Shown here: positions 1 through 12,879 of the stretch, in pieces
Layout: the number at the start of each line of letters is the position of its first letter
Position numbering within the stretch: the first letter of the stretch is position 1
Source of the DNA: a plasmid
Length of the DNA: 12,879 nt
Sequence record: NZ_OX291535.1
Reading direction: 5' to 3' (one strand)
Program-made: the position numbers and the translations under genes
Notes under the pieces: generated by a model
Told to the model about the DNA's origin: nothing
Seen by the model: only the letters and a program-made list of their open reading frames with translations
Database searches by the model: none

Positions 1-154
1 CCTTGGTGCGGTGCTTTTTGTACGTTTTCATCCTGGTTTCTTCGGAGAAGTTCTCGCCGGTAACCATCTCGTCCCATGACTCATATGACTTTGCTCCGGG
101 AACCATGATTACCTTCCATCTCTGGAACCTACGGGGAATGTTTTCAAATGCCAT
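1..154 (-). CDS. Hypothetical protein, N-terminal fragment; the gene runs off the left edge. It starts at ATG 154..152 and reads MAFENIPRRFQRWKVIMVPGAKSYESWDEMVTGENFSEE...
   Basis: An AAGGAGAG Shine-Dalgarno sits 6 nt upstream of the ATG (complement of 158-167). The frame stays open to the window edge. It is missing from the ORF track only because it is partial. Confidence 0.4.
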   Translation of the reverse strand, partial: MAFENIPRRFQRWKVIMVPGAKSYESWDEMVTGENFSEETRMKTYKKHRTK

Positions 155-272
155 CGTTCTCTCCTTATGATTCTGGTTTCTGGGGGCGCTCCCGCGCCCC
201 TGTAAGTGGTTCGTAATGGCGTAAGGCTTTTGTTATTGCTTGCTGCTTACACCTGTAAGGCTTTCGTTATGG

Positions 273-458
273 TCATGCTTCCCAGGCGTAAAGGCTGATG
301 ATGCTGACTGTCTGGTACCGACCGGCGCTGTCGCGGAGGGTGGTCTGGTACTGGCCTTTGCGGTTGGCGGCGCAATGGCGGGGCTTGCCGAACTGGCGGA
401 TCTCGCCGTGTTCAATGCTCAGGCCGGGATAGCGCGGTGTTGCTGCTTGGTTTATCAT
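273..458 (-). CDS. Small hypothetical protein, 61 aa (MINQAATPRYPGLSIEHGEIRQFGKPRHCAANRKGQYQ...)
   Basis: Internal ATG of the 273..548 minus-strand ORF, with an AAGGAA RBS about 8 nt upstream. Third codon positions are strongly GC-biased, as in neighbouring genes. I recognise no family. Confidence 0.3.
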   Translation of the reverse strand: MINQAATPRYPGLSIEHGEIRQFGKPRHCAANRKGQYQTTLRDSAGRYQTVSIISLYAWEA

Positions 459-568
459 GGTTCTGTTCCTTGTTGGGAATGGTGCCCGGGTCTGCTCCTC
501 ATGCGTTCCCCGGGCTGGGTTGCGGCGGTGTGGAATGGTTGGAGCCACCTACACCGCTGCGCTCTCTC

Positions 569-1156
569 TTACTCCGGCGCTACCGCGTCGACCTTCTCAA
601 GGTGGCGGTAAATCGCGCTCCTGCTCAGATTTAACTGCTTGGCTATGGTGGCTATTGGTACCCCCATGGCGCGGCGCATGACTATCTCCCCCGCTTCTTT
701 CGCGCCGATCTTGGTCGGGCGTCCGAACTTCTGGCCACGGCTCTTTGCGGCCTCGATCCCTGCCGCCTGGCGTTCCAGTATGAGCTTGCGCTCCATCTGC
801 GCGAAACTCGCCATGATGCCGAGGACGGCCTGTCCGACGGCGCTGCTCAAATCGACACCCTCGCGGATGCTGACCAGGGTTACTTTTCGTTTCTCCAGCT
901 CCTCGACCAGTTCGAGGGCGTCCCGGGCGTTCCTGCCGATGCGGTCGATCGCGTAGATGACCAGCGTGTCGCCCTCCTGCAGGATCTGGTTCAGGAGGAT
1001 GCCGAGGGCTGGACGCTCGCGTGGTGGTACCGTCCCGCTGATCCCGTCGTCGGCGAGGATGGAGGCTGTTGGGAACCGGGCGATGATGGCGTCGCGCTGG
1101 CTGTTGCTGGTTTGTTCGTCGGTTGATACGCGAACGTAACCGTATGTTTTGCTCAC
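569..1156 (-). CDS. Serine recombinase of the resolvase/DNA-invertase family (Hin/Gin/TnpR-like)
   Basis: The N-terminal YGYVRVSTDEQ catalytic-serine motif is present. The core reads DTLVIYAIDRIGRN ... ASFAQMERKLILERQ. The C-terminal HTH is GVPIATIAKQLNLSRSAIYRHL. The preferred start is GTG at 1156, with a GAGGAGAG SD 6 nt upstream, giving 196 aa, which is typical for this family. The ATG at 1204 has no SD. Confidence 0.85.
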   Translation of the reverse strand: MSKTYGYVRVSTDEQTSNSQRDAIIARFPTASILADDGISGTVPPRERPALGILLNQILQEGDTLVIYAIDRIGRNARDALELVEELEKRKVTLVSIREGVDLSSAVGQAVLGIMASFAQMERKLILERQAAGIEAAKSRGQKFGRPTKIGAKEAGEIVMRRAMGVPIATIAKQLNLSRSAIYRHLEKVDAVAPE

Positions 1157-1415
1157 TTTTTTCTCTCCTCTGACCGATACGTCTCTTTCGACACAACATG
1201 CCACAACTGTACCGAAAGTCTATCGCTAAAGTGTCTATTTCGTCGCTTTGTCGGGTGTCCCGGAATGTAGGGGATTAGCGACGGCCTCCAGGCGGCTCTC
1301 CGCGCTGGGCGAGAGCCCTGCGCCCTCTGCGTTGATGTCTGCGCGGTGTCGTGACGGCATGCTGTCTGAGCGGCGTTTGCTGCCGCTTTGCTGATAACTT
1401 GCTGAGAACCAAACC

Positions 1416-2072
1416 ATGACCGAAATCAAAACCGAATGCCCGGACGCGACCTGGCTGCGTACCACGCTTGCTGAAATGGCGAGTGACCATTTTCCCGTTT
1501 ATGACCTTCCTTGCCTGTCGGTGGATCCTAACTCCTCCGCTCAACTTACCGCGCTTGACGATCGCCGGGTGGCGCGTGAAATGCGTCAGGCAGCAGCCGA
1601 CGTGGAAACGCGACGCATTGACGCCGCTCGCGTGGTGGAAGGGCTCAGGACGGAAGCTGAACGCCTGCGCGGGCTGATTGCCGACGGCAAGACGGCGCTG
1701 CGTGCTGGCGAGACTGTGAGCCCCGATGCGGGCGTCGCTGCGTTCCTGCTGCCGGATATCGAGGCCGAGCTGGTTGCCGCCGAGGCTGCTGAGGCTGATG
1801 TGGCCCGGGAGCGTGACGCGCTGCTGCAGGATGCTGACCGCCGTGATGCGGCGGCTGCGATCGGCCTGTTCAACCTGGCGCACGCCGTGCGCGTACAGCG
1901 TATTGAGCAGCTGCTGAAGCTGGCGATGGATGAGGCGACGCTGCTTGCCGAGTCCGACGCGGGGCGCAGTTTGTACCGTACTGTTATCAATCCTGATCGC
2001 CGCCTGAACCAGCTGTTCTCCACGCAGGGTGCGATCGAAATTCTGCGCCGCAATCGCGGCATGGAGGCGTAA
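1416..2072 (+). CDS. Hypothetical protein, 218 aa, Ala/Arg/Glu-rich and likely coiled-coil
   Basis: Long ORF with the same codon bias as its neighbours. It is the first gene of a tightly packed plus-strand operon. The antisense ORF (1275..2408) is Arg-rich junk. Confidence 0.6.
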   Translation: MTEIKTECPDATWLRTTLAEMASDHFPVYDLPCLSVDPNSSAQLTALDDRRVAREMRQAAADVETRRIDAARVVEGLRTEAERLRGLIADGKTALRAGETVSPDAGVAAFLLPDIEAELVAAEAAEADVARERDALLQDADRRDAAAAIGLFNLAHAVRVQRIEQLLKLAMDEATLLAESDAGRSLYRTVINPDRRLNQLFSTQGAIEILRRNRGMEA

Positions 2073-2456
2073 ATGTCTGCATTTTCGATGCTGTGTGACC
2101 GGCTTCGCCATGAGGCGACGCTGGCAAAATCTACCGGGGCCGGCGACGCGCTGGCGCAGGTGCTGGAGACGGGCGGTGCTGCGCAGACGTTCGCGCCGAT
2201 CGGGGCTCCGGTTGCCTCTCCTACGGAGTCGGTTCACCGGGCGCGTGCTCAGTCCATCCAGGATGCGGCGTTCCTGACTGAGATGAAACAGGCGGGCGTG
2301 GCTCCTGCCGATCTGGTGATGCTTGACGGCGTGCTGGCCTCCTCTCGCGGACTCCCTGATGCGTCGCGTGCTCCGGCGTTCGCTGCGGTGCGTGCTCAGG
2401 TGCAGCAACAGGCGTCTCTCTCCCCTGCTGCCCGGGGTATCAATTGGGACGAGTAA
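2073..2456 (+). CDS. Hypothetical protein, 127 aa
   Basis: The ATG at 2073 abuts the upstream TAA stop. A GGAGG SD (2061-2065) sits 7 nt upstream. This looks like translational coupling with the preceding gene. Confidence 0.6.
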   Translation: MSAFSMLCDRLRHEATLAKSTGAGDALAQVLETGGAAQTFAPIGAPVASPTESVHRARAQSIQDAAFLTEMKQAGVAPADLVMLDGVLASSRGLPDASRAPAFAAVRAQVQQQASLSPAARGINWDE

Positions 2457-2461
2457 AGCCG

Positions 2462-2818
2462 ATGCCGCGCCACCTGCAGGGTAAGACGCGGATGCCGCTG
2501 GCAGGTGGTTGTTACTCTGCTGGCCACCGTCTTGCGCTGATCTCGTTGCTGCCTGTTCTGGAGGCTCGTCCTGGTGACAGGGATGATGGTGAACGATCGA
2601 AGCTGGCGCTGTATCAGGAATCGCTGATCAAGGCCGGGCAACCGCACGCGTTCGCGTTACATGAGCCGTCGCTGTATCGCTGGGGGGCGTATCTGAAGAG
2701 CCGCCGCGCCCGGTATTTACAGGAGACAGACGCAGGTGTTGCTGCGGCCTCAGACGCGCTTGATCGGCATGCTTTCGGGCGTGCTATTGGTGCGGTCCTG
2801 GGGGCTGATGATGAGTGA
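2462..2818 (+). CDS. Hypothetical protein, 118 aa (MPRHLQGKTRMPLAGG...)
   Basis: Third gene of the operon. I prefer the ATG at 2462 over the TTG at 2444 given in the track. The start is uncertain. It lies 5 nt after the upstream stop. Confidence 0.5.
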   Translation: MPRHLQGKTRMPLAGGCYSAGHRLALISLLPVLEARPGDRDDGERSKLALYQESLIKAGQPHAFALHEPSLYRWGAYLKSRRARYLQETDAGVAAASDALDRHAFGRAIGAVLGADDE

Positions 2819-2967
2819 GTTTGCCGTCTCGCGTCTGGTCATCCCTGAGGTGGTGATCCCTGACGGGGTTGTTGCTGCGCGAAAGGCCAGGGGGATCGCG
2901 CAACGTGTCGCAGCTGCTCGCCGTGCTGCTGAACGTCGTGCTGCGCCTACATGGTGCTGGGTGAGAC

Positions 2968-2992
2968 GGGGCGCGTTATGCGCCCTTTTTTT
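2968..2992 (+). terminator. Rho-independent terminator of the plus-strand operon: GGGCGC-gttat-GCGCCC followed by TTTTTTT
   Basis: GC stem 2969-2974 pairs with 2980-2985, and a 7-T run follows at 2986-2992. The TAA stop of the convergent minus-strand finO-like gene (2976-2978) lies in the hairpin loop. The complement of the T-run encodes that gene's last Lys codons. Confidence 0.6.
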
Positions 2993-3617
2993 CGCCCTTC
3001 GCCTGGCGTGCCTTGCGCCGGAATGCCTTGATCTCTGTCAGGCGGGCTTTGGCGTTTTCGGCCTCCTCCGGGGTTGCTGGTTCGGTGGGGTTGCCGTCCA
3101 GGTCGTAGCGCATGCACTGGTCGATGAGGCTCTGCTGGTACGAGCTCGTACCCGTGACAATGCCCAGGATGCGACGGACGGCTTTGCGGTCTGCCTCTGG
3201 CGGCATGTTCAGCTCTGCGCCTCGGGTCAGGATCTGCTCGATGATGCCCTTTGCCATGGGGCGACGGTCAACTCCCCGGGTCAGCAAGTCAGGCCAGTGC
3301 TCTTTCAGGAATGCTTTGGTCACCCGGTTGGCCAGCGCCTTTTTGGACTTGTTGGCGATCGCGATGTCCTGCTGGCGGCGGTCGTTCTCCTCCTGTCTGC
3401 GGATCCCCTCGGCGACCTGTTCAGGCGTCTTTTTCGGCTTTGCCGCTGTGGGCTTCTGTGCGGGCTTCTGCGGGGCTTTCGCTTTTGGCTGTACCTTCGC
3501 CTTGCTGGTAGTCCGTTCGGCTGGCTGCGGCTCAGATTTCGCGGCCTTTTCCGGCGGGACGTAGACCGTGCGGTTGCGTCGCTTGATGGTCAGGATCGGA
3601 CGGGTGGTTTCGGTCAT
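2976..3617 (-). CDS. FinO/ProQ-family RNA chaperone-like protein, 213 aa, with a Lys/Pro/Ala-rich basic N-terminal region
   Basis: MTETTRPILTIKRR... resembles the FinO N-terminus MTEQKRPVLTLKRK. ...KKALANRVTKAFLKEHWPDLLT and ...RKAVRRILGIVTGTSSYQQSLIDQCMRYDLDGNPTEP... parallel FinO regions from memory. The ATG at 3617 overlaps the upstream gene's TGA in an ATGA arrangement. The in-frame extension up to 4076 is Arg/Pro-rich junk. Confidence 0.6.
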   Translation of the reverse strand: MTETTRPILTIKRRNRTVYVPPEKAAKSEPQPAERTTSKAKVQPKAKAPQKPAQKPTAAKPKKTPEQVAEGIRRQEENDRRQQDIAIANKSKKALANRVTKAFLKEHWPDLLTRGVDRRPMAKGIIEQILTRGAELNMPPEADRKAVRRILGIVTGTSSYQQSLIDQCMRYDLDGNPTEPATPEEAENAKARLTEIKAFRRKARQAKGEKKGA

Positions 3618-4945
3618 AAATCTCTCTCTGGTCGGTTGGTCCGGATGTGGTCGGCAAGGGCGATCAGGGTGGCGGCGTCGCCGCGGTTCCGATCGATGCG
3701 CCGGATGATGTCGTTGATGTAGTCCCAGCGCCCGACGGCGGCAAGGACGGAAAGGGCGAGGCGGTTGAACCGGCTCTCTGGTACCCGGTCGAGGGTCAGG
3801 GGGATGCGCTTGCGGGGGCGTCCTGGACCGCGCCCTGTCCCTGGTCTTTTGAGCAGCTGCGGCTGCTCCCCCTGCGGCAAAATAACGGGGATCTTCGCCA
3901 GGCTGCGCGTCTCGTTCTGCGCGAACTCGGGCACCGCGATGTGCTCGTCTGTCCATGTCCTGCCTCCGGGCCTGGCTGATGCGCTGGAGTCGCAGGACGG
4001 GCAGGAGACGACGATCTCCCGTCGCGGCTTGCCCTTGACCGGTGCCTTGCTGATCACCAGGGGCGCGGCTTTGCAATCAGCGCAGACCGACGATGTCCAG
4101 ACCGCGTTGTCTGGCAGGGTGGCGTTCCGGTACTGGTGCGCGGCGTCATGCGGTGTCTGGAAGCTGACCGTCTGAAACGTGGGGGCGACGCTGAGAGGTG
4201 CCGCCCATGGCTGGCACCTGGGACAAGCAAGCTCCACCTCTCCGGCGTGCCCGTCGCCACCGTTCCAGCGCAGGGGCTCGCGGTGTTCGGGGCAGTAGTA
4301 CACGAAACCGTCGCGGCGTGTTTGCCCGACCGGGCCTGGTCGGCGATCGTGGAACCGTGCGCCCGGGTTGGCTCGCATGGCGCGGACGAGCGCCTCGCCC
4401 TGGTGGATGCCGTACCAGACCTGCCAGCCATCGCCGATGCCGATCAGGAACGGCGAGACGAACGGTGGGGTGCGGTTGACTCTCCCGCGTGCGTTGGCTC
4501 CGATGGTGGCTTCGCGTTCGCGGTTCCAGCAGGAGACGCACAGGCTCGAACCGGGCTTATTGGGGGCGATCAGGCGGTTGTCTTTCCGGCTGCAACGGGG
4601 GCAGAGCTTACGGGTGTCTGCCGGGGTGGTCAGTGGTGCGTCAGGGGGCTGTTCGGTACCGACCCAAAGCGCGAGGCCAGTGGGGCACCGGTGGCACTCG
4701 AGGTGGGGGTTTTCAATCGTGCGATCGAGGTGGCTCTGCTCATAAATCTGTCGGCATGCCTCGACCCGGAGGGAGCACCCGCCGGGGCAGGTGACGAACA
4801 AAACGCCGGGCATGATGTCGGGGAACCGCTCCGCAGCGCCTACGCACTTCAGTGCCTCGGTTGACGGCTGCGTCGCTTCTGTCGTGTCGTTATCGTCGTT
4901 CACTGCTCCCCCTGCGTCGAAATGGTCGCCAGACCTCGCCAGCAC
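3614..4945 (-). CDS. Cys-rich multi-zinc-ribbon protein, up to 443 aa; the C-terminus carries the AT-hook-like stretch GRGPGRPRKR; function unknown
   Basis: Seven CxxC/CxxxC pairs: CPGGC, CHRC, CPRC, CVSC, CPRC, CADC, CPSC. They are spaced as about three zinc ribbons. The ORF is long with the same codon bias as its neighbours. The GTG at 4945 lacks an SD, so the true start may be internal (for example the GTG at residue 15 or the ATG at residue 45). The stop overlaps the finO-like start. Confidence 0.55.
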   Translation of the reverse strand: MLARSGDHFDAGGAVNDDNDTTEATQPSTEALKCVGAAERFPDIMPGVLFVTCPGGCSLRVEACRQIYEQSHLDRTIENPHLECHRCPTGLALWVGTEQPPDAPLTTPADTRKLCPRCSRKDNRLIAPNKPGSSLCVSCWNREREATIGANARGRVNRTPPFVSPFLIGIGDGWQVWYGIHQGEALVRAMRANPGARFHDRRPGPVGQTRRDGFVYYCPEHREPLRWNGGDGHAGEVELACPRCQPWAAPLSVAPTFQTVSFQTPHDAAHQYRNATLPDNAVWTSSVCADCKAAPLVISKAPVKGKPRREIVVSCPSCDSSASARPGGRTWTDEHIAVPEFAQNETRSLAKIPVILPQGEQPQLLKRPGTGRGPGRPRKRIPLTLDRVPESRFNRLALSVLAAVGRWDYINDIIRRIDRNRGDAATLIALADHIRTNRPERDL

Positions 4946-4977
4946 TGGCTGTGCGTCTTTTTTAGTATCTCACAAAA

Positions 4978-4994
4978 AACGCCACTTTGGCGTT
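4978..4994. promoter_or_regulatory. Perfect 7-bp inverted repeat AACGCCA-ctt-TGGCGTT in the divergent promoter region. On the minus strand it is followed by a T-run.
   Basis: Seen directly. On the minus strand the hairpin is followed by TTTTTT (complement of the A-run 4974-4979), about 30 nt upstream of the zinc-ribbon gene start. It could be an operator, an attenuator, or the 3' end of a small minus-strand transcript. Confidence 0.35.
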
Positions 4995-5258
4995 AATTGT
5001 GTTAAGCTTGTCTTACTGATTCCTGACGAGCAGTTGGGAAACATGAAACCGGATCGCCCGGTGCCGCTTTCCCTCCTCCCCAACGAGGCGGGGTTGTAAA
5101 CGAGGATGCGCGCTTCGTCCTTGGCAGGTGCGAGTAAGCGAGAAGGGCTGCTGTCCTGCCGCTATGCGGTAAGTCCTCAAGGGCGGCTTTATCGATAATC
5201 GTCACTCCCGCCCCCCGATGCCCGTTAAGCTGAGGGGGGCACCTATCTGGTACTCCCA

Positions 5259-5468
5259 ATGAAAAAACGAATCTATACCGCTGACCTCGCTGCGCTGCTG
5301 AACGTGTCGCTGCGCACGCTCTCCCGCCTGAGTTCGCGGGGGATCGTTCCGACTCCGGCAGGGCGTTCCCTTCGTGGCGGGCATTACTGGCTGGCTGGGG
5401 ATCCCGTGCTCAAACGCTTTATTGCCGACCAGCGTCGTCCCGGGAGGGCTCCTTATGGCGTTCGATAA
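5259..5468 (+). CDS. AlpA/excisionase-family HTH DNA-binding regulator, 69 aa
   Basis: RIYTADLAALLNVSLRTLSRLSSRGIVPTP...GGHYW fits the AlpA pattern of a phage regulatory or Xis-like winged HTH. The 3' end overlaps the next gene by 14 nt. No obvious SD. Confidence 0.55.
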   Translation: MKKRIYTADLAALLNVSLRTLSRLSSRGIVPTPAGRSLRGGHYWLAGDPVLKRFIADQRRPGRAPYGVR

Positions 5469-6636
5469 CTCTCACCTGACTGACGCTGGCCTGTTCTGGC
5501 GTGCCGTCTCTGCGGCTGGGGCTCCGGTTGACCGCGAGGACTGGCTGCGCCTCTGTTCTGGCATCGCATGCTGGGCATCTCTCTGCGGAGAGGACGGGCT
5601 TGCTGCTATCGAGGCCTGGTCTACCCGCCACAATCGCGGATCTGCGCATCACCGGTCGCAGTACCGGCACTTCCTGAAGCTGAAAGGCGTAACCAATCCC
5701 GAGGCCATGGCGCAAGTATTCCTGCGGTTCTCAGGCGAGGTGTACTGGCGGCTCGACTCAAATCGCACGCCGCCGTCGACTGAACAGGTTGCTGCTCTTG
5801 CTGAACGGAAACGCCGATCGATCGAGGCGGTGGCCAGACGCGAAGATGCCGACCGGCGCAAGGCCGATAAGGCTGCGGCTGATGCGGTCAGGATGCTGGC
5901 GAAAGGCGACGGTAATCCGGCCTATACCCCGTACTGGCGCAATAAGACCACAATCGCCAGGCGTGGTGGCGTCAGCCTCCCGCCCCTCCCCGCTGACCTT
6001 CGTGTGGGTGGCTTGTTCCGCTCGTTCGAACCGAGGGCGTACTGGTCGCGCTGTCTGCTTGTTCCTGCCTATCGCCTGACCGATGATCGCCAGCTGGTTG
6101 GCGACGCGCTGGAGGCCATCTGCGGCGTCTGCTCTGCTGGCGGCAAAACCGGCGACAAGTTCTCCCCTGCAGGTACCCAAAAGGCGGGACGGTTCTATCC
6201 GATGCCCGGCTTTATGGACGTGCTCGATACCTCACCACATGCGCCCTACTCGCCTCTGTTCGTCTGTGAGGGGTTCGCCACGGCGGTTGCCCTGCATCAT
6301 CTGACGAAGGGCAAGGTGGCAGTCTGCGCGGCGTTCTCAATTGCCGGGTTCGGCAGCTGCGTGGCGTCGCTGCGCCGGTTCTGGCCAGATGTTGATGTGA
6401 TGCTGGTACCGGATCACGGCGAAGCGTACCGCCTGGCGCATAAAGCGGCCTATGGCGATGAGCGAGAGCCGGTCCCGACAATTCCAGGCGCGGCGGTTGT
6501 GTCGTTCGACGGCCTCGATCGCTTCACGCCCCGGGATAACCTCGACTGGTTCGACGTGCTGGTTGAGGAAGGGGAAGATCGGGCTCGTGAGCTGCTGCGC
6601 TACGCGGTTCGTCATGCCCGGCTTGAGCGGCGTTGA
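5455..6636 (+). CDS. Phage P4-alpha-like DNA primase with a TOPRIM domain, 393 aa
   Basis: The ATG at 5455 is preceded by a GGGAGGG SD. The TOPRIM-like motif PLFVCEGFATAVAL matches the EGYATG type of P4-family primases. MLVPDHGE is the second acidic motif. The N-terminal region WLRLCSGIACWASLCGEDGLAAIEAWS is PriCT-like. The first 27 codons of the track ORF are rejected. Confidence 0.55.
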   Translation: MAFDNSHLTDAGLFWRAVSAAGAPVDREDWLRLCSGIACWASLCGEDGLAAIEAWSTRHNRGSAHHRSQYRHFLKLKGVTNPEAMAQVFLRFSGEVYWRLDSNRTPPSTEQVAALAERKRRSIEAVARREDADRRKADKAAADAVRMLAKGDGNPAYTPYWRNKTTIARRGGVSLPPLPADLRVGGLFRSFEPRAYWSRCLLVPAYRLTDDRQLVGDALEAICGVCSAGGKTGDKFSPAGTQKAGRFYPMPGFMDVLDTSPHAPYSPLFVCEGFATAVALHHLTKGKVAVCAAFSIAGFGSCVASLRRFWPDVDVMLVPDHGEAYRLAHKAAYGDEREPVPTIPGAAVVSFDGLDRFTPRDNLDWFDVLVEEGEDRARELLRYAVRHARLERR

Positions 6637-6642
6637 TTGGCG

Positions 6643-6680
6643 TGTCCGAATGGTGCGCCTTTCGGGACATCTTTTTTGCC
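6643..6680 (+). terminator. Possible imperfect intrinsic terminator after the primase gene: GTCCGAA...TTCGGGAC followed by ATCTTTTTTG
   Basis: The stem has one bulged G. A 6-T run follows at 6672-6677. Confidence 0.3.
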
Positions 6681-6812
6681 GTCGTGGCGTCTGGTTTAGC
6701 GAACGACTTTCGAGACACTACCGATGCTTTTTTGATGAGACGGACTAAAGCGACGCACCGGCGCTGCCGTCGTGACGCTATCCTGCGATCGGTTTCTCAC
6801 AGCAGCATAAAG

Positions 6813-6844
6813 CCCGGCCTCGTCTTGATGTCGGGTTTTTTTTT
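6813..6844 (+). terminator. Intrinsic terminator: CCCGGC-ctcgtcttgat-GUCGGG (one G-U pair) followed by T9
   Basis: Nine consecutive T at 6836-6844 directly after a GC-rich hairpin. It sits 17 nt before a strong RBS and ATG, so it marks a transcription-unit boundary. It could also be the 3' end of a short transcript from the 6680-6845 spacer. Confidence 0.5.
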
Positions 6845-6861
6845 AGCCCAAAGGAGGGCAC

Positions 6862-7320
6862 ATGAAATCAAAGACTGAACTACGCGAGGCCGCGACGGCT
6901 CGCTCTCTGGCGGTGATCGCCACTGAAATGTCGGAGTGGTCGCTCGATGGGTTCTCCCACCTCAAGCTGCCGAACTTCTCCGCTGGGGAACGCCAGCAGA
7001 CGCTGTCCGGGTCGGTGGTGGTTGATCGCCCGCCGTTCGACTACGAGTGGGCTGGTACCGAGAAATTTAACACTCTGGCCACCCGTGCGCTGCAGGTGAA
7101 ACTTCCGGCATCGCGTGAGCGTAACTACGCCTGGTTGTGCGGCGTTGAACGGGAGACGCTGGCGACGGCGCTCCTCGTGGAGCTGTTCTCCGTCACCGGC
7201 TGCGTGGCGTTCGCCGGGCTGGGTAAGGTTGCCGATCTGGCGTTCCTGACGCTGGACGAGAGCGAGGCGGGGCAGATCAGGGCGGCGATGCTGCAGTGGC
7301 TCGATGGGGCGGCGGCGTAG
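6862..7320 (+). CDS. Hypothetical protein, 152 aa
   Basis: Strong AAGGAGGG SD 5 nt upstream of the ATG. Good codon bias. No family recognised. Confidence 0.65.
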   Translation: MKSKTELREAATARSLAVIATEMSEWSLDGFSHLKLPNFSAGERQQTLSGSVVVDRPPFDYEWAGTEKFNTLATRALQVKLPASRERNYAWLCGVERETLATALLVELFSVTGCVAFAGLGKVADLAFLTLDESEAGQIRAAMLQWLDGAAA

Positions 7321-7528
7321 GGGCTCGATCCTCGATCAGCTGGAGTGGGAAGGGCGACTGATCGAGGAGGCCATGGCGACGGAACTGCGGGGCGACCCGG
7401 TGCGCTGCGACCACCTTGCTGCGGCGCGGTTATGGCTGGAGTGTGTTGACCGGGCGTCTGATGACAGGTGGCGGGCGTTCTGCCTCGCCAGCTATGAATG
7501 GTGCGTATTCGTCGCAGTAGAACTCTGA
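7304..7528 (+). CDS. Hypothetical small protein, 74 aa from the ATG at 7304 (17-nt overlap) or 51 aa from the ATG at 7373
   Basis: ORF in the +1 frame overlapping the previous gene's end. The internal ATG at 7373 has an AGGAGG but only 2-nt spacing. Weak evidence overall. Confidence 0.3.
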   Translation: MGRRRRGSILDQLEWEGRLIEEAMATELRGDPVRCDHLAAARLWLECVDRASDDRWRAFCLASYEWCVFVAVEL

Positions 7529-7574
7529 CCGGCGGCGGCGTTGAGCCGTCGCTCCTCTGCGTGAAGCATCGATG

Positions 7575-8159
7575 TTAAGAGTTATTTAACTTCTTTATGA
7601 TCGCTGCGCCAAGCTGCCGAGTATTCATTTCATTTCCATTGCTATTTAGCAATGATATTTTTAAATCATGCGCAACATCACGTAGAAATGGCTTCACAAT
7701 AGTTACAGGCATGCCATTTCTTTGAACTGAAATACCGCCACTAAAAGTGCGACTGATTGTATAATCATTCCACTGCACACTTTCAGCCGCTCCTGGCAAG
7801 TCAGGAACCTCCTGGACAGTGAAAACCGCACGAACAATCCCTTTTTCCTTCCATCCACGCAAATACCCACTCCAAATATTTGCCCGAACTGATGATTCTT
7901 CTGAAATCGCACGAGCATTCCATACTCCAGTTTCACAGGAACCATCCCTTTTAAACATTTCGACTTTGGCCTGTTTTGATTTTAGTAACGCTTTTTTAAA
8001 ATCCGCTTCACCTTCAGGATTAAAAAAAAGTTCAGGGCGTGTGTCATGATCGATTTCAACAACATCGATCAGACGGTTTATTACCTGTTCGGGAGTTTCA
8101 AATCCCTTTGCTTGTGCAGCAAGACGGCTATATGTAGCGTCAGATATCGTAATATCCAT
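7575..8159 (-). CDS. Hypothetical protein, 194 aa, in the AT-rich cargo island. The N-terminus DITISDATYSRLAAQAKGFETPEQVINRLIDVV looks ribbon-helix-helix-like. A C-terminal domain of about 150 aa is unknown.
   Basis: Preferred start is the ATG at 8159, with a TAGAGGT SD 6 nt upstream. The track ORF starts 7 codons earlier. Codon usage is AT-rich and clearly unlike the flanking genes. Confidence 0.6.
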   Translation of the reverse strand: MDITISDATYSRLAAQAKGFETPEQVINRLIDVVEIDHDTRPELFFNPEGEADFKKALLKSKQAKVEMFKRDGSCETGVWNARAISEESSVRANIWSGYLRGWKEKGIVRAVFTVQEVPDLPGAAESVQWNDYTISRTFSGGISVQRNGMPVTIVKPFLRDVAHDLKISLLNSNGNEMNTRQLGAAIIKKLNNS

Positions 8160-8198
8160 CAAAGTACCTCTATAGATCAAAAATTAATCATAAAATTA

Positions 8199-8227
8199 AT
8201 CATAATTGATAAATTTAATGATTTCAA
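8199..8227 (-). promoter_or_regulatory. Sigma70-like promoter for the island gene 7575..8159: -35 TTGAAA (8227-8222), 17-bp spacer, -10 TATGAT (8204-8199)
   Basis: Read from the complement. The -10 lies in a tandem 12-bp repeat AAATTAATCATA x2 (8181-8204). The repeat gives a second TATGAT 12 bp downstream. The start codon is about 40 nt further on. Confidence 0.4.
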
Positions 8228-8605
8228 GATCTATAATTACCTGATATCGCAATATGGTTAACCGCCTCTAAAGAGCTATAAAAACCTGTAAACCCGCTCC
8301 TCGTGCCGCTTGGTTATAAACAAACCAGTTGAATCTACGTCAACAATAGCCTACTATTGTTGTACTGCAAGAGCATTCGCAGGGGGTATTAACCAGTAAT
8401 TAACCCTTTGCGCTGGGCAGTCAGGAGGCTGGTCTCCTGTTGGGAAGTTATGTTGCGGCTTCCTAGTAATAACAGTGAATTTGATAGACAGCAGAAAACC
8501 GCCGATGCTGCTAGATCCGAAAGGAACCAATGAAGGGAAATATTTAGGCGTTATGGTTCATTCTCATTAAATTGAGGAGAATTGCTTAAATGGGCGTCCT
8601 TCCTA

Positions 8606-9097
8606 TCACCCTCGCTGTATAGCTTTACATTTGGCCTCCGTTGCATGGTATGCAGTCACGGGGGCCAAATTATTTTCAGAGACATCAACTATCGCCATTG
8701 CGAAAAAGCCAGCCCCAGCAACGTTAATGCGACGAACAGCATTGAGCACAATAGTCTGCTCCGAGTAATCTCTGTTAACGTACACATTGCTCTGCACTGA
8801 GAATGCAGTTGCCAAAATCTCCGCACACTCTTGCCAACTTAGCTTATCCTTCGAGTTACGAGCAGATAGCACATGCCTAAACATTGCCCAAGTGATCGGT
8901 ATTGCTGGTGATGCAGGTATGTCCCAGCCGTTTCTCTGACAAACAACTTTCATTTGATTGAACTGCTTCTTAGTCATCAGATAGGTAAAACAAGGCGTCT
9001 CCCAAACTTCCTGAGGGAGACCTTTATCATCCATTTCTTCAGCTTGCTGTGTAAAAGCATAGAAAGCGTCACGGATAGCATCATCACCGATAGCCAC
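8606..9097 (-). CDS. Hypothetical protein, 163 aa, in the AT-rich cargo island
   Basis: GTG start at 9097 with an AAGGA SD 6 nt upstream. AT-rich codon usage. No recognisable motifs. Confidence 0.55.
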   Translation of the reverse strand: MAIGDDAIRDAFYAFTQQAEEMDDKGLPQEVWETPCFTYLMTKKQFNQMKVVCQRNGWDIPASPAIPITWAMFRHVLSARNSKDKLSWQECAEILATAFSVQSNVYVNRDYSEQTIVLNAVRRINVAGAGFFAMAIVDVSENNLAPVTAYHATEAKCKAIQRG

Positions 9098-9161
9098 TTC
9101 TTTTCCTTGTAAAATTTTTATGTTCGAATTTTATCATATTTAGCTATGTCACTTAGGACTG

Positions 9162-9653
9162 CTAATTCAGTAGCCCACTTTCCCGCAACTTATGGCGATA
9201 GTCCCGGACACGGCTGGTGTTCCACTCCTGTCCCGTCGCTGTCCGGTGCCCTGCTGCGTTCAGTGCCGACGCGATGGCGGGCAGAGTCGCGTTCTCTGCG
9301 GTCATGCTGACAATGAGCTGGTCAGCCTCATCACTGACGGCCTGGAAGCGCGGATCGGCTCCCCGGGGGACTATCTGTCTTGCAGGTTGTTGTGCGCTTT
9401 GTGGTGCTGTTTGTTGTGCGGTTTGTCGTGCAGGTTTACCGCCGACGGACAGCGCCCTGACTTCAGCCCTCAGCGCTTCGATGGCAGCTAAAAGTTTGGT
9501 GTCCATCCCTTCCGGCTTCGTGCCAAGTCCGGCGTTCAGCGCCTCTATGACAGCATCCGTGCGGGTTGCTCCGGTTCGTGCTGCGTTCTGCTCGATGCGT
9601 TCGATCAGGCTAACGGGTAGGCGAACGGTCAGGGTTTTGGTTTTCTCTCTCAT
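9162..9653 (-). CDS. DNA-binding regulator, 164 aa. N-terminal ribbon-helix-helix (CopG/Arc-like). Gln/Ala-rich repeat linker. C-terminal recombinase-type HTH (LNAAGHRTATGQEWNTSRVRDY).
   Basis: The RHH signature is KTLTVRLPVSLIERIEQNAARTGATRTDAVIEAL. I prefer the ATG at 9653, with a GGAGAG SD 8 nt upstream. The track's 50-codon N-terminal extension is low-complexity translation of the upstream DNA repeats. The C-terminal G.W..S.V motif resembles the recombinase-domain HTH of large serine recombinases. Confidence 0.55.
   Translation of the reverse strand: MREKTKTLTVRLPVSLIERIEQNAARTGATRTDAVIEALNAGLGTKPEGMDTKLLAAIEALRAEVRALSVGGKPARQTAQQTAPQSAQQPARQIVPRGADPRFQAVSDEADQLIVSMTAENATLPAIASALNAAGHRTATGQEWNTSRVRDYRHKLRESGLLN
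9390..9430. repeat. Four phased copies (11-12 bp period) of GT(T/C/G)GTGC inside the RHH gene. They encode its QTAQQTAPQSAQQPARQ linker.
   Basis: GTTGTGC at 9390, GTGGTGC at 9401, GTTGTGC at 9413 and GTCGTGC at 9424, read directly. Confidence 0.6.
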
Positions 9654-9669
9654 GGCTGCTGCTCTCCAC

Positions 9670-9756
9670 GTCGTGCGTTTTGTCGTGCTGTTTGTCTTGC
9701 GTAGTGTAATGCGTTTTGTCGTGCGCGTCGAATTCGACGTCGTGCAGTTGTCGTGC
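9670..9756. repeat. Six copies of the GTCGTGC (TTTGTCGTGC) motif at -17 to -103 upstream of the RHH gene start. They flank the 14-bp perfect palindrome CGTCGAATTCGACG (9726-9739). Likely an operator or iteron array.
   Basis: Copies start at 9670, 9682, 9694 (GTCTTGC variant), 9718, 9739 and 9750. The same core motif recurs in the coding linker. The stem-loop GGCGACG-gctttg-CGTCGCC at 9765-9784 follows. Confidence 0.55.
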
Positions 9757-9946
9757 ACAGAGGGGCGACGGCTTTGCGTCGCCGGGGTGCCGTTTGTGTA
9801 CATGGATAAATAGCAGAGGCGGCGCAGAGATTGAGCTGGGCGTGATCACGACAGCGCGATAAGTGCGCGGCGCTAAGTGGCGTGGAGGGTTGGGATCGGG
9901 TAAGCTGATCTGGCGTCTGCGGATCCGGTTGGGGATCTTCGGGCAC

Positions 9947-9980
9947 AAAAAAAGGCGACCTGTTGGGTGGTCACCTTTTT
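9947..9980. terminator. Bidirectional terminator-like hairpin: A7-GGCGACC-tgttgggt-GGTCACC-T5, with one C/A mismatch
   Basis: A-run 9947-9953, stem 9954-9960 pairing with 9969-9975, T-run 9976-9980. It can terminate both strands. It sits in the 530-bp spacer between the RHH promoter and the helicase gene. Confidence 0.45.
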
Positions 9981-10180
9981 CTGCCGGGGGAGCTGGTAAC
10001 TCCTCCGATTAATTCGAGTCACGTCTTAGCGGGACGTTCTCGAAGGAAGAATAGCACTTGCGCAGCGTACTCCTCAAACTCAAAGAGAAGTGTACCACGT
10101 CGATAAGATCGCGCAAGTGTGAATTTCCCTCGTAAGCCCCCGCCTGACGCCGACTCCTACGTTTTTAAAGGAGTAATTGC

Positions 10181-11476
10181 GTGTCACAAATTGATGAAAA
10201 TTCCGGCACTGCTGCCGACAACGTAACGCCGATCGCCGCTGCCAAGGTGGGACGCCCGTCTCTACAAAAAAAATACCCGACTACCGCGTTTCCCGTGGAG
10301 CTGGAGATCAACTACCGGAAGGGGCGCTACTCGTCCTCTCTTGAGAACGTTGTCGCCGCTATGCGCTGCCATTCCGTCACCGGCATCCAGCTCGCTTTCG
10401 ATGAGTTCTTTGCGGAGGAGGGGGCGTTCGTGAACGGGCAATGGTACCCGCTGTCCGACAACCTAGTTACCGAGCTGCGTCTGCGCCTCGCTGCTGCCGA
10501 CTTCGAGAAGGTGACCAAGGACAATGCCCGCGACGCCATGTTCTACGTCTGCGATGAGAACAAATTCGACAGCGCCCAGCGTTGGCTGACGGCTCAGGAA
10601 TGGGACGGCAAACCTCGCGTCAGTTACTTCTTCGAGCGGTGCTTCAAATGCCAAGGGGATCCCGAGTACCTGGCGGCGGTCAGCCTCTACACCTGGACGG
10701 CGCTTGCCGGGCGCGTAATGAATCCCGGAATCAAGGCCGACATGGTTCCGCTGCTGTACGGGCGACAGGGTGCCCGCAAATCGACGGGCGTTCGCCTTAT
10801 GTCGCCATTCCCTGACTCCTACTCCAGCTTCAACCTGAACGACAAGGACGACTCCCTAGTGCGCCGTATGCGTGGGTGCCTGATTGGCGAGCTGGAGGAG
10901 CTGCGCGGCCTCCACGGGCGCGACTCCGAATCGGTGAAAGCGTTCTTCTCCGCTGCCCACGACGAGTGGGTGCCGAAATTTAAAGAGTTCAAGGTGCGAA
11001 ACCCGCGCCGCGTGGTGTTCATCGGTACCACGAACAACAAGCAGATCCTCAATGACTCGACGGGGAACCGCCGCTATTTGCCCATGAATTCCGGGGACGT
11101 GGACTGCGCGGCCATCGAGAAAAACCGCTCGCAGCTGTGGGCTGAAGCGCTCCACCTGTTCAATGAGAATGGGGTGATGTGGGAGGCCGCTGAAACGCTG
11201 GCGCGTAAGGTGCATGACGAGTTCCGCGTCGAGGATCCGTGGGAAGACGAGATCGCCGAGCTGCTCAAGCTGGACGTTGACGACTGCGACCCGACTGCTT
11301 TCGTGCCGACGAAGGCCTTGTTCTCTCAGGTAGGGCTCATGATTGGCCATACCAGCAACAAGCAGCATCAGCGCATGGCGGCTATCATGTCCCGATTGGG
11401 CTATGAGGTTGGCAGGAAGCGCATAAACGGTGCGTTAGTTCGTGGCTACTTCCGTCGAACGCAAGCTGTCGTGTAA
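10181..11476 (+). CDS. VirE / D5-family (superfamily-3-like) P-loop NTPase helicase, Rep-like replication initiator of the P4-alpha C-terminal or PICI Rep type; 431 aa
   Basis: GTG start with an AAGGAG SD 8 nt upstream. The Walker-A-like motif is LLYGRQGARKST. Downstream reads VVFIGTTNN...GNRRYLPM, which is VirE-family-like. An iteron/AT-rich origin follows immediately 3' of it, as in pri-rep-ori modules of phage satellites. Confidence 0.6.
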   Translation: MSQIDENSGTAADNVTPIAAAKVGRPSLQKKYPTTAFPVELEINYRKGRYSSSLENVVAAMRCHSVTGIQLAFDEFFAEEGAFVNGQWYPLSDNLVTELRLRLAAADFEKVTKDNARDAMFYVCDENKFDSAQRWLTAQEWDGKPRVSYFFERCFKCQGDPEYLAAVSLYTWTALAGRVMNPGIKADMVPLLYGRQGARKSTGVRLMSPFPDSYSSFNLNDKDDSLVRRMRGCLIGELEELRGLHGRDSESVKAFFSAAHDEWVPKFKEFKVRNPRRVVFIGTTNNKQILNDSTGNRRYLPMNSGDVDCAAIEKNRSQLWAEALHLFNENGVMWEAAETLARKVHDEFRVEDPWEDEIAELLKLDVDDCDPTAFVPTKALFSQVGLMIGHTSNKQHQRMAAIMSRLGYEVGRKRINGALVRGYFRRTQAVV

Positions 11477-11495
11477 GGGTTACTTTTCCGTAAGA

Positions 11496-11521
11496 GGGGA
11501 GCTATATGCTCCCCTTTTTTA
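11496..11521 (+). terminator. Strong rho-independent terminator: GGGGAGC-tatat-GCTCCCC followed by TTTTTTATT
   Basis: Perfect 7-bp GC stem with a 5-nt loop and T6. It lies 20 nt after the helicase stop. Confidence 0.8.
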
Positions 11522-11900
11522 TTGTTCCACCCGGGTGGATCACGGGTGGATCATCACGCCGTTTTTGTACCACCTGTTCCACCCGGGTGTTCCACCCGTT
11601 CCACCCGTGTTCCGCCCGTGGATGGAACAGCTAAGGCCTCGTGTTTAAAGGCTTTCATTGTTGTGTTCCACCCGTTCCACCCTATTTTCTAATTAAAAAC
11701 AAAAAATGAATAAATTGGGTAAATAGGGGGTAAATGCTCACTAATTGAACAATTAGTTGTTTTTTTTACTATTTATGAATCTATGCCGGATCGGGTGGAA
11801 CGGGTGGATCATCTTGGAATCGACGCGCCGCAGCTGCACCCTGCCGGATGCACTTTGCTTGTCTTATTAGATCGGTGGATGGGTTCGTCGTGCCGGGATG
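11521..11900. repeat. Putative replication origin. About 7 direct TTCCACCC(G) iterons (11525-11683), an AT-rich segment of about 100 bp (11683-11786), then inverted GGGTGGA(A/T)C copies (11531-11553, 11791-11810 and degenerate ones to about 11900).
   Basis: Read directly. Plus-orientation copies start at 11525, 11576, 11589, 11598, 11609 (variant), 11667 and 11676. Inverted copies (CGGGTGGATCA/CGGGTGGAAC) are at 11531, 11543, 11791 and 11801. The 14-bp palindrome TCCACCCGGGTGGA is at 11526-11539. The AT-rich core contains GGGTAAAT x2. This is the same architecture as SaPI/PICI ori. It also resembles the P4 ori/crr iterons TGTTCACC. Confidence 0.6.
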
Positions 11901-12098
11901 GTCGGTGGTAGTGGTTCTGAGGGGGATCGGAGGTTTGGGTGGCGCTGAGGGCACGAGGCTTTCGCCTCGCGCTGGGTGGTCGTCTGTTGGTTCTGCGTGA
12001 GGGCTTGCCCTCGCGCACGCGAGCGGTAACAACTCGTTAACGTGCGGATCCGCGTATTTCGCGGGCTCCCGGGTTTTCTGCGGCGGTAAAGCGGCGGT

Positions 12099-12122
12099 AA
12101 AAGGCGGTTTTCCCGCCGTTTT
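12099..12122 (-). terminator. Weak terminator for the minus-strand HTH gene: GGCGG-ttttc-CCGCC with only 4-nt T/A runs on either side; overlaps the stop codon
   Basis: Stem 12103-12107 pairs with 12113-12117. It is preceded by a tandem GCGGCGGTAAA x2 (12081-12102). Confidence 0.3.
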
Positions 12123-12589
12123 CAGCTCTGTTGGCGATTCATGCCCTCGCGCATGATGTCGGCCTCGGTGCCTGGCTTGATCTCGTAGATGACGCGCTCG
12201 CGTTCCTGCGTCTTGAGTAGGGATGTCATAAGGCCGCTGATCGCTTTGACCATGGTGGCGTCCTTCTCCAGCATGGCCTGTAGCGAAGCTGTGCGGAGGG
12301 CTTGCAGGTCGGTGGCGTGGCGCTGTAGCAGCTCAAACTGGCGCTGTACAAAGTGGTTTTTTAGGCGTCGGATCGCTGCCTGTGGGGTGGCCTCGACGGC
12401 TCGCTGTGCGCGTTCGCGCATCTCCTCGATGCTGAGGACGTTGCTGGGTGCGTCGGTGCGGGCTTTCGCCCAATCTCTGACGGTGCGGGGTGGGATCCCC
12501 ATGGTGCGTGCGACGGTGGCTGCGGTTGCGCCGTCCTGCTCCAGTAGTCTGAGCGCCTGGGCTTTCTGCTCGGTGGTGTATTTCTTCAT
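12122..12589 (-). CDS. HTH-domain protein, 155 aa. The N-terminus resembles the IS3-OrfA or small-terminase-type HTH (QKAQALRLLEQDGATAATVARTMGIPPRTVRDWAKA). The helical C-terminus is unknown.
   Basis: ATG at 12589 with a GGAG 9 nt upstream. Good codon bias. Family assignment is uncertain. Confidence 0.5.
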   Translation of the reverse strand: MKKYTTEQKAQALRLLEQDGATAATVARTMGIPPRTVRDWAKARTDAPSNVLSIEEMRERAQRAVEATPQAAIRRLKNHFVQRQFELLQRHATDLQALRTASLQAMLEKDATMVKAISGLMTSLLKTQERERVIYEIKPGTEADIMREGMNRQQS

Positions 12590-12787
12590 GGTGTCCTGCT
12601 CCGGTTGGTTTCTCTCCTGTATTGAAACGTCACGCGCTGAAAATGGCGGGGGTTTTTGGGGGGTACACGGCGTTTGTGCGTGCGTGGTCGTGCGGTTGGG
12701 TATTTTTGTGGCTGAGGCGCTTAGAATGGCTCTGGTGCGTTCTGGGTAAGGGAGGAGGCGCAGCAGTCGCTGCGCTCCTAGCTGGGG

Positions 12788-12879
12788 TTAGCGCCAGCGT
12801 TCGAGGCGGTACCTGACGGTGATCCCGTCCTCCGTCATGGTATGGATGTACTCCTGGTTTGCCACGGTGCGGTCGATGG
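12788..12879 (-). CDS. C-terminal end (...IDRTVANQEYIHTMTEDGITVRYRLERWR*) of a gene that enters from the right edge
   Basis: Open frame to the window edge with GC3-rich codons. The TAA stop is at 12790-12788. Not in the track because it is partial. Confidence 0.3.
   Translation of the reverse strand, partial: IDRTVANQEYIHTMTEDGITVRYRLERWR

Follow-up and report, generated by a model that had tools for sequence, protein, structure and literature searches.

A FinO-family gene overlapping a multi-zinc-ribbon gene in a lineage of small cryptic enterobacterial plasmids

FinO-domain proteins form a small set of RNA chaperones, the plasmid members of which control conjugation or copy number. They recognize terminator hairpins together with the 3'-OH tail, and roles have been described for the Gly, Tyr, and Arg residues of their 3'-nucleotide pocket (PMC9674577). 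PcnR of IncI2 plasmids (PMC8053102) and FopA of the IncI1 plasmid pCol1B9 (PMC9977716) are FinO-domain replication repressors working through rep leader/antisense RNA; PcnR (PMC8053102) and FopA/FinO (PMC9977716) act on plasmid RNAs, and the characterized plasmid relatives of FinO all use cis-antisense RNAs at 5' leaders (PMC9977716, PMC8053102). In addition, FinO of pSLT controls RepX, an sRNA of a co-resident plasmid (PMC8136791).

Here, we discuss a FinO-family gene that overlaps a multi-zinc-ribbon gene in the plasmid record NZ_OX291535.1, whose whole 12,879 nt we call the window. The circular-junction check found the ends of the window contiguous, making it a complete 12.9-kb circle, the closest plasmid being C. 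freundii plasmid P3 (99% coverage, 95.7% identity). Of the 50 plasmid records matching it, 46 were of non-mobilizable type, and all 30 matching places in complete E. coli genomes were plasmids, with no chromosome among them. The plasmid has no tra genes and is itself non-mobilizable; its only recombinase match was a serine resolvase, with no integrase or capsid-related match in Pfam, PHROG, or NCBIfam, and comparison with a phage collection gave no match. The element is a small cryptic non-mobilizable circular plasmid of gut bacteria (Enterobacteriaceae), not the primase/helicase satellite-like element proposed in a preliminary description made from the sequence; a P4-like primase-helicase satellite was rejected on the closed circle, the plasmid-only places in E. 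coli, and the missing phage and integrase matches. Its family (approximately 11–13 kb, untyped, and cryptic) occurs in E. coli, Citrobacter, and Enterobacter from clinical and wastewater isolates. The replicon is of the primase/helicase type, and among relatives the helicase/replication module is swapped while finO is retained.

Identity of the FinO-like protein

The gene at 2976–3617 (minus strand) encodes 213 aa, and a profile search placed the product in the ProQ/FinO family as the preliminary description had proposed: PF04352 matched at 55.9 bits against a gathering score of 27 (E = 4.8e-15) over profile positions 9–108 of 109, the FinO domain spanning residues 102–205 (nt 3003–3314). Sequence matches in the PDB comprised four proteins, namely ProQ (5nb9), RocC (7rgt/7rgu/7rgs), FinO (1dvo), and Lpp1663 (6s10). 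The close homologues all carry precomputed PF04352, and RefSeq already auto-annotates the gene as "ProQ/FINO family protein", whereas a search of IMG/VR for close relatives returned none. Residues G124, Y160, and R170 align with Gly52, Tyr87, and Arg97 of RocC and with Tyr70 and Arg80 of ProQ (phmmer; MAFFT with F FinO and ProQ). Judged by these alignments, the protein counts among the genuine RNA chaperones of the FinO family, and its pocket for the 3' end (Gly/Tyr/Arg) is intact.

The N-terminal extension (residues 1–95, nt 3333–3617) had been called histone-like. It is indeed basic (25% K+R), but the NCBIfam FinO model (PRK13754) aligns over the full length, residues 1–206 matching positions 1–179 of 186, which identifies the basic N-terminus as normal FinO architecture on the evidence of the model rather than an unusual addition. 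The protein resembles F-plasmid FinO (FinOP; 1dvo; PRK13754) in being plasmid-encoded, in size (approximately 190–210 aa), in having a basic N-terminus followed by a FinO domain, in its end-to-end alignment with the curated model, and in its 35% identity to F FinO over 94 aa of the domain. Its first residues also resemble what we take to be the start of F FinO, MTE..RP.LT.KR, a likeness that serves as a lead only. Unlike F FinO, it scores just 51 bits against the model cutoff of 136; its gene lies outside a tra region, on a non-conjugative plasmid with no FinP-like RNA, and is apparently coupled in translation to a zinc-ribbon gene. With a sub-cutoff score, no FinP-like RNA, and no F-like transfer region, it is not FinO proper (FinOP). 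It shares the FinO domain and the conserved pocket with ProQ (E. coli, Salmonella) and RocC (Legionella), but is plasmid-borne and has neither the ProQ linker nor the Tudor-like C-terminal domain. Nor is it a ProQ equivalog, as NCBIfam PRK04950 gave 25.1 bits against a cutoff of 127 and covered model positions 5–121 of 205 only.

By analogy, PcnR and FopA are the likeliest functional counterparts. According to their descriptions, they too are plasmid FinO-domain proteins serving as non-essential accessory regulators (PMC8053102, PMC9977716). They differ in that no rep leader/antisense RNA was identified on the present plasmid, and in that its replicon is a primase/helicase one whose helicase module changes under a constant finO.

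The zinc-ribbon gene and its pairing with finO

The open reading frame upstream of finO, in its longest reading, runs from the first GTG at 4945 to 3614 on the minus strand (443 aa), as the preliminary description gave it. However, the homologues all begin with MNDDND, for which the window equivalent is GTG 4903, and an RBS, GGGGGAG, lies ahead of this codon at 4907–4913; therefore, the true protein probably has 429 aa (3614–4903) and the 443-aa reading is probably too long. In the 429-aa numbering, the Cys motifs are C70xxC73, C101xxC104, C122xxC125, C204xxH207, C227xxC230, C274xxC277, and C301xxC304, with further cysteines at C39 and C50. C70, C73, C101, C104, and C122 were invariant across 80 family members, and C39, C50, and C125 were conserved in at least 90% of them; all eight of these N-terminal cysteines were invariant in an 11-member set, and the remaining Cys/His motifs were invariant within the plasmid lineage and homologue P0015. 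This pattern fits approximately three classical CxxC...CxxC sites, in agreement with the preliminary count, plus one atypical site.

The N-terminal Cys-rich core is followed by two further Cys4/Cys3His modules and by a C-terminal three-helix domain (nt 3620–3772). An AT-hook-like sequence, GRGPGRPRKR (residues 357–366, nt 3806–3835), is present as had been described, but it is changed or absent in three of the eight full-length homologues aligned (a ninth, P0015, is without the C-terminal third) and sits in a basic linker modelled by AF2 with low confidence and probably disordered. The AF2 model reached a pLDDT of 81 with 80 diverse sequences (10 close sequences gave 44) and had no significant structural neighbour. 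The protein matched nothing in Pfam, PHROG, NCBIfam, or PADLOC, and a PDB sequence search with the family profile gave nothing significant. Its N-terminal 150–180 residues or so belong to a phage/MGE Cys-rich family with the motif CVSC[WY]NRxRE...G.NA[KR]G, which numbered 534 representative clusters at E ≤ 1e-3. The plasmid version shares the N-terminal core with members at 51 genomic and 71 viral loci; it differs from most members, which have 170–300 aa, in its length and in adding two zinc modules, the AT-hook-like linker, and the C-terminal helical domain, and the usual neighbour in the family is an SLT-like protein of approximately 900 aa, not FinO. The zinc-ribbon protein is probably a nucleic-acid-binding regulator or a replication accessory protein.

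The TGA of the zinc-ribbon gene and the ATG of finO overlap as ATGA at 3614–3617, read directly on the minus strand, as had been noted, and the overlap is preceded by the purine-rich GAGAGAGA. The junction sequence was conserved in all six lineages examined and in every annotated relative checked, and the overlap survives even in a FinO-truncated allele. This arrangement indicates translational coupling of the two genes, with FinO presumably made by termination–reinitiation at ATGA.

We investigated how widely the pairing is distributed. With tblastn, the zinc-ribbon protein was found in 39 plasmid records and FinO in 23; in all 23, finO abuts the zinc-ribbon gene, and it was never found without it. 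Conversely, the zinc-ribbon family is FinO-less in 15 sister plasmids, in which the slot mostly holds a lytic-transglycosylase-like gene of approximately 900 aa. This gene follows the zinc-ribbon gene in L014, L015 (which shares the divergent Toprim-like gene), and L021 (where it is annotated as a lytic transglycosylase), and in L020 nothing lies downstream on the same strand. A tentative assignment of the replacement gene as another RNA-binding protein found no family match. Related loci were searched with the 11-sequence alignment, and no FinO-domain ORF occurred within 6 kb of the 51 genomic and 71 viral loci; among 136 nearest-neighbour ORFs searched against Pfam, FinO was absent from the 25 most frequent of the 44 families matched. 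A literature search found no description of a FinO protein paired with a multi-zinc-ribbon protein, consistent with the preliminary claim that none was known. Adjacency is invariable wherever this FinO occurs, but co-conservation fails outside one lineage, an outcome that the preliminary description had itself named as refuting its reading: members of the zinc-ribbon family in sister plasmids, genomes, and phages have no FinO beside them. In these comparisons, the pairing does not extend beyond one lineage of plasmids, and it appears to be a product of module shuffling rather than an ancient functional couple, because sister plasmids mostly hold the ~900-aa gene in the slot of finO. Moreover, FinO is dispensable for plasmid maintenance, since three plasmid records have lost the FinO domain and keep just codons 1–38.

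Nucleotide conservation across the junction bears on whether the two proteins work together. Within an island at 3450–3770, synonymous sites are almost invariant, and the C-terminal domain of the zinc-ribbon protein together with the first ~55 FinO codons forms the best-conserved part of the operon at both the protein and the synonymous level. The island is retained in FinO-deleted alleles, contains no convincing iterons or repeats, and folds as RNA no better than shuffles. Tight coupling and the island could mean that the two proteins are truly linked in function, but the conservation, which rests on essentially one divergent lineage (L001), may be a recombination patch. In its strongest form, the link would be a two-protein nucleic-acid-binding module, with the C-terminal domain of the zinc-ribbon protein docking on the N-terminal extension of FinO. 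The ATGA coupling kept in all relatives, the peak of conservation over the C-terminal domain and the first FinO codons, and the lack of any FinO without a zinc-ribbon gene are in its favour; however, zinc-ribbon proteins of the sister lineage have the same C-terminal helical domain and precede the ~900-aa protein instead of FinO, deletions of the FinO domain are viable, the junction conservation may be such a patch, and the pair does not co-occur at the 122 other loci. We regard this module as very unlikely.

A palindrome in the divergent promoter region

A 355-bp region separates the zinc-ribbon–finO operon from a divergent operon encoding HTH and Toprim-like proteins. A sister orthologue of the Toprim-like gene gave a weak Toprim_3 match, and there was a weak DnaG-like match; otherwise the Toprim-like and plus-operon proteins had no match in Pfam, PHROGs, NCBIfam, or PADLOC, and a PDB sequence search with the former gave nothing significant. 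At 4964–4972 (minus strand), we identified by eye a putative extended −10 element, TGaGATACT, which reads TGcGATAAT in the other haplotype, so that both intergenic haplotypes retain it; in L015, a metagenomic contig of the sister lineage, the corresponding position reads TATAAT. A scan of 2400–5600 with the sigma-70 consensus returned no promoter site. Transcription of the operon from this promoter-like element would start near 4957 and leave a predicted 5'UTR of approximately 54 nt.

Next to this element lies an imperfect palindrome (4972–5000) with a core of AACGCCA-N3-TGGCGTT (4978–4994) and outer arms ACAATT/TTTTGT, giving arms of approximately 13 bp. The core arms are invariant among relatives, with a loop of AAG or TTT. 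On the minus strand, the core forms a hairpin with a 7-bp stem (4994–4978; −12.3 kcal/mol with flanks, z = −3.6) followed by TTTTTTG in the window; a run of six U also follows it in 10 of the 15 relatives sampled. The preliminary description took this hairpin and T-run as a candidate 3' end of an RNA. Both are present in the window, but in the other five relatives the T-run is replaced by CTAATTATG or CTAACTATG, with FinO intact in three of the five, and the hairpin stands directly upstream of the conserved extended −10. Since its U-tract is not conserved among relatives, the hairpin is probably not an intrinsic terminator or sRNA 3' end.

The corresponding model is a small minus-strand sRNA that starts within 4995–5258, ends at the 4994–4978 hairpin and its U-run, and is antisense to the long HTH/Toprim leader; FinO would bind its 3' hairpin and tail and speed up pairing, for FinP/Inc/PcnR-style replication control. 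U6 follows the hairpin in the window and in most of the relatives (10 of 15), the divergent region adjoins the Toprim-like operon, compensatory changes keep the hairpin potential, every FinO-lineage plasmid examined has the palindrome while it is missing upstream of the sister zinc-ribbon genes, and the arrangement would match the 5'-leader cis-antisense mode of characterized plasmid FinO relatives. Against this, FinO domains need the 3' tail, and the U-run is absent (CUAAUUAUG) in five of the 15 relatives, three of them with intact FinO; folding shows it to be the right arm of the longer palindrome, pairing with the left arm. No plausible upstream minus-strand −10 was seen by eye in the conserved block, and none emerged from the promoter scan; conservation in the region is lowest over the supposed RNA body (around 5050–5130), and the region folds on neither strand better than shuffles; and the hairpin immediately precedes the −10 of the zinc-ribbon operon. 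Such an sRNA is, in our judgement, distinctly unlikely.

The outer arms vary compensatorily among relatives, including a G.T intermediate, which would also fit an RNA or single-stranded DNA hairpin. A replication hairpin or cruciform, for example a single-strand initiation site for the Toprim-like primase, would explain the maintenance of the ~13-bp arms and the position beside an operon with weak Toprim_3 (sister orthologue) and DnaG-like matches, and the palindrome, being nearly symmetric, would form similar hairpins on either strand. However, neither iterons nor an AT-rich unwinding element came to light, this palindrome is missing from the sister lineage, which has the same Toprim gene, and the overlap with −10-like boxes on both sides suits an operator. 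We therefore consider the replication hairpin highly improbable. Judged from its position and variation, the palindrome in the divergent promoter region is more likely to be an operator bound by a protein, or else a DNA hairpin, than the terminator of an sRNA. Its exact core occurs once in the window, and a search for dispersed operators gave only matches with one mismatch, at chance level.

Candidate ligands and mode of action

The second hairpin in the preliminary description, overlapping the finO stop, stood up better. On the plus strand, 2968–2993 (GGGGCGCG-TTA-TGCGCCCT followed by T7) is a good predicted intrinsic terminator by scans and folding: an 8-bp stem (2968–2986) with six GC pairs precedes U7, and the site closes the convergent plus-strand operon (1416 to ~2960). 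It is kept in all FinO-bearing relatives, including the L001 allele of 70% identity; this conservation is partly trivial because the 3' half and T-tract double as the end of the finO reading frame (KKGA; stop TAA at 2976–2978). The minus-strand version of the hairpin has no U-tract behind it. In 2400–5600, terminator-like sites numbered 7 against 3.5 ± 2.4 in shuffles, a count that is not significant; the strongest on the plasmid are the hairpins at 2968–2986 and 4994–4978 and one at 11492. Rfam searches found no RNA family in the window (E ≤ 1) or in four relatives (E ≤ 0.1), and no FinP-like RNA. The absence of FinP-like or other Rfam RNAs from the plasmid is neutral with respect to action in trans.

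As an overall explanation, we propose a two-gene coupled accessory operon into which FinO was slotted by module shuffling, with a terminator as its ligand in cis and the palindrome as an operator; taken as a whole, the chances for and against this proposal are about evenly balanced. From what is known of the family, the FinO-like protein would clamp an intrinsic-terminator hairpin and its 3' oligo-U tail and promote RNA pairing or protect it. The best candidate in cis, speculatively, is the plus-strand terminator. Because it overlaps the last codons of finO, the convergent mRNAs would be complementary at their 3' ends, and FinO might stabilize the plus-operon mRNA, feed back on its own mRNA, or both. 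To our knowledge, the plasmid proteins of FinO type described so far use cis-antisense RNAs and work at 5' leaders rather than where transcripts converge at their 3' ends. ProQ-type binding to mRNA 3' terminators was reportedly described by Holmqvist et al. in 2018 and provides the precedent for a plus-operon ligand.

Alternatively, the protein could act mainly in trans, its targets being terminator-ended antisense RNAs or sRNAs from co-resident plasmids (FinP, Inc/RNAI-type, RepX-type) or from the host, so that the small plasmid would modulate its neighbours or host instead of itself. The plasmid can do without FinO, Rfam and folding gave no convincing RNA partner in cis, the closest curated model is FinO itself, and finO stays while the replication/helicase module is swapped, so it is not tied to one replicon; pSLT FinO and RepX (PMC8136791) offer a precedent. 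However, the argument is purely negative, and the protein has just 35% identity to F FinO in the domain and a score far below the FinO cutoff. We consider action mainly in trans a possibility, albeit an unlikely one. Least likely of the readings considered here is that the two genes form a new riboregulatory module controlling the divergent Toprim/helicase operon through a palindrome-anchored antisense or leader RNA, with the 3450–3770 island as part of the cis machinery. If true, this would amount to a copy-number circuit run by a FinO-family protein in a primase-helicase replicon, with the zinc-ribbon protein as its obligatory co-factor.

For the proposed operon, the interest is modest, as RefSeq already annotates FinO, the pairing is specific to one lineage, and no regulatory RNA found support. 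The analysis also flags a large phage/MGE zinc-ribbon family with neither annotation nor structural relatives. The present FinO clade sits on widespread plasmids that have no conjugation genes or obvious antisense RNA, and the natural FinO-minus alleles could provide ready-made controls; each new FinO clade of this kind is a chance to learn how the domain selects its RNAs.

The carrier plasmid and its backbone

The 12,879-bp window is an entire circular plasmid. When its final 300 bases were joined to its initial 300, the resulting 600-bp stretch was contiguous (100%) in Citrobacter freundii plasmid P3 (NZ_OW969907), which covered 99% of the window with 95.7% identity. PLSDB contained 50 matching records (hosts: Escherichia, Citrobacter, Enterobacter, Klebsiella, and others), of which 46 were typed as non-mobilizable; sizes among the matches listed were mostly 10–14 kb. 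All 30 matching places in complete E. coli genomes (n = 5,426) were plasmid-borne and none were chromosomal, and a search of a phage collection with the window returned no match. The preliminary description had placed the locus in a satellite-like primase/helicase element; because the circle closes, the E. coli matches are plasmid-only, and the phage collection gave no match, we regard it instead as a small cryptic plasmid.

The common backbone includes a serine resolvase gene, the minus-strand pair encoding a multi-zinc-ribbon (Zn) protein and a FinO-like protein, and, divergent from this pair, an operon for HTH (69 aa) and Toprim-like (393 aa) proteins. The Zn–finO pair converges with a plus-strand operon (1416 to about 2960) of three genes with no assigned function, and a fourth small ORF (~62 aa) is annotated in relatives. 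The layout also has a variable region and a swappable helicase module, represented by VapE in the window, DUF927 and Rop in pSYM9, and a 519-aa protein of unknown type in others. Among otherwise syntenic plasmids, this helicase/replication module was exchanged (10181–11476 in the window, 10675–12647 and 5787–7346 in the homologous loci L002 and L012, respectively), while the Toprim-like gene and the Zn(-finO) operon stayed constant.

The segment at 7600–9200, which has a low GC content (38–46% vs. ~60% elsewhere) and carries two minus-strand genes (201 and 163 aa), looks like acquired cargo. The whole plasmid has just three sigma-70 consensus promoter matches, and two of them (8227–8199 and 9055–9026) lie here. 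PADLOC found no match for its genes, and the sole Pfam match was a sub-threshold one between the 201-aa protein and DUF7557 (17.5 bits vs. a cutoff of 25). Additionally, a contig that belongs to this Enterobacteriaceae plasmid (L023, CAJKQY010000058.1; 12.4 kb, Zn protein 96% identical) occurred in an 'uncultured Collinsella sp.' MAG, a placement that is almost certainly a binning artefact.

The FinO-like protein and its zinc-ribbon partner

At the sequence level, the Zn gene (3614–4903) and finO (2976–3617) form a minus-strand operon with translational coupling through an ATGA overlap (3614–3617); the ORFs, this overlap, and two nearby hairpins were all present where they had first been described. 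The proposed FinO-domain membership of the downstream protein was borne out by Pfam PF04352 (55.9 bits vs. a gathering score of 27). In a phmmer search against PDB sequences, the protein matched the N-terminal domain (NTD) of E. coli ProQ (5nb9; 5.9e-7) and F FinO (1dvo; 4.9e-6), as well as Legionella RocC (7rgt/7rgu/7rgs) and Lpp1663 (6s10), and BLASTP against F FinO gave 35% identity over 94 residues. In the alignment, G124, Y160, and R170 correspond to the residues of the 3′-end pocket (Gly52, Tyr87, and Arg97 in RocC; PMC9674577), a pocket that is intact at the sequence level. The NCBI curated FinO model aligned with the protein from end to end (1–206 to 1–179 of 186) but scored under its cutoff (51 vs. 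136 bits), whereas the ProQ equivalog model covered the N-terminal domain alone (25 vs. 127). Taken together, these results place the protein in the FinO/ProQ family; its architecture is FinO-like, not ProQ-like, and it is neither FinO proper nor ProQ. Its lysine-rich N-terminus (25% K+R), previously described as a histone-like extension, is the usual FinO layout, and the gene already bears the RefSeq label 'ProQ/FINO family protein'. Relatives of this FinO retrieved by a word-indexed search of a large protein collection were all at least 69% identical, and none were found in IMG/VR.

The Zn protein had been assigned 443 aa, a length that counts from GTG 4945, the first in frame. The sequence MNDDND opens all homologues and corresponds to GTG 4903 in the window, and GGGGGAG precedes this codon; both observations make a length of 429 aa more likely. 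The protein contains seven CxxC/CxxH knuckles and two single Cys. In an 80-member family alignment, C70, C73, C101, C104, and C122 were invariant and C39, C50, and C125 were at least 90% conserved; all eight were invariant in an 11-member set, and the other knuckles showed no variation within the plasmid lineage or in its nearest outlier. This pattern fits roughly three classical ribbons and one atypical site. The AT-hook-like tail noted earlier (GRGPGRPRKR) is present; it was altered or lost in three of the eight full-length homologues aligned, and it falls in a low-confidence linker of the predicted structure.

Pfam, PHROGs, NCBIfam, and PADLOC gave no match for the Zn protein, and a word-indexed search returned close plasmid homologues, one 302-aa protein (32% identical), and nothing else. 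An exhaustive profile search retrieved 534 representative clusters (E ≤ 1e-3), most of 170–300 aa and matching only over the N-terminal ~150–280 residues, with a few members fused to an N-terminal winged-helix-like region. Pattern scans yielded 71 viral contigs from IMG/VR and, in diverse Proteobacteria, another 51 genomic loci, a count that excludes L023 as an additional copy of the plasmid; the neighbouring genes were phage-like (integrase, RecT, ANT, KilA-N, HNH, Dam, and VapE). The family is Cys-rich (motif CVSC[WY]NRxRE) and has a wide distribution over the islands and prophages of Proteobacteria and over IMG/VR contigs (loci L003, L014, L015, L018, L021, and L024–L074).

Distribution of the gene pair

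By tblastn against PLSDB, the FinO-like protein was detected in 23 records, and finO abutted the Zn gene in all 16 that held both genes in one linear stretch. The Zn protein was detected in 39 records, 15 of which carried sister-lineage versions (33–37% identical) with no FinO match. These sister records, mostly 13–15 kb plasmids with a few larger ones, otherwise preserve the synteny (resolvase, small-gene operon, and divergent Toprim-like gene). The Zn gene is followed by a gene for a ~900-aa protein in the sister-lineage loci L014, L015, and L021 (annotated as a lytic transglycosylase in L021), and by no same-strand gene in L020. Distant family members repeatedly adjoin ORFs of 860–1040 aa, with SLT domains wherever Pfam data exist. 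Two custom FinO HMMs, one of them built from the window protein, P0172, F FinO, and the ProQ NTD, found no FinO ORF within 6 kb of any of the 122 non-plasmid Zn-family loci. Co-conservation of the pair runs in one direction (the FinO-like protein with the Zn gene, but not the reverse) and is confined to one lineage. The simplest reading of these comparisons is that finO took the place of an SLT-like gene in one plasmid lineage.

In three plasmids with two different backbones (OW969628, OW969668, and CP033380), only FinO codons 1–38 remain, followed by unrelated sequence, indicating that the FinO domain is dispensable for plasmid maintenance. The replacement encodes a 94-aa protein with no family match (L013 = CP033380, L022 = OW969628; also OW969668); it was found on both haplotypes of the intergenic region, which implies its spread by recombination.

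Nucleotide-level conservation marks out an island at the gene junction (3450–3770), comprising the C-terminal helical domain of the Zn protein and the first ~55 finO codons. Its identity is 92–100% in all lineages, including the divergent FinO-bearing lineage L001, whose flanks show 57–77%; synonymous sites are almost invariant, and the island is retained in FinO-deleted alleles. It showed no iterons or RNA-fold signal; it may represent a recombination patch or, alternatively, a cis element.

Two hairpins and candidate RNA ligands

The minus-strand hairpin at 4994–4978 had been proposed as a candidate RNA 3′ end that FinO could bind. Across 16 family plasmids (the window and 15 relatives), the intergenic region has two haplotypes: type A (window and 10 relatives), TTAACGCCAAAGTGGCGTTTTTTGTGAGATACTAAAAAAG, and type B (5 relatives, of which 3 have an intact FinO), TTAACGCCATTTTGGCGCTAA(T/C)TATGCGATAATAAAAAAC. 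The two haplotypes share invariant core arms but not the loop, and type B, represented by 5 of the 15 relatives, lacks the T-run. Since FinO domains require a single-stranded 3′ tail (PMC9674577), the U-less hairpin, as judged from these alleles, cannot be a conserved FinO ligand. Pairing of the type A T-run with the left arm (ACAATT) lengthens the arms of the palindrome (4972–5000) to about 13 bp, and the outer arms of type B show compensatory changes (C-G to T-A; A-T to G·T to G-C). A conserved, extended −10-like TGnGATA(C/A)T lies directly 3′ of the hairpin on the minus strand, 60 nt ahead of the Zn start; the opposite flank of the hairpin carries a mirror-image TGtTAAGCT on the plus strand. 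The position equivalent to the minus-strand box is occupied by TATAAT in L015, a metagenomic contig of the sister lineage, and a palindrome of this kind is missing from the sister plasmids. From the T-run loss, its position within the palindrome, the compensatory arms, and the flanking −10-like boxes, we read the hairpin as a putative palindromic operator between divergent promoters, which were assigned by eye and of which a consensus scan found none in this region. Folding of the intergenic region was no better than that of shuffles on either strand. A role of the palindrome as a hairpin in RNA or ssDNA is less probable.

The leader of the HTH/Toprim operon contains a perfect 10-bp palindrome, TTATCGATAA (5189–5198), overlapping a plus-strand GATAAT box, and a G/C hairpin (GCCCCCC...GGGGGGC, 5210–5240) 18 nt upstream of the HTH start, whose stem is retained and whose loop differs in the divergent L001 allele. 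Both are possible regulatory sites.

The plus-strand terminator (2968–2993), reported to overlap the finO stop codon, is present at the sequence level, with an 8-bp stem (6 GC) followed by U7. It closes the convergent plus-strand operon and is kept in all FinO-bearing relatives, including a 70%-identity allele, a conservation that is partly trivial given its location inside finO, whose final residues (KKGA, stop) are encoded by the 3′ half of the terminator and the T-tract. As the minus strand has no U-tract after this hairpin, the finO transcript probably extends into or beyond it, and the convergent mRNAs would then be complementary at their 3′ ends. The plasmid has only three strong terminators, and this one alone is tied to finO; it ranks as the best cis candidate ligand. 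Just 5′ of it (2962/2963), a 40-bp deletion between two GGTGAGACGGG direct repeats is private to the window; at this site, relatives have an additional segment that can form a hairpin. Owing to the deletion, the 62-aa ORF annotated in relatives has no stop codon in the window, where its frame consequently extends to 3722.

By analogy with characterized FinO-domain proteins (PMC9674577; PMC9977716; PMC8053102), the FinO-like protein would bind a terminator hairpin with its 3′ tail and chaperone or protect the RNA. The identity of this ligand is speculative: our order of preference starts with the plus-operon 3′ end, continues with trans targets on co-resident plasmids, for which there is a precedent (PMC8136791), and ends with the proposed minus-strand RNA. 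The analysis supported no regulatory RNA on the plasmid, and an obligatory Zn-ribbon/FinO riboregulatory module controlling a primase–helicase replicon is highly improbable. The partner of finO is unusual but evolutionarily shallow. This finO clade is new and uncharacterised within a known kind of protein, its carrier plasmid family is poorly studied, and the module of a Zn-family gene with an SLT-like gene is one without a described function.

Follow-up and report, generated by a model that had tools for sequence, protein, structure and literature searches.

The window analysed here, a stretch of 12,879 nucleotides from plasmid record NZ_OX291535.1, contains an AT-rich insert with two genes on the same strand. 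The locus raises the question of what this insert carries and whether its two genes work together. The initial annotation read the pair as a single operon for defence, abortive infection or a toxin-antitoxin function, forming the payload of a P4-like satellite or PICI. The following features bear on this question.

7563..9161, no strand assigned: AT-rich insert of 1.6 kb, delimited by its junctions against relatives L011, L012 and L010, by composition and by a repeat scan
7563..8293, minus strand: orfB cassette, consisting of the gene with its own promoter and operator; probably a later nested insertion, absent from pSYM9
7575..8159, minus strand: orfB, 194 aa from ATG (201 aa from TTG at 8180), an open reading frame with conserved homologues
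8606..9097, minus strand: orfA, 163 aa, with a GTG start and an AAGGA ribosome-binding site; putative BECR-fold RNase, colicin-D/PBECR-like
9162..9653, minus strand: RHH and recombinase-HTH backbone gene, directly upstream of orfA

The base composition drops abruptly near 7560 and recovers near 9160, as initially described. Sliding GC was 0.34-0.46 at about 7500-9200 compared with 0.56-0.70 on either side, and the segment from ~7563 to 9161 has a GC content of 41.6% versus 61.1% for the remainder of the window. The separate, AT-rich codon usage attributed to the two genes was also evident, with GC3 values of 0.31 for orfB and 0.43 for orfA versus 0.60-0.80 in three backbone genes. Junction comparison with relatives placed the insert boundaries to within ~3 bp. 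In the two empty-slot relatives, E. coli ET650 unnamed4 (L011) and pEC8-4 (L012), the stop codon of a 152-aa gene, GCCGTCGCCCCTCTGCGT and the 3' end of the RHH gene run together, while the window has 7563-9161 between them. The repeat scan identified no transposon-like terminal direct or inverted repeats at the insert ends. The slot, bounded by the 152-aa gene and by the RHH gene that adjoins VapE, is the single variable slot of the backbone. With the same junctions and shared flanks, close relatives display three occupancy states: empty, orfA only, and orfA plus orfB. The orfA-only state is represented by pSYM9, which carries 8294-9161 without the orfB cassette. These observations support the insert as horizontally acquired cargo in the variable slot of a ~12-kb high-GC backbone.

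The host element itself is a free ~12.9-kb enterobacterial plasmid family, and its proposed identity as a P4-like satellite or PICI is not supported. Elements of that kind are integrated in the chromosome and have an integrase and genes for exploiting a helper phage. All 30 of the E. coli matches to the element were on plasmids and none on chromosomes, the top matches were complete circular plasmids of 11-13 kb, and a phage collection of 50,697 records gave no match. Among ten window ORFs scanned against Pfam no integrase family was present; the sole recombinase-type match was the backbone RHH gene to the Recombinase family, at an E value of 0.0021, under the cut-off. VapE is the only satellite-like gene of the element. 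Strains with this plasmid include C. freundii P3 (NZ_OW969907.1) and E. coli ABWA45. Literature searches on pYe4449-2, pSYM9, VapE plasmids and RNase-type type I systems found nothing describing orfA or orfB.

Both orfA and orfB have conserved homologues and we therefore accept them as real genes, in agreement with the two same-strand genes of 194 and 163 aa first annotated. The single joint system did not hold. Because the slot is found in three states, orfA and orfB are not one system; they are two unrelated cassettes. Most relatives have orfA but lack orfB, as do unrelated ColE1-like, MOBQ and Rep3 plasmids; conversely, chromosomal islands, Tn7-like cargo, conjugative plasmids and viral contigs of 78-110 kb contain orfB but no orfA. 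A single operon carried as satellite payload is very improbable on this evidence. The genes are adjacent, AT-rich and on the same strand, known families match neither protein, and orfB homologues are sometimes located in defence islands, as in Pectobacterium by Dcm, GmrSD and AAA_15, or near a TIR gene. However, only 3 of some 50 relatives of the backbone have orfB, whereas many have orfA, an orfA-like neighbour was observed at 0 of 34 orfB loci, and the host is a plasmid rather than a satellite. The two minus-strand genes are furthermore not an operon, being separated by 446 bp that hold an RNA gene on the opposite strand, which the initial annotation had missed. The partner of each gene is not a protein: for orfB it is an operator, and for orfA an antisense sRNA. 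For genome scans this implies that neighbouring AT-rich cargo genes need not be one system and that the true partner may be non-coding.

At family thresholds, Pfam, NCBIfam, PHROGs and PADLOC returned no match for either protein, consistent with the earlier failure to recognise them. PHROGs and NCBIfam gave marginal N-terminal matches only, and searching the sequences of solved structures with the two family profiles yielded nothing meaningful. PADLOC-DB v2, in which defence components would be listed, gave no match at E values up to 0.1 for orfA, orfB and three neighbours, which also counts against the single operon. A defence or interference role of the insert is conceivable. On balance, the whole is best explained, by a slight preference, as a toxin-antitoxin-like module of an orfA RNase with its antisense RNA, plus a separate orfB autorepressor cassette. 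The slot would have been filled in two steps, with the orfA module at 8294-9161, one protein gene and one RNA gene, arriving first and the orfB cassette at 7563-8293 later, nested beside it.

We read orfB as a self-contained autorepressor cassette whose product probably binds DNA. The parts of the protein and its control region are listed below.

orfB residues 1-35: RHH/SeqA-N-like region
orfB residues 43-115: beta-alpha-beta-beta-alpha-beta domain with an invariant NIWSGYLRxW motif
orfB residues 124-147: small beta unit
orfB residues 155-193: helix-extended-helix C-terminus, SAP/Rho-N-like
8172..8235, minus strand: region of the predicted orfB promoter TTGAAA-17-TATGAT, with the -35 element at 8227-8222 and the -10 element at 8204-8199
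8188-8222: predicted orfB operator of four half-sites, ATCAT-N-ATCA/ATGAT-N-ATGAT, overlapping the orfB promoter

The initial description of an RHH-like N-terminus fused to an unknown domain agrees with weak N-terminal matches to DUF7557 (E 0.003; 17.5 bits against a cut-off of 25) and to the SepA-family N-terminus (E 1e-4), and one family member, P0122, exceeds the SeqA_N cut-off (25.4 bits versus 23). The structure model has low confidence in the RHH-like region, and a fold search with orfB gave no match. A sigma70-like promoter embedded in a tandem 12-bp repeat had been proposed for both genes. The repeat is present at 8176-8205 (2.6 copies, 94% matches) and is the promoter-proximal half of the orfB operator; the promoter serves orfB only. 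Taken by itself the promoter-like site is weak, as such sites in the region are not above shuffled expectation. The operator, by comparison, is a family-wide feature: its central palindrome lies upstream in 18 of 27 loci versus 4 of 2140 background windows (0.19%), with a mean of 2.8 half-sites versus 0.30 in the background, and the ATCAT/ATGAT array is kept upstream of orfB homologues from Enterobacterales to Vibrio, Shewanella and alpha- and beta-proteobacteria. Through these four half-sites orfB would repress its own promoter.

In its putative beta-alpha-alpha N-terminus and in symmetric half-sites that are about one helical turn apart and overlap its own -10 element, orfB resembles the RHH autorepressors CopG, Arc/Mnt, ParD and the SeqA N-terminal domain. 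The topology of the next domain is as in NikR, which joins RHH to a ferredoxin-like domain. Unlike those repressors, orfB has a NIWSGYLRxW middle domain and C-terminal modules that match nothing, and it lacks a toxin partner, partition genes and a metal-binding motif. PLSDB contains only 3 records of the orfB cassette, all 100% identical. The family as a whole comprises at least 264 clusters, in which the N-terminal 115 aa are conserved and the C-termini are variable or absent. This pattern points to a DNA-binding part coupled to an exchangeable part for recognition or effector function in the variable C-terminal ~80 aa. There was no conserved neighbour across 34 loci, and orfB may travel among mobile elements as a lone autoregulated gene. 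The family would then represent single autoregulated genes with a common operator and exchangeable C-termini.

Proteins of the AcrIIA1 and Stl types both bind DNA and have a domain that recognises a target, and by analogy orfB could itself be the effector, in defence, anti-defence or exclusion, with the RHH part giving autoregulation. The conserved N-terminus and variable or missing C-termini would suit such a role, as would the location of the family, which is always on mobile elements or islands: six loci adjoin P4-type integrases, one is Tn7-like cargo, and another is grouped with Tad2-like and Dam genes in a block on the viral contigs of 78-110 kb. This context is circumstantial, however, and with no PADLOC, PHROGs or fold match we consider an effector function of orfB rather unlikely.

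orfA belongs to a rare family, and a confident structure model (pLDDT 89, pTM 0.85) presents it as a soluble alpha/beta protein. Among 39 family members, residues H75, R80, T148, Y150 and K156 are wholly or almost wholly conserved; H75, at least 90% conserved, is in the helix at 70-84 that precedes the sheet, and the invariant T148 is in the last strand, at 145-152. A helix histidine with a C-terminal threonine is the active-site arrangement of colicin D and PBECR domains (PMC5512222), and because H75 and T148 match this configuration we tentatively place orfA with the colicin-D/PBECR RNases. Two of the 39 family members had PBECR3 matches, at an E value of 0.02, under the cut-off. The window protein itself had no match in Pfam or in a sequence search of the PDB, and a Foldseek comparison with the PDB was not significant. 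orfA also differs from colicin D and PBECR domains in an extra N-terminal ~65 aa, alongside the missing significant profile match and Foldseek confirmation. orfA is most likely a metal-independent endoribonuclease of colicin-D/PBECR type, with a BECR fold for which support is weak and an activity that we infer.

No conserved protein partner of orfA was identified. The upstream RHH gene was considered as an antitoxin partner and rejected: the upstream gene differs with each backbone, the RHH gene occurs without orfA, and since the empty-slot relatives also have it, it is not dedicated to orfA.

The partner of orfA appears instead in the RNA gene that faces it, the parts of which are as follows.

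8329..8357, plus strand: candidate sigma-70-type sRNA promoter TTGAAT-17-TACTAT, with an equivalent site in every lineage
8363..8677, plus strand: predicted structured sRNA of ~315 nt, running towards orfA and antisense to the final ~72 nt of its CDS
8363..8447, plus strand: sRNA 5' accessory domain, helices P1-P3, 82-94% identical to a second sRNA
8481..8609, plus strand: sRNA core of six helices, with closing helix GAUAG/CUAUC round a multi-helix junction
8629..8677, plus strand: terminator-like hairpin (arms 8629-8641 and 8658-8670) with a U-rich tail, inside orfA codons L144-K156

The structure of this RNA was evaluated in an alignment of 20 diverse loci. Of 52 predicted base pairs, 28 carry compensatory changes, with a covariation term of -11.1 kcal/mol. 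Paired cells reached 96.2% compared with 79.2% in shuffles, and two-sided changes 205 cells compared with 73; in neither case did any of 500 shuffles equal the observed value. Sliding the partner by 1-3 columns lowered pairing to 36-50%. The strand was determined from wobble pairs. Read antisense to orfA, the alignment contains 109 G.U pairs and 39 mismatches, versus 6 G.U pairs and 142 mismatches read in the sense direction, and because of this asymmetry the RNA strand is the one antisense to orfA.

A covariance model (R2), which scored the core in the window at 107.5 bits (E 5e-22), detected the RNA in 41 of 41 loci with intact orfA and downstream sequence, many of them absent from the model-building set, always on the opposite strand and abutting the stop codon. 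No match was returned in 22 loci without orfA, and the RNA is missing where orfA is only a 69-aa fragment. The linkage to orfA is thus invariable. In the window the 3' end of the core overlaps the orfA stop codon at 8606-8608. From the candidate promoter, a modest consensus match (8/12), the sRNA would be transcribed towards orfA from ~8363. In lineages such as L075 and L031 the predicted transcript is shorter, at ~200 nt.

The hairpin at the 3' end lies wholly within codons of orfA. Its U tract is imperfect and a simple terminator scan did not flag it. One stem pair covaries via synonymous third-codon changes at orfA P146 and T153, being GC in 16 sequences, CG in 3 and AU in 1, and a U.G wobble on the plus strand would correspond to mismatched C.A in the orfA mRNA. 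The region thus presents a case of dual coding, in which synonymous positions of orfA covary and maintain a hairpin on the opposite strand.

In Rfam release 15 (4227 families) nothing reached the gathering score in the window, nothing was found at E values up to 1 in 8100-8700, and five distant loci were likewise without a match where the sRNA lies. The second sRNA, an unannotated plasmid RNA of ~180 nt in 67 PLSDB records, shares the 5' domain and was likewise without an Rfam match in L013 and L014. Two unannotated RNA families absent from Rfam are therefore represented here, the one linked to orfA having covariation at 28 of its 52 pairs. PtaRNA1/XCV2162, an Rfam family of plasmid-transferred antisense RNA paired with a hypothetical toxin gene, has spread erratically by horizontal transfer over proteobacterial plasmids and chromosomes, and the present pair is similar in placing an antisense RNA beside a hypothetical toxin gene. 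The sRNA is nevertheless not PtaRNA1, which is in Rfam 15 and gave nothing at E values up to 1 in the window or the five distant loci.

In other plasmids, a ~155-aa gene in an analogous position beside the second sRNA gave weak PBECR1 matches in 4 of 4 cases. Homology of orfA to this PBECR1-like family was rejected at a profile-profile probability below 1%; only H-x4-R and VTAY align, and the correspondence is one of position.

In the explanation we favour, the sRNA would start at its own promoter and run towards orfA, its six-helix core abutting the orfA stop codon, and would end at the hairpin within the last ~70 nt of the gene; as it ends inside orfA, the sRNA and the orfA mRNA would be fully complementary over ~70 nt. 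The sRNA may keep orfA in check by either of two routes, through antisense pairing and mRNA decay, as in type I toxin-antitoxin pairs that overlap at their 3' ends, or through direct binding of the protein, as in type III systems. For sRNA pairing at the 5' UTR and start codon of orfA, RNAduplex z-scores ranged from -2.9 to +1.0, and no consistent site emerged. With orfA as a putative toxin and the RNA neutralising it, the pair could act as an addiction or abortive toxin-antitoxin-like module for small plasmids.

Convergent type I pairs that overlap at their 3' ends include txpA/RatA, bsrG/SR4 and yonT/SR6 of B. subtilis and par Fst/RNAII of pAD1. Similar to these, the protein and RNA genes face each other with separate promoters and a 3' overlap or shared terminator, on a plasmid or prophage and with no protein antitoxin. 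SR6, for example, overlaps yonT at the 3' end (PMC5848175). The cis-encoded antisense RNA over the toxin mRNA that marks type I is matched here by the predicted sRNA over the last ~72 nt of orfA. The two differ in both components, however. Type I toxins of this kind are hydrophobic membrane peptides of at most 60 aa, whereas orfA is a 163-aa soluble alpha/beta protein with enzyme-like residues, and their antitoxin RNAs are simple stem-loops of ~100-220 nt, whereas the RNA here is a six-helix junction supported by covariation.

In SymE/SymR and RalR/RalA an RNA antitoxin controls a nuclease-type toxin rather than a membrane peptide, and these pairs offer a precedent for an RNA antitoxin against a toxin that acts on nucleic acids. 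Unlike the orfA sRNA, SymR lies over the 5' end of its toxin gene symE, and RalA acts in trans, its pairing assisted by Hfq; SymE has an AbrB-like fold, and neither SymE nor RalR is related to orfA in sequence or structure. The type III systems ToxIN, CptIN and TenpIN are plasmid-borne, often act in abortive infection, and neutralise an endoribonuclease toxin with an adjacent structured RNA. A putative endoribonuclease-type toxin with a structured RNA encoded beside it is similar, but the type III RNA is a tandem-repeat array that lies upstream on the same strand, is co-transcribed with the toxin and is processed by it, whereas the orfA sRNA, located downstream on the other strand, consists of one unit without repeats. 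A scan of 8100-8300, between the two genes, detected a single tandem repeat, the 12-bp repeat of the orfB operator. We know of no RNA partner described for PBECR domains.

It is conceivable, at somewhat below even likelihood, that orfA and its sRNA are the founding example of an undescribed type I/type III hybrid, in which a BECR-fold RNase toxin is held back by one intricately folded antisense RNA that has its terminator in the toxin CDS. Such a class would reach from small plasmids of enterobacteria to environmental Proteobacteria and have a sister in the PBECR1-like ~155-aa gene with its ~180-nt sRNA on 67 plasmid records. If so, an orphan hypothetical protein that is common on small plasmids from clinical and environmental sources would, through the hidden RNA gene, become the RNase-type effector of a two-component module, a protein-RNA pairing unrepresented among the described toxin-antitoxin types, and the hybrid could serve plasmid addiction or abortive phage defence.

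Two other relations between orfA and the RNA were weighed against this module. orfA could be an RNase that is specific rather than toxic and useful to the plasmid, acting for example on host defence RNAs such as crRNAs or on the control RNAs of competing plasmids, with the sRNA tuning its level. Roles of this kind were proposed by Iyer et al. (2017; PMC5512222) for the PBECR domains of phages and mobile elements, solo versions included. Many small mobilisable plasmids with orfA already have RelB/ParE-type modules, and orfA was not found in viral contigs, both of which would suit this role. A non-toxic gene would, however, be expected to outlive loss of its regulator in some lineages. The RNA is linked to orfA in all 41 loci and the degraded type of orfA copy has lost it too, so that mutual dependence fits better and a non-toxic RNase appears unlikely.

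We regard as more doubtful still that the RNA is the main actor, in maintenance or copy control, as a ribozyme-like or a protein-sequestering RNA, with orfA serving to bind, process or chaperone it rather than as a toxin. In favour of this, conservation is higher in the six-helix junction, which has invariant single-stranded motifs, than in the protein, the 5' domain has been swapped between two sRNA families, and the 3' flank is 97.7% identical to plasmids of 5093 bp, compared with 85% over the match that spans orfA and the flank. By annotation, L014 and L063 have no protein gene next to the related sRNA. Against these points, orfA keeps its enzyme-like residues H75, R80, T148, Y150 and K156, and the orfA-type core never occurs without orfA in the loci searched.

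Two further observations concern the RNA region. The conserved junction structure is more elaborate than simple antisense control needs, and the RNA may therefore do something else. A cer/Xer multimer resolution site, with XerC and XerD arms on either side of a 6-8-bp spacer, was also considered at 8336-8450 and rejected, as the cer core gave no match there at up to 3 mismatches; the ColE1-like plasmid L013 has a cer-like core ~750 bp from the shared element.

The content of most interest in the AT-rich island (7563-9161) is a predicted, unannotated antisense sRNA that is obligately paired with a putative RNase gene, orfA. The compositional shift described in the initial annotation was borne out, with a sliding-window GC of 0.34-0.46 at ~7500-9200 versus 0.56-0.70 outside, 41.6% GC in 7564-9161 versus 61.1% for the remaining window, and third-codon GC of 0.31 for orfB and 0.43 for orfA versus 0.60-0.80 for three backbone genes. 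The island coordinates it proposed are essentially exact. In E. coli ET650 unnamed4 (L011) and pEC8-4 (L012) the slot is empty, and the 152-aa gene end, ...GCCGTCGCCCCTCTGCGT and the RHH stop codon are contiguous; the window has 7563-9161 between. The two same-strand genes and the sigma70-like promoter placed at a tandem 12-bp repeat were also recovered within the island.

8159..7575, minus strand: orfB, 194 aa from ATG; TTG at 8180 is a possible alternative start
9097..8606, minus strand: orfA, 163 aa, GTG start with AAGGA 5' of the start
8227..8199, minus strand: promoter-like site TTGAAA-17-TATGAT, placed at the 12-bp repeat
8176-8205: 12-bp repeat, 2.6 copies

The same slot exists among relatives in three states, which supports the suggestion that it is a hotspot. 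It is empty in L011 and L012; pSYM9 (L010), at 98-99% identity to window 8294-9161, has just the orfA side, as do Citrobacter 12.3-kb plasmids and pYe4449-2; and both orfA and orfB are present in the window and in three records whose island is 100% identical. The insert is mosaic and nested. As orfA is present without orfB in relatives, the proposal of a single two-gene system does not hold. A repeat scan found no terminal repeats around the insert, making recombination likelier than transposition. In pSYM9 the left junction (L010 8733-8804) still has 16 bp, CAAATCAGACCGCGCT, left over from the 3' end of the ancestral RHH gene, and the RHH gene beside orfA has a diverged C-terminal end, which together suggest that the orfA module entered by recombination inside the RHH gene. 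Beside the AT-rich island, a GC-rich 211-bp segment (7319-7529) absent from L010, L011, and L012 looks like a separate indel. It is bracketed by the direct repeat GGCGGCGGCGT (7308-7318 and 7531-7541) and holds a 74-aa ORF (7304-7528, plus strand) with a weak PHROG 'transcriptional activator' match (E 0.018).

The host element was evaluated by database comparison. A search of 5,426 complete E. coli genomes gave 30 matches, all of them plasmid-borne and none chromosomal, and 50,697 phage records gave no match to the window. The P4-like satellite or PICI host initially proposed was therefore rejected in favor of a plasmid with free circular relatives of 11-13 kb; of that earlier interpretation, cargo in a hotspot and unfamiliar proteins stand, while the satellite and the two-gene system do not. 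The window is probably a whole plasmid, since its top PLSDB matches, complete circular plasmids with Citrobacter, Escherichia, Enterobacter, Klebsiella, and Yersinia hosts, measure 11-13 kb; the Citrobacter freundii P3 plasmid (12,931 bp) shares 95.7% identity over 99% of the window. Backbone genes encode VapE, a ProQ/FinO-family protein, a resolvase-type recombinase, and an RHH protein. This plasmid family swaps replication modules: in pSYM9 (L010 10675-12647) and pMB20-type relatives, a DUF927 primase-helicase and a Rop-family gene replace the window VapE (10181-11476).

The first clue to an RNA gene beside orfA was a DNA match to 5,093-bp plasmids in which orfA plus its 3' flank shared 85% identity, while the non-coding flank alone shared 97.7%. 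Recognizable conservation over ~240 nt past the orfA stop was present in every orfA lineage, including metagenomic homologues at only 33-46% protein identity. Alignment of 20 diverse orfA loci with RNAalifold gave 52 predicted pairs, 28 with compensatory double changes, and a covariation term of -11.1 kcal/mol. Paired cells reached 96.2% versus 79.2% in shuffled alignments (0/500 shuffles as high), cells changed on both sides numbered 205 versus 73 (0/500), and sliding the partners by 1-3 columns as a control gave 36-50% pairing. The strand opposite orfA yielded 109 G.U pairs and 39 mismatches, compared with 6 and 142 on the orfA-sense strand, so the predicted sRNA is unambiguously assigned opposite orfA. 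On this strand each lineage has a sigma-70-like promoter at the right distance (e.g. TTGACG-16-TAGAAT, TTGAAT-17-TACAAT). The predicted elements in the window are as follows.

8329-8357, plus strand: sRNA promoter-like site TTGAAT-17-TACTAT
8481-8609, plus strand: sRNA core, a multi-helix junction within a closing helix; the 3' strand overlaps the orfA stop codon
8629-8677, plus strand: strong hairpin and U-rich tail, ~25 nt beyond the core, within the orfA coding sequence

The hairpin stretch encodes, on the other strand, the most conserved orfA peptide, LAPVTAYHATEAK. One stem pair links codons P146 and T153 at their third positions and covaries synonymously (GC n=16, CG n=3, AU n=1), and a U.G wobble that is invariant in this stem would become a C.A mismatch if read in the mRNA. 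Both features argue that the hairpin is selected as an antisense-strand RNA structure. It is most simply the terminator of the predicted sRNA, which would then span ~8363-8677 and overlap the final ~72 nt of orfA. Model R2, a covariance model built on the core, detected the RNA in 41/41 loci with intact orfA and downstream sequence, always on the opposite strand and abutting the orfA stop codon, and found none in 22 loci without orfA. The RNA is also absent from L097 and L098. L097 (1561-1770) keeps only a 69-aa C-terminal orfA fragment, with the hairpin-encoding stretch retained and the sRNA core gone, and L098 has a matching partial orfA match (residues 73-154); protein and RNA thus appear to have been lost together. 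At the level of comparative sequence analysis, the existence, strand, fold, obligate orfA linkage, and embedded terminator of the predicted sRNA are established. Neither the window sRNA nor those of distant lineages matched an Rfam family, and PtaRNA1 was rejected on the same grounds.

The AF2 model of orfA is confident (pLDDT 89, pTM 0.85). Near-invariant in the family is H75, on the helix ahead of the sheet; T148, in the last strand, is invariant. This matches the active-site layout described for colicin D and PBECR domains in a study that also notes PBECR-type solo genes on mobile elements (PMC5512222). PBECR3 gave weak matches in 2/39 family members. Foldseek searches with the model did not confirm a BECR fold, with scores in the grey zone. 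From these models and profiles, the chance that orfA is a BECR-fold RNase seems slightly better than even. The family is rare (53 representative clusters in 1.84 billion proteins), and its members are all 150-190 aa with no fusions. The gene is solitary in diverse replicons, namely the 12-kb family, ColE1-like Mob plasmids, single MOBQ (5,093 bp) and Rep3 plasmids, and one Pectobacterium chromosome, and was not found in viral contigs. At L016 (943-3951) a Tn3-family transposon lies ~50 bp upstream of orfA in place of the RHH gene, and orfA and the sRNA are intact, indicating that the module is independent of its RHH neighbor.

We propose that the sRNA is transcribed and acts either by pairing with the 3' end of the orfA mRNA or by binding OrfA, and that this would restrain the putative RNase. 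The pair would be a toxin-antitoxin-like module serving small plasmids in addiction or abortive defence. This reading is favored by the lack of a protein partner, the toxin-typical fold and residues, and the absolute co-inheritance and joint loss of gene and RNA. Against it, the sRNA is more elaborate than antisense control needs, no consistent site pairs it with the orfA 5' region, and type I toxins are normally tiny peptides. Type I systems with 3' overlap (txpA/RatA, bsrG/SR4, yonT/SR6, par of pAD1) share this geometry, although the toxin there is a small peptide, which orfA is not. In its kind of effector the pair is reminiscent of type III systems and colicin D/PBECR domains, but the type III RNA is an upstream repeat array, unlike this sRNA. 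Since they lack defining features of both types, orfA and its sRNA would form an RNA-controlled toxin-antitoxin-like module outside existing families. ProQ/FinO-family proteins are chaperones for structured antisense RNAs, and the backbone member (~3041-3691, minus strand, located by homology with L001 5467-6117) could act on the orfA-linked sRNA. The module also occurs on plasmids without such a protein among their listed genes.

An extra 85-nt 5' domain (8363-8447 in the window) opens the sRNA of the window, pSYM9, and a Klebsiella plasmid; it has 82-94% identity to the 5' part of a second unannotated sRNA found in 67 PLSDB records. Its hosts range from 4.7 kb to 197 kb and include ColE1-like plasmids of 4.7 kb, primase plasmids of 13.5 kb, and conjugative plasmids (IncN, IncF, and Aeromonas). 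This ~180-nt RNA has its own predicted promoter and rho-independent terminator, 42 predicted pairs, 7 of them compensatory, with compensatory changes in four helices, and no Rfam match. Representative positions are as follows.

L013, a ColE1-like plasmid, 1292-1470: second sRNA
L014, 1380-1565: second sRNA
L061-L066, ~1500-1680: second sRNA

In at least 4/8 loci examined it is convergent with a ~155-aa gene, which gave weak PBECR1 matches (E 0.02-0.08) in 4/4 cases. Model R1 detected diverged 5'-domain copies (19-26 bits) in the equivalent place beside orfA in the 5,093-bp plasmid, pYe4449-2, and the Citrobacter plasmids; the domain is wholly absent from other orfA lineages. Two different RNase-like genes thus each face a predicted sRNA in the same arrangement, and the 5' domain is exchanged between these sRNAs.

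Close full-length orfB homologues are few (15 clusters), while a profile search yielded at least 264 clusters from Vibrio, Shewanella, Pseudoalteromonas, Aeromonas, Yersinia, and alpha- and beta-proteobacteria. The shared part is limited to the first ~115 residues; C-termini are different or missing. The N-terminus, MDITISDATYSRLAAQAKGFETPEQVINRLI, has weak RHH-type matches (DUF7557, E 0.003; SepA N-terminus, E 1e-4), and one family member passed the SeqA_N cut-off. The AF2 model (pLDDT 80, pTM 0.45) contains a helix-loop-helix (7-35), a beta-alpha-beta-beta-alpha-beta unit (43-115), a small beta unit, and a C-terminal helix pair. Such a pairing of a conserved, putatively DNA-binding half with interchangeable C-termini points to an autorepressor fused to a sensor or effector. 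In all these taxa a predicted operator, ATCAT-(AT)-ATGAT, lies 5' of orfB homologues, with extra ATCAT/ATGAT half-sites ~one helical turn away and overlap of the -10 element. The central palindrome lies within 110 nt upstream in 18/27 orfB loci versus 4/2140 background windows, and half-sites average 2.8 per locus versus 0.30. The window array spans 8188-8222, its promoter-proximal half being the 12-bp tandem repeat of the initial annotation. Clustering of all neighboring ORFs at 34 loci found no conserved partner gene. As the operator travels with orfB and no partner does, we conclude that orfB is a predicted single-gene, self-repressing cassette, akin to RHH autorepressors in its putative repression of its own promoter. 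Its middle and C-terminal domains matched no known family.

At the loci examined, orfB homologues were always on a mobile element or island.

Enterobacter: island, beside an HNH protein
Pectobacterium: defence island
Conjugative plasmid: near traI
Tn7-like element: cargo
Viral contigs, 78-110 kb: block with Tad2-like and Dam genes
Six loci: P4-type integrase adjoining

The viral block (IMG/VR contigs L053-L057, and L026) holds homologues at 47-48% identity with a Tad2-like gene, an HD-domain gene, and a Dam methylase ~1 kb upstream; these loci are one viral lineage, possibly a phage-plasmid. The six integrases (L040, L041, L044, L048, L050, L059; Arm-DNA-bind_3 plus Phage_integrase) are tyrosine recombinases at island edges in Vibrio and other genomes, and the orfB-family members that abut them are short-form or variant-C-terminus proteins.

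Follow-up and report, generated by a model that had tools for sequence, protein, structure and literature searches.

The repeats at 11524-11810, directly downstream of the gene for a VapE-like SF3 helicase, very likely constitute the vegetative origin of replication of this plasmid and are probably recognized specifically by that helicase, i.e. the plasmid would carry a rep-ori unit of the type found in PICIs and SaPIs. This reading is carried by the anatomy of the repeats, the homology of the helicase to an initiator helicase of proven function, the way in which the repeat word is linked to the helicase, and the absence of any other known replicon. From these observations together we infer that the repeats function as an origin.

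The helicase and the plasmid

The 12.9-kb window, by which we mean the whole stretch of DNA analyzed here, is a complete circular plasmid; its features are listed in Table 1. In sequence and in fold, the whole length of the VapE-like helicase is homologous to Rep1 of SaPI1, which initiates replication as a self-loading helicase. Its N-terminal domain is followed by an ATPase core (residues ~121-345) and, at ~374-425, by a C-terminal winged helix; the top Foldseek match is 7PDS (full-length TM 0.70-0.75, E down to 1.8e-24, identity only ~20%), i.e. the SaPI1 Rep1-DNA complex (PMC9371898), and phmmer retrieves the same protein with E=5e-25. In the AF2 model (pLDDT 89.5), the C-terminal domain at 374-425 has the order strand-helix-helix-strand-strand with pLDDT >90. 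P4 alpha was rejected as a homologue of the helicase (BLASTP E=1.2) and the cyanobacterial protein CyRepA was dropped as a characterized relative, its domains being DUF3854 and DEXDc and not VapE.

Table 1. Features of the plasmid that bear on the proposed origin
Feature	Coordinates	Strand	Properties
Serine resolvase gene	569-1204		
Toprim-like, primase-like protein	5455-6636	+	393 aa; PHROG 2249 'DNA primase', E=2e-19
RHH protein gene	9162-9803		
VapE-like SF3 helicase gene, candidate initiator	10181-11476	+	431 aa; Pfam PF05272, E=9e-51; PHROG 'DNA helicase'
Terminator-like hairpin with T-run	11492-11521	+	11 pairs, 6 of them G-C; predicted to close the helicase transcript before the repeats
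Distal iteron array	11524-11628	mixed	9 copies of G(T/A)TCCACCCG, 6 on + and 3 on -
Proximal left iteron pair (GTTCCACCCGTTCCACCCT)	11665-11683	+	9-bp spacing; adjoins the AT-rich block
AT-rich block, proposed DNA-unwinding region	11683-11787		105 bp, 76% AT, A/T tracts
Proximal right iteron pair (CGGGTGGAACGGGTGGATC)	11792-11810	-	inverted partner of 11665-11683
Conserved backbone hairpin GACGCGCCGCAGCTGCACCC-TGCC-GGATGCACTTTGC	11822-11860	+	right junction of the putative exchangeable rep-ori cassette
HTH protein gene	12122-12589		right of the repeats

MOB-suite assigns no replicon type to the plasmid, a Pfam search of the window ORFs identifies none of the other known Rep families, and an Rfam scan of the whole window at the gathering threshold returns no RNA family; on a complete circle, this leaves the helicase gene as the sole initiator candidate. 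The first-pass annotation had proposed a satellite or plasmid-like replicon. The plasmid half of this proposal is borne out and the satellite half is not: the element is a plasmid and neither a satellite nor a member of the P4 family. On the complete circle we found no tyrosine integrase and no matches to terS or capsid-related genes, and the plasmid has no repressor/derepression module and no packaging genes. A tRNA scan for an att-type context detected no tRNA gene in the window, megablast of the window against a phage collection gave no match, and in 5,426 complete E. coli genomes all 19 places with this rep-ori are plasmid-borne and none is chromosomal. Because integrase, terS and capsid matches are absent and the rep-ori is confined to plasmids in E. 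coli, it is only the replicon that resembles a PICI and not the element.

Plasmids of E. coli and C. freundii are close kin of the window, and KPC-3 is present on one of them. The literature found on the plasmids pYe4449-2, pLAO97, pSCZE1, p41A21031, pArsFIN15, pE76_003 and pSYM9 and on iterons of VapE plasmids consists of genome announcements and unrelated papers, none of which describes this replicon.

Anatomy of the repeat region

Exact copies of the heptamer GGGTGGA/TCCACCC number 10 in the window and all fall within 11526-11808; 1.57 would be expected by chance, and the highest count among 200 shuffled sequences is 7, i.e. none of them attains 10. With up to two mismatches, the 10-mer GTTCCACCCG has 13 copies in 11524-11810 (8 on the + and 5 on the - strand), while 14 matches scattered over the rest of the plasmid correspond to the chance level. 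The complete circle has no second iteron cluster, i.e. the repeat cluster is the only one of its kind on this plasmid. On the + strand, TTCCACCC is found in six exact copies (11525, 11577, 11590, 11599, 11666 and 11675) together with the one-mismatch copy TTCCGCCC at 11610, all of them left of the AT-rich block; the count of at least seven direct repeats on one side of an AT-rich segment in the first-pass annotation holds provided that the one-mismatch copy is included. At least four inverted copies on both sides had also been reported, in agreement with the inverted GGGTGGA(A/T) copies at 11533 and 11544 and the degenerate GGATGGAA at 11620 on the left, and those at 11793 and 11802 on the right.

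From left to right, the stop codon of the VapE gene is followed by the terminator hairpin, the array of mixed orientation, a tandem pair, the AT-rich block and an inverted tandem pair. The first iteron starts 48 nt past the end of the stop codon, which agrees with the initial placement of the repeats directly downstream of the helicase gene (PF05272). Terminator-like hairpins are no more frequent than expected by chance; nonetheless, the one at 11492 is in the expected place, and the order gene, terminator, repeats is common to pYe4449-2, pEC8-4, pF2021-2, pSYM9 and P4 alpha/crr. In the distal array, start-to-start spacings range over 8-24 bp (8, 11, 24, 9, 13, 9, 11 and 10) and those within runs over 8-13 bp. 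The array includes degenerate copies at 11567, 11609 and 11619, two of which are perfect copies in pSCZE1. The proximal pairs start at 11665 and 11674 on the + strand and at 11792 and 11801 on the - strand, and the left pair region together with 11790-11811 forms a 22-nt inverted repeat that is 91% complementary. The near-identical origins of the window, pLAO97 and pSCZE1 align at 94%, a level of identity at which constraint on iterons and on spacers is not separable.

The AT-rich segment had been estimated at about 100 bp, close to the length in Table 1, and the plasmid as a whole is 41% AT. Its least stable 50-bp window (11683-11732) has a dG of -55.2 kcal/mol compared to a plasmid mean of -76.2 kcal/mol (sd 6.0). 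AT-richness alone is not diagnostic, since the block ranks only second on the plasmid in AT-richness and third in instability. Searches for DnaA boxes and for the IHF consensus gave nothing at the proposed origin, the only DnaA-box match on the plasmid being at 9048, and a scan of 11300-12879 for sigma-70 promoters was negative. Cumulative GC skew rises near-monotonically around the plasmid, has no informative switch and lends the origin no independent support; the local change of sign at the repeats is caused by iteron orientation.

Helicase-specific sequence ends with the right iteron pair, after which the shared backbone follows. Homology to plasmids with unrelated helicases starts at 11822, and the backbone hairpin adjoins different iteron sets in pEC8-4 and pSYM9 and is inverted in pF2021-2. 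By this comparison, the hairpin lies outside the helicase-specific element. The right boundary, originally drawn at 11900, therefore moves to ~11810-11821, with 11822-11900 being backbone shared with the plasmids that have unrelated helicases.

The repeat word follows the helicase

In each of the nine plasmid loci examined that encode a VapE homologue (27-99% identity), a private 7-mer occurs 7-16 times in the 650 nt that follow the stop codon and 0-1 times in the rest of the locus; in all nine, the copies lie in both orientations around a block of 70-90% AT and the word varies with the protein. Of 64 further loci, on genome contigs, 34 have a private word in at least five exact copies in the first 300 nt downstream of the gene; upstream this applies to 0 of 58, and among coding controls to 1 of 64. 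About half of the surveyed distant loci are below this exact-word threshold. Homologues in different phyla have this arrangement 3' of their genes too, again with different words.

Natural swaps separate the helicase from the other plasmid proteins. In pEC8-4 the resolvase (97% identity to that of the window), the HTH protein (88%), the RHH protein (86%) and the primase-like protein (84%) are conserved, whereas the helicase is only 27% identical and the repeat word is completely different. In pSCZE1 the situation is reversed: the helicase is 99% identical and the word is the same, with RHH and primase-like proteins of 30% and 32% identity and no HTH match in the 5.3 kb compared. In pSYM9 the same slot is occupied by a DUF927 helicase and yet another word. 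Within the helicase, the divergence points to the C-terminal domain: between the window and pYe4449-2, which differ in word, the ATPase cores are 84% and the C-terminal domains 50% identical, while plasmids sharing one word have identical C-terminal domains. Over 703 pairs, which are not independent, C-terminal domains of same-word pairs lie 9 points above the prediction from core identity (p=5e-4). The naturally exchanged cassette spans ~10248-11821, and 11477-11821 is the only non-coding DNA inside it. Combining these comparisons, the repeat word tracks the helicase and not the resolvase, RHH, HTH or primase-like protein. The initial suggestion of an identifiable Rep-binding motif is thereby strengthened, as the comparative data tie the repeats to the helicase and to no other plasmid protein.

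The primase-like protein is a possible priming partner, but it does not co-vary with the helicase. PHROG 2249 aligns to it over positions 36-325 of the profile and to the helicase over positions 506-767. BLASTP matches it to the Toprim region of an Arsenophonus fused protein (E=8e-7) and to that of P4 alpha (E=2e-5), and Pfam Toprim_3 gives a below-threshold match (E=0.075); Pfam and NCBIfam provide no above-threshold name and a PDB sequence search found nothing.

Alternative explanations

The repeats might be bound by the helicase and yet serve only control in cis, as in P4 crr, by handcuffing, titration or incompatibility, with initiation elsewhere on the plasmid. In P4, the iterons directly 3' of alpha are crr and the mapped ori is 4.5 kb off; moreover, the distal array is of mixed orientation and has no adjacent AT-rich block, which makes it likelier to be a control array than a loading site, and the stretches at 8176-8255 and 9090-9169 are more AT-rich than the block considered here. 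These stretches, however, sit in the low-GC cargo region, P4 has type-1 iterons at both of its sites whereas a single cluster exists here, and the inverted pairs around the AT-rich block fit the loading geometry of SaPIs and PICIs. In addition, an initiation site specific for the helicase must move with the swapped cassette, in which the repeat region is the only non-coding DNA. We therefore regard a purely regulatory role as unlikely. That the repeats are instead sites of another plasmid protein, i.e. a res site of the resolvase, an RHH centromere or operator, or an HTH operator, we consider very unlikely. The plasmid does encode resolvase, RHH and HTH proteins, and short tandem repeats are typical targets of RHH and ParG-like proteins. 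The swaps rule this out, given that pEC8-4 combines near-identical resolvase, RHH and HTH proteins with a different word and pSCZE1 retains the word despite its divergent RHH protein and the lack of an HTH match; also, the RHH gene has separate 12-nt repeats of its own at 9670-9725, and no ParA is found among the plasmid ORFs.

It is extremely improbable that the region is instead a small ORF (11442-11648 or 11522-11692), a structured RNA or a set of non-functional repeats made by slippage. Both mechanically called ORFs overlap the array, and single-strand folding around the inverted pairs is good (z = -4.8), but spacings of 8-24 bp keep no reading frame, RefSeq has no gene there in either close record, Rfam gives no RNA family, and the fold consists of the inverted iteron pairs themselves. 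Neutral expansion is disfavored because the same architecture with different words is found 3' of homologues across phyla. Practically no weight is left for arm-type integrase sites next to an att core, a scenario named at the outset as one that would overturn an origin, or for the end of an integrative satellite: while P4 has attP arm repeats near crr and many relatives of the helicase are chromosomal, the circle has neither a tyrosine integrase nor a tRNA gene, the E. coli genomes have the rep-ori on plasmids exclusively, and the word tracks the helicase.

Proposed mechanism and implications

Returning to the reading of 11524-11810 as an origin, to the observed anatomy we add, as inferences, how the DNA is bound and melted, in which direction it is replicated, how it is primed and what the distal array does. 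We suggest that the C-terminal winged helix of the helicase binds the G(T/A)TCCACCCG iterons and that the inverted tandem pairs would set two hexamers face to face across the 105-bp AT-rich block. The block would then melt, and each helicase ring would load itself on single-stranded DNA, with no need for DnaA or a helicase loader. Priming may be performed by the Toprim-like protein of the plasmid or by the host primase, with the host polymerase doing the remainder. The distal array probably raises the local concentration of the initiator or, alternatively, has a role in copy control and incompatibility.

We lean, with some reservation, towards a broader proposal in which this plasmid belongs to an unclassified family of 10-15 kb enterobacterial plasmids that have as their sole replication system a satellite-type, self-loading SF3 helicase and a private iteron origin, exchanged as a cassette on a shared backbone. 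Its members come from Citrobacter, E. coli, Klebsiella, Enterobacter and Yersinia; Tn4401/KPC-3 is present on one of them. At least five specificities occur on the shared backbone (TTCCACCC, GTGACA, GTGTGGGGGTA, GGGTTAG and CTGGTTCCA, the last with a DUF927 helicase). The helicase body and the origin would be swapped as one cassette with fixed junctions, from ~codon 22 to just past the last inverted iteron. If this is true, the exchange is likely to switch incompatibility while the rest of the plasmid is kept.

For plasmids without a MOB-suite replicon type, including the KPC-3 carrier, the region provides a candidate origin and initiator, which would permit replicon typing, incompatibility tests and the construction of minimal vectors. 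It would also represent the use of a satellite-type design, a self-loading helicase beside its own iterons, as a stand-alone plasmid replicon in Enterobacteriaceae, with helicase and origin forming an exchangeable specificity cassette that moves jointly. Five words on one backbone would make a natural system for studying how a winged helix is re-targeted to a DNA word.

Comparison with known replication systems

The closest parallel is with the SaPIs and PICIs, such as SaPI1, SaPIbov1 and SaPI5 of S. aureus and EcCICFT073 of E. coli, with their self-loading SF3 helicases (Rep or Pri-Rep). In these elements, the ori is defined by iterons that directly follow rep and surround a central AT-rich region, with two or more iterons per side in opposed orientation (PMC9371898, PMC6092414). 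The rep-ori segment of an E. coli PICI was shown experimentally to drive plasmid replication (PMC6092414), and that Rep binds and melts the ori, and that rep with its ori suffices for autonomous replication, is established for SaPIs and EcCICFT073 only (PMC9371898, PMC6092414). The early suggestion of a PICI-type ori 3' of rep matches this definition point by point in addition to the Rep1 homology: the plasmid has an SF3 initiator candidate homologous to Rep1 with a C-terminal winged helix, an ori candidate directly downstream of the rep ORF, two opposed iteron sets of at least two copies each flanking a central AT-rich region, no DnaA boxes, and iterons that, as judged by comparison, appear to be specific to the Rep allele. 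Differences are that the plasmid iterons are 8-10 nt long as opposed to 5-6 nt, that they are present in 13 copies with an extra distal array, and that the primase-like gene is 3.5 kb off, neither adjacent nor fused to rep and without co-variation with it. The attributes of a PICI as a whole element, i.e. integrase and attC, master repressor, phage induction and packaging, are not found.

Likeness to the ori/crr of P4 had been noted as well, and it holds for position: a gene, a rho-independent terminator and bidirectional iterons of ~8 nt around A/T-rich DNA are arranged as at P4 crr, and the words are similar (TGTTCACC in P4 and TGTTCCACC here). It does not extend to the helicase, which has no detectable BLASTP similarity to alpha, nor to the octamer TGTTCACC, which has 0 copies in the window. 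Also, P4 has ori and crr 4.5 kb apart whereas there is one iteron site here, and alpha is a fused primase-helicase-winged-helix protein whereas the proteins are separate on this plasmid.

With the classical iteron plasmids of the Rep_3/RepA/pi/TrfA type (pPS10, F, R6K and RK2), the plasmid shares an initiator of its own, repeats next to an AT-rich unwinding element and iterons that likely set incompatibility. In those plasmids, however, a WH1-WH2 Rep recruits DnaB, whereas the proposed initiator here is itself an SF3 replicative helicase; their iterons are direct repeats of 17-22 nt, whereas those here are 8-10 nt and in both orientations; and their origins have one or more DnaA boxes, whereas this one has none, and no Rep_3-type protein was found among the plasmid ORFs.

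Finally, in archaeal plasmids of the pRN1 type (ORF904, a prim-pol/SF3 helicase/winged-helix protein) the origin is located directly 3' of an SF3 helicase gene, after a terminator, and consists of a stem-loop without iterons (PMC4234260). The two systems resemble each other in having a multifunctional SF3 helicase with a C-terminal winged helix and an origin, proposed in our case, 3' of it after a terminator, and the inverted iteron pairs of the plasmid could form a stem around a loop of ~100 nt; they differ in the primase, which is a prim-pol in pRN1 and Toprim-like here. In total, the repeats and the helicase are a new example of a known design, the mechanism itself not being new.

Repeat architecture of the putative origin

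The heptamer GGGTGGA/TCCACCC occurs ten times in the 12,879-nt window and all ten copies lie within 11526-11808, compared with a mean of 1.57 and a maximum of 7 in 200 dinucleotide-preserving shuffles of the window, none of which reached 10. Six exact plus-strand copies of the octamer TTCCACCC and one TTCCGCCC all lie left of an AT-rich block, and inverted GGGTGGA(A/T) copies lie on both sides of it (left: 11533, 11544 and, in degenerate form, 11620; right: 11793 and 11802). The block spans 105 bp at 76% AT, compared with 41% plasmid-wide. These data bear out the first-pass annotation, which had described at least seven direct repeats on one side of an AT-rich segment of about 100 bp and at least four inverted copies on both sides. 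With up to two mismatches, the longer word GTTCCACCCG has 13 copies in 11524-11810 (8 in plus and 5 in minus orientation), and its 14 scattered matches elsewhere on the plasmid are at chance level. Iterons start 8-24 bp apart, and 8-13 bp apart inside runs; the two pairs that flank the AT block are inverted repeats of each other over 22 nt, with 91% complementarity and 104 nt between them.

In a sliding scan, no other 300-nt window of the molecule holds more than five copies of any 7-mer, and the next-best one (9651-9950, five copies) stems from a separate 12-nt repeat at the RHH gene. The AT block ranks second in AT-richness and third in low stability on the plasmid; the other AT-rich or unstable stretches sit in the low-GC cargo region.

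Features of the putative origin and of the surrounding plasmid
Feature	Position	Remark
Block of lower identity	2960-5065	ProQ/FinO gene, 443-aa Cys-rich protein
Small ORF plus primase-like gene	5259-6636	ORF overlaps start of primase-like gene
Primase-like gene	5455-6636	Toprim-like protein
Low-GC segment	7500-9150	GC 40-45%, about 60% elsewhere; two ORFs
ORF of 163-aa product	8606-9097	
RHH gene	9162-9803 (-)	
12-nt tandem array	9387-9437	TTGTTGTGCGGT x4.2
12-nt tandem array	9670-9725	GTCGTGCGTTTT x4.7
Helicase gene	10181-11476 (+)	stop codon ends at 11476
Terminator-like hairpin with T-run	11492-11518	
Distal mixed-orientation array	11524-11628	
Spacer, distal array to tandem pair		36 bp
Tandem iteron pair	11665-11683	left of AT block
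AT block	11683-11787	
Inverted tandem iteron pair	11792-11810	right of AT block
Conserved hairpin, then T-rich sequence	11822-11860	GCAGCTGCACCC-TGCC-GGATGCAC; exactly at right cassette junction
Conserved non-coding backbone	11860-12121	between origin and HTH gene
Small hairpin	about 11953-11968	CGAGGCTTTCGCCTCG
Small hairpin	about 11999-12012	GAGGGCTTGCCCTC
Tandem repeat	12080-12101	GCGGCGGTAAA x2; just 3' of HTH gene

The helicase resembles SaPI initiators

The 431-aa product of the helicase gene matches Pfam VapE-like_dom (E=9e-51) as well as PHROG helicase and primase-helicase families, and its closest solved structure is 7PDS (phmmer E=5e-25), the SaPI1 Rep1-DNA complex (PMC9371898). In an AlphaFold2 model (62 homologues, mean pLDDT 89.5), residues 374-425 form a terminal strand-helix-helix-strand-strand unit, which as modeled is a winged helix. 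Foldseek against the PDB placed six 7PDS chains on top (E 1.8e-24 to 1.3e-20, full-length TM 0.70-0.75), followed by NrS-1, poxvirus D5/E5 and SaPI5 primase-helicases. The helicase-only form is a minority arrangement among the genome-contig relatives at about 40% identity (L012-L091), most of which are about 700-750 aa long with fused primase domains of the prim-pol (PF09250/PF08707) or Toprim/zinc-ribbon (PF13362/PF08273) type.

The repeat word follows the helicase

VapE homologues were found on 96 plasmids by tblastn, and the 3' flanks were inspected in plasmid relatives of falling helicase identity. Each of the nine loci, window included, has one 7-mer with 7-16 copies in the 650 nt 3' of the stop codon, in both orientations and around a 60-mer of 70-90% AT, and the same 7-mer has 0-1 copies in the remaining 4-12 kb of each locus.

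Repeat words downstream of helicase genes in plasmid relatives
Plasmid	Host	Helicase identity to window	Word
pLAO97, pSCZE1	E. coli	98-99%	same as window
pYe4449-2	Yersinia	74%	GTGACA-type
pArsFIN15	Arsenophonus	52%	GCGACACC
pE76_003	Enterobacter	40%	TGTAACCACC
pEC8-4	E. coli	27%	GTGTGGGGGTA
pF2021-2	Citrobacter	26%	GGGTTAG
pKNA06	Komagataeibacter	28%	GGTGGCA

In an unbiased sample of 80 loci from species-representative genomes, the 64 loci with enough flank were scored by the best exact 7-mer count in a 300-nt window. The median count was 5 downstream, compared with 2 both upstream and in coding sequence, and at least five copies were present downstream in 34/64 loci, upstream in 0/58 and in 1/64 coding controls, the latter being an artefact of an incomplete match. 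The best-scoring window starts at the stop codon in almost all loci.

Plasmids with a common backbone and differing helicases provide natural swaps. pEC8-4 shares with the window its resolvase (97%), HTH (88%), RHH (86%) and primase-like (84%) proteins, its helicase is 27% identical and its word is unrelated; conversely, pSCZE1 has a 99% identical helicase and the same word, with RHH and primase-like proteins at 30% and 32% (its resolvase and HTH had no match within the 5.3 kb fetched). In pSYM9 the same backbone carries a helicase of the DUF927 type, and the slot of the repeats is filled by 13 copies of CTGGTTCCA. Among backbone-sharing plasmids, homology is lost about 62-67 nt after the start of the helicase gene and restarts at 11822, so that the exchanged unit is about 10248-11821; plasmids with unrelated helicases and words have both this short 5' part of the gene and all DNA from 11822 in common. 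Since 11477-11821 is the sole non-coding DNA of this unit, a cis site specific to the helicase must be located in it. Judged from these alignments, the helicase body and the putative origin act together as a cassette that can be exchanged on a common backbone (relatives L006, L011 and L093), and this cassette exchange, with at least five helicase/iteron specificities on one backbone, is the most interesting by-product of the analysis.

Compared with the helicase of pYe4449-2, a plasmid whose word differs, that of the window shows 84% identity over the ATPase core and 50% over the C-terminal domain, and the C-terminal domains of same-word plasmids are identical. Across 703 locus pairs, C-terminal domains of same-word pairs lie 9 points above the core-identity prediction (Mann-Whitney p=5e-4), a result to be taken as no more than indicative, since the pairs are not independent of one another.

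The plasmid

The window is almost identical to the 12,931-bp circular Citrobacter freundii plasmid NZ_OW969907.1, in which positions 12879 and 1 of the window are adjacent, and therefore represents a complete circle. The backbone of p41A21031_A_KPC (NZ_OQ821212.1), the same plasmid with a Tn4401/KPC-3 insertion, likewise matches the window almost identically; thus, this untyped replicon is what a carbapenemase plasmid relies on. MOB-suite assigned no replicon type and called the plasmid non-mobilizable. Among the ORFs are genes for serine resolvase, ProQ/FinO, RHH, HTH (transposase-N-like), VapE-domain and primase-like proteins, and no match to Rep_3, RepA or another known initiator family was found. 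There is no tyrosine integrase on the circle and no tRNA gene in the window, which had zero matches in the phage collection. The helicase gene plus repeat region is present in 14 of 5,426 complete E. coli genomes, plasmid-borne in every case and never chromosomal. Of the earlier proposal of a self-replicating satellite or plasmid-like replicon, the plasmid part is upheld by the complete circle and the plasmid-only E. coli copies, and the satellite part is not, with neither a tyrosine integrase nor a chromosomal copy in those E. coli genomes.

The 163-aa product is 98% identical to a pYe4449-2 protein despite helicases of only 74% identity, which suggests recently shared cargo. Region 2960-5065 is only 75-81% identical to the close relatives L001 and L002, the remaining plasmid being 98-100% identical, and by this comparison is a second mosaic block; its Cys-rich protein has no family match.

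Alternative readings of the repeats

The repeats could be binding sites of the resolvase, RHH or HTH protein, a reading that the natural swaps in pEC8-4 and pSCZE1 exclude, given that the word follows the helicase. Arm-type integrase sites beside an att core, the scenario that the first-pass annotation had itself raised against an origin, are excluded on a plasmid without an integrase or any chromosomal copy in the complete E. coli genomes. A coding or RNA feature is not supported: the region has a good single-strand fold (z=-4.8), but this merely reflects the inverted iteron pairs, and no Rfam RNA is present in the window.

Alternatively, the repeats could be a control element like P4 crr, with initiation elsewhere on the plasmid. 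In the P4 record, the alpha gene is followed by a terminator and then by crr, in which ten type-1 octamers in both orientations surround A-rich DNA; the likeness to P4 noted at first reading is therefore valid in position and micro-architecture. Membership of the P4 family, by contrast, we rejected: BLASTP shows no similarity between the helicase and alpha (E=1.2), the octamer TGTTCACC is absent from the window, and P4 has a second site, the mapped ori with six further octamers 4.5 kb from crr, whereas the plasmid has one cluster only. This single cluster, and a repeat geometry of the loading-site type, disfavour a crr-like role.

A model for initiation

From homology and comparative linkage we infer that the repeat region functions as an origin. 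In this model, (i) the iterons would be bound by the winged helix of the helicase, (ii) two hexamers would assemble on the inverted pairs, face to face across the AT block, and (iii) the AT block would melt and the rings would self-load. DnaA-box and IHF consensus sites are lacking at the origin, which fits a start independent of host initiators, as for SaPI Reps (PMC9371898).

Priming may be carried out by the Toprim-like protein. It matches PHROG primase family 2249 (E=2e-19), in which the N-terminal part of the 802 positions is matched by this protein and the C-terminal part by the helicase; in BLASTP it matches the Toprim region of a fused Arsenophonus protein (E=8e-7) and P4 alpha (E=2e-5), and its Pfam Toprim_3 match is sub-threshold. 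The helicase and the primase-like protein vary independently of each other, which makes host DnaG just as good a candidate. As to the distal array, our guess is that it concentrates the initiator or serves copy control or incompatibility.

Neighbouring backbone sites

The hairpin at the right cassette junction is kept in pEC8-4 and pSYM9 with compensating stem/loop changes and is inverted in pF2021-2; possible roles are those of a terminator, recombination site or ssi. For the adjoining non-coding backbone, an oriT-like or auxiliary function is possible. Here L001 has 74 additional bp at 12013-12016, and repeats of the GGTCA type (GGTCACA/GGTCAT) are found in pEC8-4 and pSYM9 at the position where the window has GCGGCGGTAAA x2. 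pSYM9 also has a Rop-family ORF. In pF2021-2 (L011, C. freundii), the 16 iterons GGGTTAG/CCCTAACC at 3580-3850, including CCCTAA runs, are the vertebrate telomere word. The two 12-nt arrays lie within the RHH gene and upstream of it. An RHH gene is divergent from the helicase gene in pSCZE1 and pF2021-2 as well. One RefSeq record starts the RHH gene of the window at M51; with that start, 9670-9725 would lie upstream of the gene as an operator-like array, within the divergent RHH/helicase promoter region.

Comparison with known systems

SaPI Reps are initiators as well as helicases whose C-terminal winged helix recognises iterons immediately 3' of rep, and the SaPI origin has an AT-rich centre with at least two iterons per side pointing opposite ways (PMC9371898). 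The window shows each of these anatomical features, and its description as a classic PICI-type origin 3' of rep is supported. The small ORF that overlaps the primase-like gene has a weak, below-threshold HTH_17 (AlpA/excisionase-like) match (E=0.0018), and the two together resemble the alpA-pri arrangement of Gram-negative PICIs. We found no paper describing the replicon of these plasmids, and typing tools do not assign one; the reading of the repeat region is a correct and useful annotation. A helicase with an adjoining iteron origin has precedents in SaPIs, PICIs and P4; the novelty lies in this instance and not in the design.
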